The notes under the pieces were generated by a model, which saw only the letters and a program-made list of their open reading frames with translations, had not been told where the DNA came from and searched no databases. From an uncultured Candidatus Saccharibacteria bacterium (GTDB lineage: Bacteria > Patescibacteriota > Saccharimonadia > Saccharimonadales > JAGQNJ01): a stretch of 42,538 nucleotides of DNA. How positions within the stretch are numbered: the first letter of the stretch is position 1; each line of letters opens with the position of its first letter. Shown here one piece after another: positions 1-42,538 of the stretch. Both the position numbers and the translations under genes were made by a program. The stretch covers positions 165,245 through 207,782 of the forward strand of contig CAZBPY010000001.1 of assembly GCA_964493895.1 (NCBI GenBank). Direction: 5' to 3'.

Positions 1-925
1 GCTGTATTCCATCTTTGGTGCCATACCCATCGGTTGATGCGGCATTGGAACCAACAATTGCTATTTTAGATGTACGTGGACCGATAGGAGATCCAAACCA
101 TAGTCGATAGAAGTATTCAAAATTATAGCTACCAGTGTAGTACAGGCCAGTGGTGCCGCGTCTAGGTAATCCGTATAGACCGTGTGGGTTGTTATAGGTG
201 TGAGGCGTATAGCAATACAAAGACGAGGTTGCGGCGTTTTCTATAAATACTGTAGCGTAATGCGTACCATTAGTGTCATAAAACCGTACATTTTGTCCAG
301 GATACAAGTTTGGTTTGTAAAGCGACTTTTCAGTTCCACAAACCCAGCCTGTACTGGTGTTCCACCATGTATTGTTGCCTCGAGCTCTCTCATAATGATA
401 TCGCAAGGCCCAAACACCACTATCAATCTGGTATGGGAAGGTGCTGTTGCCGCCACAACTTCCGCTAGTTGGGCAAGCATAACCCATAGCCTGATTAATT
501 TGCCAACTTGTTGGGTTAGGGGTCGTTATTAAGCTTTGTTCTTTTTGCAGTGTAGCCAAAATGGCTTTAGGGTTAACTCCATAGATTTGCGCAGCATAGT
601 AGATAATATGTGACGCTGGAATAGGGGTGTCGCAAGTAGCACCTGCAGCCGTATACCATTGGCGCTCCTTACTGCCCGGCCCGTAGCATTGAAGTACAAA
701 ACTCTTATTTTTGAGTCCTGAATTTTTTTGTACAAGGAACGCCTGTATATCTGCTGCGCTCATACTACCCGAGTCAAGGAAGACAGAATTGTCTATTAAT
801 CTACCTGCTTGGTGCGCATAGGTGGCAGGGGTTGAGGTGATTTGCTGTGCCAAAACAACAGCAAACAGCGCAAAAAACAGGAAGGTGTATTTAATAGCTT
901 GTCTTATAGTTGTCATTGTTCTCAT
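1..925 (-). CDS. Secreted protein (3'-truncated by the window edge), 'hemagglutinin-like'/putative lysozyme-like surface protein family; missing from the ORF track
   Basis: Hand translation from ATG at 925 is open to base 1: MRTMTTIRQAIKYTFLFFALFAVVLAQQ (signal/TM)...YGVNPKAILATLQKEQSLIT...AMGYACPTSG...IENAATSSLYCYTPH...GSYNFEYFYRLWFG. The ATG overlaps the TGA of the upstream gene (ATGA, 922-925). Confidence 0.85.
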   Translation of the reverse strand, partial: MRTMTTIRQAIKYTFLFFALFAVVLAQQITSTPATYAHQAGRLIDNSVFLDSGSMSAADIQAFLVQKNSGLKNKSFVLQCYGPGSKERQWYTAAGATCDTPIPASHIIYYAAQIYGVNPKAILATLQKEQSLITTPNPTSWQINQAMGYACPTSGSCGGNSTFPYQIDSGVWALRYHYERARGNNTWWNTSTGWVCGTEKSLYKPNLYPGQNVRFYDTNGTHYATVFIENAATSSLYCYTPHTYNNPHGLYGLPRRGTTGLYYTGSYNFEYFYRLWFGSPIGPRTSKIAIVGSNAASTDGYGTKDGIQ

Positions 926-1506
926 TTTAATCTAATTGGCACCTCTATATTACTGTACTCAGTACCGTCTGACCTAGTAGCGAATATATCAAGTCGTCCT
1001 TCCGTTGCTGTAGTAGACAGTTTAATATTGCCAGAGAAATTACCACCAACAACACTTAATTGACCAGTAGCTATAACGCCGGAGACATCATCAATAATCC
1101 GATAGTGTACTTTTGGCAGAGTGGATTTTCCTGAAATTTCTTGCCCTGACGAAATAAGACTATTAGCTTCGGGTAGATATAAAGTTATTTCGCCAGACGC
1201 TGAAGTAATTGGATTACTTGCGTCTGAACTGGGTGCTCCTGAATTGTCAGTTATCTCAGCCGATCCTCTACTGCCGTCGCTGATTGAAGGGTCTTTGTTT
1301 TCCTCTGTTGTACTATCACTATATTCTTCTTGAGCAGACGGTATAGTGCTTGTTGTTTTTGACGTTTCTTCAGTAGGAGCCCCCCTATTCACTAGGTTGA
1401 TAACACCCGTTCTTTCAAGTACTATACCCACGCACACTAGTACCAACACGACGAGCCCAACAATAATTATCTTTGGTTTTACTGATTTGCGCTTAATAAA
1501 TTTCAT
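922..1506 (-). CDS. Membrane-anchored protein: N-terminal TM, Ser/Thr/Asp-rich linker, C-terminal Ig-like (Gmad2-like) domain
   Basis: Start reassigned to MKFIKRKS (ATG 1506): basic N-terminus, hydrophobic IIIVGLVVLVLVCVGIVL, low-complexity linker, beta-rich C-terminus ITLYLPEANSLISS...GNFSGNI...GRLDIFA. Confidence 0.75.
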   Translation of the reverse strand: MKFIKRKSVKPKIIIVGLVVLVLVCVGIVLERTGVINLVNRGAPTEETSKTTSTIPSAQEEYSDSTTEENKDPSISDGSRGSAEITDNSGAPSSDASNPITSASGEITLYLPEANSLISSGQEISGKSTLPKVHYRIIDDVSGVIATGQLSVVGGNFSGNIKLSTTATEGRLDIFATRSDGTEYSNIEVPIRLK

Positions 1507-1646
1507 AGGATATAAAATATAAAGTTTAGTCTTTGTTTTTAACTTAGTACTAGAATTATAACATATATTGCAATCCAAAGCGTTAGCAATAGCCACAATA
1601 CTTGGCTGTATAGATTGCTGATAAAATTTAAGGTAACATATAAGAT

Positions 1647-2330
1647 ATGAAATTTATGGAAGTGGCTGTAATTGTACCCGTTTACAATGAGGTCAAGGTA
1701 ATTGCTGGCGTAGTAAAAAATCTTAAAAAGACCTTCTCCAATGTTGTTTGTGTTGATGACGGAAGTATTGACGGGTCAGCAAAAGAGATAAGTAAAGCCG
1801 GAGCAATACTCATTAAGCATCCCATAAACATGGGGACGGGAGCTGCATTGCAAACAGGCATTGAATATGCCAGGAGCATACCAAGCAATAAATATTTCGT
1901 TACCTTTGATGCGGATGGTCAGCACAAAGTAGAAGATGTAAAAAAGATGCTTGAAAAGATGGAAAAAACAGGTGTAGATATTGTAATGGGGTCGCGTTTT
2001 CTTGGCAAAACAGAGAATATTTCTAAAACAAAGAAAATTGTGCTGAAGCTAGCCATTAAGTTTAGTAACTTTACATCTGGAATTAAGCTTACAGATACGC
2101 ACAATGGCTTGAGAGTATTTAATCGCAAGGTTGCGGAAAGAATGCAGATAACAATGAGCGATATGGCGCACGCTTCTGAAATACTGGAGATAGTAAGAGA
2201 AAATAAATTCAGCTACAAGGAAGTGCCTGTGACAATAGTGTATACAGATTATTCCAAGTCAAAGGGTCAATCAGTGTTAAACGCTATCAATATAGCATTT
2301 GATGTGCTGCTAATGAGATTATCGCGATGA
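1647..2330 (+). CDS. GT2 glycosyltransferase (DPM1-like polyprenol-phosphate glycosyltransferase)
   Basis: IVPVYNE, CVDDGSIDG, NMGTGAAL, TFDADGQH, VMGSRF, DTHNGLR motifs. Confidence 0.93.
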   Translation: MKFMEVAVIVPVYNEVKVIAGVVKNLKKTFSNVVCVDDGSIDGSAKEISKAGAILIKHPINMGTGAALQTGIEYARSIPSNKYFVTFDADGQHKVEDVKKMLEKMEKTGVDIVMGSRFLGKTENISKTKKIVLKLAIKFSNFTSGIKLTDTHNGLRVFNRKVAERMQITMSDMAHASEILEIVRENKFSYKEVPVTIVYTDYSKSKGQSVLNAINIAFDVLLMRLSR

Positions 2331-2668
2331 TTATACAGGCGTTACTCATTGTAGTTTCTATATTTATACTCTTTTACTTTTTGACAAATAGAAATACGAT
2401 GCAGGTTAGGGCTTATAAAAAAATAGCACTACTGCTGTGTGTGGCGTTGATGATCGTTTTCGTTTTGTACCCCGAATACCTTAATACTATTGCTAACAAG
2501 GTGGGAGTAGGCAGGGGTGCGGATCTGCTTTTGTATGTGTTTTTTGTAGCGTTTATTATTTTCAGCATTAATGTTTATCTGAAATTTAAAGAACTACGAG
2601 ATGAGATTTTTCGTTTATCCCGGACCATTGCTTTAATAGAAGCTAAAAATGATAAGAAAAATAAATAA
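2327..2668 (+). CDS. DUF2304 family membrane protein (GacJ/Rv3632-like partner of GT2)
   Basis: Three TM segments, VGVGRGADLLLY signature, C-terminal coiled segment ending LSRTIAL; ATGA overlap with the GT2 gene. Confidence 0.88.
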   Translation: MIIQALLIVVSIFILFYFLTNRNTMQVRAYKKIALLLCVALMIVFVLYPEYLNTIANKVGVGRGADLLLYVFFVAFIIFSINVYLKFKELRDEIFRLSRTIALIEAKNDKKNK

Positions 2669-3050
2669 CTCACTTATCAAGTATTTGATTGCCGGAGGCG
2701 TTGCATTTGTAACCGAGTACTCTATATTTATCTTGCTTTTTAGTGTTATCGGTATCGGTGTGCTTTTTGCTAATATGCTGGCATTTGCATGCGGTATATT
2801 AACAAGCTTTACTTTAAACCGCAGCTGGTCATTTAAGAAAAGCGTGTTCCACTATGCTAAAACCACCCAGGCTGTGTTATATGTAATGTTAGCCATTACA
2901 AACCTTGGCTTGACAAGTTTTGTGCTAAGCATGTCAAGAGCAATAGGTATTAGAGAAGAAATAATAAAACTACTAATGATGGGCGCGATTGTTGTGTGGA
3001 ACTTTTTAATTTTCAATAAGGTAATATTCAAGCAAAAGGCTATGGACTAG
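2649..3050 (+). CDS. GtrA family membrane protein (lipid-linked sugar translocation)
   Basis: KYLIAGGVAFVTEY, SFTLNRSWSF, WNFLIFNKVIF; about 4 TM segments, 133 aa. Confidence 0.88.
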   Translation: MIRKINNSLIKYLIAGGVAFVTEYSIFILLFSVIGIGVLFANMLAFACGILTSFTLNRSWSFKKSVFHYAKTTQAVLYVMLAITNLGLTSFVLSMSRAIGIREEIIKLLMMGAIVVWNFLIFNKVIFKQKAMD

Positions 3051-3055
3051 CGACA

Positions 3056-4405
3056 CTATTTGATTCTTCCCACAGCGTCAAACCTAAGTCCAGTACCTTC
3101 TAGTGAATTTTGGCTTATGCAGTTATCTGCATCATATATTAAATCGCCGTGCATAACTTTTTTGATGCGGTCATAATCCATTTCCTTAAATTCGGACCAA
3201 GCGGTTGCGATGATTAGAGCATCTGCTTTTGAGGCAGCACCTAAGACAGAATCGCATACTTCTATGGCTTTGTTTAAATCTCTTTTGGCTTCGCCATTGG
3301 CATACGGATCATATACCGAAACAGATGCCCCAAACTTGCTTAGTAAGTTTGCAATTTTAACACCAGGAGATCTGCGGGTGTCACTAGTACCTGCCTTGAA
3401 TGAGAGTCCCAATACGGCTACCTTTTTGTCTGCAAGGCTGCCGCCTAGCATTTCTTCTACACGACTGGCTATGTAGCCAGGCATGCTGTCGTTAACCTCG
3501 GTAGCAGCAGTCATAATTGGCATGTCGATACCATATTCGGCAGAGCTGCTAATCAGGCCTGAAACGTCCTTAGGGAAGCAACCGCCACCATAGCCGCGCC
3601 CAGCATTAAGGAAAGCTCGACCAATGCGCTTGTCAACACCTACAGCATCCATAACTTCTACTACGTCCGCATGCACTTTATCGCAGAGCTTGGCAATTGA
3701 GTTGGCGAATGAAATTTTTAGAGCCAAGAACGCATTGGCTGTAACTTTAATAAGTTCTGCACTCTCAAGCTGGGTGATGATATATTCGCCATTATGTTTT
3801 TTTAGTTCGTGTGCAATATCGAGTCCTATTATTTTTGCTATTTCAGGCGCACGCTCTTCTATAGTTTTGTACAGATCTATAACTTTTCTTATAGCCTCTT
3901 GATCATCCCCGCCTGCTACAACTCGGTCAAAAAGAAGGGTGTCATATATGGCTGTGCCTTCACGAAGAAATTCTGGGTTTGATACATAAGCTTGTCCTTT
4001 GGGTAGAAGCTCAATAACTTTTCCGCCAGTACCAACTGGCACGGTGCTTTTCTGTATATAAACAGCAGTTGGCTTCAAGTATTTTGCGGCAGTCTTGGCT
4101 GCCTTAAAAACATATTGCAAATCGGAACTTCCATCGGTATGATCAGGTGTTGCTACGCAAGAAAATACAAAATCAGCGTTTCTTAGTGCCTGTTCATAAT
4201 CAGTAGTTGCGGTTAATCTATTTTTTTCTATACCTGCGGTTATAGCCTTATCTAATCCATTCTCAAAAAAAGGAGCTCCACCGCTATTAATTACCTCTAC
4301 CTTGCTGGCGTCTATATCTAATGTAACTACCTCATGATCTGCTAGAGCGAATAACGCCGCAACGGTTGTACCAACATAGCCGCCACCAATAACTGTTATA
4401 TTCAC
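3056..4405 (-). CDS. ugd: UDP-glucose/GDP-mannose dehydrogenase family protein
   Basis: GGGYVG Rossmann motif, KSTVPVGT, SNPEFLREG, GYGGGCFPKD, LSFKAGTSDTRRSP; GTG start. Confidence 0.95.
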   Translation of the reverse strand: MNITVIGGGYVGTTVAALFALADHEVVTLDIDASKVEVINSGGAPFFENGLDKAITAGIEKNRLTATTDYEQALRNADFVFSCVATPDHTDGSSDLQYVFKAAKTAAKYLKPTAVYIQKSTVPVGTGGKVIELLPKGQAYVSNPEFLREGTAIYDTLLFDRVVAGGDDQEAIRKVIDLYKTIEERAPEIAKIIGLDIAHELKKHNGEYIITQLESAELIKVTANAFLALKISFANSIAKLCDKVHADVVEVMDAVGVDKRIGRAFLNAGRGYGGGCFPKDVSGLISSSAEYGIDMPIMTAATEVNDSMPGYIASRVEEMLGGSLADKKVAVLGLSFKAGTSDTRRSPGVKIANLLSKFGASVSVYDPYANGEAKRDLNKAIEVCDSVLGAASKADALIIATAWSEFKEMDYDRIKKVMHGDLIYDADNCISQNSLEGTGLRFDAVGRIK

Positions 4406-4411
4406 GTTTAG

Positions 4412-5275
4412 CTATCTCCTTGCAATGCCCAAGAGGTAATTGCCGTATCCAGACTTTGTAAGCGCTTTAGCCTGTTCTATTAATTGATCCTGGCTAATCA
4501 ATCCTTGTTCAAAGGCTATTCGTTCAGGGCTGCCGATTATTTGCCCGGTACGTTTTTGTATGACTCTGACATAATCTGTAGCGTCACTAAGACTGTCTAT
4601 TGTGCCGGTGTCTAGCCATACATCTCCATCATCCAAAGTTGTAACTTTGAGTTTGCCGCGATTGGAGTACTCCTCATTTATTGAGGTTATTTCTAGCTCG
4701 CCTCGTTCACTCGGCTTTACGTTTTTGGCTATCCCAACCACATCATTGTCATAGAAGTAAAGCCCGACAACTGCATAATTGGATCTTGGATTGGTTGGCT
4801 TTTCTTCTATTGATACGGCATTCATATTGTCATCAAATTCCACTACACCATAGCGTTCAGGGTCGTTTACTTGATAGGCAAAAACAATGCCGCCGTCAGG
4901 ATCGGTGCACGTTTGCAGGGAGTCATCCAAATCTGCTCCATGAAAAATATTATCCCCAAGAACTAAAGCCACTTTATCGTTTCCAATAAATTCCTCGCCT
5001 ATTATAAACGCTTGTGCTAATCCATCTGGAGAAGGCTGAACGGCGTACTGAATATTAATACCCCACTTGGATCCATCTCCAAGCAGTTGTTGAAATTGTG
5101 GTTGATCTTCAGGGGTGGTTATTATCATGATATCTTGTATCTTTGCCTGCATGAGCGTGGCGAGAGGATAGTAAATCATCGGCTTGTCATAGATCGGTAT
5201 TAATTGCTTGCTAATACCTCGGGTGATTGGATGCAGCCTGCTGCCACTTCCACCGGCTAAAACTATACCCTTCAT
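4412..5275 (-). CDS. rmlA: Glucose-1-phosphate thymidylyltransferase
   Basis: [18 protein letters not shown]...[41 protein letters not shown]. Confidence 0.97.
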
Positions 5276-6129
5276 GACGATACCTCATTGCGTATATATT
5301 CTGCTAGATCATCCATCCAACTACGAGATTTGAAGCCGGATGATTGTATCTTATCAAGTTTGAGAGTACTCTGCAGGGGTCGCCGGGCAATACCAGTTTT
5401 GCCATGGTAATATTCCTCGGTGGATGTGTCGGTTACTTTCAAATCAAAGCCAGCATCAGCAAATATTTGTCTGGTAACTTCTGCCCAACTCACTGATTCA
5501 CCATCATTAGTAACATTGTAGGTGCCAAAAGGCGCCCCATTCGTTAATAGATGATCGATAGCTCGCACTAGTTCGCTAGTAAAAGTTAAGCGGCCAATCT
5601 GGTCGGAAACGACTGTTGGGCTAACACCTTTTTGACCAAGACCCAACATGGTTCTAACAAAATTTTTGCCTTCGCCAATCACCCAGCTGGTGCGCAGGAT
5701 ATAGAACTTATCTAGCTGTGATATCAGTAAATCACCGGCAGCCTTACTGGCTCCGTAGACATTTAATGGAGCAAAATCCTCATCTTCATCGTGCGCTGAC
5801 TGACTGCCGTCAAAGACATAGTCAGTAGATATATGTACTACTATCAGGTCGTTCTCCCAGGCAATATGGGCTAAGTTCTTGACGGCCTCGGCATTAACTT
5901 TCCAGGCAGCTTTGCGTCCCTCTTCGGTTTCAGCTCCATCGACATTTGTATATGCTGCTGCATTGATAACCACCTCGACATCAGACCAGTCAAAATTATC
6001 AACCGATTCTTTATTGGTGATATCCAGTTCGTCAATATCGGCGAATTGGGCTTTAGGATACTTAGCTCGTAAAGCTAGGCCTAGCTGTCCATTGGCTCCA
6101 ACAATAAAAATTTTTGAATCGTCCATCAT
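5272..6129 (-). CDS. rmlD: dTDP-4-dehydrorhamnose reductase
   Basis: [39 protein letters not shown] (YxxxK), LRTSWV. Confidence 0.95.
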
Positions 6130-6701
6130 TGCTCCATGGGTTTAATTTTTGACAACGGCGGGTGAGCTAAATCCTTTTCAGATAGTTCAGCTTGATCTAG
6201 GGGGATAGGCCAAGCAATATTTAGTTCTGGATCAGCAAGGTTAACTAAGGTGTAGCTTGCCTCTGGGTACCAGTGACCATTGACCAAATAAGTGTAAACT
6301 GTGTTGTCTTCAAGCGTTTGAAATGAATTTCCACAGCCGCGGGGAACAAAAATAGCATCACCGGGTGTCATGGTGAAAGTATCAACTGTTCCAAATCTTT
6401 CGCCATCGCGGAAATCTACAATGGCCGCAAAGACGGAGCCATAGGCTATGGAAATAAATTTGTCCCATGGCTCGGCGTGAATCCCGCGAGTCACTCCACG
6501 GGTGGCATTGAATGATATATTGTTTTGAACAACTTCAAAGTCTTCTGGCAAGCCGAGTGCGACCAATTTTTCTCGCTGGTAGTTCTCTTTAAACCAGCCT
6601 CTATTGTCACCATGTACCTCTAATTCAAAAGCCAATAAATCTTCAATTTTGGTTGGCTTTGATTTCAATTGCGGATATTTTGCTGGGTCAAATTCAGCCA
6701 T
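6126..6701 (-). CDS. rmlC: dTDP-4-dehydrorhamnose 3,5-epimerase
   Basis: HGDNRGWFKENY, QNNISF...GVTRGIHAEPW, FVPRGCGNSFQTL, ELSEKD. Confidence 0.95.
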   Translation of the reverse strand: MAEFDPAKYPQLKSKPTKIEDLLAFELEVHGDNRGWFKENYQREKLVALGLPEDFEVVQNNISFNATRGVTRGIHAEPWDKFISIAYGSVFAAIVDFRDGERFGTVDTFTMTPGDAIFVPRGCGNSFQTLEDNTVYTYLVNGHWYPEASYTLVNLADPELNIAWPIPLDQAELSEKDLAHPPLSKIKPMEQ

Positions 6702-6712
6702 GCCTAATACTC

Positions 6713-9088
<2,376 letters not shown>

Positions 9089-9096
<8 letters not shown>

Positions 9097-10189
9097 GTTG
9101 CTTGCTGTCGATAAACTCACGCATGTTGGTTTGGAATTTTTCCGGGCTGAACAGTTCGGCTTCGCGGCGGATGACGGCCGAGTCAAACTTGTGACGCGGA
9201 AAATCTTCCAAAGCCCGGCGCAGCGAATCAACTGATTGTTCATCAAAGAACAAGCCGGTTTTGCCGGGATGAACGTAGTCCAGGGCGCCGCCGTCCTTGA
9301 AGGCTATCACTGGCGTGCCGGCGGCCATGGCCGCCACTGGCGAGATGCCAAAGTCATCCAAGCCAGGAAAGATGAAGGCTTCAGCAGATTGCAGTAAATC
9401 AACAATCTCGGTGTCGGAAACATAGCCTTTGAATTTTATGGTCGGACCGGCCATGCGTTTTAGTTTGCCGGTTTCCGGACCGGTTCCTAAAACATTCAAT
9501 GGCAGGCCTAATTGTGTACAGGCCTTAATAGCCAGGTCGAATCTTTTATACGGCGTGTGCCGCCCGGTAATGATAAAACCGCTGCGTTTTTGCTTGCCGC
9601 GTAAATACTTATCGATTTCTACCGGCGGAAAAATCACCGTTGAGTCGCGTTTGTAATATTTCTTGATAGCGCCTTGAGTATAGGTTGAATTGGCAATCAT
9701 GTAATCTGGCCGCTGAGCGGCCTTTAGGTCCCAACGTCGCATTGGTCCAACCAATAACCTTAAACCCAGTCGGCCAAGTGGATTAGAAATTCCCCAGCCT
9801 GGCTGCTTCATATATTCGTCATAGCGCATCCAATAATAATGAGTAGGTGCATGGCAGTAATTAATATGGAGCGTAGTTTTAGGAACCTTGATGGCTTTGG
9901 CTTCGGCGCCCGAACTGCTGATCACTAGGTCAAAATCGGCCAAATCCAGGCTTTCAAACCAAAACCGCCGCAGCAATGGCAGCATCTTGCGCAATTTGGA
10001 AAATGGCCACAGCTGCAGATAGCCGGTGATCACTTTATTATCAAGTTTGCGGCGCCATTCCTCGGTGCAATAGGAAGTGTAAATCGGAGCCTCTGGGAAC
10101 ATCTTGTGCAGTTGTTCGACGACCTTTTCGGCGCCGCCTTGCAGCAACCAGTCATGAACAATCGCTACCCGCGGCTGCTTGATGGCCAT
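9089..10189 (-). CDS. GT4 glycosyltransferase
   Basis: AIVHDWL..GGAE, NYCHAP, IANST, DDFGISPVAAMAAGTPVIA (variant of the EX7E motif). Confidence 0.93.
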
Positions 10190-10191
10190 AT

Positions 10192-11631
10192 TTAGTATCC
10201 TCGGCCGCTTAAGACTACCCGAATGGTTTTTAGCAGAATAACTACATCAAGCCAGAAGCTCCAGTTTTGGACGTAGTAGAGATCGAGTTTGCGGCGCTCT
10301 TCAAAAGGTATATCGCGCCGCCCGGAAATTACCGCCAAACCTGTCAGGCCAGATTTTACGCTCAGGATGGTGTGGCGCTTTTCGTAACTGTTTAGTTCAG
10401 CGGGCACCAAGGCTCGGGGCCCGACTAGACTAAGATCACCCTTAACTACGTTGATAAGCTGCGGCAGCTCGTCAAGGCTAAGTTTACGCATAAATCGCCC
10501 CAGCGGTGTAACCCGGAAATCTTTCTTTAACTTATCACCATTCTTGCGGTATTCCTCTATGAGTTCTGGCTTGCCAACCATTTTGAAAACTTCCTCGTAT
10601 GATTTGCCGTCAAACTTAGCATAGTGGGTTCGAAGTTTGTAGATCTTAAAAACTTTATTAAAGCGCGTTAGACGGTTTTGTTGAACTCCTCGCATAAAAA
10701 CTGGACCGCTCGGATCAGTAAGCTTGACTAAAATGGCCAGGATCAAAATTATCGGTGAAGCTAGGATCAGCAAAATTGTGCCAACAACCAGGTCGAACAG
10801 GCGCTTTACAATTCGGCCCCAACCAATCAAGGCAGTTTGATGAATGGCAATCATCGGGATCGACGATTGGAAAAGCTCGACATCAATATTACCGACAAAC
10901 AGTTCCGAATTCCCTGGAATAAATCTGTACGACACATGATTGTTTTGAGCGAATGTCAACACCTCGTTGTTTTTACTGGAGCTGCTGAAAAGTTCGGTTT
11001 GCATGATGCTGTGAATGTTTTTGACGCCGATCTTTTCGACCGCATCATTGAAAGTGGAGAAGTGTTTCATTTTTGGCAAGCGCTCGTGGCTGCCGACAAT
11101 ACCAACCACTCGGTAGCCGGAGATCTTTGGTTCGGATAGCCATTCCACCAACTCTTGGGTAGCAACGGTATTGCCGACAATCAGGACGTTGCTAATTCCC
11201 AGGTTGTAAGCAAACAGCCAGCGGCGGACAACCCTAGCGGTATTTCTAAACAACACCAAGTAAACAAACGTCAAACCCATTCCGTAGACCGGAATAAGTT
11301 TGGCCGGAAAAATCACATCATTACTGAAATATTCAAAGCCGACAATCAGCAGAGTGCCGATTATAGTCCCCACGATTAGCCGGCCCAATTCGCTGAATCG
11401 CTTTTCATAAATGGACCGATTATATAAACCGATAAAAGCGAACACCACTAGCCAGAGAGGCAGCAGAGCCAAAGTGACAAGCAGGAAGGTTCGGGCACTA
11501 ACCGGATTAATTATCGGCACGTCGCTGTAGGTAACTCTCAGTAAGTAAGCACTGACGAAAGCGGCTACCAGGGCTAGGACATCAGTAAAAATTAAGGCCA
11601 AACTGTACAGCAATGAAGCATTGTTCTTCAT
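10192..11631 (-). CDS. Undecaprenyl-phosphate sugar-1-phosphate transferase (priming GT, WbaP/WcaJ/CpsE-like)
   Basis: N-terminal TMs, Rossmann-like middle, [50 protein letters not shown]; start MKNNAS (11631). Confidence 0.95.
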
Positions 11632-11653
11632 ATATACTGTAATCATACCACCT

Positions 11654-13039
11654 ATGAGTAACAATTCAGCAGTCTCTAGACCCAGCCAAAACAACAACAG
11701 CCTGGCCAACTATTTGGCCGTAACGGTTCTAGCAGTAATATTCTTACTGCCATTTCATGCCTTCTTGACCACCTGGGCCGGATCAAACTTCGGTTATTTA
11801 GACCAATTCCGAGTCTGGAAAGAATTAATAATCTCAATTCTTTCTTTGGGCTGTCTATGGTTGCTATGGCGTGACAAGCCCCTTAGACAACAGGTTTTAG
11901 GTTCAAAAATGGTCCTAGCAGTTGGCCTGTTCTTTTTGTACGGATTGTTGCGCACCGTCAGCGGCTATCGCCAAGAGGCTATGACCGCCGAATCAGCTGC
12001 CTACGGCATTATTGCCACCTTTAGACCACTACTATTTTTTATAGTTGTCTGGATAGTGGCTAGCCGCAGCCGGCTGTTGGACAAATGGTGGCCATTTGCC
12101 GTCATTACTCCGGCAACAGCAGTCATTCTATTTGGGTTGCTTCAACAATTTGTGCTCGACAAACAATTCTTGACCCACTTTGGTTACGGGGCCGAAACTA
12201 TACCGGCTTTTCAAAGTGTCGATCAGAAAACTGAATACGCCAGAGCACAGTCCACCTTGCGCGGTCCAAATCCATTAGGCACCTATCTGGTGGTTATCAT
12301 GACGGCCTTAGTTGGTTTTTGGCATAAATTTAAGTCATATCGTTTCTCCGTGGGCTTGTTGTTTGCGGCGGCGGCTGTACTACTGTTTTTCAGTTATTCT
12401 CGGAGTGCCTGGACAGGGCTGTTAGTCAGCCTGGCCGCGTGGTTATTATTAGCGATCAATAATAAAAAAGTCCTTAAACGGACGTTAATTGCCGGCCTAG
12501 TTGGTTGTGGGCTGGTTGGAGTATCGATTTATAGTTTGCGTGATAACGATTACGTCCAAAACACTATCTTCCACACTGATGAAAATTCGGCTTCGCAGAC
12601 CAGCACTAATCAGGTTCGCACCCAGGCCATCAAGGAGGGCCTAAAAGACGTCTGGAGCCATCCGTTAGGGCAAGGACTTGGCAGTGCCGGTCCGGCTTCG
12701 GCCCGCGGACCAGCTCCTAAAATTGCGGAAAATTACTATATCCAGGTGGCCCAGGAGACAGGTTTCTTCGGCTTGTTTCTATATTTAGCCATAACCGCTG
12801 GGGCAGGATATAGGTTATTTGAAAGGCGACGCCAATTGCTAGCCCAAATATTACTGGCTTCGCTAATTGGTATATCGGTGGTTAACCTGGTGTCGCATGC
12901 CTGGATGGATGACACCTTAAGTTTGTTGTGGTGGGGGTTAGCCGGAATTGCTCTTGTGCCCAAGACAGGTATAATTAAGGCTAAGCATGAGCAGAACAAA
13001 ACCAAAACAACCGATAAAACAAAAAAAGTGGCGAAATGA
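11654..13039 (+). CDS. O-antigen ligase/Wzy_C family membrane protein
   Basis: About 12 TM segments; RAQSTLRGPNPLG, FSYSRSAW, HPLGQGLG, AENYYIQVAQETGFFG motifs; start MSNNSA. Confidence 0.88.
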   Translation: MSNNSAVSRPSQNNNSLANYLAVTVLAVIFLLPFHAFLTTWAGSNFGYLDQFRVWKELIISILSLGCLWLLWRDKPLRQQVLGSKMVLAVGLFFLYGLLRTVSGYRQEAMTAESAAYGIIATFRPLLFFIVVWIVASRSRLLDKWWPFAVITPATAVILFGLLQQFVLDKQFLTHFGYGAETIPAFQSVDQKTEYARAQSTLRGPNPLGTYLVVIMTALVGFWHKFKSYRFSVGLLFAAAAVLLFFSYSRSAWTGLLVSLAAWLLLAINNKKVLKRTLIAGLVGCGLVGVSIYSLRDNDYVQNTIFHTDENSASQTSTNQVRTQAIKEGLKDVWSHPLGQGLGSAGPASARGPAPKIAENYYIQVAQETGFFGLFLYLAITAGAGYRLFERRRQLLAQILLASLIGISVVNLVSHAWMDDTLSLLWWGLAGIALVPKTGIIKAKHEQNKTKTTDKTKKVAK

Positions 13040-13445
13040 AATCAAGCGCCTCTTGGCCTATTCCATCACCGGCGGAGCCTGGTTTTGGTCGGGCTATTTA
13101 ACATTTGCAGTCTTGTATTCGGGCTTGGGTTGGTCGCTGTGGTGGGCCAAATTGATCGCCAATTTTGTCGGCATTGCCGTAAACTTCGTTTTAGAACGAA
13201 CTTGGGTTTTTAACCGTGGCCGCCGCAATAAACGCTTAACAGTAGTAACTGAACGCTACATCTTGCTGACAATCATTAACTTAGGTATCGACTACTTGAT
13301 TGTTAAATCCCTGCAAGATTACTTCGGTGTCACCCCTTACATCGGGCAATTCGTATCGGCTGGTTTCTTCTATGGCTGGAACTACATGTGGTACAAATAC
13401 TGGGTCTTCGCCGTAGCTCGCAAAACACGCAAAGGTTATGTATGA
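12987..13445 (+). CDS. GtrA family protein
   Basis: RLLAYSITGG, NFVLERTWVF, WNYMWYKYWVF; TATAAT 11 nt upstream. Confidence 0.85.
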   Translation: MSRTKPKQPIKQKKWRNEIKRLLAYSITGGAWFWSGYLTFAVLYSGLGWSLWWAKLIANFVGIAVNFVLERTWVFNRGRRNKRLTVVTERYILLTIINLGIDYLIVKSLQDYFGVTPYIGQFVSAGFFYGWNYMWYKYWVFAVARKTRKGYV

Positions 13446-13918
13446 GCCAAGGCCAGGCAAAAGATCAGGCCAAGATTCGGCCCACCAAGAAACAACGCCA
13501 GACCCTGACATTTATTGAAAGTTTTATCAAGCAGCACGGTTATAGCCCCAGCTACCGCGAGATTATGCGCGGCTGTAATTATTCGTCGGTGGCCACGGCC
13601 GCTCTGCATGTTAATAATCTGATCAAACGCGGGCATTTGCAAAAGCGAGACCATTCGGCCCGGTCGTTGGAAATTATTTCCGGGGAAGATTTAGATGATT
13701 TTCAGTCGACGGCTATAAAAGAGGGCGAAGAAAAATGGCTGGTCAAAAAAATCGAATACTATTTCAAACAAGCTGAAGACCAACAGACGATTTCACAATC
13801 TCAACTCGATGAGTTGTATGTGTTAACCGGAGCTTTGAAGGCTCTTGGTTTAGAGGGAGCAGCCCAGAGTTTTATTCCCCGACTTGGTGAGCTTAAGGGC
13901 AGGGTAGCTGATAAATGA
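13442..13918 (+). CDS. LexA-type winged-helix DNA-binding protein lacking the S24 peptidase domain
   Basis: TKKQRQTLTFIESFIKQHGYSPSYREI...SVATAALHVNNLIKRGHL..SARSLEII matches the LexA N-domain; the ~75-aa C-terminus looks helical with no Ala-Gly site or Ser/Lys dyad; ATGA overlaps at both ends. Confidence 0.85.
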   Translation: MSQGQAKDQAKIRPTKKQRQTLTFIESFIKQHGYSPSYREIMRGCNYSSVATAALHVNNLIKRGHLQKRDHSARSLEIISGEDLDDFQSTAIKEGEEKWLVKKIEYYFKQAEDQQTISQSQLDELYVLTGALKALGLEGAAQSFIPRLGELKGRVADK

Positions 13919-14718
13919 GTCTATGGCTAGCTTTGCTGTTAGGTCTAGTCCAGGGTCTTACTGAATTTATCCCGGTGTCGAGTTCCGGCCACTTGGTTTT
14001 ATTGCACGATTGGTTTGGCATCAATAGATCGGGCTTGGCTTTTGATGTAGCACTGCATTTTGGAACTTTGCTGGCATTGCTGCTGTGTTTCCGTCACGAC
14101 TTACTTAAGCTAGCCAGAGGTGTTTTTCGAGGTGGCGCCGAGCGGCGCCTGGCCATCATCCTGGCGGTGGCTACCGTGCCGGCCGTGTTAACAGGTTTAT
14201 TTTTGGACAGTCTAGCTAGATCCGGTTTTCGCAGCCCGACTTTGGTGGCCCTGAATTTGATTATAGTGGCCATTTTAATGCTGGCCGCCGAGTGGTACTA
14301 TGCTCGCCATCAACCTAAAACAAAAAAAGTTGAGTCAACCGACTTAAAACAGGGCGCGGCAATCGGCCTAGCCCAGGCATTGGCCTTAGTGCCGGGAACA
14401 TCAAGGTCGGGTTTGACCATTTCCACCGGGTTATTTGCTGGCCTGGACAGGGTAGCGGCCACCAGGTTTTCATTTTTACTAGGCATACCGATTATGGCCG
14501 GAGCCATCATAAAAATCTTTGCTTTTGACGGCGGAGCCAGCCAGATCTCCAATCAACCGGCCATGTTTAGTGTCGGCATTATTGCCGCCTTCGTGTCCGG
14601 CTTGGCGGCGATTGCCTTCATGCTGCGCTTTCTAGCTAACCATTCCTTAAAGATCTTCGCGTACTATCGTATTGGTATTGGACTGCTAGTACTTCTATTT
14701 AGCGTAAGCAGCATGTAA
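13915..14718 (+). CDS. uppP: Undecaprenyl-diphosphatase
   Basis: GLVQGLTEFIPVSSSGHL, HFGTLLA, LVPGTSRSG, RFSFLLGIP. Confidence 0.97.
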   Translation: MSLWLALLLGLVQGLTEFIPVSSSGHLVLLHDWFGINRSGLAFDVALHFGTLLALLLCFRHDLLKLARGVFRGGAERRLAIILAVATVPAVLTGLFLDSLARSGFRSPTLVALNLIIVAILMLAAEWYYARHQPKTKKVESTDLKQGAAIGLAQALALVPGTSRSGLTISTGLFAGLDRVAATRFSFLLGIPIMAGAIIKIFAFDGGASQISNQPAMFSVGIIAAFVSGLAAIAFMLRFLANHSLKIFAYYRIGIGLLVLLFSVSSM

Positions 14719-14747
14719 AAACCACTACATATAGTGTGACCTAGCCA

Positions 14748-14903
14748 TGTTATGCTAGTAATACATTAACAAAAAAACACTGGAAGCAGGTGGAATTCCT
14801 GCGCTATGCCGTAACGGTGACAGCCCGATACAGTTAAAGTCTTCCGAGCAGAAGCGAGATTTTCGGACATAGCCTCGTTTTCACAGGAAGACGAGGATTT
14901 TTT
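14748..14903 (+). promoter_or_regulatory. Extended -10 promoter followed by a structured ~140-nt 5' leader (candidate attenuator/riboswitch)
   Basis: TGtTATGCT at 14748-14756; stems GCAGG/CCTGC (14786-14802), GCTATG/CATAGC (14803-08/14868-73), GTCTTCC/GGAAGAC (14839-45/14886-92). Confidence 0.5.
14873..14903 (+). terminator. Intrinsic terminator-like hairpin immediately before the start codon at 14904
   Basis: 10-bp stem CCTCGTTTTC/GAAGACGAGG (one G-U), ACAG loop, then ATTTTTT and ATG. Confidence 0.65.
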
Positions 14904-16256
14904 ATGCCCAGCCCGGCCTTAGCCGAAGTCTACCAGTTTAACGAAGTAGCCGACCAACCGCCGCAAGTGATAATTGTGCCGGAAATGGCCGATGATCAAC
15001 TAGTACGTCACCGAGCTGCTCGATTTGCTGGCCAACTAGCCAGCCAATCAACTGTCGAAGTAGACAAAGCTCTGACTGATGCTGAACCGCACACCACACT
15101 ATTTGAAGCTGTGACCACTGGCAATAGTGATCTAGTCCGAGCTAATGTCGAGGCTAATATGGTGGAAATTGCCTTTAAAGCCGGCTTTGTAACAGAAGTT
15201 CAATTGCAGGAGGACGAAAATGGACATACTCATCAGTACGGACAGAGTCTTAAGTCGATCCAAGCCAATAATTTGCTGCACGGTACAGATAGTGGCGAGA
15301 TGCATCAACGATCGCAAGCTGAAAACAGAAATGTCTTTCGGTTTGAATCTGTCAAACAAACGGGCTTACTCCAGAACCACTGGTTCGTGACTGTTTCTAG
15401 AACCGCTACTGAGATGACAGAGAGGGCGATGGATCAGGCTGGGTTCTTTACTGAAACCATGAGTCTATCTATTCAGGCCACTACTGACTTGGACGGTGTT
15501 TTGACTATGGAATCGGCCTTTATGGCTGGGGTTGCTGAGGAGGGTGGTGAGCGGCGTGATGAAGAGATAGTCGCAGCCATCGGTGAGGCTATTGGTGTAG
15601 ATTTGCGCGGTCTGTCAGCGACAGAATTATTGGATATGCCGTTATTAATTCCGAAATCTTTAATGCCGAATGGAACTATCGACTTGGTAGCCATGGGCGA
15701 TGAACCATTTGGGACTTTCTTTGGCCAGAACAAGCCAGGGCAGGATTACCTTGCTTACCGCGAAGCTTGCCGCCAGCACCGGGCAATGTTTAGCCAGAAG
15801 GTCGATAAAGTAACTGATCAATTGATGAAAGAAGCTGTTCATATCAAGGATGAGATTGATGCCACAAAGCGCCTCCACGAACTTTGCGGTGATGAAATGG
15901 TCAGACAGGCCGTAGTCGACGAGTGGATAGATCCTGGAGTTTTCGGGCCACAATCAAAACCCTTCATTATCGAAGCTCGCCGGCAACTAGCACTTGGAAA
16001 CAGCCATGCCGGACTGGAGGCGACCAAAAAAGCCTTAGAAGTAGCGGACCCCCGTTCGTGTGCGTTCTCATCAAAAGCCGGAAACAATAGCCTGGAAAGA
16101 TCAGAAAACGACTCCAGGCCATCTGACGAAGCCGATGATTTTGGCCCACTATGGTTTAAATGCAAGAAAGGACATTGGAATAAACGAAAGCGCGCCAAGA
16201 GCTCTAAAGACTTTATGTCTCACTGTAAAACCTGTGGTGTAAGTGTGGCTTGCTAA
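14904..16256 (+). CDS. Hypothetical 450-aa acidic protein with a C-terminal Cys/His cluster
   Basis: Long open frame; C-terminus FKCKKGHW...HCKTCGVSVAC suggests a zinc ribbon; no family recognised. Confidence 0.8.
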   Translation: MPSPALAEVYQFNEVADQPPQVIIVPEMADDQLVRHRAARFAGQLASQSTVEVDKALTDAEPHTTLFEAVTTGNSDLVRANVEANMVEIAFKAGFVTEVQLQEDENGHTHQYGQSLKSIQANNLLHGTDSGEMHQRSQAENRNVFRFESVKQTGLLQNHWFVTVSRTATEMTERAMDQAGFFTETMSLSIQATTDLDGVLTMESAFMAGVAEEGGERRDEEIVAAIGEAIGVDLRGLSATELLDMPLLIPKSLMPNGTIDLVAMGDEPFGTFFGQNKPGQDYLAYREACRQHRAMFSQKVDKVTDQLMKEAVHIKDEIDATKRLHELCGDEMVRQAVVDEWIDPGVFGPQSKPFIIEARRQLALGNSHAGLEATKKALEVADPRSCAFSSKAGNNSLERSENDSRPSDEADDFGPLWFKCKKGHWNKRKRAKSSKDFMSHCKTCGVSVAC

Positions 16257-16265
16257 AATAGAAGG

Positions 16266-16856
16266 ATGGACAAACAGCGCATCGGAGTTTTTAGCGGTAC
16301 TTTTGACCCGGTTCATCGCGGGCACATCGAGTCTTGTGTGGTGGCCTTAGGGACTTTGATGCTGACAACAGTTTGCCTGTTTTTGGAGAAAAAGCCGCGG
16401 CGCAAAACAGGGGTGGCTGATTTTCGTGATCGGGCCAATATGCTTGATCTGGCCACTATAGATTACCCTAGTTTGCGGATTGTCGATCTGGAGGAGGATA
16501 ATGTCACGACGGATAATGCTCTTAATTATCTGGAAAAGCAATTCCCGGGCCGCGAATACTGGTACATAATCGGGTCAGATATTTTAGAGCACCTGCCGTC
16601 CTGGCCCAAAAGCGACAAGTTGCTTAAAAAGTTCAATCTGTGCGTGGTGCTGCGTGAAAATAATGAATTTGATAAGGTGACCGCCGCCGTTAAAAAGCTT
16701 CAAGAAAAATATCCGGATACCCAGTTTGTGGTGCTGCCCAGTGTTTGGTCACCAATTTCGTCGTCAAGTGCCAAAAAACAGCTTAAAAAAGGTGAATTAG
16801 TGACCGGCTTGGACCCGGCAGTCCAGGAGTATATCAAGCGTCACAACATTTATTAG
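16266..16856 (+). CDS. nadD: Nicotinate-nucleotide adenylyltransferase-like (cytidylyltransferase superfamily)
   Basis: GVFSGTFDPVHRGH (HxGH), IIGSDILEHLPSW, PISSS, VQEYIKRHNIY. Confidence 0.82.
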   Translation: MDKQRIGVFSGTFDPVHRGHIESCVVALGTLMLTTVCLFLEKKPRRKTGVADFRDRANMLDLATIDYPSLRIVDLEEDNVTTDNALNYLEKQFPGREYWYIIGSDILEHLPSWPKSDKLLKKFNLCVVLRENNEFDKVTAAVKKLQEKYPDTQFVVLPSVWSPISSSSAKKQLKKGELVTGLDPAVQEYIKRHNIY

Positions 16857-18130
16857 CGCAGCAATAGAGTTGCCAGACCTAAGAAGGCTAGAAAGCCCAA
16901 AACATCAGTGGCGGTGGTAATGAAAATTGTTGCCGAAGCCGCCGGATCTTTGCCGAGTTTGGCCATAATCAGCGGCACCATGGTTCCGAAAAAGGCAGCT
17001 ACCAACATGTTGAGCACCATGGCAATAGCTAACACTATGGCAACTCCTTGATTGCCATTGACCACCAAGACTACCAGGGCCACTAAGATAGCATTAATAA
17101 GGCCGTTAACAAAAGCTGCTCCCAGTTCGCTGCGCAAAGTCCGCCAAGCCTTATCTAGAGAAATTTGCTTCATAGAAATGCCGCGTACTTGGACGGCCAA
17201 TGTCTGGGTAGCAGCATTACCGCCCATACCAGCCACGATTGGCATATAAACAGCCAGAAGAACGTATTTGTCTAGAGTATCTTCAAATAAACCAATGGTT
17301 GCAGCCGCGATAAAGGCGGTTGCCAAGTTAATAATTAACCATTTGTAGCGATATTTCACTTTTTGTTTGGCGGTGTCGGTAACGGTTTCCTCGTCATGGA
17401 TACCGGCAAAGTCGTACAGATTCGATGATTCTTGCTTTTGAATCAATTTAAGCATTTCATCAGAGTAAATCACGCCGACGACATGATCGTCGTCGCTTAA
17501 TACTACGACCTTATTGTGAGGATGTTTATTAAAAAGTCTTAGAACCTCGTGATGTTGGGCAGCGTAAGAAATTGATGGGATGCGCTTTTTGTATTTGTCG
17601 ATGCGCTCACTCTTTGCGGCAAAGCCTAATTCATGTCCCGGCAGGTGGCCAGCCAATTTAGAGCCATCCATGATTAATATAACTGGTGATCGGCCGGTTT
17701 TTGTCTCATGGGCTTTGAACTTTTTAGCCGCTGTCTCTATGTTGTCATCGATGTTTACCTGAATATAGTCCAAGGTCATGAGTCCAGCGGCAGTTTCCGG
17801 ATCGAATTCTAGAAGTTTCGACAATGATTCTTTCATGTCAGCGCTAAGCTGCTGCAGAACTTCTTCACGACGGTGCTTGGTCAGACTTTGCAGAATGTCG
17901 GTGGCATCATCTGGGTCAAGCGGCTCTAACAAGCTAACAATATTCTCAATCGGCAGCTTGGCGAGGAGTTCTTTTTTTACCTTCGGTGTCATCGAGGCAA
18001 AATAATCAAATTGTTGATCGTCAGGAATGCCTAGGAAAAGCTCAACGCGCTGGTTGTGCTTGAAGAGCATGTCGGCCAATTTTAATGGATTTACGGAATT
18101 AAGAGACTTGGGAATTTGCATTTTGCGCAT
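16853..18130 (-). CDS. mgtE: Magnesium transporter MgtE
   Basis: DPDDATDIL, PETAAGLMT, CBS pair, RYKWLIINL, PIVAGMGGNAATQ, DPAASATIFITTATDVLG. Confidence 0.95.
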   Translation of the reverse strand: MRKMQIPKSLNSVNPLKLADMLFKHNQRVELFLGIPDDQQFDYFASMTPKVKKELLAKLPIENIVSLLEPLDPDDATDILQSLTKHRREEVLQQLSADMKESLSKLLEFDPETAAGLMTLDYIQVNIDDNIETAAKKFKAHETKTGRSPVILIMDGSKLAGHLPGHELGFAAKSERIDKYKKRIPSISYAAQHHEVLRLFNKHPHNKVVVLSDDDHVVGVIYSDEMLKLIQKQESSNLYDFAGIHDEETVTDTAKQKVKYRYKWLIINLATAFIAAATIGLFEDTLDKYVLLAVYMPIVAGMGGNAATQTLAVQVRGISMKQISLDKAWRTLRSELGAAFVNGLINAILVALVVLVVNGNQGVAIVLAIAMVLNMLVAAFFGTMVPLIMAKLGKDPAASATIFITTATDVLGFLAFLGLATLLLR

Positions 18131-18180
18131 GACTAAACTATAGCACTTTCGGCAGCTGTTCTAAATCTGGCCCAAATTTG

Positions 18181-18210
18181 TTGACAAGCATAAGCGGGGC
18201 GTGCGACAAT
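18181..18210 (+). promoter_or_regulatory. sigma70-type promoter facing an otherwise gene-empty intergenic region
   Basis: TTGACA (18181-86), 18 nt, TGcGACAAT (-10 at 18205-10). Confidence 0.6.
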
Positions 18211-18279
18211 GAAGTTACTAAAGCCGGTGCGAGAGCGGCCGAAGAACAAAAAACAAAAAATCAATGAAAGGACATAAAC

Positions 18280-18372
18280 ATGTCTGTAACCGTCAAAGTG
18301 GTGGCGTCACAACGGGTCAGGATACCTGTAACTTCTCGCCGACCAACCTGGCAGGAATTCCTGCACTATTAG
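18280..18372 (+). CDS. Candidate 30-aa small protein MSVTVKVVASQRVRIPVTSRRPTWQEFLHY
   Basis: AAAGGA SD 7 nt before the ATG, downstream of the promoter at 18181 and an A-rich tract. Confidence 0.5.
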   Translation: MSVTVKVVASQRVRIPVTSRRPTWQEFLHY

Positions 18373-18374
18373 GG

Positions 18375-18474
18375 AGCAAAATTACCTTCGCTCAACAGAC
18401 CGTTACGCGCAGGGTGCGCCAGCGCACTCTGGCTGCACTTCGCTTTTAGTCTGTTTCACGAAGGTAATTTTGCT
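18375..18474. ncRNA. 100-nt long hairpin (unknown ncRNA, 3' UTR element or bidirectional terminator)
   Basis: 16-bp perfect IR AGCAAAATTACCTTCG/CGAAGGTAATTTTGCT, nested 7-bp AACAGAC/GTCTGTT, apical 8-bp AGGGTGCG/CGCACTCT (one G-U) with a CCAG loop. Confidence 0.55.
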
Positions 18475-18479
18475 TACCA

Positions 18480-19124
18480 CTAGTTCCCAGATTTGGCCAG
18501 CTGTTCGTCGATGAGCTTGCTGAATCCGGCTAGGTCGGATGGATTTTCAATTTTTTGACCATTTAGGACAAATGTTGGCGTACTAGTAGCACCGAATTTT
18601 TGGCCCAATCTAATGTCGGCTTGAATGACGTCGTTGACCGGGTCGCTGGCGAAATCTTGCTTGAATTGATCGATGTTCAGACCCAGCTCGGCAGCATAAT
18701 CTTCCATGACGGCTGTTGGGTTGCCGGATGATTGCCAAGCCTGTTGCCGCTGATAAAGCAGCTCGTACATTTCCCAGAACTTGCCTTGTTTACCGGCTGC
18801 TTCAGCTGCCCGATGCGCCACCATGGCGTTCTGGTGGATTTGAACCAGCGGGAAGTGACGGAACTGAAAACTGATTTGGTCGCCGTATTTTTCCTGAACT
18901 TGCTCGATCACTGGGAAATAACTTCGGCAAGCCGGACACTGAAAATCGCCGAATTCTACTAATTCTACGCCGCCGGTGTTAGCTCCGAGGATATGGTTGG
19001 AGCCTTCCGAAGTTGAAGCCGAATTATTGCTGGCAGTGTTGCTGTCCTTGTTTTTGCTGTAGACAACTACGCCGATGAAGACAACGGCTAGAGCAGCTAG
19101 GATAAGTAGAAATCGTTTGCTCAT
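18480..19124 (-). CDS. DsbA-family thiol-disulfide oxidoreductase, membrane-anchored
   Basis: N-terminal TM; VEFGDFQCPAC, FRHFPL, AAEAAGKQGKFWEM, GATSTPTFVLNG (cis-Pro loop). Confidence 0.93.
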   Translation of the reverse strand: MSKRFLLILAALAVVFIGVVVYSKNKDSNTASNNSASTSEGSNHILGANTGGVELVEFGDFQCPACRSYFPVIEQVQEKYGDQISFQFRHFPLVQIHQNAMVAHRAAEAAGKQGKFWEMYELLYQRQQAWQSSGNPTAVMEDYAAELGLNIDQFKQDFASDPVNDVIQADIRLGQKFGATSTPTFVLNGQKIENPSDLAGFSKLIDEQLAKSGN

Positions 19125-19195
19125 GAATTTTCTCGCATTGTTTCTCTATGATAGCAAGTTTGGTCTAAGATTTGAAACATCGTAGTATAGAGGAT

Positions 19196-20329
19196 ATGGT
19201 TATGTTAATCGTGACGCTTCTTACGGCTGGCTTGTTGCTGCTGAGCGTAGCTTTGTTAAAACTCTATACCCATACGCCAGGCAAAGAGTTAAAACGTCAA
19301 GCCCGGTCTGGCGATCATTTAGCCAAAGAGTTCTACAAGGTTGTGGGCTACGGGCGCAGTTACGAGATTTTATTATGGATCTTTATTAGCTTGGCTGCAG
19401 CTGCTCTGTTTTTATTGATCTCTGAGTCAACGCCATGGCCGATCGCGTTAGTTATTATGCTGGCAATTGTTTGGTTTGTTTTTGCCTGGCTACCCAATTC
19501 TCATGTCTCCAGGGTTACAGTTGAGATTGCCCGCCGATTGTCGCCGGCGCTTCACTGGTTGCTGGAAAGGCTCCAGCCAGTGTTGGTACGCATTGACCAG
19601 TTCATGCAAAGGGTTCAGCCGTTCAGTATTCACACCGGACTCTATACCAAAGATGACGTTATCGATCTTATCAAGCGACAAAAAGTCCAAATTGATAACC
19701 GCATCACTAAAGAAGAATTGTTTATCGTCGAACATGCTTTGCAGTTTGGTGATCGGATGGTGTCGGAAGTCATGACGCCGCGGCGCGTTATGAAGACTGT
19801 TGCCACAACCGATATGATTGGACCAATACTGCTCAAAGAGCTGCATGATAGCGGCCACTCCAGATTCCCGGTTTATAAAGATAATCCCGACGACATTGTT
19901 GGAACACTCTATTTGCGTGATGCGCTGAACGCCAAAGCTGGTGGATTTGTTAAAGACCTCTACCGCAAGGAAGTTTTTTACGTCAATGAAAATCAGCCGC
20001 TGGCTCGGGTGTTAGATGCTTTTATCAAGACCAAGCACCACCAGTTTTTGGTCGTCAATCAGTTTGAAGAAATTGTCGGCCTGGTGACGATTGAAGATGT
20101 TGTCGAGTCGATTTTGGGCCGGCAAATTATGGATGAATTCGACTCTTACGAAGATTTGCGGACTGTGGCGGCTTTGGAGGCTGAAAAAGATGAAGCCAAG
20201 CGGGCCAAGGCCGTCAAGGAAGAGTCCAAAGACGAAGCCAAAGAAGAAGCTAGTGCTTCGAAGGACGACGAAACAGTGGTAGAATCGAAACAAGTTAAGC
20301 CAAAGGACAAAAGTGAGAACGCTAAGTAA
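19196..20329 (+). CDS. CNNM (DUF21)-like TM domain plus CBS pair protein (CorC/hemolysin-like)
   Basis: Three N-terminal TMs; VSEVMTPR, SGHSRFPVY...DDIVGTLYLRD, GLVTIEDVVESILGRQIMDEFD; charged C-tail. Confidence 0.88.
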   Translation: MVMLIVTLLTAGLLLLSVALLKLYTHTPGKELKRQARSGDHLAKEFYKVVGYGRSYEILLWIFISLAAAALFLLISESTPWPIALVIMLAIVWFVFAWLPNSHVSRVTVEIARRLSPALHWLLERLQPVLVRIDQFMQRVQPFSIHTGLYTKDDVIDLIKRQKVQIDNRITKEELFIVEHALQFGDRMVSEVMTPRRVMKTVATTDMIGPILLKELHDSGHSRFPVYKDNPDDIVGTLYLRDALNAKAGGFVKDLYRKEVFYVNENQPLARVLDAFIKTKHHQFLVVNQFEEIVGLVTIEDVVESILGRQIMDEFDSYEDLRTVAALEAEKDEAKRAKAVKEESKDEAKEEASASKDDETVVESKQVKPKDKSENAK

Positions 20330-21626
20330 AGACGTTAGTCAACACATAGGTAAATCGGTCACTATGCAGGGCTGGCTGCATAAAAAGCGGCTGTTGGGCG
20401 GTTTGACGTTTATTAATTTGCGTGATCGGTCCGGGGTGACTCAAATAGTAGTCGAGGATAAGGATGAAGTTGAGCGCTTGCGCGGTCTGCAAATCGGTAC
20501 GGTTTTAGAAATCGCTGGCCAAACCGTCAAAGAGGACCGTGCTCCGGGCGGCGCCGAGTTACATGACCCTAAAATCACCGTGCTGATGCCAGTAACTGAT
20601 GAACCGCCAATCGAAATTGACAAACCACTGTCACACAAATCCGAGCACCTTGATACCCTGTTCGAGAACCGGGTGATCGGCCTTCGCAATTTGCAAGAAC
20701 AAAAGGTCTTTAAAATCCGAGCCAGCATTTTGCGACTTTTTCGCGATTATCTAACCGAACATGATTTCACAGAAATACAGACGCCAAAACTGCTGGGTTC
20801 GGCTCCGGAAGGCGGCACCGAGGTATTCAAACTTGATTACTTCGGGCAAGAGGCCACTTTGGCCCAAAGCCCGCAACTTTATAAACAAATCATGGTCGGC
20901 GTATTTGAGCGCGTCTTTGAAATTGGACCGGCCTTCCGGGCCGAACCCAGCGCCACGACTCGGCACATGTCCGAATCGATGATGCTAGACATTGAAATGG
21001 GTTTTGTTAAAGACTACGACGAAGTCTTAGATTTTGTAGGCCAAACAACTTCAGAAGTTCTAAGGCAGGTTTATGAGGTCCAGGCCAGTAACCTGAAAAG
21101 TCTGAATGCTCCGGAACTGGTCCTACCAAAAAATGGTAAAATCCCGCGTTTGAGCGTGGCTGAGATTCATGAGCTTTACTCAAAAGCCAATAAAATTGAC
21201 ACTACTGGCGAAAAGGACCTAACTCCGGATGAAGAGAAGTGGGTCAGTGAGTATGCTCGCAAGAAACTTGGCAGCGATTTAGTCTATGTAACTGAATTTC
21301 CGCTGGCCACCCACAAGTTTTATCAACGAAAAAGTTCTGACGGTAAAACAGTTATGTCTGCCGACTTGTTGTTCCGCGGTGTCGAGATTGCCACAGTACC
21401 GATGCGCGAAAACAACTATGAAAAGTTGTTGGCACAGATGAAACAAGCCGGAATTAACCCCGAAGATCCAGGATTCAAATACTATCTACAGGCTTTTAAA
21501 TATGGTTTGCCAGAACATGGCGGCTGCGGATTTGGGATTGACCGCTTTACCCAAAAAGTCATCGGACTAGCCAACGTCAAAGAAGCAACATTGTTCCCGC
21601 GCGACATCAACCGCCTAACGCCGTAG
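20313..21626 (+). CDS. aspS: Aspartyl-tRNA synthetase, short archaeal/non-discriminating type
   Basis: OB domain GWLHKKRLLGGLTFINLRDRSG, LAQSPQLYKQ, FRAEPS.TTRH, GLPEHGGCGFGIDR; 437 aa with no GAD insert. Confidence 0.92.
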   Translation: MRTLSKDVSQHIGKSVTMQGWLHKKRLLGGLTFINLRDRSGVTQIVVEDKDEVERLRGLQIGTVLEIAGQTVKEDRAPGGAELHDPKITVLMPVTDEPPIEIDKPLSHKSEHLDTLFENRVIGLRNLQEQKVFKIRASILRLFRDYLTEHDFTEIQTPKLLGSAPEGGTEVFKLDYFGQEATLAQSPQLYKQIMVGVFERVFEIGPAFRAEPSATTRHMSESMMLDIEMGFVKDYDEVLDFVGQTTSEVLRQVYEVQASNLKSLNAPELVLPKNGKIPRLSVAEIHELYSKANKIDTTGEKDLTPDEEKWVSEYARKKLGSDLVYVTEFPLATHKFYQRKSSDGKTVMSADLLFRGVEIATVPMRENNYEKLLAQMKQAGINPEDPGFKYYLQAFKYGLPEHGGCGFGIDRFTQKVIGLANVKEATLFPRDINRLTP

Positions 21627-21632
21627 TCAGCT

Positions 21633-21785
21633 TTAAGACATGCTGCTTGTCAGCGAGATGAACAGCCAAGTGACAGTTCCAAGAGCAACCAGTAGAGAAA
21701 CGATTACGAAGATTGTGAAGTTTGACGGACGGTAGGCCGCCACCCTAGCACGAGTTGATTTTTTAGCAGTTTTAGCTTTTGCCAT
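21633..21785 (-). CDS. Small single-pass membrane protein (50 aa)
   Basis: MAKAKTAKKSTRARV basic N-terminus plus TM; AAGGA SD upstream. Confidence 0.7.
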   Translation of the reverse strand: MAKAKTAKKSTRARVAAYRPSNFTIFVIVSLLVALGTVTWLFISLTSSMS

Positions 21786-21892
21786 TTTTAGAAATTCCTT
21801 TCTACTTATGCTTAGCATTATAAGCTATCCTTCAACAAAACCAAATTAGTTAAAAAGAATTTAATCTTCGGCTTGTAGAATCACTATTACCC

Positions 21893-24721
21893 ATGAGAAG
21901 ACTCACCGGCTTGTTATTGATTTTTGTTTGTTTCAGCCTGGCCAGCGGAATTTCCTCTCGCCACACTGCGCAGGCTCAAACTATTTCGTGGTTGACTGCC
22001 AATCCGACTATCGGTCAACGCCAAGAAATTGAGCCGAATCAGTTACCCACCACCATCGGTTTGTTTGGCAACATACCCTGCAGCCCCAAAAATTTCGCTG
22101 TTAGAGAGGAAATTCCGCCCCTGCAGCCTGCCCAGACGGCTACTGCCTGTGCCGTGTTCACCGCCCATGGTGCTGTGGCTAGCGGTGGCTACACTAATGT
22201 ATTCAAAAAAGATGCTCGTTTACATAGCAGTGCAGGCGGGCCAATAAGTTACTATGCCATTCCCGGAGGCACCGGCGGCGTGGCCTTGGAGAACACCGCC
22301 GATGGCACGCGCCTCCATTACTACTCGACAGGGATCTTATCGGCGCGCAAAGACTATAATTCTTTCACTAGAGAACTCAAAGTTTACATGCCCGATTTTC
22401 CGTCCTGGACACTAAAAGATCGATCGGGAAAAGTTTTACATATCCGCCCCGACAGTTTGGCATTTTCCAGCAACGGACAGTGGTTAGTAGCAGACTCTCC
22501 CCACCTAGCCACCCTTAGGGTCAATTTATTAACAGGTGAAGTCACACCGTTCAGCAGCCCGTATGCTTATCATTTAGGTCTATCAGTCATGCCTAATCTG
22601 GCAATTAGCGATGATGGTGCGACTGCCGTTATGACTTCGGAAAGAGGTGATTTCAAAGTTGTTGATGTAGCTTCTTGCGCGGCAGTACCAGACAAAATTA
22701 TCGGGCCGGTTTCTTGTTTAAGCCAATCTCACGAAGCATTTTTACGCAGCAACCTAGTCGGATACTTCAGGGTATTTCAGCCGCGTTTTCTCAGCGATCA
22801 ACGCCTCAGCTTTTTCTTCAACTACACATCTTTGCAGGGAGTTTTCAAATTAGCCAAAATCCACATGGCGCCTAACGGTCAGTCATTGCAGAATCAGGAC
22901 TACCTAGCTTTAGGAGACTCATTTACATCTGGTGAAGGAGCCTATGATTATTTTGCCGAAACCGACACTACGGAAAATAATTGCCATTTGTCGCATCGTT
23001 CGTATCCGTATCTAATTGGCCAACAGCTAAATCTGGTTCAGTTTAACTCGGCAGCTTGTTCGGGAGCCAAGATCGACAATATTACTACTTTTGTCCAGAA
23101 GCAAGACATTCCATCGCCAAATTCGATGGGTCGTTTGCTGCCGGGCTATAAAAAGCAGATTCAATATGTTCATGATCAAAATCCGGACGTCATTACTGTC
23201 AGTATTGGCGGCAACGACATTGGCTTCGGTGACATTATCAAAAAATGTGTCGGTAACTTTATTGCTGATACTTGCTTTAAATCCCATGAAGACCGTTTGG
23301 AGTTGGTGCGGCGAATTAACCGCCAGTTCGAGCCCCTGACTGAAATGTTCACTCAACTAAAGCAAGCTGTTAAACCAAACGGCAAAATTTATGCTATAGG
23401 CTATCCGCATATTGTCATGCCGGGCGGCGATTGTGCTTTGAATGTCAGGCTTGATGAGCAAGAGATTATTTTTGCCGAGCAAACCATCGATTACCTCAAC
23501 CAAATAATTGAGTTGAGCGCTAACAAAGCCGGCGTCAGATACGTTGACGTGTCCAAGGCTTTTCATGGGCATAGAATGTGTGAGAATTTTAGCGGTCTAG
23601 TAGCTTTCAACGGCATAACGCTAGGCGATGACACCTTTGGTATCTTGGGCAGTGAAAGCTATCATCCTAACCAGCTTGGTCACCAGCTCTACCGCCAAAA
23701 GATTCTTCAACAAACCAATAATTTCACTGCCATAATGTCTGATCCAGATCCGAACGCGACTCTACCGGCTGAAAATAGCAGTCTAGATTTGTTAGCCGCC
23801 CCGCCAGAGGGGCGGCAAATCCGTCAATCTGTTTATGACCATTCCATTACCGCTGGCCAAGTCAGCCAGTCACAAAGTCTAGTGGTCGAGACCGAGCCAT
23901 TCCAGCATCACCTACAGCCAAATTCTCCATACCAGGTTAGTTTGCACTCTGATCCGGTCGATCTGGGCACATTCACAACAGATCAAGACGGTACAGCTAG
24001 AGCTACTATTAAACTCCCGGGCGGGCTGCCAACCGGCTTTCATAGCCTGCACATTTTAGCCACCGATATATTCGGTCAAGCAGTTGATATCCATAAGACG
24101 ATTTTTATCCTTGGTGATCAGCCGTTTTTAATTGAGGCGACAGCCGATCAATTTAAATCATCTGCTGAGGATCAGCCCAGCTCTGCCGCTAATCAAATAA
24201 CCACCAAGGAAAATCCATTTTCGGCTAAACCGCCAGAGGACCATCCGCTAAGTCTAGACACCATCGATACCAAAAACGTGTTGTCCAAATCTAGCCCAAG
24301 TTGGCCGAAGCACCAAGCTGTTCAATTGCATGGGCGGTGGCCAATAAAATGGTTCGCCATAACCATAATATTAACCATAATCGGCTTGTTTGGGGTAACA
24401 TATGCTTATAAGCGGAGCAATAAAATCGTGTCAGATTTAAAATCACACCGCGAAAGAGCGGTTAGCGTGCTGACCATCATACTGATGGCGCTTTGGGTGG
24501 CAAACCTGATTGGCTATTACAGATTGCCGGGCCTAGAGAGCATAGCATTTTCTGTGGTGGTCATGGTGCCATTTGTGCTGATTGCCGCCATCGATCTGAT
24601 ATTGATAATCAAGCACCTATATAGAGTCAGTCGGCGTCAACAACGACTTGATCCTGTCGCCTTAGTGCTAATTCTGGGCCTGCTGATTATCATCGCCCTA
24701 TCGCCAATGTTTGTGGGCTAA
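21893..24721 (+). CDS. Secreted SGNH/GDSL hydrolase with N-terminal beta-rich domain, Ig-like domain and four C-terminal TM helices
   Basis: Signal peptide; LALGDSFTSGEG (block I), ACSGA (II), SIGGNDIGF (III), ESYHPN (V). Confidence 0.88.
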   Translation: MRRLTGLLLIFVCFSLASGISSRHTAQAQTISWLTANPTIGQRQEIEPNQLPTTIGLFGNIPCSPKNFAVREEIPPLQPAQTATACAVFTAHGAVASGGYTNVFKKDARLHSSAGGPISYYAIPGGTGGVALENTADGTRLHYYSTGILSARKDYNSFTRELKVYMPDFPSWTLKDRSGKVLHIRPDSLAFSSNGQWLVADSPHLATLRVNLLTGEVTPFSSPYAYHLGLSVMPNLAISDDGATAVMTSERGDFKVVDVASCAAVPDKIIGPVSCLSQSHEAFLRSNLVGYFRVFQPRFLSDQRLSFFFNYTSLQGVFKLAKIHMAPNGQSLQNQDYLALGDSFTSGEGAYDYFAETDTTENNCHLSHRSYPYLIGQQLNLVQFNSAACSGAKIDNITTFVQKQDIPSPNSMGRLLPGYKKQIQYVHDQNPDVITVSIGGNDIGFGDIIKKCVGNFIADTCFKSHEDRLELVRRINRQFEPLTEMFTQLKQAVKPNGKIYAIGYPHIVMPGGDCALNVRLDEQEIIFAEQTIDYLNQIIELSANKAGVRYVDVSKAFHGHRMCENFSGLVAFNGITLGDDTFGILGSESYHPNQLGHQLYRQKILQQTNNFTAIMSDPDPNATLPAENSSLDLLAAPPEGRQIRQSVYDHSITAGQVSQSQSLVVETEPFQHHLQPNSPYQVSLHSDPVDLGTFTTDQDGTARATIKLPGGLPTGFHSLHILATDIFGQAVDIHKTIFILGDQPFLIEATADQFKSSAEDQPSSAANQITTKENPFSAKPPEDHPLSLDTIDTKNVLSKSSPSWPKHQAVQLHGRWPIKWFAITIILTIIGLFGVTYAYKRSNKIVSDLKSHRERAVSVLTIILMALWVANLIGYYRLPGLESIAFSVVVMVPFVLIAAIDLILIIKHLYRVSRRQQRLDPVALVLILGLLIIIALSPMFVG

Positions 24722-24775
24722 AGCTGCTAGTTGGTTTATTCAAAGCAGAGGCCCGATCTGCTATGCTTATGGTAA

Positions 24776-26656
24776 TTGGATCAGCTCATGAAAGACGATA
24801 AAAACACCGAAACACCAGGCCCACCTCCAGTTCCGCGGGCTCGAAAAGTCAAGGAGCCAAAAGCTGCCGCGCCAACATCTGCCAAGTCATCAGCTGACGA
24901 CGGACAAAAGCCTAAAGATGCTCCAGAAACCAGCGTTAATCCCGATGCCGACATCGACCAGGACATTTATGACGAGGAAGATATTGCCGAAGCCAGCGAT
25001 GAGTTTTTAGACAAAGAAGAAAAAGCCGAACTGCTGCCAAATAAGTCGGTAGGAAAATCTGGAGGCGGTAAAATCCGACGTTTTTTCAAAGCTTGGTGGG
25101 GGAACAAAAAAGCCCGCCAAGCAACTATATTAATCATAGTGCTGGCGATTGTCGGGGTGCTAGTATACCCACGAACACGATATTTTTTGCTTAACTCAGC
25201 CGGAGTTCGCAGCAGTGCCTCGGTGACGGTAGTCGATAATGCCACACGTCAACCGTTGAAAAATGTGACAGTTAGACTCAACAATGCCAGCGGCGTGACC
25301 AACCAAGACGGCTACGTGAGATTAGAAAGGGTTCGTTTGGGCAGTACCAATTTAATGGTTGAACGCCGGGCCTTCGCTACCTTAGAAAAGAAAATAACCG
25401 TGGGCTGGGGCAGTAACCCATTGGGTGAAGTCTTGCTGGAGCCAAAAGGCTTGCAGTATTCATTTATCGTCAAAGACTTTCTGTCTGGCCAACCAATTGA
25501 GAAAGCTGAAGCCACCAGTGGTGATGCTAGTGCTTTCTCCGACAAAGAAGGCAAGTTGGTGCTAACCTTAGACAATCCACCAGAAGAAGCCGTGGAAATC
25601 GCTATCAAAGCCGACGGCTATCGAGAAGAGAAATTAATGGAAATGGGCGAAAGCGTGGTTGATCAACCTGTCGACATGGTGCCGGCCAGGCAACAGCCAT
25701 TTATATCGAAACGGTCTGGAAAATACGATCTTTATAAAATCTATGCCGATGGCAGCGGCGAATCATTGGTTTTGTCTGGCACCGGGTTTGAGCGCGATGA
25801 CATTGTTTTAGCTCCTCAGTCCAGCGGTGATAATGTTGCACTGGTGTCGACTCGTGATGGGGCGCGCAGTCCAAATGGCAATTTACTTAGCACGCTCAAC
25901 ATTATCAATCTCAACGACAATAAAGTTAACAAGCTCGATACAGCCGACCGTATACAACCAGTTGATTGGATTGGTAACACTTTGGTTTATATACTGGTTA
26001 ATGATCAGCCAACCGACAACAGTAAAAAGCAACGGATTGTCAGCTATAACATAGATACTGGACAAAAACTAGACATCTCCACAGCCAATTTCTTTAACTC
26101 TGTGGCTGTAATTGGTGACAAAATTTACTATGCCCCGGCGGTAGATATTACCGAGGAAGGTGATCAGGATAAAACAGCTAACTTAGGGCTTTATGTCTCC
26201 AATCCCAGCGGCAGCGATATTAAACGGATGATTGACCAAGAGGTTTGGAACATGGTCCGAACAGGCTATGACACTGTGGCGCTGACCACTGGACGTGACT
26301 GGTACGAGTTTAAAACTAGCGACAATAAAGTCCAGCGCATTGGCGGAGCCCCAGCCGATCAAAAACCGCGAGTTTATGTTAACAATAGCGCTAATAATCA
26401 AAGTTTGTGGGTGGATCAACGGGATGGCAAGGGAGTCCTGCTGAGTTTTGACATTGCCGGCAATTCTGACAAGGTCTTAACCGGCCAAAGCGGCCTTGGC
26501 TATCCGGTGCGCTGGTTGAATAATAGTACAGCTGTCTACCGAATAAAGGTCGACCGAGAAATCGCCGATTACGTTGTTAGTTTGAACGGCGGTGAACCGC
26601 GCAAAATCGTTGATGTCACCAACACTTCTGGTATTGATAAGTGGTATTATTACTGA
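24776..26656 (+). CDS. Bitopic surface protein: acidic cytoplasmic N-tail, carboxypeptidase-regulatory-like repeats, TolB-like beta-propeller
   Basis: TM ILIIVLAIVGVLVY; VVDNATRQPLKNVTV..GVTNQDG and VKDFLSGQPIEKAEA..AFSDKEG repeats; KRSGKYDLYKIYADGSGE and W-containing blade-like repeats. Confidence 0.75.
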   Translation: MDQLMKDDKNTETPGPPPVPRARKVKEPKAAAPTSAKSSADDGQKPKDAPETSVNPDADIDQDIYDEEDIAEASDEFLDKEEKAELLPNKSVGKSGGGKIRRFFKAWWGNKKARQATILIIVLAIVGVLVYPRTRYFLLNSAGVRSSASVTVVDNATRQPLKNVTVRLNNASGVTNQDGYVRLERVRLGSTNLMVERRAFATLEKKITVGWGSNPLGEVLLEPKGLQYSFIVKDFLSGQPIEKAEATSGDASAFSDKEGKLVLTLDNPPEEAVEIAIKADGYREEKLMEMGESVVDQPVDMVPARQQPFISKRSGKYDLYKIYADGSGESLVLSGTGFERDDIVLAPQSSGDNVALVSTRDGARSPNGNLLSTLNIINLNDNKVNKLDTADRIQPVDWIGNTLVYILVNDQPTDNSKKQRIVSYNIDTGQKLDISTANFFNSVAVIGDKIYYAPAVDITEEGDQDKTANLGLYVSNPSGSDIKRMIDQEVWNMVRTGYDTVALTTGRDWYEFKTSDNKVQRIGGAPADQKPRVYVNNSANNQSLWVDQRDGKGVLLSFDIAGNSDKVLTGQSGLGYPVRWLNNSTAVYRIKVDREIADYVVSLNGGEPRKIVDVTNTSGIDKWYYY

Positions 26657-26729
26657 CCAGCTACTGACGAAAAGACAACATTACCATCTTGGCTAAGGGC
26701 AAGGCTGGTAGTACAATGGCAAGTAGCTT

Positions 26730-27374
26730 ATGTCTGAAAATCGGGTCAGCAAGTGGGGGAAGGTGTTGGTGACAATTCTGTTGCTGCCTGCAGCGGTTAT
26801 TGTGCCGGTTCTAAGTCTGGAGAGCCATTATGCACCCCCAATTCAGGCTCAGACCAGACCCGATCCTGCCCAGGCCGAGCGAGTTTCTAAATACAAGGCG
26901 GCTCTGGGCCGAGAAGTTAATAATGCCGAACAGACCAGGATGCGTTTACGCTGCGCAGTGGCTCAGGCTAATGCCAAGGCCCTGGCTGACCGACTAGCAA
27001 CAGCTCAACAGAACCGCAATGCCGCCTATGACGCAATTCTGACTAAACTTGATGAACTGGTTGGGCGTCTTGATGAGCAAGCATTTGAAATTACAGCCTT
27101 GCAGAATAATGTGACAACTCTCAGGCGCAAAATCGATAGTTACAAAAAGAATATGAACAATTACCAGCTAGCAGTCAGCGACATGGCAACTGTTGATTGT
27201 TCGGCCGATCCAACAGCTTTTATTGCAGCCTTGGAAGCCGCCAGAAAAAGTCACCAAGCAGTTCTACCTGAAATTCCTGACATTCGCGCCTATATTACTA
27301 ACACGATCAAGCCAAGCTTAACTCAAGTTCGCGGCCAAATACAAAGCGGCCAGACCACAGGAGGAGCACAATAA
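26730..27374 (+). CDS. Exported/anchored alpha-helical coiled-coil protein
   Basis: N-terminal hydrophobic segment, Ala/Gln-rich heptads, two Cys. Confidence 0.7.
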   Translation: MSENRVSKWGKVLVTILLLPAAVIVPVLSLESHYAPPIQAQTRPDPAQAERVSKYKAALGREVNNAEQTRMRLRCAVAQANAKALADRLATAQQNRNAAYDAILTKLDELVGRLDEQAFEITALQNNVTTLRRKIDSYKKNMNNYQLAVSDMATVDCSADPTAFIAALEAARKSHQAVLPEIPDIRAYITNTIKPSLTQVRGQIQSGQTTGGAQ

Positions 27375-27799
27375 TGGACCCCAATCAGCAACCGCAGCGA
27401 CCAGCCGGGCCAGTCATGGATGTTCAGCGGCCTACCCGAAATCAGACGCCATCTAGTGTTATGGCGCCAGCCAATAATCCTGTGGCCCAGGCCGATAACG
27501 CTGCTAATATACCGATTGCTCCAGTCTCAAAACCTAAAAAAGATCGAACCGGGTTAATTGTAGCAATCATAACCATCGTAGTTGTTCTGTTAATCGCCGC
27601 TGGCGTGGCAGCTTTTATAATTTACAAAAATCGCAGCCAACCAGATCCGGCTCCAGCGGTCACCGAAACTGAATCTGAACGAGTTGATGTTGACGATATT
27701 GATGCGACCATTGCCGATATTGATAAAATCATGAACACCCTCAACGACTCAACTGATGTCACCCCAACTGAAGTCAGCGACCAAGCCATAGGTTTATAG
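27374..27799 (+). CDS. Single-pass membrane protein with Pro/Gln-rich N-tail and acidic C-tail
   Basis: TM LIVAIITIVVVLLIAAGVAAFIIY; start overlaps the upstream stop (TAATG). Confidence 0.75.
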   Translation: MDPNQQPQRPAGPVMDVQRPTRNQTPSSVMAPANNPVAQADNAANIPIAPVSKPKKDRTGLIVAIITIVVVLLIAAGVAAFIIYKNRSQPDPAPAVTETESERVDVDDIDATIADIDKIMNTLNDSTDVTPTEVSDQAIGL

Positions 27800-27806
27800 G
27801 CAGTAA

Positions 27807-28667
27807 CTACTTCTTTAATGCGTGGACTTTGATGCCATGCTTGTCAAAACTCTTCTTCAGAGCTTTAAAGAACTCGCCCTGAACTCTCCACTGATCGCCG
27901 GCTTTTGTTTTGCCCATAACCTTAACCACCAGGCCATTGTCGTTAAAACCAGTCACTCGGATAAACTTTGGCGGTTCTACAATCAATTTGTGCAGCTCGG
28001 GCCGAGCAGCCAGCTGCTCACCAACTTTATTAATAATTTCTTCCAATTTCTCAATGTCAGTATCAGTATCAACCACGATGTCTTCGTGCAAGCGGGCGTA
28101 ATCCATAGTCATGTTGGTGGTAACATCGATGCTGCCGTTCGGAATGTGATGTAGATAGCCGTCAATATCGCGCAAAACCGTGGTGCGAACGGTGATCACT
28201 TCGACCGTCCCTATAACGCCGTTGATTTCAATAACATCACCCAATCGGTACTGATTTTCAGCGATGATGAACAGGCCGCTGGTGAAGTCGCGGATCAGAG
28301 TTTGAGCCCCGAAGCCCACCACGATACCAATAATTCCTGCGCTGGCAATCAGTGGCCCGGTATCTACTCCTAGTTCGTTGACTATCATGACCACGATGAC
28401 AACCCAAATCACAACCTTGACTATTGTGGCCACCAAGCCATCCAGGGTCTTCTGACGCTTTCTACGATCGGCTTCGGAAGGGAAGATGTCGTGCCGGACA
28501 GTTTGCTTAACAATATTACGCACAACCTTAGTAAGCAAAATCCGGGCGACGTAGCCTATAATTAGAATCAGGACAATGCTAAGCAGATGTTCAGACAGCC
28601 ATTGACCAATCGTAGTGCCGATTTTGTCTAGGCTATCAGATATCTCACTTAGCAAGTCATCCAACAT
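27807..28667 (-). CDS. mscS: Small-conductance mechanosensitive channel (MscS family)
   Basis: LIASAGIIGIVVGFGAQTLIRDFTSGLFII.ENQYRLGDVI, GTVEVITVRTTVLRD.DG..HHIPNG. Confidence 0.93.
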   Translation of the reverse strand: MLDDLLSEISDSLDKIGTTIGQWLSEHLLSIVLILIIGYVARILLTKVVRNIVKQTVRHDIFPSEADRRKRQKTLDGLVATIVKVVIWVVIVVMIVNELGVDTGPLIASAGIIGIVVGFGAQTLIRDFTSGLFIIAENQYRLGDVIEINGVIGTVEVITVRTTVLRDIDGYLHHIPNGSIDVTTNMTMDYARLHEDIVVDTDTDIEKLEEIINKVGEQLAARPELHKLIVEPPKFIRVTGFNDNGLVVKVMGKTKAGDQWRVQGEFFKALKKSFDKHGIKVHALKK

Positions 28668-28693
28668 TAGCTTTAGTATAAAGCATAATCACC

Positions 28694-29290
28694 ATGCAGC
28701 AATTTAAATCTCTGTCTGACCCTAAACTGGCTGAGCTAATCGGCAACGGCGGAGTTGGCGTTTTGCCTACCGATACCGTTTATGGTTTGGTGGCTGCGGC
28801 CGGCAACGAGGCAGCCGTTAATAAACTCTATAGACTGAAATCACGCGACAAAAAACCGGGGACTGTAATGGCTGCCGCGATTGATCAATTGGTTGGCTTG
28901 GGAATCCCGCGGCGCTATTTGACGGCGGTCGAACAATTTTGGCCGGGAGCCGTTAGCGTTATCGTACCAACCGAAATGAATTTGCCGTATTTGCACCTAG
29001 GCAAATATTCTTTAGCCTGCCGGCTGCCCAGCGAGAAGTCAATTCTAGGGCTTTTAGAGAAAACCGGACCGCTGTTAACCTCTAGCGCCAATCTGCCCGG
29101 GAAGGATCCGGCTGGCAATGTCAATCAGGCCATTAAATATTTTGGGGATAAAATCGATTTTTACGTTGACGGCGGTGATTTGTCCGATCATTTGCCTTCG
29201 ACTGTGGTGCGGGTGATTGACGATGCTGTTGAAGTTGTCCGACCCGGAGCCGTCAAAATCGACGAAGCCAGCGGCCGGATTATCGACTAG
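28694..29290 (+). CDS. tsaC: L-threonylcarbamoyladenylate synthase (YrdC domain only)
   Basis: VLPTDTVYGL, LKSRDKKP, FWPGAVSVI, PLLTSSANLPG, PSTVV. Confidence 0.9.
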   Translation: MQQFKSLSDPKLAELIGNGGVGVLPTDTVYGLVAAAGNEAAVNKLYRLKSRDKKPGTVMAAAIDQLVGLGIPRRYLTAVEQFWPGAVSVIVPTEMNLPYLHLGKYSLACRLPSEKSILGLLEKTGPLLTSSANLPGKDPAGNVNQAIKYFGDKIDFYVDGGDLSDHLPSTVVRVIDDAVEVVRPGAVKIDEASGRIID

Positions 29291-29703
29291 CTACTTTTCA
29301 AGAAGTCATTAATAGCCGTCAATGCTTCATCAGTTTTTGTGTACTCAACTACTTTGACATTTGGATTGCCGGCAACCATGGCTGACAATTTTTTATCTCG
29401 TTGAGTTTTATACAAACAAAGCACTGGTTTGTCCTGAGATTCGGCGACAGCAATTTCGTAGCCTACGCCCAGGCTAGGCTGGCTGACTTCAGCAATTAAG
29501 CAATCAGCCTGATTGATCCAGTTCATGTCAGTTTGGTAAATTTCTGTTTCGGGTTGAGCCATTCCCATGACGGTCAATCTGTTGTCGGCAAAAACTTCAG
29601 TCAACAGTTCACAACGGCTACTTAAGAAGCTTACTATCTGACTGTAAATCTTGGCTTGGTTACGGCCGCCGCGGATAGCGCAAGCAAAGTAAACCTTTTT
29701 CAT
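29287..29703 (-). CDS. Nucleoside 2-deoxyribosyltransferase family (Rcl/DNPH1-like)
   Basis: KVYFACAIRGG, IAEVSQPSLGVGYEIA, LSAMVAGN; start reassigned (ATGA overlap with the murC stop). Confidence 0.88.
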   Translation of the reverse strand: MKKVYFACAIRGGRNQAKIYSQIVSFLSSRCELLTEVFADNRLTVMGMAQPETEIYQTDMNWINQADCLIAEVSQPSLGVGYEIAVAESQDKPVLCLYKTQRDKKLSAMVAGNPNVKVVEYTKTDEALTAINDFLKSS

Positions 29704-31001
29704 GACGACGCCGAGAATTCTTGGCGGAGCCACTCGTCGAGCGAGCCGCCGCCGCCGGCCGACAGGCACAAAACTAGGTCACCATCTTTGGCGTGTTGTG
29801 CCAAAGCTTGTTTCAAATCATCGTCCAAGCCGGCCGGCTCGGCGGCGGCGGGGTCGCCCATAAGACTTATCAACTTCTCGGGCGTTAGGTCTTCTAGGGA
29901 TTCATCCTCACGGGCTCGGTAACTTGGCACCACATATAATTTGTCTGCATCTTTGAAAATTTCAGGCAGCTCATCCTTAATAAAATGCTGGCGAGTGTTG
30001 TGCAGTCCCTCGTAAACCACGACTAATTTCCGGCCAGAACCGCCAACTACTTCACGGCCCAACTGCATGGCGCCACGAATTTTCTGAGGTGTATGAGCAT
30101 AATCGCTATAAATATTCTTGGTAATCTCTTCAAACCTACGGCTGACTCCTGGAAACTGATTCATTATCTGGATTAGTTCGTGGTAATCGTCCATCTCCAA
30201 AATTTGCATGACCGCCTGAGCAGCAATGGCCGCATTTTGGCGGTTTACTTCGCCGATCTGCTCAAAACCAACATAATCTTCTTTATAAATTATCCCTGGG
30301 TGCATTGTCGACTGATCAAAGCCCAGCTTTTTAGCATCGTCCTGCCAGATGAAAGCAGCCTGACTTTGGTTAATGAATTGTCGAAAGGCTTCATAATATT
30401 CTTCGCGGGTTGGGTAAACATCAGGATGGTCCCAATCAACCCCAGTAATAATTGCCATATGTGGACGAAAAGCCAAGAAGTTGCGATCGTACTCATCGGC
30501 TTCATAGACAAAATATTCAGATTTCGGATCAAAATGGCCCATCTCAGCAAAACTGGTTTTGGCTGGCAGAATATAACTAACTGGTACGCCAAGCTTCATC
30601 AGTAGCCAAACGGTCATGGCCGTGGTTGTAGTTTTACCGTGAGTGCCAGCTATGGCGATCAGTTTCAGCTTTCTATTTCCCAGTATCTTGTTTAGAAACC
30701 CATCTCGTTTAGTATTGTGAATGCCAAGGGCTTGAACAAACTGTAGCTCGGGCGAAGCCGGATTTTCCTTAGCCACAGCTGACGAATAAACATACCAATC
30801 AATTGGCTGTTTAGCATGAACAGCGGCTATAGCCTCTTCGGTCTGACCAATGTGAATATCGGTAACCCCTTGGTTGCGGAGGTAGGCAATGTATTGCGAA
30901 TCTTGCTTGTCCGACCCAGACACTTGATAGCCGGCTTGTTTAGCCACCAGGGCCAGCGGACCGATACCCGTACCGCCGATGCCGCTAAAGAAGATATGCA
31001 T
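29700..31001 (-). CDS. murC: UDP-N-acetylmuramate--L-alanine ligase (MurC/Mpl-like)
   Basis: FSGIGGTGIGPLA, VSGSD, AGTHGKTTTT, YEADEYDRNF, DWDHPD, RRFE, SDYAHTP. Confidence 0.88.
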   Translation of the reverse strand: MHIFFSGIGGTGIGPLALVAKQAGYQVSGSDKQDSQYIAYLRNQGVTDIHIGQTEEAIAAVHAKQPIDWYVYSSAVAKENPASPELQFVQALGIHNTKRDGFLNKILGNRKLKLIAIAGTHGKTTTTAMTVWLLMKLGVPVSYILPAKTSFAEMGHFDPKSEYFVYEADEYDRNFLAFRPHMAIITGVDWDHPDVYPTREEYYEAFRQFINQSQAAFIWQDDAKKLGFDQSTMHPGIIYKEDYVGFEQIGEVNRQNAAIAAQAVMQILEMDDYHELIQIMNQFPGVSRRFEEITKNIYSDYAHTPQKIRGAMQLGREVVGGSGRKLVVVYEGLHNTRQHFIKDELPEIFKDADKLYVVPSYRAREDESLEDLTPEKLISLMGDPAAAEPAGLDDDLKQALAQHAKDGDLVLCLSAGGGGSLDEWLRQEFSASS

Positions 31002-31053
31002 ATATGTAGTCTACCACTGGACACCGAAAAGAGTTACCATAAGAATAATAAAT

Positions 31054-31674
31054 ATGAGTAGCGAAAAACGACAACTCCATCACCTTTGGCGGCGGCTTAG
31101 ACCAATCAACGCTTGGATTTTCTTAGGTCTGGCGATTGCCCTGGCAGTAATCGGGCTATATGCCATGCGCCAGAACAATCTAACGGCCATTCGGCTGCGC
31201 GATGAGGTTCTGCTAGCCGATAAGAACGACACCGACGTTGAGACGCCGCTCAGAAAGTTGCGCGAGCATATTTACGCGCATATGAACACTGACTTGTCCA
31301 GTGGTGGTGGGGTGCAGTTTCCAGTTCAGCTAAAGCATCGATATGATCGATTGGTGGCTGCTGAGAGGGCTAGGGTAGAGGGCAGTAACGGAGATCTTTA
31401 TACCCAGGCTCAAGCCGAATGCGAAAGACAGTTCCCGGCTGGCGTGTCAGGAGCCGGCCGCATTGGTTGTATCGAGCAATATGTCAGTGGCCGCGGCGGG
31501 GCCACCGAGAAACCAATTCCGGATGCTCTGTATAAATTTGACTTTGTATCACCTCGCTGGACTCCTGATTTGGCCGGTATAAGTTTGCTGCTGGCAGTTG
31601 TATTTTTCTTACTGTTCGTTGTGCGAATTACTCTGGAAAAATGGTTTCGTCACAGATTGAAGTCACACCAATAA
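31054..31674 (+). CDS. Conserved hypothetical membrane protein (two TM segments flanking an extracytoplasmic loop with a Cys pair)
   Basis: TMs near both ends; start reassigned to MSSEKR. Confidence 0.78.
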   Translation: MSSEKRQLHHLWRRLRPINAWIFLGLAIALAVIGLYAMRQNNLTAIRLRDEVLLADKNDTDVETPLRKLREHIYAHMNTDLSSGGGVQFPVQLKHRYDRLVAAERARVEGSNGDLYTQAQAECERQFPAGVSGAGRIGCIEQYVSGRGGATEKPIPDALYKFDFVSPRWTPDLAGISLLLAVVFFLLFVVRITLEKWFRHRLKSHQ

Positions 31675-31754
31675 TCAACTGTTTCACCTCTGTTAAAATT
31701 GTTGTTGCTTTTATATCGCAGCCAATAAGCCAGTATTTCATCTTGTCAAAGGGG

Positions 31755-31784
31755 TTGACAAACATTTTACCCCTGGAGTATGGT
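31755..31784 (+). promoter_or_regulatory. sigma70-type promoter whose -35 is half of a 7-5-7 inverted repeat
   Basis: TTGACA, 18 nt, TATGGT; TTGTCAA-agggg-TTGACAA at 31743-31761. Confidence 0.5.
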
Positions 31785-31822
31785 GATGGTACCAAGGTAA
31801 ACTAAGTGAGAGGGAGATTCCA

Positions 31823-32017
31823 ATGGGATACAAGCACACAAACAGCAAGGGTGTAACATACTACCTAAACAGCAAAGATGTAACTCTTCGCGGTGGTAAA
31901 AAGCAAACTATTTACTACTTTTCTAAGGACCAGCGACCAGAAGCTAGCGATTTGCCGGCTGGCCGAGTGGTAACTGAAAATCCACGAAACGGCTTCTTGA
32001 CTATCAAGAAAGGCTAA
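31823..32017 (+). CDS. Small basic conserved hypothetical protein (64 aa)
   Basis: GAGGGGAG SD, own promoter and terminator; YYL..K.V.LRGG..Q.IYYFSK..R, NPRNG pattern. Confidence 0.88.
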   Translation: MGYKHTNSKGVTYYLNSKDVTLRGGKKQTIYYFSKDQRPEASDLPAGRVVTENPRNGFLTIKKG

Positions 32018-32037
32018 GTCTTAGTTGACTAACACTT

Positions 32038-32071
32038 GAGACGCTCCAATTGCGGAGCGTCTCTTTCTTTT
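32038..32071 (+). terminator. Intrinsic terminator
   Basis: Perfect 10-bp stem GAGACGCTCC/GGAGCGTCTC followed by TTTCTTTT. Confidence 0.88.
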
Positions 32072-32087
32072 GCTATTATTAGCAGGC

Positions 32088-32855
32088 ATGACAAAATCTG
32101 ATCAAACTATTGTAGAGGTTAGGGATCTTCGCAAGAAGTATGGCAAGAAGACCGTGGTCAAGGATATTAGTTTCTCTGTTAAAGAGGGTGAGATCTTCGG
32201 GATCCTAGGTCCGAACGGCGCCGGCAAAACTACAACTCTAGAAATGATTGAAACTCTGCGGCCGATTGACGGTGGTATTGCCACGCTAGCCGGACTTGAT
32301 GTAGCCAAACATCCAGAGCAGGTCAAAGCCCTGATTGGTGTTCAGCCGCAGTCACCGTCGTTCGAGGAAAAAACTAAGCTGACCGAACTGATCCGATTCT
32401 TTTCAGCTACATATGGTGAAATTGTTAACCCACGAAAGTTCTTAAAAAGTGTCCAGCTGGAGGATAAAGCCGATTCTTACGTCGAGCAGCTTTCTGGCGG
32501 CCAGAAGCAACGCTTTTCGATTGCTGCTGCCTTAGTCCATGGACCAAAAGTCTTTTTTTTGGACGAGCCGACCACTGGCCTTGACCCCCAGGCCAGGCGT
32601 AATTTGTGGGATTTAGTGCGCGACATCAAAAAGCGCGGCGTAACTGTTATCATCACAACCCACTACATGGACGAAGCAGAACTACTTTGTGATCGAGTGG
32701 CGATTATGGACGAGGGCAAAATTATTGCTTTAGATACGCCTAAAAAGCTTATCAAGAACTTGCTGGCCAAAGGTTTCAAGAAAGAGCAAGTTGTCGAACA
32801 GGCTAACTTAGAAGATGTCTTCATTGATCTTACTGGAAAGGATTTAAGGGAATAG
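32088..32855 (+). CDS. ABC transporter ATP-binding subunit (DrrA-like)
   Basis: GPNGAGKTT, LSGGQKQR, FFLDEPTTGLDPQAR, TTHYMDEAE. Confidence 0.96.
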   Translation: MTKSDQTIVEVRDLRKKYGKKTVVKDISFSVKEGEIFGILGPNGAGKTTTLEMIETLRPIDGGIATLAGLDVAKHPEQVKALIGVQPQSPSFEEKTKLTELIRFFSATYGEIVNPRKFLKSVQLEDKADSYVEQLSGGQKQRFSIAAALVHGPKVFFLDEPTTGLDPQARRNLWDLVRDIKKRGVTVIITTHYMDEAELLCDRVAIMDEGKIIALDTPKKLIKNLLAKGFKKEQVVEQANLEDVFIDLTGKDLRE

Positions 32856-32856
32856 C

Positions 32857-33975
32857 ATGAAACAAAAACTTCGCCGAGCATTTTTACCGGTTGTCGTGTA
32901 TGTGCCAATAGATATCCGTCGACTTTTTCGCGACAAAGTCGCAATTTTCTTTGTCTTTATTTTCCCGGTGATTTTCCTGTTTGTCTTTGGCGGTATATTC
33001 GGTGGCAGTGACAACGTTTCATTCAAGGTTGGACTAATCAATCAGTCTGAAAATGAATTTGCCAGACAGTTTGTAGAGCAGGCCAAGCAAACTTCAGTTC
33101 TGGATATTGATGAGGAGGTCACCAATATGGATCTAGCCCGCGAGAAAATGAACCGCAGCGAGATCAGTGCTACCCTGATATTACCGGAGAACTTTGGGCA
33201 AGTAGGCCAGGCTGGTTATCCAACAGGGGAGGTTACCGTGCTTTACGATCAAAATAACGAACAAGCCGGCCAAACTTTGCAAGCAGTTTTGGAATCGATG
33301 TTTGACGAAATCAACGCTCAGTTTGTCCAAAACCAAACTCCGTTTTCGGTGCGGACCGAGTCAACGGCCACAAAGGGCCTGACACGGTTCGATTACACCT
33401 TTGCCGGACTATTAGGCTTTACACTGTTGTCTCTGGGAATTTTCGGTCCGGTGAATGTCTTCCCCAGGCTAAAAGAGAAGGGCGTCTTGCGCCGCTATCA
33501 CACCACTACGCTCAAAGTCTGGCAGTATTTTACCGGTAACGTCATTTCTAATGCCTTTGTGGGGATCTTGGCTGTGGCAATTATGTTCCTGGTGGCAGTA
33601 CTGGTATTCGACCTGAATATGAGAGGCGATTATCTCAGTTTTGCGGCGGTAGTTATTATTGGGGTCACCACGCTGTTTGGTATTGGGTTAGCAGTTGGGG
33701 GCTGGGCTAAGAACGAAAAGCAGGCTGCGCCTCTGGCTCAACTGATTACATTCCCGATGATGTTTCTATCCGGTGTTTTCTTCCCAGTATTTCTAATGCC
33801 AGAGTGGCTACAATCTATTACGCGCTTTATTCCGCTGACACCAATCGTCGATAGTATTCGTCTGGTTGTGACTGAAGGTCAATCATTGTTAGATCTTGGT
33901 CCGCAACTAGCGATTATTAGTGGCTGGATTGTAGTGGTCTATGTACTGGCCTTCCGAGTTTTCCGCTGGGAGTGA
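32857..33975 (+). CDS. ABC-2 type exporter permease
   Basis: N-terminal TM, extracytoplasmic domain, five C-terminal TMs, PMMFLSGVFFP, IPLT. Confidence 0.93.
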   Translation: MKQKLRRAFLPVVVYVPIDIRRLFRDKVAIFFVFIFPVIFLFVFGGIFGGSDNVSFKVGLINQSENEFARQFVEQAKQTSVLDIDEEVTNMDLAREKMNRSEISATLILPENFGQVGQAGYPTGEVTVLYDQNNEQAGQTLQAVLESMFDEINAQFVQNQTPFSVRTESTATKGLTRFDYTFAGLLGFTLLSLGIFGPVNVFPRLKEKGVLRRYHTTTLKVWQYFTGNVISNAFVGILAVAIMFLVAVLVFDLNMRGDYLSFAAVVIIGVTTLFGIGLAVGGWAKNEKQAAPLAQLITFPMMFLSGVFFPVFLMPEWLQSITRFIPLTPIVDSIRLVVTEGQSLLDLGPQLAIISGWIVVVYVLAFRVFRWE

Positions 33976-34655
33976 CCAGATTTTTTAGCACGGCGATATT
34001 CGAAATACATTATAACCAACATTAACAAACCGCCAACTAGTCCGGCGGCGGCTGGAATCCATTGTTTGAGCCCTAGATTTACACCGCTCCAAAACCACAA
34101 AATGGCAAAGCCGCTGTAGGCGATCGATCGTCTAACTGGGGCACCATCGTCATCTTTCCAGGCGGCATGCACAGCCAGGCCAGCGACCAAGCCAGTAATA
34201 AACCAGCCGGCGAAATTTATAAACGGTATGCCCAGGAACGGCCCGCCGGCTTCCCAAACCCGCAGTCCCATGAACGATAAAGCTGGGTCAATAACGATGT
34301 TCATGGCAGCTAGCAAGACAGCTGCTAGTAAGATGCGTCCGGCTCCTTCAGTTAACTTGCTGGCTAGCCAAAAAGCTGCCAGAACCAGTGGCGTGTAGGC
34401 AAAAGCCATTGTCCAAGGCACTAGTCCCAATAGTTGATAACCCAGGGTATCGGCAAAGCTAAAATCACCAAACGGCAGCGAAAGTTGAATCCCGAGGCCA
34501 AGCAGGCCGCATAACAACGCTCCTAAAATCAGTAAAATTAACAGAGCTCGTCCAAAACCTTGTTGTCGAATTAGACCAAAATAACTGGGCATGGCGAACA
34601 ATACTATAGCTATGGCAGCAACCACTGGAGCCGCAGAATATAGGAGCTGTTCCAT
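33939..34655 (-). CDS. Carotenoid biosynthesis (CruF/DUF422-like) membrane protein
   Basis: LGYQLLGLVPW, VIDPAL, WEAGGPFLGIPFINFAGWF; start reassigned to MEQLLY. Confidence 0.75.
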   Translation of the reverse strand: MEQLLYSAAPVVAAIAIVLFAMPSYFGLIRQQGFGRALLILLILGALLCGLLGLGIQLSLPFGDFSFADTLGYQLLGLVPWTMAFAYTPLVLAAFWLASKLTEGAGRILLAAVLLAAMNIVIDPALSFMGLRVWEAGGPFLGIPFINFAGWFITGLVAGLAVHAAWKDDDGAPVRRSIAYSGFAILWFWSGVNLGLKQWIPAAAGLVGGLLMLVIMYFEYRRAKKSGHSQRKTRKAST

Positions 34656-34757
34656 TGATAATATTATGCCGATTGAGCTTAAATTTTCAAAGCGTTTTAT
34701 GGCCGACCATGACTGTCCGGCAATGGTCGGCTTGCCAGAATATGGTATAATATACTT

Positions 34758-35060
34758 ATGGCGGAACATGAACCGCTACTGGGTGGCGGAACACCAGAAA
34801 AAGAGCCTACACTAGGTCCTGAATTTGATGACTTTGATGCTGATAATGGCGAAAATTCTACTTTAGACCCCGAGGGATCAAATGCCACACAACTTAAACT
34901 ATTCTCTTATGTTGTAGAAGAAAGACCAGAATGGTGGATTGACGAGGAAACAAGAGCAATTGGCCGTAGCAATTTACCTGCCGCCAGAGAAGCTGCTAAA
35001 CTAGCAACTGAAAAAGCCATAAATCGTTATAAGCAAGCAGAAAATCAAGTAAATAGATAA
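34758..35060 (+). CDS. Hypothetical acidic protein (100 aa)
   Basis: TGgTATAAT 6 nt before the ATG; open frame leading into dus. Confidence 0.7.
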   Translation: MAEHEPLLGGGTPEKEPTLGPEFDDFDADNGENSTLDPEGSNATQLKLFSYVVEERPEWWIDEETRAIGRSNLPAAREAAKLATEKAINRYKQAENQVNR

Positions 35061-35068
35061 AGTAGCTG

Positions 35069-36097
35069 ATGTCAATTTGGAAAACATTACCAAAGCCGTT
35101 TTTTGCACTGGCTCCGATGGACGATGTGACTGATACGGTTTTTCGTCAAGTGATTGCCGAGCTGTCTAAGCCCGATTTATTCTTTACGGAATTCGTCAAT
35201 GTTGACGGTTTGCAAAGTCCTGGCCGGGAAAAGCTGCTGCCAAAGTTGCAATTTACTGATAATGAGCGGCCAATTATTGCTCAGACTTGGGGCAGGCTGC
35301 CGGCTAATTATGCCAAGACGGCCTACGAGCTGGTCAAAATGGGCTTCGTTGGTATTGATATCAATATGGGGTGTCCGGATAGGGCAGTAATCAAGAATGG
35401 TTGCTGCGCGGCGCTCATCGATAATAAGGAACTGGCCGGGGAAATCATCCGAGCCACTAGGGAAGGAGCCGAAAGGGCAGCCAGGGAACTGGATCTTCCC
35501 CACCGCTTCCCTATCTCTGTTAAAACTCGATTAGGTAACCGCCAACTAGACATGACCTGGCCTGAGTATTTATTACAACAAGACCTGGATGCCTTGATTG
35601 TTCATGGACGTTTAGCCAAAGATATGTCTAAATATCCGGCCGACTGGGGTAAAATAGGCGAAATTCGACAAATTCGCGACCGCCTCTCCCCCGACACCCT
35701 GATAATTGGCAACGGTGACGTTAAAGGCCGTCAGCATGGCCTGAAATTGGCCCAGCAATATGGGCTCGACGGTGTGATGATTGGTCGCGGCATTTTTGAT
35801 GATCCGTATGTATTTAGTGAACATTCGACTTGGTCTAATACATCTGCGGCTGAAAAATTAGATTTATATCGCCGCCATGTTGAGCTGTTCACTAAGACCT
35901 GGCAGCCCGGCCAGCGCAAAATTTATACGCTTAACAAGTTTTGCAAAATTTATGTCAATGGTTTTCCCAGAGCCAAAGACATGCGCCAGAAACTGATGTC
36001 AGCAAGTTCGACGGATGAACTTTTAGAACTTCTGAGCGTATTTAGCTCCCCACGCCGACATAGCCTTGACGACAGGCGTCAAGTCGCGGCCCTTTGA
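35069..36097 (+). CDS. dus: tRNA-dihydrouridine synthase
   Basis: LAPMDDVTD, FFTEFV, IDINMGCP, SVKTRLG, IVHGR, IGNGDV, GVMIGRG. Confidence 0.95.
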   Translation: MSIWKTLPKPFFALAPMDDVTDTVFRQVIAELSKPDLFFTEFVNVDGLQSPGREKLLPKLQFTDNERPIIAQTWGRLPANYAKTAYELVKMGFVGIDINMGCPDRAVIKNGCCAALIDNKELAGEIIRATREGAERAARELDLPHRFPISVKTRLGNRQLDMTWPEYLLQQDLDALIVHGRLAKDMSKYPADWGKIGEIRQIRDRLSPDTLIIGNGDVKGRQHGLKLAQQYGLDGVMIGRGIFDDPYVFSEHSTWSNTSAAEKLDLYRRHVELFTKTWQPGQRKIYTLNKFCKIYVNGFPRAKDMRQKLMSASSTDELLELLSVFSSPRRHSLDDRRQVAAL

Positions 36098-36340
36098 AGT
36101 CAGAGCATAGTTATATCGCGGCGGCCGCTGATTATAGAGCTGGCGAGTAATAATTCCTTCGGCCTGGAGGCGGTCCAGACGCTGACTGAGTGTGCGCGGG
36201 CTAATACCGGGCAGCTTTTTTTCAACGTCACAGAAACAGGAGGGGCCGCTGGTTAATTCATCGATAATCAGGGCAGTCCACCTATTCCCCAATATGTCGA
36301 TAGTAGTTTGCAACGAACCAGAGCCAAAAGTATTCTTCAT
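36023..36340 (-). CDS. HxlR-family winged-helix transcriptional regulator
   Basis: IDILGNRWTALII..L, LPGISPRTLSQRL..L...GII.R, PPRYNYALTSKGRDL.PV...M..WG; start 36340 (TATAAT 7 nt upstream) or 36346. Confidence 0.92.
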   Translation of the reverse strand: MKNTFGSGSLQTTIDILGNRWTALIIDELTSGPSCFCDVEKKLPGISPRTLSQRLDRLQAEGIITRQLYNQRPPRYNYALTSKGRDLTPVVKAMSAWGAKYAQKF

Positions 36341-36362
36341 AACCATAATTATACAAAAGTTA

Positions 36363-36399
36363 CTTTACAAAATATAGTAAGTCACTATACTTTGTAAAG
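36363..36399. promoter_or_regulatory. 37-bp palindromic operator between the HxlR gene and the FMN reductase
   Basis: CTTTACAAA-a-TATAGT-aagtc-ACTATA-c-TTTGTAAAG (15 of 16 arm positions complementary). Confidence 0.75.
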
Positions 36400-36439
36400 C
36401 GAGTAGAGGTGTTAGAATGTATAGGGAGGATTGAATTTT

Positions 36440-37003
36440 ATGAGCGCCAAAATCGGAATCATTGTCAGCACCACCCGCCCTACCCGGGTTGGCCGCCACG
36501 TTGCCGAATGGTTTATGGATCAAATCGCCGACAGGCAAGATTTGGAATTCGAACTGCTTGACCTCAAAGAATGGAATTTGCCGTTTCTAAGCGAACCAGA
36601 GTCGCCAGCTACAGGAAACTACACCTTAGAATCGACCAAAAAGTGGAGTGCTAAGATTGATAGTCTAGACGGCTTTATATTTGTGACAGCTGAATATAAT
36701 AATGGGCCGCCGGCTCCTATGAAGAATGCCATCGACACCATTTATCACGAGTGGGATCGAAAACCAGTGGCCTTTGTCGGCTACGGCGGCTACGGAGCCA
36801 CCCGGGCAGTCGAACAACTCGCCGATATCACAGCCAAGGTTGGCATGGTGCCGCTGACTAAAACTTTCGTCGGCCTATTGGAACCCTGGGATTCGGTTCT
36901 GGACGGCGAAATCAAAGAAGAATACGTCCGCGGCAATGTCGGCAAGATGATTGATAACTTGAAGTGGTGGGCCGAGACTTTGAAACAAGCCCGCTCGTCA
37001 TAA
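36440..37003 (+). CDS. NADPH-dependent FMN reductase family (flavodoxin-like; quinone/azo reductase)
   Basis: IVSTTRPTRVG, FVTAEYNNGPPAPMKNAID, KPVAFVGYGGYGATRA; GGGAGG SD. Confidence 0.93.
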   Translation: MSAKIGIIVSTTRPTRVGRHVAEWFMDQIADRQDLEFELLDLKEWNLPFLSEPESPATGNYTLESTKKWSAKIDSLDGFIFVTAEYNNGPPAPMKNAIDTIYHEWDRKPVAFVGYGGYGATRAVEQLADITAKVGMVPLTKTFVGLLEPWDSVLDGEIKEEYVRGNVGKMIDNLKWWAETLKQARSS

Positions 37004-37077
37004 GCCTATTGTAGATAAACCAAATCTTCTCTGTTATACTTCGAATGTTCGAGTCTTGGGTAGATTCTGAGACTTGC

Positions 37078-37153
37078 GGGGCGGTAGCTCAGTGGTTAGA
37101 GCAGTCGGCTCATAACCGATTGGCCGAAGGTTCAATTCCTTCCCGCCCCACCA
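37078..37153 (+). tRNA. tRNA with CAU anticodon (probably Ile2/lysidine; elongator Met not excluded), CCA encoded
   Basis: Acceptor GGGGCGG/CCGCCCC, D-arm GCTC/GAGC, anticodon arm GTCGG-CTCATAA-CCGAT, T-arm GAAGG-TTCAATT-CCTTC, A73, CCA. Not fMet (no C1:A72, no three G:C pairs in the anticodon stem). Confidence 0.95.
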
Positions 37154-37163
37154 CGCAAACACT

Positions 37164-37508
37164 CTATACTTTGCTGAAGAGTAAACAGACCATTTTCTTT
37201 CTGAGTACTTCTGATCTTTGTTGATCTGATCCTTCACCTAAATACATACCTTTAGCTTCTGCAGCAGGCAAGTAATTACTTACTTGCTCATAAAGGTTGG
37301 TCTGGTTTGTACTTAGCACACCATTCGGGGCCAGGATATAAATAACATCATAACCAAGCGGTAATTCTGAAGTTTCTTCACCAATAACCATTGTAGGCAT
37401 TTCTCCCAGTGATTCTGCGAAACGATTTGCCCTGCCCATTGTTTCAGGTGATCCAATTACTAGAACGTTTGTGTTGCGTATATCGTGGTTGAAATCTATC
37501 GGTATCAT
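37164..37508 (-). CDS. Cassette 1: hypothetical small alpha/beta protein (114 aa)
   Basis: Open frame; NVLVIG and DVIYILAP strands; start MIPIDF has TGaTAAACT 7 nt upstream. Confidence 0.65.
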   Translation of the reverse strand: MIPIDFNHDIRNTNVLVIGSPETMGRANRFAESLGEMPTMVIGEETSELPLGYDVIYILAPNGVLSTNQTNLYEQVSNYLPAAEAKGMYLGEGSDQQRSEVLRKKMVCLLFSKV

Positions 37509-37537
37509 CAGGGGTAGTTTATCAAGTGCTGTATTGT

Positions 37538-37690
37538 GGTTCAACGCTCTTTACCCTGTACCGCCAGCTCTGTTCAATTTGCACTAGGCCAGCTTCTCGA
37601 AGTTGCTTTGACCAATCAGATTTAGAGTTCGCTATCAACCACTCCGCGACAGTACCGAGAGGTTCAAAAGTCTTCGCTTTATCGCCACCA
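37538..37690 (+). repeat. Array repeat copy 1 (153 bp; 11-nt deletion removes the peptide stop codon)
   Basis: GGTTCAACGCTCTTTA ... GGTTCAAAAGTCTTCGCTTTATCGCCACCA. Confidence 0.93.
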
Positions 37691-37697
37691 CGGATTT

Positions 37698-38288
37698 TTA
37701 ACCACCGAGGCCAACTATTACCTCAATTGACCGACAATCATCGCCCTGGACACCTTCTTCAAAGTAGTGAATCCTTGAGTCCGCAGTTCCGTTAACGCCT
37801 GATGGTTCTAAATCAGATAGGTATGCGATTGCTTCACTTTTATGCTCGGGAGCAAGGGCCTGCATGGCATAACCAGATAGACAATCTGCGATTGCTTCTC
37901 GACGAGGACGAGTGGTTTCGATTTCTTGGCTAGTTACGTGTCCAAATTCATGACCAACGATAAAGTCAATTACACCATCAACTTCATCACCGTAGGTTTC
38001 TGCAAGAAAATCGAGAAACTTCTGCGTAAACTCAATGGTTGGTCCGCCATGCTCTTCTGGCACAAAGCAAGCATTAGCAAGCTTTCCGTTTAAGCAAGCT
38101 CCTGCATCATCTTCATCAAGCATATCAAGCTCAACATCAGTAGCATCTACACCACGGCTGACCCAGAAATCTTGATACCGCTCAAAGGCAGAGTCTAAGA
38201 TCGCTTGTGGTTTATCGCATGGGGCCGCTTCGCTACTTACACCAGCTAGGAGGGCGGTTGCTATAAGAACAGGAGCAAGTTTTCGCAT
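37698..38288 (-). CDS. Cassette 2: secreted neutral zinc metallopeptidase (YpfJ-like)
   Basis: Signal peptide; NACF, VGHEFGHV (HExxH), REAIADCLSG, GTADSRIHYFEEG. Confidence 0.82.
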   Translation of the reverse strand: MRKLAPVLIATALLAGVSSEAAPCDKPQAILDSAFERYQDFWVSRGVDATDVELDMLDEDDAGACLNGKLANACFVPEEHGGPTIEFTQKFLDFLAETYGDEVDGVIDFIVGHEFGHVTSQEIETTRPRREAIADCLSGYAMQALAPEHKSEAIAYLSDLEPSGVNGTADSRIHYFEEGVQGDDCRSIEVIVGLGG

Positions 38289-38334
38289 TAAATCTATTTT
38301 TTCACCGCATCGCTATAATGCAAGCATAAGCTTA

Positions 38335-38498
38335 GGTTCAACGCTCTTTATCTTACTCTTTTCTAGTACCGCCACATCTGTTCGACTGTAACCCTTGACA
38401 TCTCTTCCAACTGATTTGTCCAGTCAGGATTAGGGTGAGCAATCAGCCACTCTACGACAGACTTCAAAGGTTCAACACTCTTCGCTTTATCGCCACCA
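38335..38498 (+). repeat. Array repeat copy 2 (164 bp, intact)
   Basis: GGTTCAACGCTCTTTATC ... GGTTCAACACTCTTCGCTTTATCGCCACCA. Confidence 0.95.
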
Positions 38499-38541
38499 CA
38501 AAGTATTGCATTTTACATATAACTATGTTAAAATAATAAGC

Positions 38542-38805
38542 ATGGCACGATCGACAGCCGCACAGTCAGAGTTAGTCACGGTTCGTCTTACTGGCGATGA
38601 TATAACTACTGCAAAAGAACTAGCAATGATTGCTGATGTTACTGGCTCAAACTTCTCTAGAGAGGTACGGGCTGGTTTACAGATGCGATTAGATCAAATC
38701 AGACAAGATCCTGCAGACAGAGCGGCTATTATAGCTGGGGTTGTCGAGCAGCACAGGGTAGCTGAAGAGTTTTTGGGTGAAGAAATACATATACCTAGAA
38801 GCTAG
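38542..38805 (+). CDS. Cassette 3: small putative DNA-binding protein (ribbon-helix-helix-like)
   Basis: Beta-like LVTVRLT followed by two amphipathic helices; TTGCAT...TAAAAT promoter 7 nt before the ATG; the stop codon TAG overlaps repeat 3. Confidence 0.65.
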   Translation: MARSTAAQSELVTVRLTGDDITTAKELAMIADVTGSNFSREVRAGLQMRLDQIRQDPADRAAIIAGVVEQHRVAEEFLGEEIHIPRS

Positions 38806-38968
38806 GTTCAACGCTCTTTATCTTGTAGCTAATTAGTACCGCCAACTCTGTTCAATGGTCACCGAACCAGCTTCTTTGAGCTGTAATGACCAGGCGGGAC
38901 TAGGGTTCGCAATCATCCATTCCACAACAGAACTCAAAGGTTCAAAACTCTTCGCTTTATCGCCACCA
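38805..38968 (+). repeat. Array repeat copy 3 (164 bp, intact)
   Basis: GGTTCAACGCTCTTTATC ... GGTTCAAAACTCTTCGCTTTATCGCCACCA. Confidence 0.95.
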
Positions 38969-39011
38969 GATTCCACTGTCCGTTTCATCGTAATAGTGCT
39001 AATGTATACTC

Positions 39012-39707
39012 ATGGATAATCAACAAAATATTGCCCCTCAAACTCAAACTCAAACTGATCAAAACCTAAACCAACCAAAGCAGCCCCAGAATAAAAAGAA
39101 AATCATAGTAGTCTCACTCATTGCAATCCTAATTCTAGCTGCATTCGGGGGCTTATACTATTGGCAAAACAGCAAGAATAAAAATTTGCAAAAACAACTG
39201 GATGCTACAAAGGCTCAATTAGAAAAACAGCAAACTAAAACAGAGGTTAATGATATTCCAACCACGAAAGCACCTGTTGATCCTAACTATGCAGGCTGGG
39301 CACAAGTGACAAACGAAACCTTAAATCCAAATCAAATAGCACTTTACAAGAACGGCACAGCAACATTATCTGTGTATAGTAAAGAACCCATGATGAACCT
39401 AAGCTCTAATGCTCCTGGATACTGCACACTACAGAATGAGGCGTGGACACCTTCTGATAGGTGTAATAGTAGCATTACTGAGTCGACAGTTAATGGCATG
39501 AACGCATATACGGCATATGGAGGAGCTCTCGGCCGAACTAAATACTTAGTAGTAGTCCAGAGCAACAATCAGTGGTTCGTCTTTAGTGACTATCTTGATT
39601 ATGACCCAGATCCAACAAAGGACTCTAATGTAGAAATAAACCAGGACAAAGCTCAACTAGCAAGTTCAATGGAAAAGCTCGTTGCCAAAGTACTTCCGCA
39701 AAATTAG
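39012..39707 (+). CDS. Cassette 4: bitopic surface protein (Gln/Asn-rich tail, TM, coiled coil, small extracellular domain with a Cys pair)
   Basis: KKKIIVVSLIAILILAAFGGLYYW TM, then KNLQKQLDATKAQLEKQQ heptads. Confidence 0.82.
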   Translation: MDNQQNIAPQTQTQTDQNLNQPKQPQNKKKIIVVSLIAILILAAFGGLYYWQNSKNKNLQKQLDATKAQLEKQQTKTEVNDIPTTKAPVDPNYAGWAQVTNETLNPNQIALYKNGTATLSVYSKEPMMNLSSNAPGYCTLQNEAWTPSDRCNSSITESTVNGMNAYTAYGGALGRTKYLVVVQSNNQWFVFSDYLDYDPDPTKDSNVEINQDKAQLASSMEKLVAKVLPQN

Positions 39708-39709
39708 AT

Positions 39710-39839
39710 TTAGTATCTCCACACCTGTTCAATCTGCACTGAACTTGCTCCTTTGAGCTGTGACACCCATCCAGGCTAGGGTTAGAAATCAGCCAATCAA
39801 CTACACTAGCCAAAGGTTCAAAAACACATCTTTTTCACC
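39710..39839 (+). repeat. Array repeat copy 4 (degenerate: left site lost, -1 frameshift, CCACCA end eroded)
   Basis: Minus strand reads FEPLASVVDWLISNPS /frameshift/ GWVSQLKGASSVQIEQVWRY-stop. Confidence 0.88.
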
Positions 39840-39953
39840 TTCAGTAATTTTATAGGCTTGTTTCTTGCTATCCATGCGGTCTTTGTTATTTCGTAAAATT
39901 ATGCTTTTACGACAACTTTGAATAAACGCTGCATCAAGCTTATAGTTATGTGT

Positions 39954-40457
39954 ATGAATGAAACACTAGATCAACCAAGAGAACACATAGATTTATCAAC
40001 TGATGAGTACACGGCTGCATTTGCTGCTGCTCCGCTTTATGCTAAGAAGTCTCTAGTTAAAATGAGAGCTGCAACACCAGGTGAAACTATTGTCACAAGG
40101 CTACAGGATGGCACAGTGGAAACCACAAACACAGCTGGTAAAAACCAAGTTGTTGTTACAAATCTTGGTGGTGAGGAGTATATTATCGATGCTGATAAGG
40201 CTGCTAAGCGTTATGAAGAAACAGATGAACCTGGCGTCTTTAGGGCAACAGGCATGGCAAGAATTATAGATAACCCTACTGGAGGTGACGTAAGCGTGAC
40301 GGCTCCTTGGGGTGAAGAGCAGCTTGGAGCGGCTGACTGTAAGTTTGCTGCACTCTATGATCCAACTCAGCCAGAGGTGGTAAGCGACGACCGCTATATA
40401 TTGGGTGCTGCCGAGTTTGCAGAAACCTACGGTCTTGTCGAAGAAGTGCTGGGATAA
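39954..40457 (+). CDS. Cassette 5: PGDYG-like protein with an internal tandem duplication
   Basis: Two halves ending GGEEYIIDADKAAKRYE and DDRYILGAAEFAETYG; TATAGT 7 nt before ATG 39954. Confidence 0.7.
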   Translation: MNETLDQPREHIDLSTDEYTAAFAAAPLYAKKSLVKMRAATPGETIVTRLQDGTVETTNTAGKNQVVVTNLGGEEYIIDADKAAKRYEETDEPGVFRATGMARIIDNPTGGDVSVTAPWGEEQLGAADCKFAALYDPTQPEVVSDDRYILGAAEFAETYGLVEEVLG

Positions 40458-40465
40458 CAAGCCTA

Positions 40466-40489
40466 GGTTCAAAGCTCTTCGCTTTATCG
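40466..40489 (+). repeat. Array repeat copy 5 (collapsed single site)
   Basis: ctaGGTTCAAAGCTCTTCGCTTTATCG; left-site flank joined to right-site core. Confidence 0.85.
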
Positions 40490-40560
40490 TCTACGTGTCA
40501 AAATTTTAACGGTTTAATCGATTAACGTGCAGTACCCTTAAGAATGTAAATAAGGAGACT

Positions 40561-40953
40561 ATGATGGCTCAACCAACCCACAAGGTAAAAGAGACTACTA
40601 CACGGGCCGGCGACACGGTTCAGAAAACGACCCAAGTTCAAGATGGTGCTGCTGGGGAAGAACATGCTACCACCGTGGTGGATCGAGTTATTTGGCTGGT
40701 GGCCGGACTTCTAACAGTCATTCTGGCTTTTAGGTTTGTGCTGGCATTGTTGGGAGCCAATCCGGAAAATGCTTTCGCCAACTTCATTTACAGTCTTTCC
40801 AGTCCGTTGGCAGCGCCATTTTTTGGGTTGTTCAGTTATGATAGCACCTATACGGGCGTTGGCCGCTTTGAATTTTTCACCCTGGTGGCCATAGCTGTCT
40901 ACCTGGTTATAGCCTGGCTAATTTCCAGAGTCATCACTCTGAACCAGGCTTAG
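40561..40953 (+). CDS. YggT family membrane protein
   Basis: RFVLALLGANPENAFANFIYSLSSPLAAPFFGLF; AGGAG SD. Confidence 0.85.
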   Translation: MMAQPTHKVKETTTRAGDTVQKTTQVQDGAAGEEHATTVVDRVIWLVAGLLTVILAFRFVLALLGANPENAFANFIYSLSSPLAAPFFGLFSYDSTYTGVGRFEFFTLVAIAVYLVIAWLISRVITLNQA

Positions 40954-40980
40954 ATCAAAACTCTTTGCTGCACCATCAAT

Positions 40981-41271
40981 TTACTTGACGCCTTGGATGT
41001 GGGTTTCGCAGACATGGCCTTTGTTGCGAATAGTTAAAGTTAGAATCGTGGCAGTGGCTAGAAATTGAATGGTGCCCAACACTATGAAAACTAGAGTCCC
41101 TAAATAGATTGCATTTGCCAGAACCAGGGCCGAGGAAATCATCCATATGCTGAAGGCTCGTATGCTAATACCAGCGCTGCATTTCTCGACAATTAGGTGA
41201 TGAATCTGCGGCAGGTAGGCGTAACCGCCAAGAAAGGCTCCGCTTAGCCCGACAATGTTAAACATGTCCAT
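40981..41271 (-). CDS. PQ-loop (SemiSWEET-like) three-helix membrane protein
   Basis: YLPQIHHL...SAGIS motif, three TM segments. Confidence 0.85.
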   Translation of the reverse strand: MDMFNIVGLSGAFLGGYAYLPQIHHLIVEKCSAGISIRAFSIWMISSALVLANAIYLGTLVFIVLGTIQFLATATILTLTIRNKGHVCETHIQGVK

Positions 41272-41329
41272 AACCTGCAGTATACACCACGCTTATGATA
41301 TACTTAAATAGTTAAACAGGAATTAAAGT

Positions 41330-42019
41330 ATGAAGCCTATCTTCAAAGAAAGCCGTCCACTGGTCGGCAATGTCAAAACTTACGTATTTACTCCCAAGGA
41401 AAAGATTTCTTGGCAGCCGGGCCAGTTTATTCACTATAAATTGCCGCACGCCAGTGCCGATGATCGCGGCGAAGAGCGGTGGTTCACTGTGGCCAGTCCG
41501 CCGTATCAGAACGAAGTTTGGATTACTACTCGTTTTTTTGAAGACAAGCCGAGTACATTTAAGAAAGCCCTCAACAACCTAAAGCCAGGCGACGAGATTG
41601 AGACAGGCGAACCCGAAGGCGACTTTATTGCTGACAACCCCAATCAGAACTACATTTTCGTAGCCGGCGGTATCGGCATCACGCCGTTTCACTCAATCCT
41701 GGCTCAGTGGGATCATGACGGGCAGCCAATTAATGTCGAGCTTTTGTATGCTAACCGCGACGAGAACGCTATTCCGTTTAAGGATGAACTGGAGGCGCTT
41801 AGCAAAAAGCATCCAAACTTCAACATCACTTACTTTATCGGCGATAACCGTATCGATGAAAAAGCTCTGAAAGAATTCGGCCAAAAAGTCGATAATCCTT
41901 ACTATTATGTGTCAGGTCCGGAACCAATGGTTGAAGCGTTTGAGAAAATGCTGGAAAATATAGAGGTTCCTAAAGATCGCCGGAAGTTTGACTACTTCCC
42001 GGGTTATCAACCAGAGTAA
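41330..42019 (+). CDS. FAD-binding FNR-type oxidoreductase
   Basis: WQPGQF, RWFTVASPP, GEPEGDF, VAGGIGITPF, YVSGPEPMV. Confidence 0.93.
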   Translation: MKPIFKESRPLVGNVKTYVFTPKEKISWQPGQFIHYKLPHASADDRGEERWFTVASPPYQNEVWITTRFFEDKPSTFKKALNNLKPGDEIETGEPEGDFIADNPNQNYIFVAGGIGITPFHSILAQWDHDGQPINVELLYANRDENAIPFKDELEALSKKHPNFNITYFIGDNRIDEKALKEFGQKVDNPYYYVSGPEPMVEAFEKMLENIEVPKDRRKFDYFPGYQPE

Positions 42020-42022
42020 TAT

Positions 42023-42340
42023 ATGCTATCACCTAAAGAACACGCTCGGCTGCAGAAATACATCAACGGCCTTGAAGTCACCAGGTTGTCTGAAGCTTTC
42101 GATGCCCTAAGCGAACCAAAACGCTGTTTGATTTTCCGGGCCCTTCTGAGTCAGAAGGATCTCAGCGTTGGCGAAGTGGCTGATGTGGTCAACATATCCC
42201 TGCCGCTGGCTTCTCAACACCTGAAAATTCTATTGATGGCTAAACTGGTTTCTAAATCTAAATCTGGCCGGACGGTCTATTACCAGATCAATTACGATGA
42301 TCCGTTAGTGCTAGCTTTAGAGCGGGCTGTCGACGAATAA
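42023..42340 (+). CDS. ArsR/SmtB family regulator
   Basis: FDALSEPKRCLIF, LSVGEVA, LPLASQHLKIL..AKLV, GRTVYY. Confidence 0.92.
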   Translation: MLSPKEHARLQKYINGLEVTRLSEAFDALSEPKRCLIFRALLSQKDLSVGEVADVVNISLPLASQHLKILLMAKLVSKSKSGRTVYYQINYDDPLVLALERAVDE

Positions 42341-42348
42341 ACACCATA

Positions 42349-42465
42349 TCAGCGGTACTGGTTTTGTTGATTGCTGCCGACTTTGGGTGCCTGGGGTACG
42401 CGGCCGGCTTTGTTAGGCTGTTTAGCAGAAGTTTGCGACTTTTTATCAGTTTTGTGCTTGCCCAT
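42349..42465 (-). CDS. Small basic protein (38 aa) MGKHKTDKKSQTSAKQPNKAGRVPQAPKVGSNQQNQYR
   Basis: AGGAG SD upstream of ATG 42465; below the ORF-track size cutoff. Confidence 0.55.
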   Translation of the reverse strand: MGKHKTDKKSQTSAKQPNKAGRVPQAPKVGSNQQNQYR

Positions 42466-42490
42466 AAGTTGGTCTCCTGTTTTTAATGCT

Positions 42491-42538
42491 TTAATCTCCG
42501 AGATTGAAATCTTCGTCTCGCAGTTCACCGGCCTCGAC
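42491..42538 (-). CDS. 3' end of a gene entering from outside the window (...VEAGELRDEDFNLGD-stop)
   Basis: Open frame from the window end to TAA at 42491-42493. Confidence 0.5.
   Translation of the reverse strand, partial: VEAGELRDEDFNLGD

Follow-up and report, generated by a model that had tools for sequence, protein, structure and literature searches.

Between uppP and a gene for a 450-residue protein (here X) lies a structured leader, within the 42,538-nucleotide stretch of Saccharibacteria DNA that was analyzed (the window). An earlier note, made from the letters alone, took this leader for a novel attenuator or riboswitch with no known consensus, in which a terminator and an antiterminator exclude one another; its alternative was simply the terminator of the uppP operon. 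The questions raised by the locus are whether the RNA belongs to a known class, how it might act on the gene behind it, and what that gene does. DNA sequencing runs put the locus in activated-sludge metagenomes; a search for it among RNA-seq runs came up empty.

Features of the leader

Every leader feature listed in the earlier note was found in place by direct reading of the sequence (Table 1). The extended -10 is present as claimed, as are the A-rich tract (14771-14777) and the hairpin formed by GCAGG (14786-90) and CCTGC (14798-802); the 10-bp hairpin (14873-14896), T6 (14898-14903) and ATG (14904) were located both by reading and by a terminator scan. Of 27 related leaders, 23 have the extended -10; in 20 of these a conserved UUAAYAA follows after 3-23 nt (mostly 7-18). 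The leader folded alone had a minimum free energy of -39.1 kcal/mol (z = -2.08), which 8 of 200 shuffles equaled. The single-sequence fold is only modestly above chance, and the strong evidence is comparative.

A 14-bp dyad (consensus yACTAyATnTrGyG), a candidate operator or else a candidate promoter element, recurs without change of position in the majority of orthologous leaders. The dyad and a LexA-domain regulator encoded next door may place a second control on gene X. Autoregulation of the LexA-like gene through the dyad is conceivable, but a second copy (13380-93) stands before this gene (13388-13918) in the window and in one related locus (L010) only.

Table 1. Positions of the leader elements and downstream genes in the window.
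Feature	Position	Strand	Details
Dyad, 14 bp	14723..14736		CACTACATATAGTG; some 12 bp before the extended -10; matches both strands
Extended -10, TGnTAnnnT type	14748..14756	+	TGTTATGCT; candidate promoter element
5' element UUAACAA and A-rich tract	14766..14778	+	T, A, A, A, A invariant in 10 orthologs
Aptamer	14766-14834	+	RF01689 match, covariation
Four-way-junction core	14779..14834	+	RF01689 match, model R1, covariation
P3	14779-82/14831-34	+	
P4	14786-90/14798-802	+	loop UGGAAUU
P5	14805-07/14811-13	+	L5 GCC
P6	14815-17/14825-27	+	
B12-box-like J6/3	14822-34	+	AGCCCGAUACAGU
P13 hairpin	14839..14855	+	C14841-G14854, U14842-A14853, U14843-A14852, C14844-G14851, plus G14839-C14855
L13	14845-50	+	CGAGCA; proposed kissing-loop partner of L5
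Proposed L5-L13 pairing		+	U14807 G14808 C14809 C14810 G14811 with A14850 C14849 G14848 G14846 C14845; A14847 bulged
Long-range complementarity	14803..14873	+	GCUAUGCCG (14803-11, P5/L5 region) and CGGACAUAGC (14864-73, antiterminator loop)
Inner antiterminator helix	14851..14881	+	GAAGCGAG (14851-58) pairs with CUCGUUUU (14874-81)
Outer antiterminator helix	14839..14892	+	GUCUUCC (14839-45) and GGAAGAC (14886-92), exact complement
Intrinsic terminator	14873..14903	+	10-bp stem 14873-82/14887-96, loop ACAG, U6 14898-903
Gene X, 450 aa, X superfamily	14904..16256	+	function unassigned by Pfam/NCBIfam
NadD-like nucleotidyltransferase gene	16266..16856	+	PF01467; TIGR00482 below its cut-off

A probable cobalamin aptamer below the Rfam cut-off

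An Rfam scan, proposed as a check in the earlier note, returned only a tRNA and no riboswitch for the window when run at gathering thresholds, whereas a local scan by E-value matched 14763-14840 to the full length of RF01689 (model 1-81) with 35.0 bits and E = 9e-7. The gathering score of RF01689 is 36.5 bits; the leader is missed by the default scan because the window copy falls 1.5 bits short. Orthologous leaders at about 10 related loci lie above the curated cut-offs of RF01689 (L006, 45.1; L001, 42.1; L008, 41.9; L055, 38.0 bits), RF00174 (L010, L012, L030, L041, L053 and L059) or RF01482 (L095). The window copy thus has a significant covariance-model match within the cobalamin riboswitch clan (Rfam CL00101), and our own covariance model, R1, scored 99.3 bits on the window and found a single copy there. 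Given the E-value of the RF01689 match and the orthologs above curated thresholds, the statement that no known consensus is present is not supported. The leader appears to be an ordinary class-II-like cobalamin (B12) riboswitch and not a new RNA class; since it is routine in this sense, the claim to a new class is to be dropped.

The core sequences of the clan (L4 GGUGnAAnUCC, and the B12-box AGyCMGA with the P3 3' strand) were found in the window as GGUGGAAUUCC (14789-99) and AGCCCGAUACAGU, and the L4 and B12-box columns are invariant or near-invariant among orthologs. Relative to the RF01689 consensus, cmscan aligned the window with a gap of 2 nt around the B12-box (J6/3). Class II cobalamin riboswitches lack the P2 loop-stem-loop that would separate P1 from P3, and their P6 is extended only a little (PMC7367189). 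The window has both properties: P3 is preceded by only 13 nt (UUAACAAAAAAAC), with no P2 arm, and a 7-nt loop caps P6, where orthologs have a hairpin of up to 40 nt. UUAACAA and the A-rich tract presumably correspond to the RNA's 5' end and J1/3. P1 is at best slight: cmscan paired 14763-68 with 14835-40, two of the pairs being non-canonical, and the orthologs have just a short A-U complementarity (UUA/UAA), for which RNAalifold predicted no helix.

Compensatory changes in the helices

Related loci were gathered by exact-protein look-ups and DNA pattern scans. A 15-nt L5 pattern alone gave many chance matches in unrelated genomes, which were filtered with our own covariance model. The leaders of 10 orthologs were aligned with MAFFT, without fitting to a structure. 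In this alignment 94.2% of the cells are paired, and both partners have changed in 12 of the 19 pairs; none of 500 shuffles matched this pairing, and slid controls reached 32-50%. Among 38 model-aligned sequences, 95.4% of cells are paired and 14 of the 19 pairs have changed on both sides. P3, P4, P5, P6 and P13 all covary, and the departures of the window from its orthologs are compensatory inside helices. The compensatory changes therefore support a P3-P6 junction followed by a P13 hairpin, and the covariation that the earlier note had named as a check was found, its stems being conserved with 94-95% of cells paired. RNAalifold also proposed, de novo, that ACUGU and ACGGU form a local hairpin where P5/P6 would be; this hairpin has no covariation support, is broken in three sequences and was rejected.

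Alternative pairings downstream of the aptamer

All four stem pairs of P13 covary, and the hairpin was also predicted de novo by RNAalifold. Its loop is complementary, with one bulge, to L5 (UGCCG with CG(A)GCA). In 36 of 38 loci chosen on their L5 sequence alone, L13 reads CG(N)GCA; only the N varies, and it coincides with the predicted bulge. Both loops are nearly invariant, so that no covariation between them is seen, and the register given in Table 1 is that proposed from their complementarity.

The P13 3' arm plus GAG makes up one arm of the inner antiterminator helix, and the terminator 5' arm the other. In a transcript ending before the terminator 3' arm, this 8-bp helix is the minimum-free-energy structure (-7.0 kcal/mol, versus about -2 for P13 alone). 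An analogous pairing of P13 with the terminator was found in 21 of 22 orthologs, and the complementarity is enriched against shuffles overall (mean z -1.8), while in the window alone, where it uses three G-U pairs, it is not significant (z -0.6). The earlier note had pointed to the exact complementarity of GUCUUCC and GGAAGAC. That pairing is real, but it accounts only for the outer of the two antiterminator helices; what appears to be conserved as the switch is the P13 loop together with the pairing of the P13 3' arm with the terminator 5' arm.

The terminator hairpin was calculated at -14.7 kcal/mol. A hairpin and U-tract adjoin the ATG in 22 of 24 family leaders, their sequences being divergent. 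With outer and inner helices formed (the ON conformer) the free energy is -18.8 kcal/mol, versus -16.7 for P13 plus terminator (the OFF conformer). These alternative pairings and energies support the mutually exclusive terminator and antiterminator ahead of the 450-residue gene that the earlier note described.

The note had also described a long-range stem, between GCTATGCCG (14803-11) and CGGACATAGC (14864-73). The complementarity was evident on direct reading and is significant in the window (-13.0 kcal/mol, z -3.3), but it is not conserved: among 22 orthologs z ranged between -1.3 and +1.4. A decoy for L5 peculiar to this lineage is one possible explanation, chance another.

A model for the switch

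With a ligand-sensing leader before the 450-residue gene, and its stems conserved at homologous loci, that part of the earlier reading is upheld. We consider the leader (14766-14903) to be, very probably, an OFF-switching cobalamin (corrinoid) riboswitch of class-II-like type, working as follows. Transcription would probably start a few nucleotides past the extended -10, and the RNA would fold as the P3-P6 four-way junction. With a corrinoid in place, L5 would kiss L13 (CG-A-GCA) and steady the weak P13; with its 3' arm kept in P13, the terminator (14873-96 and U6) would form, ending transcription right before the ATG and hiding the Shine-Dalgarno in its 3' arm. Without ligand, P13 would be too weak to hold, and its 3' arm, GAAGCGAG, would pair with the terminator 5' arm, CUCGUUUU, once this was transcribed. 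GUCUUCC and GGAAGAC would pair next, giving a single long hairpin incompatible with the terminator, in which the Shine-Dalgarno is left free. Gene X, and probably also the NadD-like gene, would therefore be expressed when B12 is scarce; gene X is probably switched off via transcription termination. Points that count against this model are the RF01689 score of the window copy under the gathering cut-off, its B12-box gap, the non-significant complementarity of P13 to the terminator in the window alone, and a 42-kb window in which neither a B12-dependent enzyme nor a B12 transporter was found.

The same aptamer and ligand could instead act mainly on translation, with the hairpin hiding the Shine-Dalgarno (GAGGA, 14893-97) and termination minor. 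That this element lies within the 3' arm of the terminator, both in the window and among orthologs, fits such control; the U-tract is missing behind the hairpin of at least one ortholog (L146), and published class-II cases such as env8 use sequestration of the ribosome-binding site (PMC10327014). The U-tract found right behind the hairpin in nearly all family leaders would, however, be unnecessary for occlusion alone. Mainly translational control is thus rather unlikely, and the two modes are compatible with each other.

The ligand is taken to be a corrinoid from the homology and from the genes that the subtype precedes. A cobalamin-like aptamer with altered specificity would make this a truly novel variant, and could account for the score under the Rfam cut-off, the gap in the B12-box alignment and the regulation of a gene without a known B12 link. 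Against this, orthologs exceed curated cut-offs, the differences between window and orthologs are compensatory in helices, and the same L5/L13/core subtype lies upstream of canonical B12 genes: DUF4430 and transcobalamin-like B12 binders, cobalamin adenosyltransferase (Cob_adeno_trans), a TonB-dependent receptor, a CobG-like protein and a class I RNR subunit (B12-independent RNR). We regard another ligand as very unlikely.

These genes bear also on the direction of control. An activating riboswitch in which P13 itself is the antiterminator has a precedent in the A. halodurans cobT riboswitch (PMC10327014). In the window, however, P13 and the terminator do not overlap and can coexist, the competitor of the terminator being the non-P13 pairing, and the same subtype precedes genes of the B12-uptake type, whose expected response to B12 is repression. 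An ON switch is accordingly a shade less probable again than a different ligand.

That the leader merely terminates the uppP operon, its other structure being fortuitous, would suit the finding that no other terminator-like site separates uppP from the next gene, so that read-through uppP transcripts would end there too. As the sole explanation this is refuted: leader and terminator accompany the 450-residue gene at loci without uppP (L003, L005, L008, L010, L012 and L006), covariation is strong, and a conserved candidate promoter lies between uppP and the leader. The terminator belongs to the downstream gene rather than to uppP, and we give the uppP explanation scarcely any weight. The least credible explanation is leader-peptide attenuation through the GTG mini-ORF (14790-14837) of the earlier note, which is present as 15 codons within the leader but is not conserved (0 to 46 codons among orthologs): its GTG is part of the conserved L4 motif GGUGnAAUUCC, its sole 'conserved peptide' (CAATV) is the translated RNA core, and no Shine-Dalgarno was seen upstream of it on reading the sequence.

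The regulated gene

The regulated gene is a more interesting result than the riboswitch. In protein X the N-terminal region is alpha/beta and another region is helical; Cys386 is conserved, and the protein also has a disordered linker and, at its C terminus, a zinc-ribbon-like CxxC...CxC. It belongs to no family in Pfam or NCBIfam. Its AlphaFold2 model (pLDDT 82, pTM 0.78) had no match with E < 0.001 in the PDB or BFVD by Foldseek, and a PDB sequence profile gave nothing past a weak zinc-ribbon resemblance. The X superfamily, of 460 clusters at 50% identity, is widespread and uncharacterized, and occurs in Saccharibacteria and other ultrasmall bacteria. X is the commonest gene class behind the riboswitch subtype in Saccharibacteria and other bacteria of the candidate phyla radiation (CPR). 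The NadD-like gene starts 10 nt downstream of X and is probably co-transcribed with it; it follows X in Saccharibacteria loci from both X clusters.

The function of gene X is presumably linked to B12, and X occupies the regulatory position held in other CPR lineages by DUF4430 and transcobalamin-like B12 binders. Our tentative suggestion, which we hold at somewhat less than even confidence, is that the riboswitch marks an unrecognized B12-linked superfamily, X being a new B12-independent substitute for some B12-dependent step or a new corrinoid-handling or scavenging protein, maybe under a second control through the dyad and the LexA-domain regulator. For this large family, with a confidently predicted fold and no structural match, the riboswitch is the only functional lead, and the link makes directly testable what reduced-genome episymbionts do once B12 runs out. 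A full-text literature search of incomplete coverage found nothing relevant on Saccharibacteria or Patescibacteria together with a cobalamin riboswitch. As the curated Rfam cut-off misses the window copy by so little, default scans may leave the B12 regulation of Saccharibacteria under-annotated.

Comparison with known cobalamin riboswitches

The leader was compared with the class II cobalamin riboswitches: RF01689 (AdoCbl-II), the env8 HyCbl riboswitch (PDB 4FRN) and Cbl-IIa/IIb (Johnson et al. 2012, as summarized in PMC7367189). It has in common with them the P3-P6 four-way junction, L4 GGUGnAAUUCC, the ACGGU...AGyCCGA P6/B12-box region, the absence of a P2 arm, a very small P6 extension, and a kissing loop, here proposed, from L5 to L13 of an expression-platform hairpin. 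L5 is GCC(G) and L13 CG(N)GCA in the window, whereas the L13 of env8 contains the ribosome-binding site. The window further differs from the RF01689 consensus by 2 nt fewer in J6/3, and from class II in a P1 of at best a few A-U pairs and an output that is an intrinsic terminator also holding the Shine-Dalgarno. The window sequence is compatible with selectivity for AdoCbl or for MeCbl/HyCbl (IIa or IIb). With class I (RF00174, Cobalamin) the window has the core consensus CUGUGCCGCAACGGUAA ... AGUCCGAUAC in common; it is without the P2 arm and the P7-P11 extension and has its 7-nt loop on P6, where the orthologs above the RF00174 cut-off carry a hairpin insert.

The closest parallel in switching logic is the metE corrinoid riboswitch of Priestia megaterium, a repressing, transcriptional riboswitch whose mechanism was demonstrated by compensatory mutagenesis (PMC10327014). 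There, a kissing loop with the bases CCG/CGG steadies P13, and in the unliganded RNA the P13 3' side and terminator 5' side form the antiterminator (PMC10327014). The corresponding elements were all found in the window: complementarity between the P13 3' side and the terminator 5' side, an antiterminator more stable than P13, and a terminator behind it. P13 alone is weaker than the antiterminator in both. The metE aptamer is of class I type and its regulated gene is known, while the window aptamer is class-II-like; the kissing-loop core is CCG (L5) with CGG (L13) in metE, and in the window L13 has CG-A-G, bulged. A further difference is that in the window the P13 5' arm can also pair with the terminator 3' arm, so that the two hairpins would be able to isomerize into one long hairpin.

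Identity of the leader

Every element that the earlier note had listed for the leader of the 450-aa protein gene was recovered when the sequence was read directly (see the table). A single-sequence fold of the leader is only modestly unusual (z = -2.08), and the case therefore rests on comparison of related loci. The organism occurs in activated-sludge metagenomes; no RNA-seq run containing the locus was found. Among word-indexed proteins, about 38 are relatives of the 450-aa protein, one of which carries the name Candidatus Saccharimonadales. The comparison set comprised 13 loci encoding such relatives; in each, the gene is preceded by an intergenic gap of ~170-245 nt. Conservation of the leader among them is striking: UUAACAA, an A-rich stretch, helix P3, GAA and the P4 hairpin with loop GUGnAAUUC are followed by CUGUGCCGCAACGGU, a variable P6 insert, AAGUCCGAUACAGC and AAAG, after which come a CGAGCA-loop hairpin, a spacer, the terminator and finally the ATG. 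The leader is kept beside the 450-aa gene in loci that lack uppP, and so it is more than the uppP operon terminator that had been offered as the alternative.

A default Rfam scan of the window called a tRNA only, and no cobalamin riboswitch. A local E-value scan returned a full-length match to RF01689 (AdoCbl-II, the class-II cobalamin aptamer; E = 9e-7) that, at 35.0 bits, falls short of the gathering score (36.5). Leaders of related loci exceed the curated thresholds, for RF01689 in L006 (45.1 bits), L001 (42.1), L008 (41.9) and L055 (38.0), for RF00174 in L010, L012, L030, L041, L053 and L059, and for RF01482 in L095. The window copy thus belongs to a known clan, slightly below threshold, and the proposal of a novel element matching no known consensus was not sustained. 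L055, a Saccharibacteria contig, also carries a T-box leader (RF00230, 95.8 bits; 5658-5847, reverse strand).

[quoted passage not shown] It adds a member to that kind and founds no new class.

Features of the leader and its surroundings, in window positions
Feature	Position	Basis
Dyad AACTACATGTGGTA, 8 nt ahead of the adjacent LexA-DNA-binding-domain gene's start	13380-93	
Near-perfect 14-bp dyad CACTACATATAGTG, just upstream of the putative riboswitch promoter	14723-36	
Extended -10 TGTTATGCT	14748-56	sequence read
RF01689 match	14763-14840	local E-value scan
A-rich tract	14771-77	sequence read
Hairpin GCAGG/CCTGC	14786-90/14798-802	sequence read
GTG ORF, 15 codons	14790-14837	sequence read
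Complementarity of GCTATGCCG with CGGACATAGC	14803-11 with 14864-73	sequence read
P13 hairpin	14839-55	
GTCTTCC, exact complement of GGAAGAC	14839-45 vs 14886-92	sequence read
Long-hairpin inner helix, GAAGCGAG with CUCGUUUU	14851-58 with 14874-81	
10-bp hairpin, then U6, running up to ATG 14904	14873-96	sequence and terminator scan
Shine-Dalgarno GAGGA	14893-97	
NadD-like nucleotidyltransferase gene	16266-16856	
tRNA gene (RF00005, 76.7 bits)	37078-37150 (+)	

Covariation of the aptamer helices

Ten orthologous leaders were aligned with MAFFT, fitted to no structure, and examined for the 19 pairs that make up the cobalamin architecture and the hairpin downstream of it. In this alignment 94.2% of cells were paired and 12 of the 19 pairs had changed on both sides; 0/500 shuffles were as good, and slid controls reached 32-50%. 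A model-fitted alignment of 38 sequences gave 95.4% paired, with both-side changes at 14/19 pairs. Both alignments support the helices. P3 occurs as CUG/CAG, UCA/UGA, CUA/UAG and CCG/CGG, P4 as eight different stems among the aligned leaders, and P6 as CGG/CCG and CUG/CAG; in P5 of the window a compensatory change has turned a G-C pair into A-U. P4 and P13 were also predicted de novo by RNAalifold. The leader comparison gave no convincing support for a P1 helix. The window RNA has no P2 arm and closes P6 with a 7-nt loop, both of which match the class-II architecture (PMC7367189).

Neither the mini-ORF nor the long-range stem is conserved. The GTG belongs to the conserved L4 motif, and the length of the ORF varies from 0 to 46 codons across orthologs. 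The long-range stem, through which the P5/L5 region is complementary over 9 bp to the antiterminator loop in the spacer, stands out in the window (-13.0 kcal/mol, z = -3.3) but is confined to this genome and missing from 22 orthologs. It may be chance, or a decoy for L5 peculiar to this lineage; without ligand it might compete with the kissing loop.

Putative promoter region

Of 27 related leaders, 23 have an extended -10 (TGnTAnnnT), which in 20 of the 23 precedes UUAAYAA by 3-23 nt (mostly 7-18 nt). The 14-bp dyad upstream of it is conserved in most related loci, and could be an operator, adding a second layer of control on the gene, or a promoter element.

Expression platform

With one base bulged, the P13 loop (CGAGCA) is the complement of L5 (UGCCG). 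Among 38 loci chosen by L5 sequence only, 36 have CG(N)GCA in this loop; the stem covaries, and variation is confined to the predicted bulge.

In the Priestia megaterium metE corrinoid riboswitch, whose mechanism was established by compensatory mutagenesis, P13 is stabilised by a kissing loop (bases CCG and CGG); otherwise its 3' side pairs with the terminator's 5' side (PMC10327014). The sequence and folding energies of the window leader point to the same switching mechanism. Corrinoid binding would stabilise P13 through the L5-L13 kissing loop; when not so stabilised, the 3' side of P13 would pair with the terminator 5' arm as an antiterminator. Binding of the ligand, the start and termination of transcription, and the direction in which the switch works are all inferred.

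The two window conformers, P13 plus terminator (-16.7 kcal/mol) and a nested long hairpin (-18.8 kcal/mol), are nearly isoenergetic. The mutually exclusive pairing first noticed in the leader is supported. In nascent RNA ending before the terminator 3' arm, the minimum free energy structure is the inner antiterminator (-7.0, vs about -2 for P13). With the platform truncated, the terminator 5' arm pairs with the P13 loop and 3' arm in 21/22 orthologs with a detectable terminator. The P13-terminator complementarity was enriched overall compared with shuffles (mean z of -1.8, with 10/21 within the best 5%); in the window alone it was not significant (z = -0.6).

The 5' arm of P13 pairs with its 3' arm, that arm with the terminator 5' arm, and this in turn with the terminator 3' arm, from which the match of GUCUUCC to GGAAGAC follows. 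This complementarity is real, and probably serves as well as the outer helix of the antiterminated (ON) conformer.

In the window, as in orthologs, the 3' arm of the terminator contains the Shine-Dalgarno sequence, a placement indicating that transcriptional and translational repression are coupled. In L146 (reverse strand), P13 is followed by a Shine-Dalgarno-sequestering hairpin without a U-tract, which points to purely translational variants within the family. In L005 and L008 (position 3001) the called gene starts lie upstream of the terminator, with the conserved ATG (MA.AAEQ...) right after it, as everywhere else; these called N-termini are probably wrong.

The regulated protein

Pfam and NCBIfam hold no family for the 450-aa protein. 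A full HMMER search returned 460 clusters (50% identity), of which 332 reach E <= 1e-30. The AlphaFold2 model is confident (pLDDT 82, pTM 0.78), with segment 389-439 disordered and low confidence at the C-terminal zinc-ribbon-like CxxC...CxC. Foldseek found no match to this model at E < 0.001 in PDB or BFVD, and a PDB sequence profile gave only a faint zinc ribbon resemblance.

Proteins linked to the riboswitch also form another BLAST cluster (L030, L053, L061, L143, L177 and others), which is remotely homologous to the first (331 columns, hhalign probability 97.4%, E = 1.3e-11). The body of the resulting superfamily, to which L184, L208 and L218 also belong, diverges fast, and its Cys motif (S/G-C-G/P) and C-terminal zinc ribbon are conserved. 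The NadD-like gene directly follows the regulated gene in Saccharibacteria of both clusters (the window, L030, L053, L061, L208), which suggests an operon or a functional link. The superfamily is the commonest class among first ORFs behind riboswitches in a metagenome scan (42/105; DUF4430-like, 25/105). Repression by B12, as predicted here, suggests a B12-sparing substitute or a role in corrinoid acquisition or handling, and the function of this superfamily is the question worth following.

Ligand and related systems

Genes behind the same subtype (same L5, L13 and core) were surveyed in other genomes and metagenomes. Besides the DUF4430 proteins described below, they encode an ATP-cone/class I RNR small subunit, a CobG-like protein, a receptor of the TonB-dependent type and a cobalamin adenosyltransferase; with canonical B12 genes behind the subtype, a changed ligand for the window riboswitch is unlikely. 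No B12-dependent gene was found within the 42,538-nt window. In locus L040, two ORFs some 3.9 kb downstream of the gene under riboswitch control resemble NrdR and the N-terminal part of a ribonucleotide reductase of class II (B12-dependent).

In other CPR lineages (L015, L174, L236; L095, L055, L154, L157, L164 and ~30 more), the subtype precedes small DUF4430 proteins with an N-terminal membrane anchor. It also precedes proteins of 530-600 aa in which DUF4430 is joined to an alpha/alpha-toroid (prenyltransferase/SQHop-cyclase-like). Transcobalamin-type B12 binders have DUF4430 as their C-terminal domain (PMC4350170), and the toroid-plus-DUF4430 architecture of these riboswitch-linked proteins resembles that of transcobalamin.

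Follow-up and report, generated by a model that had tools for sequence, protein, structure and literature searches.

The smallest ribosomal proteins, among them bL36, bL34 and the Actinobacteria-specific bS22/bL37, are very small and basic and have autoregulated leaders. A short open reading frame (sORF) of 30 codons was found in the window (the whole stretch of DNA analysed, 42,538 nt in length), and it is similar to the genes of such proteins in several respects, namely a product within the range of 25–45 aa with a pI above 10 and no autonomous fold, a strong promoter and a conserved 5′ leader with RNA structure through which feedback could act. Unlike ribosomal proteins, the product has no match in Pfam, NCBIfam or PDB and its gene lies outside ribosomal operons; a bL33 likeness of the N-terminal KIKVxxSxGT was rejected, as its hhalign probability was 2%. 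Regulatory arrest peptides, such as TnaC and SpeFL, act at their own stop codon. The sORF shares with them a length of about 24–34 codons, a conserved C-terminal part and an RNA structure directly past the stop. In contrast to them, it has no regulated gene on the same strand, ends with tyrosine, uses any stop codon and shows a variable spacing to the downstream structure.

Messenger RNAs of Gram-positive bacteria can be stabilised by stem-loops in the 5′ leader, as in ermC and aprE, and REP or terminator hairpins serve as 3′ exonuclease barriers. The sORF mRNA likewise has a stem-loop a few nucleotides from its predicted 5′ end and a very stable 3′ hairpin, but sequence conservation extends to its loop GCGAGAG, to the motif GAGACAAAAA and to the 3′ hairpin core, and mere stabilisation would not require this. 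The hairpin of the window lies between convergent genes and folds equally well on both strands, as bidirectional intrinsic terminators do; it differs from them in its length (105 nt), three-tiered organization, absence of a U-tract and sequence-conserved core. A long interrupted hairpin and an own promoter are also features of 6S RNA. However, no Rfam 6S model matched, the hairpin is shorter (~105 vs. ~180 nt), occurs in a single clade and is located in the 3′UTR of a coding gene. The type I toxins Hok, TisB and Fst and the regulators of Mg2+ transport MgtS and MgtR are hydrophobic single-helix membrane peptides. The sORF product has a comparable length (about 30 aa) and its gene adjoins mgtE in the window, but the product is hydrophilic and basic and the adjacency to mgtE is not conserved.

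Locus organization and the 30-residue protein

The region 18181–18478 is very probably a monocistronic unit for a conserved, strongly basic 30-residue protein that is specific to Saccharibacteria and has remained unannotated. The locus contains the following features:

18181..18210, + strand: promoter with −35 TTGACA (18181–18186), the conserved spacer element GCATAAGC (18188–18195) and TG-extended −10 GACAAT (18205–18210)
18223..18241, + strand: 5′-proximal stem-loop (GCCG, loop GUGCGAGAG, CGGC), which folds in the window
18242..18272, + strand: single-stranded leader GAAGAACAAAAAACAAAAAA, i.e., the family motif GAGACAAAAA and an A-rich tract, then the SD
18242–18262, + strand: A-rich tract
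18267–18272, + strand: SD AAAGGA, 7 nt upstream of the ATG at 18280
18280..18372 (including the TAG stop), + strand: gene for the 30-aa protein MSVTVKVVASQRVRIPVTSRRPTWQEFLHY (30 codons, pI 11.6)
18372..18478, + strand: 3′-terminal three-tier hairpin of the sORF transcript, in the intergenic gap that separates the sORF from convergent dsbA
18401..18449, + strand: core (apical) module of the hairpin, consisting of ACGCGC, the helix 18410–18418/18423–18431 and then GCUGCACUUC
18480..19124, − strand: dsbA, convergent, DsbA-like thiol:disulfide oxidoreductase (Pfam Thioredoxin_4 and DSBA), with the intergenic hairpin in common with the sORF
16853..18130, − strand: mgtE, magnesium transporter, divergent and outside the unit (Pfam MgtE_N, CBS and MgtE)

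All elements named in the preliminary description (promoter, GC hairpin, A-rich tract, SD, ORF and hairpin) are present to within a few nucleotides, and its statement that the region is not a standard leader was correct: the next gene is the convergent dsbA in 61 of the 78 loci with enough flanking sequence. A downstream dsbA is lacking at about 19% of loci, and a same-strand CBS gene follows the sORF in 2 loci only. Across loci, the gene neighbours include dsbA, a CBS-domain protein, a class II aaRS, nadD and mgtE. At the position of mgtE, relatives carry mgtE itself (in one or the other orientation), a Na+/H+ exchanger, nadD or a different gene, and the sORF unit stays, also where mgtE is absent or inverted. 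An M-box (RF00380) as a minus-strand mgtE leader is not supported, since Rfam gave no match on either strand and the unit persists without mgtE.

The intergenic region was compared using nhmmer with 80 genome loci anchored on mgtE; no homology at the nucleotide level emerged, as these genomes are too far removed. Closer relatives of the window were obtained via exact-protein look-ups. A check of conservation and covariation across Saccharibacteria, as had been proposed, showed that the promoter, the 5′ hairpin, the ORF and the hairpin are all conserved in relatives, far beyond chance. The Logan DNA contigs were identical and therefore offer no population variation to analyse.

An HMM search against six-frame translations found the protein family at about 100 loci, with the consensus MPIKIKV-x5/6-VEVKVRRPxWQQFLxY-stop. 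The family comprises 126 representative clusters at 50% identity and 53 clusters at 90% identity. The representative clusters are all 29–76 aa long with the match at the extreme C-terminus, and all members stand alone, none being part of a larger protein. A length of 29–32 aa and the C-terminus RRPxWQxFLxY-stop are fixed across the about 100 loci, and all HMM alignments that reach the conserved C-terminus (98/98) end exactly at Tyr-stop. The last ~10 residues and the stop are the most conserved part, and conservation is also seen in the N-terminal MPIKIKV. The chain ends with Tyr, and all three stop codons are used in the family. It was also found that invariant residues are encoded by all their synonymous codons, that the entropy by codon position is 0.92/0.60/1.56 and that synonymous changes make up 41% of codon differences in frame vs. 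10% and 3.6% in the shifted frames. Synonymous substitutions are distributed throughout the ORF in comparison with the loci L083 and L082, and the ORF is also conserved, again with synonymous changes, in L176. These codon patterns indicate that the ORF 18280–18372 is under purifying selection as a protein. The earlier suggestion that the locus yields an mRNA for a small protein, protected by its 3′ structure, is supported: the ORF is a conserved coding gene, and the hairpin takes the place of the mRNA terminator or 3′-UTR structure of relatives.

A 203-nt contig covering the leader and the sORF was found in a rhizosphere metatranscriptome as the sole full-length match to the 5-kb locus L121. 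It represents a relative, ~92% identical, of another member of the family, and DNA may be present in metatranscriptomes. This contig has an in-frame 3-nt insertion within the ORF, and the indels in its leader are not multiples of three. Note that the sORF was not detected beside dsbA in 4 of the 11 genome loci having both mgtE and dsbA, so it is either not universal or diverged beyond detection. A 61-aa ORF overlapping the hairpin (18264–18449) was treated as spurious, as it is not conserved in relatives.

The peptides of the family have a pI of 10.3–11.6 and a GRAVY of −0.2 to −0.6 and contain no hydrophobic stretch or hydrophobic helix. Modeling using AlphaFold2 led to pLDDT values of 59 (28 sequences) and 62 (54 sequences), with no secondary structure. 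Profile searches of the peptides against Pfam, NCBIfam, PHROGs, PADLOC and PDB gave sub-threshold noise only, and Pfam, NCBIfam and PDB revealed no ribosomal or RNA-binding protein as a homologue. The sources naming the gene call it only a "hypothetical protein", and literature searches on the peptide motif and on small proteins or ribosomes of Saccharibacteria found no description of the family.

Promoter and 5′ leader

The consensus scan showed that the promoter of the window matches 10 of the 12 consensus positions and has an 18-nt spacer and a TG-extended −10. Six promoter-like sites were found in the 1.4-kb region vs. 1.6 expected, and the promoter at 18181 was the best of them. TTGACA with GCAYRAGC after it occurs at 31 sites, all of them upstream of family sORFs, and is absent from the rest of the 884 kb scanned. 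In some relatives, the spacer element is replaced by the reverse complement, GCTTATG, beside the −10. Judging by this distribution, TTGACA together with GCATAAGC is a conserved, gene-specific promoter element. The start of transcription is predicted near A18217 from the spacing and the family-wide "tACTTC" motif.

In the family leaders, a hairpin is always located between the start motif and GAGACAAAAA. GCGAG(AG) is retained in its loop, and its stem varies widely (GCGG/CCGC, CGTG/CACG, GCAG/CTGC, GACGA/TCGTC, ACCG/CGGT, etc.). Alignment of the leaders using MAFFT and RNAalifold did not give a consensus structure because the variable stems misalign, so the stems were analysed sequence by sequence. 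The mean z of the fold over 64 leaders was −2.0, and GYGAGR was found in 49 of 78 leaders vs. 0.08 expected per leader. For the motif GA[GA]A[CT]AAAAA, 42 occurrences were upstream of sORFs and 24 elsewhere, with both strands of 866 kb counted. The leader is an RNA motif that is absent from Rfam.

The 3′ hairpin and the P1–P2 motif

The folding energy of a 266-nt stretch of the locus is −92 kcal/mol (z = −5.0), a value that was not reached in any of 200 shuffles. The first base of the hairpin 18372–18478 (~105 nt) is also the final base of the sORF stop codon, and a single nucleotide separates the end of the hairpin from the dsbA stop codon (18480–18482). The hairpin consists of a lower stem of 19 pairs with one bulge, a middle stem of 7 bp and an apical stem of 9 bp, and both strands fold (−52.6 and −57.6 kcal/mol). 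Homologous hairpins are present in L176 and L083, and RNAalifold predicted 37 pairs in the clade of the window, with compensatory double changes at 17. In the lower stem, pairing is kept although the sequence is wholly different between relatives.

The three-tier hairpin is limited to the clade of the window, L176 and L083. Most relatives have at this place a canonical bidirectional terminator (A-tract, hairpin and U-tract) common to the sORF and dsbA. A U-tract after the hairpin was not found on either strand, and the terminator scan gave no site at 18372–18478, so that the hairpin is no more than a putative terminator. Its position corresponds to that of the mRNA terminator or 3′-UTR structure in relatives. 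The large downstream hairpin is a conserved 3′-end RNA structure and not a separate non-coding RNA gene. In summary, the sORF unit keeps its own promoter with the gene-specific spacer element, the stem-loop near the predicted 5′ end, GAGACAAAAA with the A-rich tract, the SD and a structured 3′ region facing dsbA.

The apical module of the hairpin was found in the window, L001 and L083, and the same module is located 37–46 nt past the sORF stop in L148 and L107. In the alignment of these five sequences, the 9-bp helix is 95.6% paired and 5 pairs are changed on both sides. No shuffle reached the observed score and the slid controls were much lower (5 sequences only). The pair G18413.U18428 is invariant in 5/5 sequences, which points to the sORF strand. 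Covariance models also found the module in the sORF 3′UTR of L126, L138, L117, L091, L152 and L157; only about a dozen instances of the motif are known. A separate terminator follows the module in L148 and L126. The module is followed by a conserved pyrimidine-rich tail, GCUGCUCUUCC; in the window, the tail is GCUGCACUUCG, which is off the consensus, and the motif has no P1. At other sites (L034, L142/L143, L081, L091 and L107), the motif occurs without the sORF. An Rfam search of the whole window, of 20 family loci and of two motif loci gave nothing relevant. The apical module is a conserved 3′-UTR RNA motif that is also present in more distant relatives and absent from Rfam. A long perfect antisense pairing between the sORF 3′ motif and its copy at the nadD start was also considered and rejected because the two copies in one genome have no long shared inverted repeat.

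Function and alternative explanations

The protein most likely binds RNA or the ribosome, since it is basic and has no confident predicted fold of its own; its small size and elaborate leader were also taken into account. With a pI of about 11, it would most probably act while bound to such a partner. The 5′-terminal stem-loop and the 3′ hairpin may shield the short mRNA from exonucleases, which would lead to high and long-lived expression. The 3′ hairpin may also end or insulate the two convergent transcripts of the sORF and dsbA, and could stand in for the canonical bidirectional intrinsic terminators of the sister lineages. Its conserved core (18401–18449) would be a recognition module of the 3′UTR for a protein or an RNase. 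The repeated GYGAGR loops of the leader hairpins could be the sites where the protein exerts feedback or where a dedicated regulator acts. It is possible, but on balance improbable, that the 30-aa product is a translation component found only in Saccharibacteria (a ribosomal protein or a ribosome-bound factor) with feedback via the GYGAGR leader loops, or that the unit is an RNA switch coupled to translation, with the fold of the conserved 3′ motif (P1–P2 and the CU-rich tail) depending on the state of the ribosome at the sORF stop.

The unit could instead be a dual-function RNA, i.e., a peptide mRNA and a source of a 3′UTR-derived sRNA whose CU-rich tail, for example, pairs with purine-rich ribosome-binding sites. 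The covariation of the module, its invariant G.U on the sORF strand, the conserved tail, the position ahead of a separate terminator in two loci and the instances of the motif without the sORF are consistent with this, and the fold predicted for L142 has the tail base-paired to the SD of the gene that follows. However, the latter is a single-sequence prediction, the instances number about a dozen only, and the copy in the window lacks P1 and departs from the consensus in its tail, so that we consider a dual-function RNA unlikely. A role of the sORF as a regulatory sensor or arrest peptide, where a ribosome paused at the C-terminus and the stop melts the downstream structure and controls 3′-end formation and antisense read-through into dsbA, would fit the peak of conservation in the last ~10 residues and the stop, the fixed length of ~30 aa (roughly one exit tunnel) and the absence of a confident predicted fold. 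The hairpin of the window starts on the stop codon, P1 starts 4–10 nt past the stop in L107, L148, L126 and L138, and convergence with dsbA is kept in 61/78 loci. Against this, the N-terminal MPIKIKV is conserved as well, any of the three stop codons is used, the terminal residue is Tyr and not Pro, dsbA is missing downstream in about 19% of loci and most loci have no same-strand downstream gene. Moreover, tight coupling of the stop to a downstream helix is only weakly enriched: the distance is ≤15 nt in only 46% of loci vs. 30% for shuffled sequence and reaches >60 nt. An arrest peptide thus seems quite unlikely.

The invariant C-terminus of a small peptide, as in PqqA or MftA, could also indicate the precursor of a modified product (a RiPP or a cofactor) with W-Q-x-F-L-x-Y as the core, and the peptide of the window contains E-x3-Y. 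The PqqA-like E-x3-Y was rejected because Glu is replaced by Gln in most members; no radical-SAM or other maturation enzyme was found nearby at any locus, and the genomes are highly reduced, which makes a precursor peptide very improbable. A further alternative is a stand-alone non-coding RNA gene, 6S-like or other, with an incidental ORF; an unknown, possibly 6S-like ncRNA was one of the three readings in the preliminary description. Although the strong fold (z = −5), the compensatory changes in the hairpin, the own promoter and the lack of a downstream gene would fit it, it is effectively excluded by the unmistakable coding signature across about 100 loci. In addition, the Rfam scan including 6S models, which had been suggested as a check, gave nothing either above the gathering score or with the E-value limit relaxed to 10, and the full hairpin is limited to one small clade, while sister lineages keep the ORF with ordinary terminators and without the long hairpin. 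What stands of the non-coding RNA claim is the apical module, a conserved RNA motif absent from Rfam; as the main reading of the locus the claim is not supported. The preliminary description also proposed a locus resembling type I toxin-antitoxin systems, in which an antisense RNA controls a small toxic peptide, and the small ORF with its own promoter, structured mRNA and convergent transcript is compatible with it. This proposal is extremely improbable: the peptide is hydrophilic and basic with a negative GRAVY and no hydrophobic helix, the housekeeping neighbours are constant across the lineage over many genera, the window contains a single copy, PADLOC and PHROGs gave no match, a dedicated antisense promoter was not found and the dsbA mRNA is the only convergent transcript.

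Saccharibacteria have genomes of about 1 Mb in which many genes have no assigned function. The gene is new to the curated libraries searched, with no Pfam or NCBIfam model, and the locus yields two RNA motifs new to Rfam, namely the leader and the 3′ P1–P2. The promoter element, leader RNA, peptide and 3′-UTR motif are all kept, and this unusually complete conservation implies an important and tightly controlled role, which makes the sORF a concrete candidate for a lineage-specific core function. Annotation of genomes of the phylum should include the sORF gene, and a search for tiny conserved ORFs should come first whenever similar intergenic "ncRNA" candidates are assessed. It was also observed that gene callers often assign a wrong, longer start to the sORF.

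Organization of the unit and relatives compared

The interval containing the short ORF (sORF) is flanked by two minus-strand genes, encoding MgtE and a DsbA-like oxidoreductase, and has the following layout:

16853–18130 (-), mgtE (Pfam MgtE_N, CBS and MgtE)
18181–18210 (+), promoter, TTGACA / 18 nt / TG-c-GACAAT
18223–18241 (+), 5' GC hairpin
between the GC hairpin and the SD (+), A-rich tract
18267–18272 (+), AAAGGA
18280–18372 (+), 30-codon ORF
18372–18478 (+), 3' hairpin
18480–19124 (-), DsbA-like oxidoreductase gene (dsbA)

All the plus-strand elements named in the preliminary description, namely the promoter, GC hairpin, A-rich tract, AAAGGA, ORF and downstream hairpin, are present in the window sequence; the hairpin is some nucleotides longer than was noted and ends 1 nt short of the dsbA stop codon. 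The fold of the 266-nt stretch had a z-score of -5.0. Comparison of the region 18100–18520 (both strands, E up to 10) with Rfam 15 gave no meaningful match, 6S, SRP, tmRNA, RNase P and M-box included. This agrees with the reported lack of tmRNA, SRP, RNase P and M-box hallmarks and speaks against the 6S-like RNA that had been considered. The sole Rfam 15 match within the window was a tRNA gene (37078–37150).

By its MgtE and DsbA homologues, the window belongs to Saccharimonadales. The intergenic region showed no nucleotide similarity to 80 mgtE-anchored genome loci (MgtE identity 60–66%). Closer relatives were obtained by exact-protein look-up and included the loci L083 and L082 (MgtE identity to the window 82–84%) and L176 and L171–L175 (DsbA identity 73–85%). 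A metagenome scan provided 80 additional sORF loci.

Coding signature of the sORF

The ORF is retained in L083, L082 and L176, with mainly synonymous or conservative differences. The peptides are:

window, MSVTVKVVASQRVRIPVTSRRPTWQEFLHY
L083, MSVTIRVISTGNVEVPVKVRRPSWQEFLHY
L082, MSVTVRDVSTGHVNITVKVRRPSWQEFLHY
L176, MSVTVKVVSSERVRIPVTSRRPTWQEFLHY

More distant loci yielded further members when the peptide HMM was run against six-frame translations. Searched with a profile, 5.8 billion proteins gave 53 clusters, none of them with a Pfam domain; 1.84 billion representatives, scanned in full with HMMER, gave 126 clusters. Every member of the latter was 29–76 aa long and matched at its extreme C-terminus; the longer ones appear to result from mis-called starts. 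The only name given to the 53 clusters by any source was "hypothetical protein". The family consensus is MPIKIKV-x5/6-VEVKVRRPxWQQFLxY, and the stop was the exact end of all 98 HMM alignments (98/98) that reached the conserved C-terminus.

For 69 distinct 30-codon sequences, the entropy at the three codon positions was 0.92, 0.60 and 1.56, and the synonymous share of codon differences was 41% in frame versus 10% and 3.6% in the shifted frames. All synonymous codons were in use for the invariant residues and all three stop codons were found. This coding signature rules out an ncRNA gene without a protein, which had been one of the initial proposals.

The peptides are hydrophilic (pI 10.3–11.6) and had no match in Pfam, NCBIfam, PHROGs, PADLOC or PDB sequences. 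Modeling with AlphaFold2 led to a pLDDT of 59–62 and no secondary structure. A similarity of the peptide to bL33 was tested and rejected, and a literature search found no paper mentioning the 30-aa family. In the related locus L032 (3893–3985), codon 8 of the sORF is an in-frame stop (MPVVTNI*NKKREDMQTKARRPSWQQFINY); this copy may be a pseudogene or a shortened form.

Promoter, leader and 3' structures

The upstream plan is common across the family: cTTGACA followed by (A)GCATAAGC, a -10 box, "tACTTC" at the predicted start site, a stem-loop, GAGACAAAAA, an A-rich tract and an SD, usually with a second hairpin ahead of the SD. The 8-mer GCATAAGC lies just after the -35 box, in the window at 18188–18195; another subgroup carries the reverse complement GCTTATG just before the -10 box instead. 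The two forms together account for about 37 family promoters. The promoter element occurred 31 times at sORFs and 0 times elsewhere (884 kb), its reverse-complement form 6 times and once, respectively, and the GAGACAAAAA-type motif 42 times at sORFs versus 24 elsewhere (866 kb, both strands). This specificity for the sORF promoter hints that the GCATAAGC element is the operator of a dedicated regulator.

The 5' hairpin was found in nearly all leaders (mean z = -2.0). It has CUUC/GAAG-type closing pairs, a variable inner stem, at least 8 different stem sequences overall and a conserved loop GCGAG(AG). The hairpin-loop motif GYGAGR recurs in this first hairpin and often in the second as well (window 18229–18235; relatives L080, L003, L006, L165 and L168); it was present in 49 of 78 leaders, 23 of which had two or more copies, with 0.08 expected per leader. 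The conservation of both the promoter spacer and the loop motifs suggests a dedicated regulator or feedback. In Gram-positive-type bacteria, a 5'-terminal stem-loop classically protects an mRNA from 5' exonuclease; the sORF leader also has one, which may act in the same way.

The DNA runs carrying the window sequence are activated-sludge metagenomes, and none of the RNA runs carries it. A 203-nt contig about 92% identical to the related locus L121 was found in a rhizosphere metatranscriptome. It spans 105 nt of leader and the entire sORF, with a 3-nt insertion inside the ORF that keeps the frame, and is the sole full-length match across the 5-kb locus. This is a weak but positive indication of a discrete, relatively abundant sORF transcript.

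In most relatives (L080, L003, L082, L103, L102, L093, L135 and L172), the sORF and dsbA are separated by a canonical bidirectional intrinsic terminator; L096 has a perfect 25-bp hairpin there, and L171 and L174 an inserted 125-aa ORF. The window hairpin is in the same place as these terminators, but it has no U-tract. It folds equally well on both strands and has no further copies within the window. Among the relatives compared, the three-tier form is restricted to the window (and L001), L176 and L083. RNAalifold analysis of the window, L176 and L083 hairpins gave 37 pairs, 17 of them with compensatory double changes; the sequence of the lower stem is entirely different among the three, and the core is almost invariant. 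We read the hairpin as the clade's version of a 3'-end structure common to two convergent transcripts, which may be a termination/insulation element or an exonuclease barrier.

The profile of the three hairpins matched the 3'UTR of a distant family member, L148, and L107 was added via a pattern search. The five sequences have three parts in common: ACGC(G)C, a 9-bp helix (95.6% paired, 5 pairs with changes on both sides) and CUCYGGCUGCNCUUC. A G.U pair is invariant in 5/5 sequences; since the dsbA strand would have C.A there, the functional strand is probably that of the sORF. Covariance models led to a two-hairpin form comprising P1 (UGAGACAnCC..GGnUUUCUCA), UCGCGCC, P2 with the invariant G.U, and GCUGCUCUUCC (RNAalifold: 20 pairs, 11 covarying). 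This form is present in the sORF 3'UTR of L126, L138, L117, L091, L152 and L157, and the window hairpin core (18401–18449) is its P2-only version. The P1–P2 motif has no Rfam family match. Its sites in the related loci are:

L148, 361–440
L107, 2595–2680 and 1672–1753 (-)
L126, 2021–2104
L138, 2593–2675
L091, 1835–1958 and 905–986 (-)
L081, 4293–4374
L034, 6075–6156
L142/L143, 485–569

A separate terminator follows the motif in L148 and L126, so it is not merely a terminator. The motif is also found without the sORF. It directly follows tRNA-Ser in L034, lies upstream of a 450-aa-like gene and behind an sORF-type promoter and hairpin in L142/L143, and in L081, L091 and L107 it is on the opposite strand, within the short gap before nadD. 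Two motif copies of one genome have no long inverted repeat in common. The motif may serve as a recognition site for a protein or RNase, or as a regulatory RNA whose CU-rich tail is anti-SD-like. L142 (400–690) has an sORF-type promoter, TACTT and a GCGAG-loop hairpin, then directly the P1–P2 motif, and contains no sORF. Its fold prediction places the SD (GAGGGGAGCAG) of the 450-aa-like gene downstream in a helix with the CU-rich tail, an arrangement that resembles a cis-regulatory leader.

Readings of the locus and gene neighbourhood

The coding signature of the sORF and the structured 3' end best support the small-protein mRNA, one of the options in the preliminary description. In the best-supported reading, the locus gives rise to an independent, regulated mRNA that encodes a conserved basic protein of 30 aa; its 5' stem-loop would be protective, and its 3' end is conserved, structured and shared with dsbA. 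The type I toxin also proposed there is excluded by the peptide composition and the conserved neighbourhood. An arrest or sensor peptide is possible in view of the conserved C-terminus, the fixed length, the lack of a confident predicted fold and the RNA structure that begins at the stop. However, the stop-to-structure spacing varies, any stop codon is used, the terminal residue is Tyr, the N-terminus is conserved too and there is no same-strand target.

A RiPP precursor is unlikely because maturation genes are absent nearby. Saccharibacteria are reported to be usually without bL32, bL9 and uL30 (PMC9297842); a ribosomal component specific to the lineage is thus conceivable, if speculative. 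Small-protein genes with structured UTRs, as in the preferred reading, are a known kind of object; none of the libraries searched contains this protein family or either of the two RNA motifs.

The dsbA gene is convergent with the sORF in 61 of the 78 loci having enough flank; beyond it lie a CBS-domain gene and then a class II aaRS gene. In the window, the latter has a predicted GTG start and shares its first 17 nt (20313–20329) with the end of the CBS-domain gene. An extra 122–125-aa ORF lies between dsbA and the sORF in L082 (2345–2713), L174 (2155–2532) and, at the same position, L171 and L175; it has no Pfam domain and occupies the place of the long hairpin in some close relatives.

The upstream neighbour is variable (nadD, a Pfam-less 450-aa gene, mgtE in either orientation, or a Na+/H+ exchanger gene); therefore, the unit is not an mgtE leader, and its adjacency to mgtE in the window is incidental. 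A promoter-like site of mgtE (18137–18165 (-); TTTAGA, 17 nt, TATAGT) ends 6 nt ahead of the annotated ATG (18130), so that the mgtE mRNA would be leaderless or almost so, unless translation starts at the second Met (codon 4). The 450-aa protein of the window (14904–16256) has no Pfam domain and a Cys-rich C-terminus (..CKKGHW..HCKTCGVSVAC); its gene adjoins nadD in relatives, an arrangement that is conserved, and is flanked by the P1–P2 motif in several of them. A cobalamin riboswitch (RF00174, 36.1 bits) was found in a related Saccharibacteria contig (L130, 994–1127).

Follow-up and report, generated by a model that had tools for sequence, protein, structure and literature searches.

The closest known system to the locus described here is the staphylococcal SCC composite island. 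In SCC and SCCmec, a large serine recombinase (LSR; CcrAB or CcrC) inserts the element at one fixed site, the 3' end of rlmH (orfX), the target gene is spared, and elements accumulate as tandem arrays, with a recombinase site in the direct repeat that bounds each of them; many of the cassettes have no recombinase of their own and depend on one acting in trans (PMC11470126). Integrons also carry ordered, mostly single-gene cassettes, with a conserved site-bearing element that starts at or next to the cargo stop codon and with new genes joining at one end, but depend on the tyrosine recombinase IntI, whose gene adjoins attI and a Pc promoter, and on imperfectly palindromic attC sites folded into single-stranded hairpins. 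The SSV-type integrases and the mycobacteriophages with integration-dependent immunity use tyrosine recombinases, target tRNA genes, and have attP within the coding sequence of the element. Integration changes the encoded protein: SSV-type archaeal integration splits int close to the 5' end, leaving it inactive, while in the mycobacteriophages the repressor is truncated. Split-gene remnants mark old integrations. Finally, accreted tRNA islands, such as the tycheposon-rich islands of Prochlorococcus, are hypervariable, with successive integrations separated by att-derived repeats and many degraded, integrase-less remnants. Their repeats are partial tRNA copies and their enzymes are mostly tyrosine recombinases.

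The window analysed here (the whole stretch of DNA, 42.5 kb, from an uncultured Candidatus Saccharibacteria bacterium) contains a tRNA-anchored array of one-gene units separated by a repeat of about 165 bp, which is probably the attR-side (right-end) remnant of a family of LSR elements. This level of confidence applies to the identity of the repeat, and to neither route by which the array may have formed. As tandem, recombinase-less cassettes with repeats, the units resemble SCC in organisation, not by homology; the LSR of a related locus (L015, see below) gives weak matches to the NCBIfam models for CcrB, CcrA and XisF, below their curated cutoffs (50 bits against a cutoff of 900 for CcrB). 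Unlike SCC, the target is tRNA-Met, the host belongs to the Saccharibacteria (Patescibacteria) lineage, the units are 0.5–2.3 kb with one or two genes (15–70 kb in SCC), a single LSR takes the place of the CcrA/CcrB pair, and the repeat would include the C-terminal coding tail of the recombinase itself, because attP would lie inside the LSR gene. Compared with the SSV-type and mycobacteriophage systems, the recombinase is of the serine type, and just the last 44 LSR residues would be exchanged, for a stub of 4–5 residues. The repeat also differs from those of the tycheposon-rich islands in being a probable attP-type LSR half-site joined to an LSR coding tail. In contrast to integrons, attI is lacking, the cassettes have their own promoters and lie in either orientation, and the anchor is a tRNA gene. 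The term ‘integron-like’, used in a preliminary description of this DNA, holds as an analogy only, since no IntI tyrosine recombinase and no attC hairpin takes part.

Five units, each with a single ORF (c1–c5), follow the 3' end of a tRNA-Met gene recognised by both ARAGORN and Rfam, and are bounded by four repeats of about 165 bp and one 30-bp stub (Table 1). The preliminary description had recognised this array and its five repeat-bounded units; the units are indeed five, but the fourth repeat is decayed and the fifth is a stub, leaving R1, R2 and R3 as full copies. Spacings from CCACCA to CCACCA are exactly 537, 808 and 470 bp for the first three units, as given previously, and about 867 and 655 bp for the last two. 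The position of cargo stop codons close to, or overlapping, the repeats could likewise be verified. The cargo genes are mutually unrelated. The names proposed for them are supported in part only: c2 has an HExxH motif but no Pfam match, c5 has a weak PGDYG match below the Pfam cutoff, and ‘RHH-like’ and ‘alpha/beta’ are unsupported. The whole c2 unit is inverted, and its promoter end (AGCTTATGCTTGCA, 38320–38333) adjoins motif A of R2, while a promoter-like TTGCAT-17-TAAAAT lies upstream of c3, immediately 3' of the CCACCA of R2. Within the 42.5-kb window the 31-nt motif B occurs three times at no more than one mismatch (0 expected), and its 14-nt core seven times (0.24 expected), with all copies on the plus strand and confined to 37.5–40.5 kb. 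In agreement with the earlier statement that no integrase lies nearby, no recombinase was found in Pfam scans of the larger ORFs from about 10.2 to 42.3 kb, nor did an LSR query match anywhere in the window by tblastn.

Table 1. Features of the tRNA-Met locus and its array (positions in the 42.5-kb window)
Feature	Position	Strand	Remarks
tRNA-Met(CAT)	37078–37153	+	ARAGORN; Rfam RF00005, 76.7 bits; 3' part GGTTCAATTCCTTCCCGCCCCACCA = probable attB-type left half-site, GGTTC to CCA 25 nt
c1	37164–37544	−	126 aa; no family match; stop codon 10 nt from tRNA CCA
R1	37536–37692	+	motif A 37537–37557; motif B (probable attP-type half-site) 37660–37690
X1	37558–37689	−	probable LSR-tail frame of R1; reads on into motif A because the spacer and stop codon are deleted
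c2	37698–38288	−	196-aa secreted protein; HExxH motif; no Pfam match; stop 7 nt after CCACCA of R1 motif B
R2	38333–38500	+	motif A 38334–38358; motif B 38468–38498
X2	38363–38497	−	GGDKAKSVEPLKSVVEWLIAHPNPDWTNQLEEMSRVTVEQMWRY*; no start codon upstream
c3	38542–38805	+	87-aa ORF; TAG stop = first triplet of R3
R3	38803–38970	+	motif A 38804–38828; motif B 38938–38968
X3	38833–38967	−	chance upstream ATG gives a 51-aa ORF, 38833–38988
c4	39012–39707	+	231-aa membrane-anchored protein; orthologous to L002 cassette gene (50% identity)
R4	39708–39835	+	decayed; motif A absent; X4 frameshifted; motif B degenerate (AGGTTCAAAAACACATCTTTTTCACCTTCA)
c5	39957–40457	+	166 aa; weak PGDYG match (E=7e-5), below Pfam cutoff
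R5	40464–40495	+	terminal stub, end of array; P-type motif B only (TAGGTTCAAAGCTCTTCGCTTTATCGTCTACG)
Right flank	40561–40953	+	YGGT-like membrane protein, outside array; 70% identical to array-flanking gene in L004

The repeat consists of motif B, a version of the tRNA 3'-end motif GGTTCAA...CCACCA stretched by 5 bp; a frame of 44 codons on the minus strand, X (GGDKAK...EQSWRY*), which had been missed in the preliminary description; and a short motif A. Across about 27 copies from 11 contigs the units are sharply bounded, with homology beginning at (T)AGGTTCAAC and ending with ...TATCGCCACCA. In relatives, intact or decaying LSRs are found at this locus, with X at the opposite end or fused to them in frame. 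In L015, an intact LSR of 521 aa (Resolvase, 1.7e-22; Recombinase, 8.8e-8; Zn_ribbon_recom, 8.8e-5) reads into the same tRNA-Met, its end (...ATEFQSGG|GGWI*) falling inside the tRNA 3' end, and 3.5 kb from there, at the opposite end of the element, are an X tail (MIKSGG|AEATSFEP...QAYRY*) and its B-type site. L017 has the same layout, but at tRNA-Leu. The array of L007, which belongs to the window's own GGDKAK family, includes an LSR ending in ...SEFQLGG|, and is ordered as tRNA, c1-AXB, a Fic gene with a P-type site, and LSR; LSR-less units therefore sit between the tRNA and a resident LSR element. Three junction states are all present among database ORFs: an LSR end with a tRNA-coded stub (ARERT*, GGWT*), an LSR end with an X-type tail in frame (P0019, P0030, P0031, P0042, P0047, P0066, P0070), and unrelated sequence with X. 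Counting against the explanation proposed below, no complete LSR running without a break into an X tail, which would be the true attP form, was found; the in-frame LSR-X ORFs all encode LSRs that are truncated at the N-terminus and lie at chromosomal junctions. Contigs such as L015, with the LSR at the tRNA and the tail at the far end, explain the minus-strand frame in the repeat. From the anatomy of the repeat and the LSRs of relatives, the array in the window would therefore be a row of attR-type remnants of LSR elements. With LSRs in relatives and none in the window, it is a derivative of such elements and not a complete member, and LSR activity in this genome is unproven because the 42.5-kb window holds no LSR. 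The accretion of cassettes suggested earlier is supported by the repeat as the attR side of an integrative family, and by the LSRs at tRNA-Met in L015 and L007.

Half-site geometry points the same way. GGTTCAA and CCACCA are 25 nt apart in the tRNA and 30 nt apart in motif B, an offset found in four diverged subfamilies (including those of the window, L015, L017 and L018). The zinc-ribbon motif of LSR sites lies 5 bp further from the centre in attP than it does in attB (PMC3783163), and the offset between tRNA and motif B matches this rule. L015 and L017 each show a clear attL and attR; the window shows recognisable left halves of attR type only, with no conservation of the sequence 3' of each CCACCA.

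We propose that Saccharibacteria harbour small integrative elements moved by an LSR, with attP inside the 3' end of the LSR's own gene. In the free element the LSR frame (...KEPFASLV..E(F/M)..GG) would cross attP and continue for 44 more codons, X (DKAKSFEPL..VEWLIANPxPDW..QLKEA..EQSWRY*), to a stop codon followed by motif A. The LSR would pair attP with the 3' end of tRNA-Met, strand exchange taking place within or beside the shared CCACCA, which would therefore leave the tRNA intact. After integration the LSR gene would abut the tRNA and end in a tRNA-encoded stub of 4–5 codons, and X would be left, together with the attP-type left half-site (motif B), at the far end, beyond the passenger genes. 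In the window, five of these far ends would follow one another, each carrying a single passenger gene under its own promoter and no LSR, so that the locus would record repeated site-specific gene capture. Its units were probably added in succession, each at the tRNA-proximal site; they may have arrived LSR-less by means of an LSR acting in trans, or have lost the LSR module by a site-specific event. As attP would lie inside the LSR gene, the tail would be replaced by the stub on integration, an exchange through which the free and the integrated element may differ in LSR activity. The limited literature searched gave no report of an LSR gene that spans attP.

Some features of the arrays count against this explanation. 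About 25 array units of the window's family have left ends exactly at CCACCA, without LSR fragments and with no conserved right half-site among them; such exact, LSR-free ends would not be expected from random decay. Canonical LSRs require two half-sites and do not take attL as a target, and tandem growth at the tRNA requires relaxed target choice. The gradient of decay is inconsistent, affecting the distal repeats in the window and the tRNA-proximal ones in L002. Motif A is kept across subfamilies, and has no role in the proposed mechanism.

Related genomes carry from 1 to 8 units at this locus, with almost entirely different cargo, between conserved flanks (Dus-HxlR-FMN reductase-tRNA-Met on one side, YGGT or DivIC on the other). 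Neither content nor unit number is invariant, and the locus is a variable island. The c4+R4 unit has a counterpart in L002, a Saccharibacteria MAG, where its neighbours differ on both sides and homology stops at the unit; the L002 orthologue of R4 also lacks motif A, and has an in-frame stop.

A sub-case of the LSR explanation, rather than an opponent of it, is that the units are themselves mobile, in the manner of an integron built around a serine recombinase: cassettes without an LSR (cargo, A, X, B) would be excised as circles and inserted tRNA-proximally by an LSR from another locus, either chromosomal or part of a resident element, which would rely mainly on left half-sites. This is a tenable but tentative proposal. 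It is favoured by the exact unit boundaries, by the absence of LSR debris from the arrays of the window, L001, L002, L004, L005 and L006, by the LSR-less units between tRNA and resident LSR in L007, and by the occurrence of the c4+R4 unit among different neighbours in two genomes. A precedent exists in SCC-like cassettes without a recombinase, which are mobilised by CcrAB or CcrC (PMC11470126). Against it, there is no conservation at the left ends of the units, from which the right half of the att site would come in a circle, and the shared cassette has diverged about as much as core genes (50% identity versus 58%), so that old vertical inheritance fits as well as transfer. In a more speculative form, which we consider rather unlikely, an ultra-small epibiotic bacterium would possess a serine-recombinase version of the integron: at the tRNA-Met 3' end, an LSR working in trans would insert and remove cassettes of one gene with its own promoter, using essentially one half-site per partner and a built-in state sensor, the conserved 44-residue helical tail that is swapped for a tRNA-encoded stub. 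If true, the tail swap would switch LSR directionality or activity, without or alongside a separate directionality factor.

The frame X is open in 17 of 27 copies, with a pN/pS of about 0.48, entropies of 0.75, 0.60 and 1.06 at the three codon positions (codons 11–44), and the remaining minus-strand frames closed. Gene callers annotate it as an ORF of 46–60 aa, and AlphaFold2 predicts two short helices (mean pLDDT 72). It could be taken for a small protein gene in its own right, such as one for a regulator or antitoxin, duplicated together with intergenic DNA to form the array by tandem duplication and divergence. This is improbable. An in-frame start codon lies upstream in just 3 of the 17 intact copies, none of the intact copies has a conserved ribosome-binding site, and circularising each unit in silico supplies no start codon. 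X is C-terminal in all 25 of its relatives among 1.84 billion representative proteins (46–98 aa), their N-terminal extensions being unrelated junk or the C-terminus of an LSR read in frame. X is coding sequence, yet no gene of its own. The cargo genes are unrelated, so duplication does not account for the array.

Still less probable is an ordinary tyrosine-integrase island, in which repeated partial tRNA 3' ends would mark decayed tandem islands. The 3' ends of tRNA genes are classic integration targets, and motif B shares GGTTCAA and CCACCA with the tRNA. These two stretches are all that is shared, however, and with 5 extra nt motif B is no tRNA fragment: it cannot pair with the acceptor 5' strand GGGGCGG, and is called a tRNA by neither ARAGORN nor Rfam. 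The repeat as a classical tRNA-fragment copy was rejected accordingly, consistent with the earlier remark that it is not an exact copy of the tRNA 3' end. The recombinases at these loci are serine recombinases, and neither the window nor the annotated loci showed a tyrosine recombinase. A structured RNA or single-stranded DNA site (attC-like), a terminator or insulator, or a MITE spread between genes is hardly credible: the repeat is intergenic, regularly spaced and uniform in size, but has no conserved fold (as noted before, it is not attC-like; the RNAalifold consensus of 16 copies has −2.7 kcal/mol and 1 compensatory pair), no matching Rfam family, no terminal inverted repeats and no inverted repeats within units, its substitutions show codon periodicity, and in collection-wide scans it was not scattered: the genomes or contigs with the repeat had it at a single locus each, which proved to be this tRNA-linked site in every case where flanking sequence sufficed.

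Judged from sequence comparison, the array is very probably a row of attR-side ends of large serine recombinase (LSR) elements, attR being the far end of an element and attL the LSR end that lies against the tRNA. Each of these ends is, on this reading, a promoter, a passenger gene and a repeat made of motif A, frame X and motif B. The serial integration proposed in the preliminary description, in which related elements each left a right end plus one passenger, is thus essentially right, and what was called an att-like element can now be named as an attP-type LSR half-site together with the recombinase's own C-terminal coding tail.

Five units lie 3' of tRNA-Met, each with a single ORF (c1 to c5) and each closed by a repeat (R1 to R5). 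The spacing from CCACCA to CCACCA is 537, 808 and 470 bp, then ~867 and ~655 bp. In the 42.5-kb window the 31-nt end motif has 3 copies at <=1 mismatch (0 expected) and the 14-nt core 7 copies (0.24 expected), all on the + strand and confined to the 3.4-kb array stretch. The cargo stop codons described earlier (two at 7-10 nt from a CCA, one overlapping the repeat) agree with the ORF calls, and the reported absence of a nearby recombinase holds for the larger ORFs scanned over ~10.2-42.3 kb of the window. No strain-level variation was seen: the only other sample with window genes, SRR9016294 (contigs L020 and L021), matches the window at 100% identity. Right after the stop of the YGGT-like gene, TAGATCAAAACTCTTTGCTGCACCA looks like a short-spacing half-site; it is missing at the same position in the related contig L004, and could be either coincidence or a relic of great age.

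Coordinates of features in the window and in related contigs (L numbers)
Feature	Contig	Position	Strand	Remark
tRNA-Met(CAT)	window	37078-37153	+	Rfam 76.7 bits
R1	window	37536-37692	+	
R2	window	38333-38500	+	
R3	window	38803-38970	+	
R4	window	39708-39835	+	decayed
R5	window	40464-40495	+	30-nt stub
YGGT-like gene	window	40561-40953		right of array end; also right flank of array in related genome
TAGATCAAAACTCTTTGCTGCACCA	window	40951-40975		
Motif A	window	37537-37557, 38334-38358, 38804-38828		
A-like motif	L015	~10160-10195		
AATGCTTATGCTTGC	L001	8443-8456, 9427-9440		right after CCACCA
AATGCTTATGCTTGC	L007	2629-2642		right after CCACCA
AATGCTTATGCTTGC	L010	1725-1738		right after CCACCA
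AATGCTTATGCTTGC	window	38320-38333	minus	inverted beside motif A of R2
Second-type half-site	L007	~1315-1345		
Second-type half-site	L010	~1739-1777		
Second-type half-site	L001	7846-7876		inverted
LSR called as two ORFs	L017	12508-13990		
ISDNNGGRIEL ORF	L015	11688-11903		
ISDNNGGRIEL ORF	L017	10608-10760		
ISDNNGGRIEL ORF	L010	3814-3945		
HTH_23-like gene	L017	11856-12287		
HTH_23-like gene	L023	168-602		
Group I intron in tRNA-Met	L004	12431-12621		
Group I intron in tRNA-Met	L006	11937-12132		
Group I intron in tRNA-Met	L007	3615-3828		
HNH-like ORF	L006	12124-12567		
Inverted array	L001	8459-10182		upstream of tRNA-Met
Array	L002	3300-11900		

When ~27 repeat copies of the window and of ten related contigs are aligned, the borders are sharp on both sides. 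Homology starts at (T)AGGTTCAAC, the TAG at the repeat start very often doubling as the stop of a cargo gene on the + strand, and stops at ...GCTTTATCGCCACCA; the right end of a unit reads ...CGCCACCA. The full repeat has three parts: motif A (AGGTTCAACGCTCTTTATCTTACTC, then ~10 nt); frame X, 44 codons on the minus strand (GGDKAKSFEPL..VEWLIANPxPDW..QLKEA..V.IEQSWRY, then a stop); and motif B (AGGTTCAAAACTCTTCGCTTTATCGCCACCA), which codes for the first ten codons of X. Motif A lies just beyond the stop codon of the LSR tail and holds GGTTCAA at the short (attB-type) spacing. Distant LSR-bearing subfamilies (L015, L018, L022, L023) retain an A-like motif at the equivalent place. The repeat has no conserved secondary structure (RNAalifold, 16 copies: -2.7 kcal/mol, one compensatory pair) and no matching Rfam family, and X lies on the strand opposite to the tRNA-like motif, which together exclude a tmRNA-like or tRNA-like RNA.

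Frame X is coding sequence, yet it is no free-standing gene. It is open in 17 of the 27 copies despite ~35% amino-acid divergence, with a pN/pS of ~0.48; entropy over codons 11-44 is 0.75, 0.60 and 1.06 at codon positions 1, 2 and 3, highest at the third, and neither of the other minus-strand frames is open. Codons 1-10 coincide with motif B and hardly vary at any codon position, a constraint at the DNA level. An in-frame upstream start before a stop is present in only 3 of the 17 intact copies (window R3 among them, by chance), and a circle does not supply one, since joining B of each unit to its own left end gives no start codon. A word-indexed search of 5.8 billion proteins found X in only five small ORFs, and a full HMMER scan of 1.84 billion representatives in 25 ORFs of 46-98 aa, where it is always C-terminal, behind unrelated N-terminal extensions. 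As a known domain it finds nothing in Pfam, PHROGs, NCBIfam or PADLOC, and PDB sequence matches are at chance level (E > 0.2); the viral contigs of IMG/VR hold no relative. An orphan-toxin or silent-cassette model, with a conserved C-terminal piece recombined onto an expressed gene, was rejected, as no full-length parent was found except the LSR. Cargo and X as one fused protein are out, most cargo being on the opposite strand and the c2 stop out of frame with the X of R1. The coding signature would reflect selection that acted on the tail while it was part of functional donor elements, and the array copies of X would be fossils of different ages.

The parent gene is seen in the extensions before X. 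In the database ORFs P0019 and P0026 these read ...RAGSAIEKDRV.RILFLNL..DNEK....W.EPF.SLV..IE.S.G, and in L017 an extension of this type is the C-terminal end of a Resolvase-domain recombinase, which runs ...ENSDG/ARERT-stop (slash, junction) into the 3' end of tRNA-Leu, with an X-type ORF at the opposite end of the insert, 3.7 kb off. Further LSR copies were found by tblastn with the L017 recombinase. L015, where a Mur ligase gene, tRNA-Met and DivIC follow each other in the same order as in the window's relatives, encodes an intact 521-aa protein with Resolvase, Recombinase and zinc-ribbon domains, whose last codons (...ATEFQSGG/GGWI-stop) overlap the tRNA-Met 3' end; its X (MIKSGG/AEATSFEP...QAYRY-stop), which has its own B-type site and A-like motif, is 3.5 kb from the LSR, behind two membrane-protein genes. 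L007, of the window's own GGDKAK family, has an LSR ending ...KEPFASLVALSEFQLGG at the junction within its array. Database ORFs show the three junction states expected: attL, with the LSR end followed by a tRNA-encoded stub (ARERT, TDERT or GGWT, then a stop); attP-like, with the LSR end in frame with an X-type tail (P0019, P0030, P0031, P0036, P0042, P0047, P0066, P0070); and attR, with X behind unrelated sequence. The in-frame fusions are all truncated LSRs, no full-length LSR with an X tail being found among these ORFs. The invariant junction glycine corresponds to the CCACC of CCACCA.

LSR genes of this family are often called as two ORFs (L017; also P0065, P0072, P0081 and P0084), C-terminal LSR ORFs of ~169 aa recur in the database, and the L017 gene has a frameshift in the zinc-ribbon region; pseudogenes, homopolymer assembly errors or slippage could each account for such split calls. 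In L015 and L017 the LSR is accompanied by a small conserved ORF, also present in L010, which ends ...KLNxTxISDNNGGRIEL, has no family match and may serve as a directionality factor or regulator. A further gene of the elements specifies an HTH_23-like protein of ~143 aa (L013, L017, L023). In L013 its N-terminus is joined directly to X (P0014), which points to an internal deletion that took out the LSR.

From GGTTCAA to CCACCA there are 25 nt in the tRNA versus 30 nt in motif B, and four diverged subfamilies share this offset (L015, L018, L017 at tRNA-Leu, and that of the window); the P-type sites of L022 and L023 likewise measure 30 nt. Serine integrases have their zinc-ribbon-domain motif 5 bp nearer the crossover in attB than in attP (Rutherford et al., PMC3783163). 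By this rule motif B would be a left half-site of attP type, and one of attB type would be formed by the tRNA's T-arm and acceptor 3' strand; since CCACCA is common to both, the tRNA would be restored after exchange. The aligned units have no conserved right half-site, and AATGCTTATGCTTGC was rejected as a universal one, as it follows CCACCA in only 4-5 of ~25 units and overlaps a -35 box. Its inverted copy next to motif A of R2 suggests that the c2 unit, with a Zn-peptidase-like gene, is an inverted cassette. L007, L010 and L001 also have a second kind of P-type half-site (GGTTCCAT..CCAAGT..CCCACCA or GTTTCAAATAACTTAAGTGCAGCTCCACCA), which codes for another tail, likewise truncated (GGRHLDGMEP, GGDDLVAMEP or GGAALKLFET), and which abuts the LSR in L007.

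Units of the window family have their left border exactly at CCACCA, and no LSR debris is present in arrays of this family. In a second subfamily (L022, L023, L017) the LSR decays in the ordinary way and its remnants can still be seen. The resident LSR element of L007 is separated from the tRNA by two LSR-less units. In L010 the ISDNNGGRIEL ORF is at the tRNA-proximal contig edge, ahead of LSR-less units, which suggests an LSR element beyond the contig end because this ORF goes with the LSR elsewhere. Both layouts fit a model in which a trans-acting LSR inserts units at a site already occupied, much as recombinase-less SCC cassettes are mobilised by a recombinase in trans (PMC11470126). The absence of a conserved right half-site counts against it.

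The relatives in the genome collection are all uncultured Candidatus Saccharibacteria, and the flanks of the locus are kept (Dus, HxlR, FMN reductase and tRNA-Met on one side, YGGT or DivIC on the other). As expected of cassette accretion, content varies among them, from 1 unit (L005) through 2-3 (L004), 3 (L001) and 4-5 (L006, window) to 8 (L002), and the opposite possibility of a repeat scattered genome-wide was not borne out, collection-wide scans finding it at a single locus in each genome or contig. Relatives have almost no cargo in common, with only two homologous pairs. In one of these, c4 and an L002 gene, the cassettes align from ~20 nt past the preceding CCACCA to their own B motif and have unlike neighbours to left and right; in each of the two, X is broken and motif A is missing, which suggests an old shared unit decaying in place. 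The decayed repeat copies of L002 are those nearest the tRNA. L001 has its array inverted; next to the FMN reductase gene the array ends in a P-type site of 30 nt, also inverted, and the L001 tRNA-Met 3' flank seems unoccupied (CCACCA followed directly by AGAGAAATGCGCTAGTTTTGATAC). The array-anchoring tRNA-Met is interrupted by a group I intron in three relatives (Rfam 54-66 bits), adjoined in L006 by an HNH-like ORF, and ARAGORN misses these tRNAs because of it; the window tRNA-Met is intron-free.

Tandem accretion at a fixed site by an LSR, recombinase-less cassettes included, is shared with SCC islands and is already known from them. New here are the use of a tRNA gene as target in a Patescibacteria lineage, units that are very small and have one gene each, and an attP that appears to lie inside the LSR gene, so that integration would swap a conserved 44-residue tail for a tRNA-encoded stub and the protein would differ between free and integrated states. 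No report of an LSR gene spanning attP was found in the searchable literature. If the tail controls activity, this would be a new way of setting directionality in LSRs. These enzymes are widely used in genome engineering, and the sites described add candidate attP/attB pairs of natural origin, whose tRNA target is conserved. Saccharibacteria have tiny genomes and few described mobile elements; here a clade of them appears to maintain a dedicated gene-capture hotspot at tRNA-Met, and an enzyme family and recombination sites are named for a puzzling 'integrase-less' cassette array.

Cargo in the related arrays (L002, L006, L004, L007, L018) includes an APH kinase, an ABC-F-like double ATPase, P-loop kinases (AAA_33 or Zeta-like), NT5C, RNHCP, an AlaX-like editing domain, a C39-like peptidase, Fic, EamA and an HATPase_c_2+DUF4325 pair. 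None of ten cargo proteins scanned matches a PADLOC defence model. The set is possibly an accessory one for resistance or interaction, the candidates being APH, the ABC-F-like ATPase, the P-loop kinases, Fic and the peptidases. Elsewhere in the window, positions 900-5300 are low in GC (36-39% vs ~47%) and encode a family 2 glycosyltransferase, GtrA-like small membrane proteins, and UDP-glucose dehydrogenase-like and RfbA-like enzymes (names from reading translations); this looks like an ordinary surface-polysaccharide locus.

Follow-up and report, generated by a model that had tools for sequence, protein, structure and literature searches.

The 42,538-nt stretch of a Saccharibacteria chromosome analyzed here, hereafter the window, contains a unit of ~170 nt in four copies downstream of a tRNA-Met gene. 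Three of the four units encode, on the minus strand, an intact 44-aa peptide without a start codon, and the frame of unit 4 is shifted. Our comparison with related sequences indicates that each of these headless frames is likely to be the 3'-terminal part of a gene for a large serine recombinase (LSR), stranded when an element integrated site-specifically into the end of tRNA-Met that carries CCA. The attachment site of such an LSR would lie inside its own coding sequence, so that one tail would be left behind by each past integration.

The tRNA-Met (CAU) gene is located at 37078..37153 on the plus strand (ARAGORN; Rfam, 76.7 bits). Its 3' end (37129-37153, GGTTCAATTCCTTCCCGCCCCACCA), which on the minus strand reads TGGTGG, 12 nt and TTGAACC, is the putative attB-type half-site. 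Cassette 0 (37164..37544, minus strand) abuts the tRNA; it consists of a 126-aa ORF without a family match, and no recombinase remnant was found in it. The first unit, on the minus strand, comprises motif A (37536..37557) and the segment 37558..37690, in which orphan tail 1 (GGDKAKTFEPLGTVAEWLIANSKSDWSKQLREAGLVQIEQSWRY) is joined to motif B, the putative attP-type half-site (37661-37690; TGGTGG, 17 nt, TTGAACC). The stop codon of this tail is gone through an 11-nt deletion, and the frame runs into motif A. Cassette 1 (37698..38288, minus strand) is a 196-aa lipoprotein-like ORF with an HEFGH motif, the stop being 8 nt from motif B. The second unit, also on the minus strand, contains motif A (38333..38354) and, at 38363..38498, orphan tail 2 with a TAG stop and motif B (38469-38498), and is followed by cassette 2 on the plus strand (38506..38805; a 99-aa ORF, 87 aa from the ATG), whose TAG stop is the first triplet of the next motif A (TAG, then GTTCAAC). 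This motif A (38803..38824) belongs to unit 3, which likewise lies on the minus strand and contains orphan tail 3 with a TAA stop and motif B (38939-38968) within 38833..38968; a chance ATG upstream creates a 51-aa ORF (38833-38988). Cassette 3 (39012..39707, plus strand) encodes a 231-aa membrane-anchored protein, a 50% identical homologue of which sits in a cassette of locus L007. Unit 4 (39710..39847, minus strand) lacks motif A, and its decayed tail (39710-39823) is frameshifted and lacks GGDKAK, the region being degenerate. Beyond cassette 4 (39918..40457, plus strand), a 179-aa ORF with a weak PGDYG match, a B-type site without a tail and with its TGGTGG replaced (40464..40491, minus strand) probably marks the distal end of the array. 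Throughout, motif A resembles motif B, with TTGAACC 5 nt closer to the proximal motif in A. Neither an LSR nor an LSR remnant was detected in the window, all five cassettes being free of recombinase traces, and the window also yielded no tyrosine recombinase (Phage_integrase) and no reverse transcriptase.

The 44-codon frame evolved as protein and is no product of chance. Copies 2 and 3 differ by no indel, and their codons comprise 21 identical, 10 synonymous (TAG/TAA included) and 14 amino-acid-changing pairs. With an nhmmer profile, ~27 copies were recovered from the window and from contigs of related Saccharibacteria. About one-third of all copies contain stops or frameshifts, and the selection statistics describe intact copies only. 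Among the 16 distinct intact copies, drawn from several genomes, the entropy per site in codons 14-44 is 0.69, 0.47 and 1.07 at positions 1, 2 and 3, the pooled pN/pS is 0.43 and the median dN/dS is 0.30, the lowest values of the six frames. Both codon families are used for Ser, Arg and Leu across these copies, and the stop at its fixed position may be TAG, TAA or TGA. Relatives at only 27-45% identity align at the protein level almost without gaps. The family is deep at the protein level, and its matches are confined to the extreme C-terminus of proteins with unrelated N-termini; the conservation starts exactly at the invariant Gly of TGGTG. Motif B is conserved as DNA, third codon positions included. 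The frame begins at TGGTGG, the complement of CCACCA, with the first T at 37690, 38498 and 38968. Upstream of copy 1, 13 open codons free of ATG, GTG and TTG lead back to a stop; copy 2 likewise has no start codon, and copy 3 has the chance ATG 9 codons upstream. The initial annotation, made from the letters of the window, had already given the four minus-strand peptides, the indel-free pair of copies 2 and 3 with ten synonymous differences, the frame start at TGGTGG and the stop without a start codon before copy 1; the peptides translate as it stated, its count is exact, the frame start was confirmed for units 1-3, and its view that the sequence evolved as protein is confirmed. Coding on the antisense strand was rejected, as pooled pN/pS and median dN/dS rise to 0.56 and 0.42 in the shadow frame, against 0.43 and 0.30 in the sense frame, and the shadow frame has no conserved stop. 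Searches of Pfam, NCBIfam, PHROGs and the PDB with the tail or with the last 90 aa returned nothing, and an AlphaFold2 model of P0030, built from a 106-sequence alignment, was unusable (mean pLDDT of 58).

The identity of the protein that precedes the tail was revealed by using the conserved extension found in four matches of 91-100 aa as a new query. The tail directly continues, without a change of frame, a conserved region (...KMRAGSAVEKD..ILFLNL....W.EPF..L...G-tail) in L026, L027 and L028, and in the proteins P0022, P0030, P0039, P0041 and P0107. This region recurs in independent lineages and is the C-terminal part of an LSR. All of these contiguous examples are decayed, truncated or cut by a contig end. 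The whole arrangement is present in one relative, L022, in which an orphan tail, cargo, an intact 525-aa LSR (13810-15387) and tRNA-Leu follow one another. This LSR matches Pfam Resolvase PF00239 (5.4e-16, residues 15-157) with the motif YARRSTTDEGSQ, the phrog_95 integrase (3e-48, residues 7-507), and the catalytic domains of the TP901-1 integrase and TnpX in the PDB. For the Pfam Recombinase domain PF07508, the score exceeds the cut-off in L012 (34.7 bits) and falls short of it in L022 (19.1 bits). The LSR displays Cys-rich segments (CGVC...YRCDNPGC) and a long heptad-like stretch, and no Pfam zinc-ribbon match was obtained for it. The recombinase gene lies within the element in L022 and partly so in L011 and L012, compared with none of the five window cassettes.

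The LSR region also occurs with other endings. These alternative endings, G-ARERT*, G-AGERT*, G-TDERT* and GGAG*, are the 3' end of a tRNA translated in antisense; the LSR body or its remnant reads into antisense tRNA-Leu (L022, L030) or antisense tRNA-Met (L032). In L022, attL and attR agree in phase, and excision in silico restores a single 563-aa ORF made of LSR plus tail. In L012, cassettes occupy the stretch between the LSR and the tRNA; the array adjoins the same tRNA-Met in 8 loci, and in L001 it lies on the wrong side of the tRNA. The proposals of the initial annotation that the peptide is an orphaned recombinase C-terminus, that attP lies inside the recombinase gene with the tail stranded at attR, and that the integrated recombinase reads into the antisense tRNA all find support in the relatives. 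Its predicted read-through peptide, VGREGIEPSANRL*, was in the wrong frame, and the frame of the tail would give GGAGRN* in the window tRNA. The search that it suggested, for full-length proteins ending in the tail, produced no intact example: no intact LSR with the 44-aa tail was found in 5.8 billion proteins, in 1.84 billion representatives or in IMG/VR. A word search of the former set and a full HMMER search of the latter returned tail-ending matches only as ORFs of 33-147 aa; three longer HMMER matches (375, 461 and 569 aa) were each spread over several short stretches, and the one that was read, of 569 aa, is a tandem-repeat protein. Neither the LSR protein patterns nor the two B motifs retrieved anything from IMG/VR, and tblastn against 50,697 phage records revealed no free element.

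The geometry of the sites agrees with a serine integrase. In three lineages, TGGTG and TTGAACC are separated by exactly 17 nt in each motif B and by 12 nt in each cognate tRNA, and motif B agrees with the end of the cognate tRNA over its first 6-11 nt (TGGTGC for Leu, TGGTGG for Met). In the structure of the phiC31 integrase, the zinc-ribbon domain binds 5 bp nearer the centre on attB than on attP (10.1101/2025.05.02.651858). The 5-nt difference between the tail-side site and the tRNA end is, judged from these sequences, the known attP/attB offset of serine integrases. With phiC31, TP901-1, A118/LI and Bxb1, the enzyme appears to share the LSR domain architecture, and the 5-bp displacement of the distal motif fits the zinc-ribbon placement rule at the level of sequence; it differs from these large serine integrases in targeting tRNA genes at their 3' end and in that no separate directionality factor was identified. 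Homology between copies ends at TGGTGG. A conserved left arm beside motif B was searched for in the recombinase-less cassettes and none was found; the left of every window motif B is unrelated cargo, and the canonical two-armed attP is therefore missing for the window cassettes. Motif A has its proximal motif in register with its own B, and from the Met to the Leu lineage the two motifs change together; motif A falls outside what a stranded LSR tail explains.

On the basis of these comparisons, we envisage the following course of events. In the free element, the LSR gene would span its own attP, with the last ~15 codons of the canonical LSR on the left of the crossover, and motif B followed by 33 more codons on the right. 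Motif B would serve as an attP-type half-site imitating the attB-type tRNA end, and its 5 extra nt would shift the frame past the stop in the T-loop. Crossover at or next to the CCA end, the position that we infer, would fuse the LSR body to the antisense tRNA, and the frame would close within the T-loop or just ahead of it, a few codons further on (4-7 in the examples). The segment of motif B plus tail would stay headless at the far junction, attR, and repeated integrations at the regenerated tRNA would stack units of B, tail, A and cargo into the present array. The breakage of about one-third of the copies is to be expected if the tails are relics. Counting against this course of events are the failure of the searches to return an intact LSR with the tail, the lack of an LSR and of a two-armed attP in the window, the presence of motif A and the position of the array in L001. 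The tail is presumably functional in the full-length enzyme, and the recombinase-less cassettes of the window may have been mobilized in trans or may have lost their LSR. Integration may also act as a built-in switch of the recombinase.

A possible, though less probable, alternative is that the tails are still selected as parts of an integron-like serine-recombinase system, in which recombinase-less cassettes of B, tail, A and cargo are moved in trans. A cassette arriving beside a resident LSR would restore its 44-aa C-terminus, tail versus stub would control direction or activity, and motif A would be a second site of attB geometry for cassette exchange. Several observations lean this way. 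The cassettes carry between one and three genes, usually a single one, and fit closely between B and A; the stops of cargo genes fall inside motif A; none of the five window cassettes has a trace of an LSR; A keeps the proximal motif of B in register, with TTGAACC 5 nt closer and with the Met/Leu co-variation; cassettes fill the interval from the LSR of L012 to the tRNA; and the cargo differs almost wholly between genomes. Moreover, between L003 and L028, A and cargo are ~99.7% identical and B and tail ~88%, and the sequences left of TGGTGG are unrelated. However, this identity break at A could reflect homologous recombination within the repeat, about one-third of the orphan tails are already broken, and LSRs normally need both half-sites. 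The tail also shows no detectable likeness to known directionality factors or solved structures, and the AlphaFold model of P0030 is poor. Known integrons resemble the array in their mostly single-gene cassettes (here up to three genes), their conserved recombination-associated repeat of 130-170 nt and their strain-variable cargo, but here IntI and the hairpin symmetry of attC are absent, the repeat is part of a coding region, and a tRNA serves as the anchor of the array. Equally tentative is the fuller proposal that Saccharibacteria possess an integron-like LSR cassette system at tRNA 3' ends, in which the 5-bp attP/attB offset might double as a reading-frame switch. An attP-type site would yield the 44-aa tail, and an attB-type site (the tRNA and possibly motif A) a stop within a few codons, inside the T-loop motif or just ahead of it; the C-terminus would record the state of the site and set directionality without a separate factor, and the recombinase-less cassettes would carry a spare tail and motif A for exchange.

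Stacked tandem elements at tRNA genes are familiar from CIMEs and site-specific accretion. Like CIMEs and tycheposons, the cassettes are small cargo elements arranged in tandem at tRNA genes, forming hypervariable islands in streamlined genomes, some without their own recombinase. The tycheposons of Prochlorococcus employ tyrosine recombinases in 910 of 937 cases (10.1101/2020.12.28.424599) and differ further in that their att repeat has no coding tail.

That the 44-aa frame is instead an independent small gene, translated alone from, for example, a non-canonical start, is very improbable. Gene callers do annotate ORFs of 46-105 aa ending in the tail in many metagenomes, and copy 3 has its ATG 9 codons upstream, but the N-terminal extensions share neither sequence nor length, and most copies have no ATG, GTG or TTG before the upstream stop. 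Furthermore, conservation starts at the invariant Gly of TGGTG, and an LSR body precedes the frame in several lineages.

Even less credence can be given to a system run by a tyrosine integrase, to which the comparison with Mx8 in the initial annotation would lead. The IntP of Myxococcus phage Mx8 and the SSV-type integrases of archaea carry attP inside the integrase gene and target tRNA genes (PMC6070905; PMC4383910), and this logic, by which integration changes the C-terminus, is the part of the comparison that stands; a tRNA target is also typical of tyrosine integrases. As proposed here, integration alters the integrase gene, whose 3' end is replaced in Mx8 and which is split in SSV, and a gene fragment stays at the other junction. 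The type of enzyme is the part that fails, since the protein attached to the tail has a Resolvase catalytic domain, a probable Recombinase domain and a Cys-rich, zinc-ribbon-like segment and matches serine integrases, and neither the window nor the surroundings of the arrays examined yielded a tyrosine recombinase. In contrast to Mx8 and SSV, the tail-side half-site here mimics the tRNA end but has 5 nt inserted, the stub spans only a few codons up to its stop in or just before the T-loop, and the tails pile up in multi-cassette arrays. A related principle was reportedly described by Broussard et al. in 2013 as integration-dependent immunity in mycobacteriophages, with attP inside the repressor gene. 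There, a phage protein receives a different C-terminus on integration at a tRNA, and its activity is switched as a result. The protein affected is the repressor and the integrase is of the tyrosine type, whereas here it would be the recombinase itself.

It is just as hard to sustain that the frame is incidental and the repeat acts without being translated, as DNA or as RNA, for which an attC-like hairpin, a terminator and an RNA resembling tmRNA or tRNA were considered: motif B is indeed conserved at third codon positions and resembles a tRNA 3' end, but beyond it there are a clear 3-nt periodicity, switches between the Ser, Arg and Leu codon families and three different stops at one position, relatives at 27-45% identity align as protein almost without gaps, and Rfam matches only the tRNA. 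A tmRNA-type tag is excluded, as the frame runs antisense to the tRNA-like motif and Rfam finds only the tRNA. Integron attC sites were rejected, as motifs A and B are direct and not inverted repeats, IntI is absent, and the repeat changes codon by codon; a DGR template repeat, as the window has no reverse transcriptase and substitutions hit all bases without an adenine bias; and silent cassettes for C-terminal antigenic variation, as there is no expression locus and the tails are conserved and the cargo variable.

Serine integrases are widely used as genome-engineering tools, and their directionality is normally set by a separate factor. If the proposed mechanism is true, an enzyme whose C-terminus is rewritten by its own reaction would represent a compact, self-reporting variant. 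A serine integrase targeting tRNA 3' ends would also run counter to the Islander paper (2014), according to which only tyrosine integrases specify tRNA genes. Saccharibacteria have tiny genomes with few recognized mobile elements, and we found no description of such a system in the literature on them; for this group, our work identifies a hypervariable cassette hotspot together with the machinery that likely feeds it. Gene callers skip the LSR where it overlaps the tRNA and label the tails as "hypothetical proteins", which hides the system from protein databases. Among the cargo of the window or of its relatives are copper resistance, a toxin-antitoxin pair and proteins of the cell surface.

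The window covers an unremarkable stretch of a Saccharibacteria (TM7) chromosome. Five small cassettes follow tRNA-Met (CAU; 37078-37153, plus strand) and are set apart by a repeated unit about 170 nt long. No recombinase of any kind is encoded; the genes outside the array include those for rhamnose, glycosyltransferases, MurC, an ABC transporter, Dus, HxlR and an FMN reductase. On the minus strand, the unit consists of motif B (TGGTGG-CGATAAAGCGAAGAGTT-TTGAACC), 33 more codons, a stop, a spacer of about 10 nt and motif A (GATAAAGAGCG-TTGAACC). Cassettes 0 (37164-37544) and 2 (38506-38805) lie on either side of cassette 1 (37698-38288, minus strand), which carries a HEFGH lipoprotein; cassette 3 (39012-39707, plus strand) encodes a membrane-anchored protein, a homologue of which (50% identity) occurs in a cassette of the related contig L007, and cassette 4 (39918-40457, plus strand) holds a 179-aa gene for a weak PGDYG-domain protein. 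The majority of cassette genes share the strand of the tRNA and stop at the TAG of TAG/GTTCAAC in motif A, while those on the opposite strand stop a few nt short of TGGTGG. Directly after the 179-aa gene lies a tail-less B-type site (40464-40491), with TGGTGG replaced by CGTAGA; this site probably marks the distal and oldest end of the array and may have been born by deletion between an A and a B motif. A species-genome scan located the full unit on four contigs, all from Saccharibacteria MAGs, and three further single matches to a 23-nt pattern, in unrelated phyla and without the full unit. The cargo is accessory and almost wholly different between genomes, and includes a CsoR-DUF305-P-type ATPase copper module (L002 530-3306) and a ParE/Phd toxin-antitoxin pair (L024 10233-10800).

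The initial annotation had described the codons of the unit as a start-less 44-aa tail, and its four peptides, their coordinates, the lack of start codons and the count of ten synonymous codon changes that separate copy 2 from copy 3 were all reproduced. A unit profile gathered about 27 copies, 16 of them distinct and intact, from the window, the syntenic metagenome contigs L001 and L002, four genome contigs and several metagenome contigs. Over codons 14-44, the entropy per site was 0.69, 0.47 and 1.07 at codon positions 1, 2 and 3; both codon families are used for Ser (TCN and AGY), Arg (CGN and AGR) and Leu (CTN and TTR), and the stop is TAG, TAA or TGA at a constant position. The tail frame has a pooled pN/pS of 0.43 and a median dN/dS of 0.30, the lowest among the six frames. 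Motif B, the first 11 codons, is conserved at the DNA level, including third positions, and therefore acts as both a DNA site and a coding sequence. About one third of all copies, including window copy 4, carry a premature stop or frameshift. Most likely, the coding signature of the orphan tails mirrors a past within functional genes for a large serine recombinase (LSR), and the broken copies are decaying relics.

Direct searches with the tail covered a 5.8-billion-protein set and, by full HMMER search, 1.84 billion representatives. Nearly all matches were tiny ORFs with unrelated N-termini, matched at the extreme C-terminus, and the searches did not recover the expected full-length recombinase ending in the tail. 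In the three matches longer than 147 aa, several short stretches matched, and the one that was read, of 569 aa, is a tandem-repeat protein. Tail relatives at just 27-45% identity to the window tail still align almost gap-free, following the pattern G-x-x-E/K-A-x-x-F/L-E-P-L...W-L...P...W..QL.EA......Q.Y.Y/L-stop. The tail has no family or solved-structure match, and the AlphaFold model of a tail-bearing protein was unreliable. In four ORF matches (P0030, P0022, P0041 and P0039), the tail is preceded by a conserved extension of at least 47 aa, the homology of which runs on upstream through in-frame stops in the DNA of contigs L026 and L028. The extension alone retrieved 76 fragments of at most 136 aa, many of which end without the tail in G-ARERT, G-TDERT or G-RGERT and a stop, while others run far into sequences such as VRMRGLEPP; all these endings are antisense tRNA translations. 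In L029, a frameshifted Cys-rich, zinc-ribbon-like segment precedes the extension.

The complete arrangement is found in L022, an 876-kb Saccharibacteria contig, where the extension is the end of an intact 525-aa LSR (13810-15387) with the catalytic motif YARRSTTDEGSQ. The protein matches Pfam Resolvase (5e-16) and, below its cut-off, Recombinase, phrog_95 integrase (3e-48, residues 7-507) and, in the PDB, the catalytic domains of TP901-1 integrase and TnpX. As the phrog_95 match covers the LSR to residue 507, the 44-aa tail is an addition past the canonical fold. That the tail stays conserved at identities as low as about 27% suggests a role in the full-length enzyme. The gene overlaps an opposite-strand tRNA-Leu (UAG) by about 20 nt, ending in SSG-AGERT and a stop. 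It is uncalled in the JGI annotation of the contig, apparently because of this overlap; the integrated form of the enzyme is therefore under-represented in protein databases, which may explain the lack of an intact LSR in the attL form among the protein-search matches. The orphan tail of this contig (P0037, 10001-10171) lies 5.3 kb from the tRNA, and the interval holds the LSR along with genes for an AAA_15 ATPase and a DUF5681 protein and some small ORFs. The tail-side junction reads gtgagttccatatt/TGGTGCAGCAGAAGACACTCTGCTTGAACC... and the tRNA-side junction gaaatgtcgtc/TGGTGCCGGGGAGAGGACTTGAACC..., both in the same phase (xxT GGT GC), and when the LSR body and the tail are joined across TGGTGC, a single uninterrupted 563-aa ORF results. 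At tRNA-Met, an LSR remnant in L032 ends in SGGAG and a stop within the tRNA, with a GGAEA-type tail 1.5 kb away. Among contigs with the window's GGDKAK tail type, a decayed LSR end in L028 runs in frame into GGDKAKTFEPLESVVEWLFENPLPGWSLQLKEASEVKVEQSWRY and a stop, and L011 and L012 have LSR genes within their arrays. An intact LSR-plus-tail gene or free element was found in none of the protein sets, IMG/VR or phage records.

The proposal that the tail is the orphaned C-terminus of a recombinase with attP inside its gene is supported in substance and corrected in detail. The anticipated recombinases ending in antisense tRNA exist at tRNA-Leu (L022) and, as a remnant, at tRNA-Met (L032). The enzyme is a serine and not a tyrosine recombinase, and the proposed read-through peptide, VGREGIEPSANRL and a stop, came from a different frame; in the frame of the tail, the stub from the window tRNA would be GGAGRN and a stop. 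An LSR-bearing element would integrate at a tRNA 3′ end by attP x attB recombination, leaving the tRNA intact. The LSR, placed beside the tRNA, would lose its tail, motif B and the tail would stay at the far junction, and later integrations at the same tRNA would pile up further units. Comparative anatomy supports this proposed mechanism well.

TGGTG(G/C) and (C/T)TTGAACC are common to the half-site on the tail side and the end of the cognate tRNA in each of the three lineages. The first 6-11 nt of motif B track that tRNA, with TGGTGC where it is tRNA-Leu and TGGTGG where it is tRNA-Met, and the spacing between the two motifs is constant: 17 nt in B, 12 nt in the tRNA. In the phiC31 structure, the zinc-ribbon domain sits on attP positions 17-27 and attB positions 12-22, which is 5 bp closer (10.1101/2025.05.02.651858). 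With TTGAACC set at the outer edge of these ranges, the crossover centre would fall within TGGTGG, where the tRNA has its CCA end; TGGTGG is also exactly where the copies cease to be homologous. Since 5 nt is not a multiple of three, the spacing offset also shifts the reading frame. The attB spacing gives ...ACT TGA ACC, a stop in the T-loop, and the attP spacing gives ...CTT GAA CCT, the conserved E-P, followed by another 33 codons. This consequence for the frame is directly visible.

The Mx8 IntP and SSV-type integrases also have attP within the int gene, which is altered or split on integration (PMC6070905; PMC4383910); the logic is common to the present system, although the enzyme family differs. 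The nearest ecological analogue is the tycheposons, which stack as small cargo-bearing elements at the tRNA genes of a streamlined genome, but 910 of 937 of those employ tyrosine recombinases (10.1101/2020.12.28.424599) as opposed to the serine recombinase here. We found no description of an LSR-tail system in Saccharibacteria in the literature, and therefore class as new a serine integrase targeting tRNA 3′ ends, an attP overlapping the end of the gene for the enzyme itself, and a 5-bp offset in site geometry that doubles as a reading-frame switch.

None of the five window cassettes has a trace of an LSR, and few cassettes of L001, L007, L008 and L019 have one; to the left of each motif B lies unrelated cargo sequence. 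We favor the explanation that such cassettes may be cis-mobilisable and, like CIMEs or the cassettes of integrons, moved in trans, as their tight boundaries, small size and mostly single genes suggest. Another possibility would be that they lost their LSR genes, and the many graded LSR remnants in other genomes indicate that such decay does occur. The putative integron-like behavior of recombinase-less cassettes and the proposed regulatory switch are the most interesting parts.

Motif A (window 37536-37557, 38333-38354 and 38803-38824; Leu-group equivalents in L022, L024, L026, L027 and L030) follows the tail stop and co-varies with B between lineages. The proximal motif of the B in the same unit recurs in A at the same register (Met group, GATAAAG; Leu group, AGAAGCCA), with TTGAACC 5 nt closer than in B, which is the attB geometry. 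Between L003 and L028, motif A and the cargo are about 99.7% identical but B and the tail just about 88%, with the jump right at A, and the DNA to the left of TGGTGG is unrelated. The B-tail module was therefore exchanged at both its ends; site-specific recombination acting at A and homologous recombination inside the repeat are both possible routes.

The L001 array (7845-10840) is inverted relative to its flanks, including the gene for FMN reductase, and is situated upstream of tRNA-Met, on the strand of the peptides. A second att type, TGGTGGGGATGACTTGGTCGCAATGGAACC, also with 17-nt spacing, begins 4 nt past the FMN reductase stop and resembles the end of the L012 LSR gene. Either a rearrangement or a misassembly could account for this arrangement.

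In several units, the near-palindromic motif AAGCATAAGC(A/T)T is found again at the edges of cassettes, beside B or A (L001 8444-8459 and 9428-9442, L012 about 2630-2645, window 38305-38332) and may be a shared promoter or terminator of the cargo genes. The 67-aa ORF at 37034-37237 (minus strand) is the antisense translation of tRNA-Met (…WWGGKELNLRPIGYEPTALTTELPP…) and not a gene. In the relatives L002 (3459-3830, minus strand), L008 (at about 4592), L012 (at about 3553) and L014 (at about 1498), the anticodon loop of the tRNA-Met (CAU) beside the array contains a group I intron (Rfam RF00028, 71.5 bits), because of which ARAGORN reports no tRNA at these loci; the window tRNA-Met has no intron.

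Follow-up and report, generated by a model that had tools for sequence, protein, structure and literature searches.

The five repeat units that follow the tRNA-Met gene in the window (the whole stretch of 42,538 nucleotides analysed here, from an uncultured Candidatus Saccharibacteria bacterium) are probably what remains, at the right-hand side, of small integrative elements that a large serine recombinase (LSR) drives into the 3' ends of Saccharibacteria tRNA genes. The identity of a reading frame in the repeats, the spacing of their half-sites and the arrangement of the recombinase gene in related bacteria point to this origin, and the decay state of the repeats is not a dependable record of their order of arrival.

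Repeat copies behind the tRNA-Met gene

The tRNA-Met (CAT) gene (37078–37153, plus strand; found by ARAGORN and, at 76.7 bits, by the Rfam tRNA model) ends in GGTTCAA, 12 nt and CCACCA, an attB-type half-site, and all five repeat copies were found 3' of it at the positions given by an earlier sequence-only reading. The order of parts in the repeat unit is L box, start-less 44-codon frame on the minus strand and R box; intactness was scored in leave-one-genome-out nhmmer bits. Unit 1 (37536–37690, plus strand, 117 bits) comprises an L box (37536–37557) with one change, TGG for AGG, the tail frame (37558–37689, minus strand) and a whole R box (37660–37690) that ends in CCACCA; the unit lacks 11 nt that copies 2 and 3 have, and with them the stop codon of its minus-strand frame. 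Units 2 (38333–38498, plus strand, 145 bits) and 3 (38803–38968, plus strand, 150 bits) each carry an L box, an intact 44-codon tail frame with its stop (38363–38497 and 38833–38967, both on the minus strand) and an R box (38468–38498 and 38938–38968) ending in CCACCA. Unit 4 (about 39708–39844, plus strand, 79 bits, matched at HMM positions 29–145 only) has no L box, its tail frame contains a 1-nt gap that amounts to a frameshift, and of its degraded R box only GGTTCAAAA is kept before the sequence diverges. Unit 5 (40464–40489, plus strand, 17.8 bits) retains only the R core, placed after an L-type left flank (AAGCCTAGG); 24 of the 25 nt of this piece agree with the R core, after which TCTAC stands in place of CCACC. 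Judged by its sequence, unit 5 looks like the left flank of an L box joined to an R core by one deletion between the direct repeats L and R, and not like the product of slow erosion. The earlier description of copies 1–3 as keeping both boxes and CCACCA, with an 11-nt gap in copy 1, of copy 4 as having lost its left box, shifted frame by one nucleotide and degraded at its end, and of copy 5 as a short remnant was confirmed.

The repeats are significant, with E-values from 5.8e-83 to 2.9e-5, and no further copy was found elsewhere in the same genome (0.71 Mb). Rfam searches (E ≤ 1) of positions 36500–41000 gave only the tRNA, with no tmRNA-like or other RNA gene, and returned nothing but tRNAs and group I introns at four related loci. 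The window units are mutually 70–77% alike and resemble units of other genomes at up to 79–81%, which argues for a shared pool as their source rather than for local duplication. The L box was considered as a possible attB-spaced site; the 12-nt spacing fits, yet neither in the Met type nor in the Leu type does the next 6-mer bear any relation to the core. Four sequencing runs of one study contain the locus and represent the same strain, with 0 differences on most pieces; their data at the locus consist of fragmentary contigs at 2–7x, with no joints and with loose ends at 37384 and 38692.

Identity of the 44-codon frame

The 44-codon frame is the C-terminal tail of an LSR. It is a coding frame, with differences per site of 0.36, 0.27 and 0.46 at the codon positions and a median dN/dS of 0.31 (45 pairs from 10 units), and a profile of 26 tails matched the last 47 residues of protein P0135 (hhalign 98.4%, E 6.5e-15), an intact 563-aa LSR that has Resolvase and Recombinase domains and ends in the tail. 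Residues 519/520–563 of P0135 in turn matched window units 1–3 by tblastn at E-values of 1e-7 to 2e-5, the value for unit 3 being 1e-7. P0135 is the sole intact LSR-plus-tail protein found, and a search with its residues 500–563 returned P0135 alone; no longer proteins matched the tail profile at E ≤ 0.01, a negative result that counts as weak evidence.

It is highly improbable that the frame is instead a working small protein or RNA (for example, an excisionase-like factor) that is under selection in place. The dN/dS of about 0.31 would agree with such a function, as would the fact that 21 of 23 matches in the representative library are called ORFs of 46–98 aa, but no in-frame ATG, GTG or TTG occurs before the upstream stop in 11 of the 18 units (for one of the 11, within the 30 codons read), the database ORFs have unrelated N-termini, several units contain stops or frameshifts, and no Rfam family matched. 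As the terminal part of an LSR, the tail can be regarded as having inherited its coding signature.

Other sources of the tail were also considered. The two LSRs of the window's own genome were ruled out, as they show no likeness to it (hhalign probability 0.3%), and a search with a 200-aa C-terminal query at E ≤ 1e-10 found no LSR of the tail's family in the window or in that genome. The C-terminus of a large surface protein at the distal end of the array of another genome, G006, was likewise rejected: this 842-aa ORF ends in its own LADTG-hydrophobic-basic anchor and shows no likeness (best E 0.77) to a protein of G076 that continues in frame into a tail, a fusion that we read as accidental. 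Among viral contigs, 31 pattern matches were obtained, 0 of which were confirmed by tblastn.

Half-site geometry and split recombinase genes in relatives

Every intact R box carries GGTTCAA at a distance of 17 nt from the core (GGTTCAA-17-CCACCA) and is an attP-type half-site, whereas the attB-type distance of 12 nt occurs only at the tRNA 3' end. The 5-nt increase from tRNA to R was measured at tRNA-Met in the window and in G295, at tRNA-Leu(gag) in locus L046 and at tRNA-Leu(tag) in G056. The core common to R and the tRNA is 6–7 nt when only exact identity is counted (CCACCA or CCCACCA), so a common dinucleotide exists. The same 5-bp displacement is described for serine integrases of the LI/A118 type, in which the ZD motif lies 5 bp nearer the centre in attB than in attP (PMC3783163); the rule was derived from phage systems with roughly symmetric sites, whereas the right half-sites (B', P') of the array are not recognisable, and no inverted copy of GGTTCAA was recognised in the right arms when the flanks were read by eye.

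In related Saccharibacteria, the LSR gene adjoins a tRNA gene at one end of an element of 4.5–6.3 kb, and the tail lies at the opposite end. In G004, the LSR ORF overlaps tRNA-Leu(gag) and ends in SSGADERT followed by the stop, with the tail 3.9 kb off on the same strand; the split arrangement was also found at tRNA-Leu(tag) in G056, over 6.3 kb, and at an intron-bearing tRNA-Met in G295. The tail was searched for in 401 genomes and matched in 33; in 13 of these, tail and LSR share a contig and a strand and follow each other in the expected order. At 20 of 29 loci, or at 21 when G295 is counted from an intron-aware run, the LSR overlaps at its 3' end with a convergent tRNA. The majority of the 120 LSR homologues listed are 520–527 aa long, and the two of this length that were inspected end in SSGA[DR]ERT, which is the integrated form. 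The hosts of the split LSRs are Candidatus Saccharibacteria, and the Resolvase and Recombinase domains identify the enzymes as serine recombinases. In these relatives, the integrase gene itself contains the recombination site and is divided by integration, with the LSR body at attL and the tail at attR, while the fusion is intact in P0135.

Proposed origin of the units

In the proposed mechanism, the LSR gene would itself contain attP, about 44 codons ahead of the stop codon, so integration would cut the gene in two. The LSR body (about 520 aa) would remain at the tRNA, running antisense into the tRNA end and reaching a stop after about six foreign codons, and the 44-codon tail would end up at the opposite, far end, accompanied by the left half-site of attP, which is the R box. 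The L box would correspond to the conserved box just past the LSR stop codon and would also be carried to the far end. Each unit of the window would then represent one far end of this kind, composed of L, orphan tail and R, and the gene to its left would be the cargo of the same element. The array in the window has no LSR gene (Resolvase plus Recombinase), so it consists of scars and is not an element. With the LSR bodies gone and no LSR of the tail's family in the same genome, the array should currently be inert.

The pairing of cargo and unit is illustrated by cargo 4 (39918–40457, plus strand), a PGDYG-like ORF that matches Pfam PF14083 with an E-value of 8.5e-5, under the family cut-off. 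From position 39960 on, it has 81% identity (135/166 aa; blastp E 2e-105) with the cargo gene that comes last in the tRNA-Met element carrying an LSR in G295; L, tail and R follow that gene directly, and this match assigns cargo to the unit on its right. A 617-nt alignment between G006 and M67 had suggested linkage of a unit to the cargo on the right-hand side of that unit; this reading was dropped because of the G295 arrangement and because G006 unit 6 is 79% identical to M67 unit 3, no closer than to other units (81–86%).

No significant remnant of an LSR body was detected to the right of the junctions in 25 flanks (best E 0.19). At G006 unit 6, a 78-aa tblastn alignment reaches about 30 aa upstream of the tail, and this upstream part alone has an E-value of 1.1. 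Owing to this lack of remnants, the LSR-end explanation does not account for the clean joints between tRNA and cargo and between R and cargo, and the manner in which the LSR bodies were lost we can only infer. Moreover, serine integrases are not expected to take attL as a target, so re-entry at an occupied tRNA would need the assumption that the P' arm has been lost or that the demands on B' are relaxed.

Alternatively, the cassettes (cargo with L, tail and R) could themselves be independent, recombinase-less units that a visiting LSR moves singly, as in integrons, in which case entry and exit could occur at several positions and the order would give no time information; we consider this rather unlikely. 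It agrees with the finding of an LSR-body trace at 0 of 25 junctions, with cargo that begins directly past CCACCA, and with the size of the one-gene cassettes (0.3–2.2 kb, against 4.5–6.3 kb for LSR-bearing elements). Locus L046 also has a single LSR-less cassette between tRNA-Leu and a terminator-like sequence that, in locus L051, lies directly 3' of the tRNA. A circle without the P' arm would, however, hold no complete attP, and the R boxes, being attP-spaced, should not serve as attB. Neither circular junctions nor empty sites came to light in the four runs that contain the locus, which represent one strain and provide contigs without joints. The origin of the units as right ends of LSR-driven elements is the preferred explanation.

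Order and decay of the units

The sequence-only reading had held that new units are added at the tRNA and push older ones outward. This agrees with the geometry, because only the tRNA has attB-type spacing, and new entry at the tRNA is mechanistically expected; growth by outward push is also the model published for tRNA and ssrA islands (10.1101/2020.12.28.424599; PMC3146451). Successive entry of the five units at the tRNA is plausible, although the order of entry itself is something that we infer.

The further claim, that every entry took place at the tRNA and that erosion equals age, so that the array would record its own chronology in the way CRISPR or integron arrays do, appears doubtful. 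Besides the attB-type spacing at the tRNA and the published outward push in tRNA islands, it draws on the position of the worst unit at the distal end in both the window and M67 and on a 178-nt stretch directly at the tRNA with 97% identity between the species G006 and M67. In the window, intactness by rank was 117, 145, 150, 79 and 18 bits (Spearman −0.6, p = 0.28, n = 5), and the chance that the two worst of five units are also the two most distal is 1 in 10; the corresponding scores in M67 were 126, 145, 150, 120 and 15.5 bits. The G006 series, however, ran 106, 62, 110, 147, 128, 164, 55 and 130 bits (Spearman +0.31), the three proximal units being eroded while units 4–6 were intact. A pooled permutation of rank against intactness over four arrays gave P = 0.38, and the proximal unit was the best kept in 0 of 4, so the gradient did not prove general.

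Hybrids of L flank and R core, read as single deletions, are seen in copy 5 and at the fifth M67 site, and M67 units 2 and 3 contain an identical central stretch of about 50 nt, a sequence pattern that suggests gene conversion. Decay is not clock-like, given the one-step deletion of L by R in copy 5 and the ability of units to exchange sequence.

The expectation that tRNA-distal cassettes would be more widely shared than proximal ones was not borne out in the one informative pair, G006 and M67, which have in common one interior cassette and the tRNA-proximal mini-insert but differ in their most distal cassettes; the window, G005 and G002 have no cassette in common. The 81% identity of the distal cargo 4 is to a gene from another family, whereas the flanking FMN reductase is only 60–78% identical within the genus, which indicates that this distal cassette is not ancient.

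Comparison with known systems and significance

The Dehalococcoides ssrA-specific islands, which comprise the DsiB LSR and accreted cis-mobilizable relics, likewise follow one another in tandem 3' of an essential gene for a small RNA, and a repeat of that gene's 3' end bounds each of them, as here; the LSR is on the reverse strand next to attL, and some islands are devoid of an integration module (PMC3146451). The present system differs in its tRNA target, in its one-gene cassettes of 0.3–2.2 kb with an exact core of 6–7 nt only, and in the position of attP within the recombinase ORF, which leaves an orphan 44-codon tail at every right end. A site within the integrase gene, split over both element ends by integration into a tRNA gene, is also found in the SSV-type "suicidal" tyrosine integrases of archaea, and the review concerned calls self-disrupting integrases exclusive to archaea (PMC8371274). 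Here, by contrast, the enzyme is a bacterial LSR and not a tyrosine recombinase; as it loses no more than its final 44 residues out of about 563, it may remain active.

Tycheposon integrases are tyrosine recombinases. The tycheposons and tRNA-anchored islands of Prochlorococcus resemble the array, on its proposed origin, in tRNA entry, in the distal position of older material and in the presence of partial tRNA repeats and degraded remnants, and their heterogeneity is expected to be highest beside the tRNA (10.1101/2020.12.28.424599). The Prochlorococcus repeats described there are true partial tRNAs, whereas those of the window are attP half-sites with a coding tail. The likeness that the sequence-only reading had drawn to CRISPR arrays and to integron arrays (attI followed by ORF-attC units) holds for the architecture; with integrons, the array has in common one-gene cassettes, a conserved recombination module between them and one anchoring entry site. 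The likeness does not extend further: the analysis found neither an integron integrase nor an attC hairpin, nor any cas context, the recombinase family is a different one, and no recombinase occurs among the ORFs of the array. The only tyrosine recombinase (PF00589) of the genome is located at C1:46902, about 155 kb from the array, and 0 of 11 inverted pairs lie inside a unit as an attC-type hairpin would, L and R being direct repeats.

Saccharibacteria genomes measure about 0.7–1 Mb, and to our knowledge few mobile elements have been described in them. A full-text search, with most subscription journals outside its coverage, found neither a published account of tRNA-targeting serine-recombinase elements or tRNA gene cassettes in Saccharibacteria nor a publication on natural serine integrases with attP within the integrase gene. 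The polarity claim alone adds little, since outward push is already published and the decay gradient fails across arrays. Of greater importance is where the repeats come from, because small serine-integrase elements with an internal attP would be a main source of Saccharibacteria accessory genes and a bacterial, serine-type counterpart to the archaeal self-disrupting integrases. More tentatively, the elements could represent a bacterial family of self-splitting LSRs in which the exchange of the last 44 residues for about six tRNA-encoded ones acts as a directionality or immobilisation switch and the orphan tails form an integron-like platform for gene capture. If so, ultra-small genomes would contain an integron-like system built on a serine recombinase, with visiting integrases adding and removing single-gene cassettes. 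With its compact att sites and the 5-nt shift between half-sites, the system lends itself to direct testing.

Remaining cargo genes and distal flank

Cargo 0 (37164–37544, minus strand) is a 126-aa ORF between the tRNA and unit 1 with no Pfam family at E ≤ 0.1. Cargo 1 (37698–38288, minus strand), a 196-aa ORF, also has no Pfam family, and its translation contains a hydrophobic N-terminal stretch and an HEFGH motif. The module contains the stop codons of several cargo ORFs; the TAG stop of the small cargo 2 (38506–38805, plus strand; 99 aa from a TTG, with an ATG at 38543) is the first three bases of the unit 3 L box. Cargo 3 (39012–39707, plus strand) is a 231-aa ORF, the N-terminal part of which is similar to the cargo after G006 unit 2. 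A gene of the YGGT family (40561–40953, plus strand) forms the conserved distal flank, and the same gene is found past the array in G005.

Repeat units and their coding frame

Five copies of one repeat lie downstream of tRNA-Met(CAT) (37078–37153, plus strand; Rfam 76.7 bits), with unrelated small genes between the copies. The full unit of about 166 nt consists of an L box (TAGGTTCAACGCTCTTTATCTT), a coding-like stretch of about 110 nt, and an R box (AGGTTCAAAA[C/G]TCTTCGCTTTATCGCCACCA). Units 2 (38333–38498) and 3 (38803–38968) are complete; unit 1 (37536–37690) is complete but for an 11-nt gap, through which the stop codon is lost; unit 4 (about 39708–39844) is without the L box, has a 1-nt gap and carries a degraded R box; and unit 5 (40464–40489) is an R core only. 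The positions and states assigned to the five copies in the sequence-only reading were right in all details, and no further copy was detected in the same genome (0.71 Mb, 99.66% complete). The units are no more alike within one array (70–77% identity) than between different genomes (up to 81–86%); they were acquired from a shared pool and did not arise by duplication in place.

The minus strand of intact units encodes GGDKAKxFEPLxxVVEWLIxNPxPxWxxQLKEAxxVxIEQxWRY, followed by a stop codon. Across 10 units, per-site differences at codon positions 1, 2 and 3 were 0.36, 0.27 and 0.46, and the median dN/dS was 0.31. An in-frame start codon ahead of the upstream stop was absent in 11 of 18 units (in one of these, within the 30 codons read). 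A headless coding fragment makes up the middle of the unit. A search of 1.84 billion proteins with the peptide profile matched 23 representatives, 21 of them 46–98 aa long, in which the C-terminal peptide is preceded by unrelated N-terminal sequences; within the order, 33 of 401 genomes were matched (a tally that includes the unpublished G348). Additionally, in genome G076 (locus L036, 1474–3108), a fragment of this family is fused in frame to the end of a large surface-type protein with fn3 (open frame of 766 aa), which we read as an accident at an attR joint.

Identity of the coding fragment

In genome G004, a 529-aa large serine recombinase (LSR) ORF enters the 3′ end of tRNA-Leu(gag) in antisense orientation and has the C-terminus ...AIEMSSGADERT*, and a fragment of the tail family lies 3.9 kb from it on the same strand. 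Homologues of this LSR are mostly 520–527 aa long, and both of those retrieved end in SSGA[DR]ERT. The homologue P0135 (563 aa, encoded on a 5.2-kb contig), which carries Resolvase and Recombinase domains, continues ...VIENTAGGTEDKTLEPLNSIAEWLMDNPGIAWLDELSAAGATPYVQTYSY. Its last 47 residues were matched by the tail profile (hhalign probability 98.4%, E 6.5e-15), and its residues 519/520–563 matched window units 1–3 with tblastn E values of 1e-7 to 2e-5. Judged by these alignments, the headless fragment is the tail of an LSR.

Two other LSRs, both without likeness to the tail family, are encoded outside the window in the genome to which it belongs: one of 433 aa, convergent with tRNA-Gln(CTG) at a distance of 154 nt (G000:C2:200551–203985) and adjacent to genes that look restriction-modification-like from their translations, and one of 420 aa at C3:166496.

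Split elements in relatives and half-site geometry

The order in genome G056 is tRNA-Leu(tag), LSR body, four cargo genes, L, tail, R. The same split layout, with the body at the tRNA and the tail at the far end, was found in G295 at an intron-bearing tRNA-Met, and LSR bodies likewise read into tRNA-Met in G380 and G017. A convergent tRNA overlaps the LSR 3′ end by about 19 nt at 20 of 29 LSR loci (Leu 15, Pro 4, Met 1), and an intron-aware run added G295 as one more; at least four of the loci without an overlapping tRNA sit at contig ends. In 13 genomes, a single contig carries both tail and LSR, with a shared strand and the order expected, and the L box is also present in LSR-bearing elements. 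In a circularised element the LSR body would be rejoined to its tail, and attP therefore lies inside the LSR gene.

The R box and the end of the cognate tRNA have in common the T-loop motif GGTTCAA and the last 6–7 nt (CCACCA for Met and Leu(tag), GCACCA for Leu(gag), CGACCA for Pro). Between the motif and these last nucleotides lie 17 nt in R vs 12 nt in the tRNA, a 5-nt difference measured for Met in the window and in G295, for Leu(gag) in locus L046 and for Leu(tag) in G056. According to PMC3783163, the motif bound by the ZD of serine integrases lies 5 bp nearer the crossover in attB than in attP. On this reading, the tRNA end would be the B half-site and R the P half-site.

Within the final 250 nt of the LSR body are two further AGGTTCAA(G/A) motifs, oriented like those in tRNA, L and R (L080 flipped, 5291 and 5372; L112, 3154 and 3235; L141 flipped, 3142 and 3223). 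They code for a repeated peptide, FLNL, and may be additional binding sites or a consequence of the coding sequence.

Cargo and the missing recombinase bodies

Each unit probably represents the right end (attR side) of one LSR element, and the gene to its left the cargo of that element. The most distal window cargo (cargo 4, 39918–40457) matches the final cargo gene of the G295 element at 81% identity (135/166 aa); that gene is directly followed by L, tail and R in G295, and its window counterpart by unit 5. In this unit, a left flank of the L-box type (AAGCCTAGG) adjoins a core of the R-box type, the junction expected from a single putative deletion between the two AGGTTCAA direct repeats with removal of the tail. 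A similar R-only site, likewise preceded by TAG, is present in the metagenome locus M67 (L067).

Cargo genes in relatives are accessory (GNAT, APH, NUDIX, MazF, kinases, ABC-F ATPase). The eight-unit array of G006 (L018) carries an ABC-F type ATPase (498 aa), an APH-family phosphotransferase (310 aa), two P-loop kinases, an RNHCP-domain protein and an NT5C nucleotidase, functions typical of accessory or resistance-like cassettes.

No recombinase was found within 1.5 kb of the tail at 26 tail loci among ORFs of at least 110 aa; the cargo scan covered 75 of 82 ORFs, the other seven being mostly overlapping or short. The LSR bodies are missing: 25 junctions gave no significant trace of a remnant (best E 0.19), and cargo starts immediately after CCACCA. 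Decay of LSR bodies after integration is supported by other genomes and not by the Met arrays themselves: in G091, G167, G290, G069, G352, G179, G333 and G370, partial bodies retain only the tRNA-proximal end (open frames of 31–223 aa) and show that LSR bodies are whittled away towards the tRNA. Alternatively, the units may be LSR-less cassettes moved in trans. Since attL is not an expected target of a serine integrase, repeated entry at the tRNA requires that the P′ arm be lost or that the right arm be of no importance.

Order of units and sharing of cassettes

Each unit was scored by nhmmer against a profile derived from the complete units of all genomes but its own. From the tRNA outward, bit scores were 117, 145, 150, 79 and 18 in the window (Spearman rho −0.6, p 0.28), 106, 62, 110, 147, 128, 164, 55 and 130 in G006 (rho +0.31), 126, 145, 150, 120 and 15.5 in M67 (rho −0.6), and 152 and 157 in G005 (n = 2, rho left out). 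The one-sided P of a within-array permutation was 0.38; the tRNA-proximal unit was the best preserved in none of the four arrays, and the worst unit was last in two. M67 units 2 and 3 have an identical stretch of about 50 nt in common. The proposal that erosion increases outward and can serve as a clock is not supported by these values; entry of new units at the tRNA stays plausible, without an age order read from erosion.

The expectation that distal cassettes are shared more widely found no support either. No cargo is common to the window, G005 and G002, and the window and G006 have only the N-terminal part of one cargo in common. G006 and M67, two species with flanks about 79% identical, both have one interior cassette (68% aa) and, directly after the tRNA, a stretch of 178 nt (97% identical); their most distal cassettes are not shared. 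This stretch is part of an insert of about 290 nt after tRNA-Met (L018, about 14172–14473, and the matching stretch of L067), which terminates with 20 nt that repeat the tRNA 3′ end exactly, shows strong structure (MFE −84 kcal/mol, z −2.9) and matches no Rfam family. It fits recent entry at the tRNA, though of another kind of element; candidates are a very small non-coding integrative element and a ribozyme-like RNA. Cargo 4 of the window shares 81% identity with a gene from another family, vs 60–78% within the genus for the neighbouring FMN reductase, so that even the outermost cassette was imported fairly recently. The sequencing runs holding the locus contained one strain only.

Comparison with known systems

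The closest system in mechanism is that of the Dehalococcoides ssrA islands, described in PMC3146451 as tandem, with the LSR on the reverse strand beside attL and some islands without an integration module. The split integrase gene parallels archaeal SSV-type tyrosine integrases; such self-splitting integrases are called exclusive to archaea in one review (PMC8371274). The model of pushing older units outward is stated for tycheposon islands (10.1101/2020.12.28.424599), and the likeness to integrons drawn in the sequence-only reading holds for architecture and for nothing beyond it. The array is filed as a variant form of the tandem build-up of serine-recombinase elements at a tRNA; no description of such arrays was found in the full-text literature covered, which leaves out most subscription journals.

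The anchoring tRNA-Met is without an intron in the window and carries a group I intron in its anticodon loop in several relatives: Rfam RF00028 was detected in G005 (L019, 8663–8853; 61.5 bits) and M67 (L067, 12351–12546; 66 bits), and ARAGORN gave introns of 447 nt in G017 (L139, 3015–3537) and 607 nt in G295 (L141 flipped, 2377–3059). In the G017 locus (G017:C15:3000–18000), where the LSR body reads into this intron-bearing tRNA, no tail or R box was found within 11 kb after the body. Two genes located ahead of the tRNA in the window, those for FMN reductase and HxlR, are found there in inverted orientation about 8 kb downstream, which may reflect an inversion tied to the element.

What the first reader, a model, noticed from the sequence alone, without database searches (positions are those of the whole stretch)
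38335..40489. Each repeat is bracketed by two direct sub-sites mimicking the tRNA T-loop, and copy 5 looks like their recombination product
Seen: left site GGTTCAA-CGCT-CTTTATC and right site GGTTCAA-AACTCTTCG-CTTTATC-GCCACCA lie about 135 bp apart. The tRNA itself ends GGTTCAA-TTCCTTCCCGCC-CCACCA, so the right site keeps both tRNA landmarks but not the stems. Copy 5 (ctaGGTTCAAAGCTCTTCGCTTTATCG) has the left-site flank 'cta/tag' fused to the right-site body, as expected if the interior was deleted between the two GGTTCAA motifs. Inference: GGTTCAA and CTTTATC are recombinase-binding or crossover motifs, and left-right recombination can excise the spacer or a cassette.
Basis: partly seen in the sequence, partly recalled or inferred. 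Interest (0 to 1): 0.72.

Follow-up and report, generated by a model that had tools for sequence, protein, structure and literature searches.

The report
Left-behind tails of a split integrase
The repeats are the last 44 codons, plus half an attachment site, of a large serine integrase gene that is cut in two whenever a small mobile element inserts at the end of the tRNA-Met gene of this Saccharibacteria genome, so the 'T-loop mimic' is the integrase's recognition word, not evidence that left and right sites recombine with each other.

Summary
Three full units, one decayed unit and one lone site lie downstream of tRNA-Met (37078-37153), exactly as described.

The roughly 135-bp 'spacer' is not a spacer. 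On the minus strand, each unit is the last 44 codons of a large serine recombinase (LSR) gene. Full-length 559-563-aa LSRs ending in this tail occur on small Saccharibacteria contigs, two of which look circular (5.2 and 9.35 kb). In integrated copies a 520-aa LSR reads into the antisense of the tRNA-Met 3' end. The 44-codon tail sits at the far end of the element, and rejoining the two pieces restores a 559-aa frame.

The right site (R) is therefore the attP half-site inside the LSR gene. This 5-bp shift matches the published attP/attB rule for serine integrases. The crossover is most likely in CCACCA, not in GGTTCAA.

The left site (L) is conserved just after the LSR stop codon, including on the apparently circular contigs. 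It has R's words 5 bp closer together. Its function is unknown.

Nothing shows that L and R recombine. Copy 5 is unique and ambiguous. The window holds only scars and no recombinase. How the integrase-free cassettes accumulate is inferred, not shown.

The parts
37078..37153 (+). tRNA-Met. Its last 24 nt (37130-37153; TGGTGG-N12-TTGAAC on the minus strand) form the inferred B half-site of attB.
   Evidence: ARAGORN and Rfam. B-type N12 spacing. In relatives the LSR reads into this tRNA's antisense.
37154..37537 (-). Cargo 0: 126-aa ORF (37164-37544) of unknown function. Variable DNA begins directly after the CCA.
   Evidence: The post-tRNA segment differs in every related genome.
37538..37690 (-). 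Unit 1. L1 is 37538-37555. The LSR C-terminal fragment is 37558-37689, with its stop codon lost. R1 is 37661-37690.
   Evidence: tblastn to residues 520-563 of the full-length LSR P0116 gives E 5e-5.
37691..38334 (-). Cargo A: 196-aa ORF (37698-38288) with a signal-like N-terminus and an HEFGH motif, so possibly a secreted metallopeptidase. No Pfam hit.
   Evidence: the motif was read from the translation.
38335..38498 (-). Unit 2. L2 is 38335-38356. The stop codon is 38363-38365. The LSR tail codons are 38366-38497. R2 is 38469-38498.
38499..38804 (+). Cargo B: 99-aa ORF (38506-38805). Its TAG stop overlaps the outer edge of L3.
38805..38968 (-). Unit 3. L3 is 38805-38826. The stop codon is 38833-38835. 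The LSR tail codons are 38836-38967. R3 is 38939-38968.
   Evidence: (E 4e-6).
38969..39706 (+). Cargo C: 231-aa membrane-anchored protein (39012-39707). Its N-terminal part has a homologue in the array on contig CAZBGZ010000001.1 (loci L006+L004).
39707..39844 (-). Unit 4, decayed. The LSR tail is split over two frames (39713-39775 and 39748-39822). There is no L, and R is degenerate (39815-39844).
39845..40462 (+). Cargo D: 179-aa protein (39918-40457) with a weak PGDYG match (below Pfam's cutoff). In L019 a weak-PGDYG gene sits next to L in an integrated element.
40463..40489 (-). Site 5. It has an L-type outer flank (cta), an R-type interior (ATAAAG-N9-TTGAAC), no tail codons and no CCACCA.

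Best explanation
Shown:
- Each repeat is what stays at the distal junction (attR) when a small integrative element of Saccharibacteria inserts at the CCA end of tRNA-Met.
- The element's large serine recombinase (LSR) gene carries attP inside its own 3' end.
- Integration therefore splits the gene. A 520-aa LSR(N) keeps the complete catalytic and DNA-binding fold. It ends up next to the tRNA and reads a few codons into the tRNA's antisense (GGGGWT*).
- The last 44 codons, the stop codon and a conserved downstream word (L) end up at the other end of the element.
- R is the P half-site of attP written in those codons (GGDKAK.FEP). It shares the inner CCACCA and the outer GGTTCAA with the tRNA end, with the outer word 5 bp further out.

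Inferred:
- The crossover is at AC in CC[AC]CA.
- GGTTCAA is the word read by the LSR zinc-ribbon domain.
- The window's array records at least four or five insertions of different elements. Their LSR(N) side was later lost, leaving cargo genes plus tails.
- L is a conserved part of the element's integration module, and its role is unknown.
For: **The module is protein-coding.**
- The minus-strand frame is open in 19 of 19 distinct full modules. The other frames are not.
- pN/pS is about 0.5 in the body.
- A profile search of 1.84 billion proteins finds the module only at C-termini of tiny ORFs.

**The module belongs to an LSR gene.**
- In L020 the module continues upstream, in frame, into sequence that matches the C-terminus of a Pfam-verified LSR (64% identity over the 25 aligned residues, E 8e-9; tblastn over 106 residues E 1e-26; Pfam).
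- Full-length LSRs P0042, P0065 and P0116 (559-563 aa) end in the 44-aa tail.
- The window's modules hit their residues 519-563.

**Free and integrated forms both exist.**
- Contigs L021 (9352 bp) and L023 (5204 bp) carry full-length LSRs. They have 30-nt terminal repeats and no tRNA.
- In L024, L026 and L007 the LSR overlaps tRNA-Met in antisense.
- In L024 the tail lies 4.3 kb away. Joining the two pieces at GGTGG gives an uninterrupted 559-aa ORF.
- At least 38 of the 120 best homologues end in GG..W[TSI]*.

**The site geometry fits serine integrases.**
- Every full module matched by the pattern scan has TGGTGG-N17-TTGAAC, and every flanking tRNA-Met it matched has TGGTGG-N12-TTGAAC.
- This matches the 5-bp zinc-ribbon motif shift between attP and attB (PMC3783163).

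**The locus behaves as an insertion hot spot.**
- Arrays lie beside tRNA-Met in all related genomes, with different cargo in each.
- Modules within the window are no closer to each other (68-76%) than to modules elsewhere (up to 83%).
Against: - The window has no LSR(N) or any other recombinase, so nothing shows activity in this genome.
- By the published model (PMC3783163), serine integrases recombine only attP with attB. Repeated insertion at an occupied tRNA end, and the clean loss of LSR(N), are therefore not explained.
- Only two modules keep extra LSR codons upstream (L020, and L004 293-379).
- Flanks after CCACCA show no clear B' half-site consensus.
- The central dinucleotide and the zinc-ribbon assignment rest on symmetry and analogy.
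- Circularity rests on terminal repeats of two assembled contigs.
- In one clade (L018) the LSR frame stops before the junction.
- L remains unexplained.
Confidence: 0.82

Rival explanations
1. L and R are paired crossover sites. Recombination between them, or between R of one unit and L of the next, excises the spacer or a cassette, as in an integron.
For: - L and R share GGTTCAA and CTTTATC and co-vary between clades.
- Cargo is bounded tightly by R on one side and L on the other.
- Copy 5 has an L flank and an R interior.
Against: - L and R are direct repeats, and L has no inverted partner half-site.
- L is already present next to the LSR stop codon in the apparently circular copies, so its sharp outer edge simply marks the end of the conserved integration module.
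- Intact attP symmetry is centred on GGTGG, not on TTGAAC.
- No tandem tail-tail product, and no other L/R hybrid, was seen among about 40 sites.
- No integron-type integrase is present, and there are no hairpin-forming inverted repeats.
Confidence: 0.08
2. The array grew mainly by homologous recombination or natural transformation. The conserved tRNA and the conserved modules would act as homology anchors that swap or add cargo, rather than by repeated LSR insertions. This rival concerns array growth only, not what the units are.
For: - No LSR(N) remnants lie next to most R sites.
- R is nearly identical over about 30 nt in all copies.
- Modules next to homologous cargo in two related genomes are not each other's best matches.
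- An intact LSR lies inside an array in L013.
Against: - Every R ends exactly at CCACCA, as expected of site-specific junctions.
- Modules are only 68-83% identical outside R, which makes them poor substrates for homologous exchange.
Confidence: 0.25
3. The units are displaced 3' ends of a chromosomal target gene, as with orfX repeats in SCCmec composites, or they are a free-standing small gene or a structured RNA.
For: - The stop codon is conserved and the sequence shows coding-type divergence.
- One copy has an ATG (38988).
Against: - No long non-LSR protein ends in the module among 1.84 billion representatives.
- Most copies have no start codon.
- There is no Rfam match.
- The only long proteins with this ending are LSRs.
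Confidence: 0.02

Closest known systems
SSV1-type ('suicidal', type I) integrases of archaeal viruses and plasmids
   Same: attP lies inside the integrase reading frame. Integration at a tRNA gene splits the gene into int(N) and int(C) at the two ends of the element. The att site is translated as part of the protein. A second, tandem insertion can rebuild an intact gene (PMC7253208).
   Different: Those are tyrosine recombinases, said to be restricted to archaea, and both halves are inactive stumps. Here the enzyme is a bacterial large serine recombinase. Only a 44-aa appendage beyond the complete fold is removed. The cut is at the CCA end, so no tRNA copy is needed.
Myxococcus phage Mx8 intP/intX
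   Same: It is bacterial. attP lies in the 3' part of int, so integration gives the integrase a new C-terminus and changes its properties (PMC6070905).
   Different: It is a tyrosine integrase. No arrays of left-behind tails have been described for it.
Large serine integrases (Listeria A118/LI, phiC31, Bxb1, SPbeta)
   Same: The domain order is Resolvase, Recombinase, zinc ribbon with coiled coil. The sites are short. The outer motif lies 5 bp nearer the centre in attB than in attP (PMC3783163).
   Different: I found no described case of attP inside the serine integrase's own coding sequence. The target is the extreme 3' end of a tRNA gene. The extra half-site-like word L lies downstream of the gene.
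tRNA-anchored islands built by tandem insertions (for example tycheposons of Prochlorococcus)
   Same: A tRNA gene seeds a variable island. Newer elements push older ones outward. Remnants and cargo accumulate between repeated att copies (bioRxiv 10.1101/2020.12.28.424599).
   Different: There the separators are partial tRNA copies, and integrase fragments are common. Here the separators are integrase tails, with only a tRNA-like word at each end.
Integron cassette arrays
   Same: Compact single-gene cassettes are separated by a conserved module of about 150 bp that has a related word at each end.
   Different: There is no integron integrase. The two words are direct repeats, not inverted. The module is coding sequence rather than a folded attC. 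Cargo genes lie on both strands.

Membership tests
Large serine recombinase (source gene of the repeat) | An N-terminal Resolvase catalytic domain, then a Recombinase domain, then a zinc ribbon with an inserted coiled coil. | tested here: met
   Pfam on P0065, P0116 and P0031. The AF2 model shows the full architecture up to about residue 515. This was tested on relatives; the window itself holds only the tail codons.
Large serine recombinase (source gene of the repeat) | The window's repeat is homologous to part of such a gene. | tested here: met
   tblastn of full-length LSRs hits 37558-37689, 38366-38500 and 38836-38970 at residues 519-563. L020 gives in-frame continuity.
Serine-integrase attachment sites | attP and attB half-sites share the inner region, with the outer (zinc-ribbon) motif 5 bp nearer the centre in attB. 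| tested here: met
   N17 in all modules against N12 in all tRNA-Met targets. This was tested for the P/B halves only.
Serine-integrase attachment sites | A second, inverted half-site (P' and B') flanks a 2-bp crossover. | tested here: inconclusive
   P' has GT[CTGA]AA[AG] 24 nt upstream of GGTGG in the intact genes, with GTTCAG in L020. B' flanks show no consensus.
Serine-integrase attachment sites | The enzyme recombines attP with attB. | not testable with these tools
   This needs an in vitro or in vivo assay.
SSV-type split ('suicidal') integrase | attP lies inside the integrase ORF, and the gene is split on integration. | tested here: met
SSV-type split ('suicidal') integrase | The enzyme is a tyrosine recombinase of the SSV family. 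| tested here: not met
   The domains are those of a serine recombinase.
Integron | An IntI tyrosine integrase with attI next to the array. | tested here: not met
   Pfam found no recombinase among the window ORFs scanned, and tblastn found no LSR(N).
Integron | attC sites with imperfect inverted repeats. | tested here: not met
   L and R are direct repeats. No inverted repeat was found within units.
tRNA-island accretion with partial tRNA repeats | Separators are displaced copies of the tRNA 3' part. | tested here: not met
   R shares only GGTTCAA and CCACCA with the tRNA end and is 5 nt longer. The tRNA is not cut internally.

The most novel reading that the evidence does not exclude
The split is a built-in switch. 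The free element makes a 559-aa integrase whose 44-aa tail favours, or permits, integration. Once inserted, the gene makes a tail-less 520-aa enzyme with changed directionality or specificity, for example excision without a separate directionality factor, or relaxed partner choice. That relaxed enzyme, perhaps together with the B-type half-site L, would let elements insert next to or excise away from older copies. Cargo plus tail would be deposited each time and a usable tRNA end restored. This would amount to a cassette-collecting system run by a serine integrase in ultra-small genomes.
Probability: 0.25. Interest if true: 0.8.

Novelty: new variant of a known kind. Interest (0 to 1): 0.62.

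Why it matters
- It explains a puzzling repeat family in Saccharibacteria genomes and marks a conserved insertion hot spot beside tRNA-Met.
- It extends the split-integrase design, so far described for tyrosine integrases of archaea and phage Mx8, to a bacterial large serine recombinase. In the searched library I found no described case of a serine integrase carrying attP in its own coding sequence.
- It yields predicted attP and attB sequences for a family of several hundred integrases. These could be tested as genetic tools for Saccharibacteria/Patescibacteria, where such tools are scarce.
- It offers a natural experiment on how a C-terminal appendage affects serine-integrase directionality.
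- The left-behind tails are a ready-made record of past insertions in each genome.

Tried and rejected
- **Word-indexed protein search with one tail peptide:** nothing found.
- **Pfam on the tail:** no hit.
- **PDB sequence search:** only chance hits.
- **AF2 of the tail alone:** two helices at pLDDT 72, with no Foldseek match in PDB.
- **Resemblance to other protein folds:** I considered a resolvase C-terminal helix-turn-helix and a tyrosine-recombinase box II. Both came from memory, and the sequence searches run here gave them no support.
- **Structured RNA or tRNA-like element:** no Rfam hit apart from the tRNA.
- **dif/Xer-like site or hairpin attC:** there is no dyad symmetry within L or R (and reading the sequence).
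- **DGR, silent pilin cassettes, orphan toxin modules:** the pattern does not fit, because the tails are conserved and not variable.
- **Chromosomal target gene X:** none exists.
- **Viral contigs:** no module, and only integrases at 31% identity or less.
- **Tracing which module travels with a shared cargo** (window against CAZBGZ010000001.1, and that contig against L012): uninformative, because modules are shuffled.
- **Consensus for the B' half-site:** none found.
- **Antisense reading frame:** it shares the wobble phase but has stops in 8 of 19 modules.
Full report
**Observation**

The region downstream of tRNA-Met (37078-37153) contains three complete repeat units (37538-37690, 38335-38498, 38805-38968). 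It also contains a decayed fourth unit (39707-39844) and a lone 24-nt site (40466-40489).

- The right-site pattern occurs 4 times and the left-site pattern 3 times. Neither occurs at all in dinucleotide-preserving shuffles.
- The tRNA ends GGTTCAA-N12-CCACCA and the right sites read GGTTCAA-N17-CCACCA.
It leaves out unit 1 and the tRNA anchor.

**What the 'spacer' is**

Read on the minus strand, R plus the interior is an open frame of 44 codons. It reads GGDKAK[ST]FEPL..VVEWLI.NP.P.WS.QLKEA..V.IEQ.WRY and ends at a conserved stop. L lies 8-14 nt after that stop.

- The frame is open in all 19 distinct full-length copies collected from this window and from related loci. The antisense frame that shares its wobble phase has stops in 8 of 19.
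- In codons 12-44, synonymous divergence is near saturation (pS 0.56-0.60) while pN is 0.27-0.30.
- In the 11 codons that make up R, pS is only 0.09. R is therefore constrained as DNA on top of its coding role.
- Most copies have no start codon.
- A profile search of 1.84 billion representative proteins found the domain only at the C-terminus of tiny called ORFs.

**Relatives**

A DNA-pattern scan of one genome per species found the same arrays in other Candidatus Saccharibacteria MAGs. Protein look-ups found more distant versions.

- In every case where the contig reaches far enough, the array lies directly 3' of a tRNA-Met gene and antisense to it. This includes two relatives whose tRNA-Met carries a group I intron.
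- Where the contig reaches that far, genes on the tRNA's 5' side are syntenic with the window (Dus, HxlR-type regulator, FMN reductase), but the cargo between units differs in every genome.
- The architecture R, 33 codons, stop, short gap, L is kept in distant clades whose R and L sequences differ from the window's. In each clade, L and R share the same TTGAAC-containing word.

**Identification of the gene**

- Locus L018 has a module followed by four small genes and then a 493-aa protein with Resolvase and Recombinase domains on the same strand.
- In locus L020 the module continues upstream, in frame, for about 64 more codons. [quoted passage not shown]
- A search with the L018 protein returned 585 homologues, mostly from Saccharimonadales.
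- Typical members are 520-521 aa and end ...ATE[FI]..GGGGW[TSI]*.
- Three members of 559-563 aa (P0042, P0065, P0116) end in the 44-aa module.
- tblastn of these full-length proteins hits the window's three units at residues 519-563. It finds no other part of the recombinase in the window.

**Integrated and free forms**

- In L024 (a 1.09-Mb contig), L026 and L007, the 520-aa gene overlaps tRNA-Met in antisense. Its last codons are the reverse complement of the tRNA's 3' end.
- In L024 the 44-codon module lies 4.3 kb away at the other end of a 6-kb insert. Joining the two at their shared GGTGG gives an uninterrupted 559-aa frame, the same length as P0042 and P0065.
- Contigs L021 (9352 bp) and L023 (5204 bp) carry the full-length gene and no tRNA. 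They have 30-nt terminal direct repeats, as expected of circular molecules in a k=31 assembly.
- Of the 120 best homologues, at least 38 have the short tRNA-antisense ending and 3 have the long tail.
- The recombinase gene therefore contains its own attP and is split by integration.

**Site geometry**

- Every module has TGGTGG-N17-TTGAAC. Every tRNA-Met target has TGGTGG-N12-TTGAAC.
- Rutherford et al. showed for serine integrases that the zinc-ribbon-domain motif lies 5 bp nearer the crossover in attB than in attP (PMC3783163). The same rule fits here.
- This explains why R keeps both tRNA landmarks but not the stems. The enzyme must read the same words in both partners, at different spacing.
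- In intact genes an inverted, degenerate copy of the outer word lies 24 nt upstream of GGTGG. That places the dyad centre at GG|TGG, which is AC in CC[AC]CA on the tRNA strand.
- The centre assignment is an inference. It agrees with the fact that conservation of every module, and variability after every tRNA, start exactly at CCACCA.
- An exchange there leaves the tRNA intact without the element having to carry a tRNA copy.

**The left site**

- L is present just after the stop codon in the apparently circular copies, in single integrated copies and in arrays. It belongs to the element's conserved integration module, so its sharp outer edge need not be a recombination junction.
- In most clades examined it repeats R's words with 5 bp less between them: ATAAAG-N4-TTGAAC against ATAAAG-N9-TTGAAC in the window, and GAAG-N4 against GAAG-N9 in several other clades (the L009 clade could not be aligned this way) (read). 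In other words, it has attB-like spacing.
- It has no inverted partner beside it, so it is not a complete site. Its role is unknown.

**Copy 5**

- It lacks CCACCA and is the only such site among about 40 examined.
- In L019 a weak-PGDYG gene like cargo D is followed by a normal L-tail-R unit. A deletion between the two GGTTCAA words of a former unit 5 is therefore plausible.
- Slippage or ordinary decay explains it as well as a dedicated reaction does.

**How the array arose (inferred)**

- Modules within the window are 68-76% identical to each other and up to 83% identical to modules in other genomes. They come from different elements, not from local duplication.
- The simplest reading is repeated insertion at the tRNA end, with later loss of the recombinase side of each element.
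- Two modules elsewhere still carry extra upstream recombinase codons (L020, L004). L013 has an intact divergent recombinase inside an array. These are the intermediates expected from tandem insertion and decay.
- Serine integrases normally act only on attP x attB. Flanks after CCACCA also show no clear B' consensus. This step remains open, and homologous exchange anchored on the tRNA and modules is a live alternative.

**What the split removes**

Pfam and an AlphaFold model of P0065 show a complete serine-integrase fold up to about residue 515. The tail is a low-confidence helical appendage. Unlike SSV-type integrases, the integrated gene probably still encodes a competent enzyme with a different C-terminus, as in Mx8 (PMC6070905). 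Whether this changes directionality is untested.

**Comparison and novelty**

- Split integrases with attP in the reading frame are described for archaeal SSV-type tyrosine recombinases, where the type is said to be restricted to archaea (PMC7253208). They are also described for Mx8.
- Searches of the paper library found no serine-integrase case and no description of these Saccharibacteria elements.
- I file this as a new variant of a known kind.
- The window itself holds only the scars, not an active system.

Noticed in passing
L005 4662-4852; L012 11011-11206 and 11198-11641: In two related genomes the tRNA-Met next to the array carries a group I intron (Rfam RF00028). L012 also has an adjacent 147-aa ORF with HNH-like Cys/His motifs (judged by eye). 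ARAGORN does not call these tRNAs.
   Followed up: partly
Proteins P0049, P0069, P0072 and the short forms ending GRGDRT/GRGGRI: A sister subfamily of the same recombinases has GR instead of GG at the junction, and its long forms carry unrelated 45-50-aa tails. It probably uses the same split-gene design aimed at a different tRNA.
   Followed up: no
L013 40-1356: An intact, divergent recombinase with only a 16-aa tail (GGRHLDGMEPIESFSY*) lies inside an array, distal to a normal module. The tail body can evidently be dispensed with in some lineages.
   Followed up: partly
Flanks after R sites in L004/L006, L009, L012 and L013: The word GCTTATGGT(A/T)A recurs a few to about 20 nt after several R sites. 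It may be a cargo promoter (extended -10-like).
   Followed up: no
window 37698-38288 (-): The cargo protein has a signal-like N-terminus and an HEFGH motif but no Pfam match. It may be a secreted zinc peptidase of an undescribed family.
   Followed up: no
window 38506-38805 and 38805-38807: The TAG stop of cargo gene B is formed with the first bases of L3, so gene and site overlap. In L019 the stop of the weak-PGDYG gene overlaps L in the same way.
   Followed up: partly
L024 9784-9975, L026 7495-7671, L018 7140-7322, L023 3099-3287: A small ORF of 58-63 aa sits directly upstream of the recombinase gene in several elements. It is a candidate directionality factor or regulator.
   Followed up: no
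window 1-36100: Ordinary core genome: dTDP-rhamnose genes (4412-7723), glycosyltransferases, a Wzy-like protein, a LexA-like protein (13388-13918), MgtE, a class II tRNA synthetase, a 942-aa GDSL protein, MscS, a Mur ligase, an ABC-2 transporter and Dus. No mobile-element genes.
   Followed up: yes
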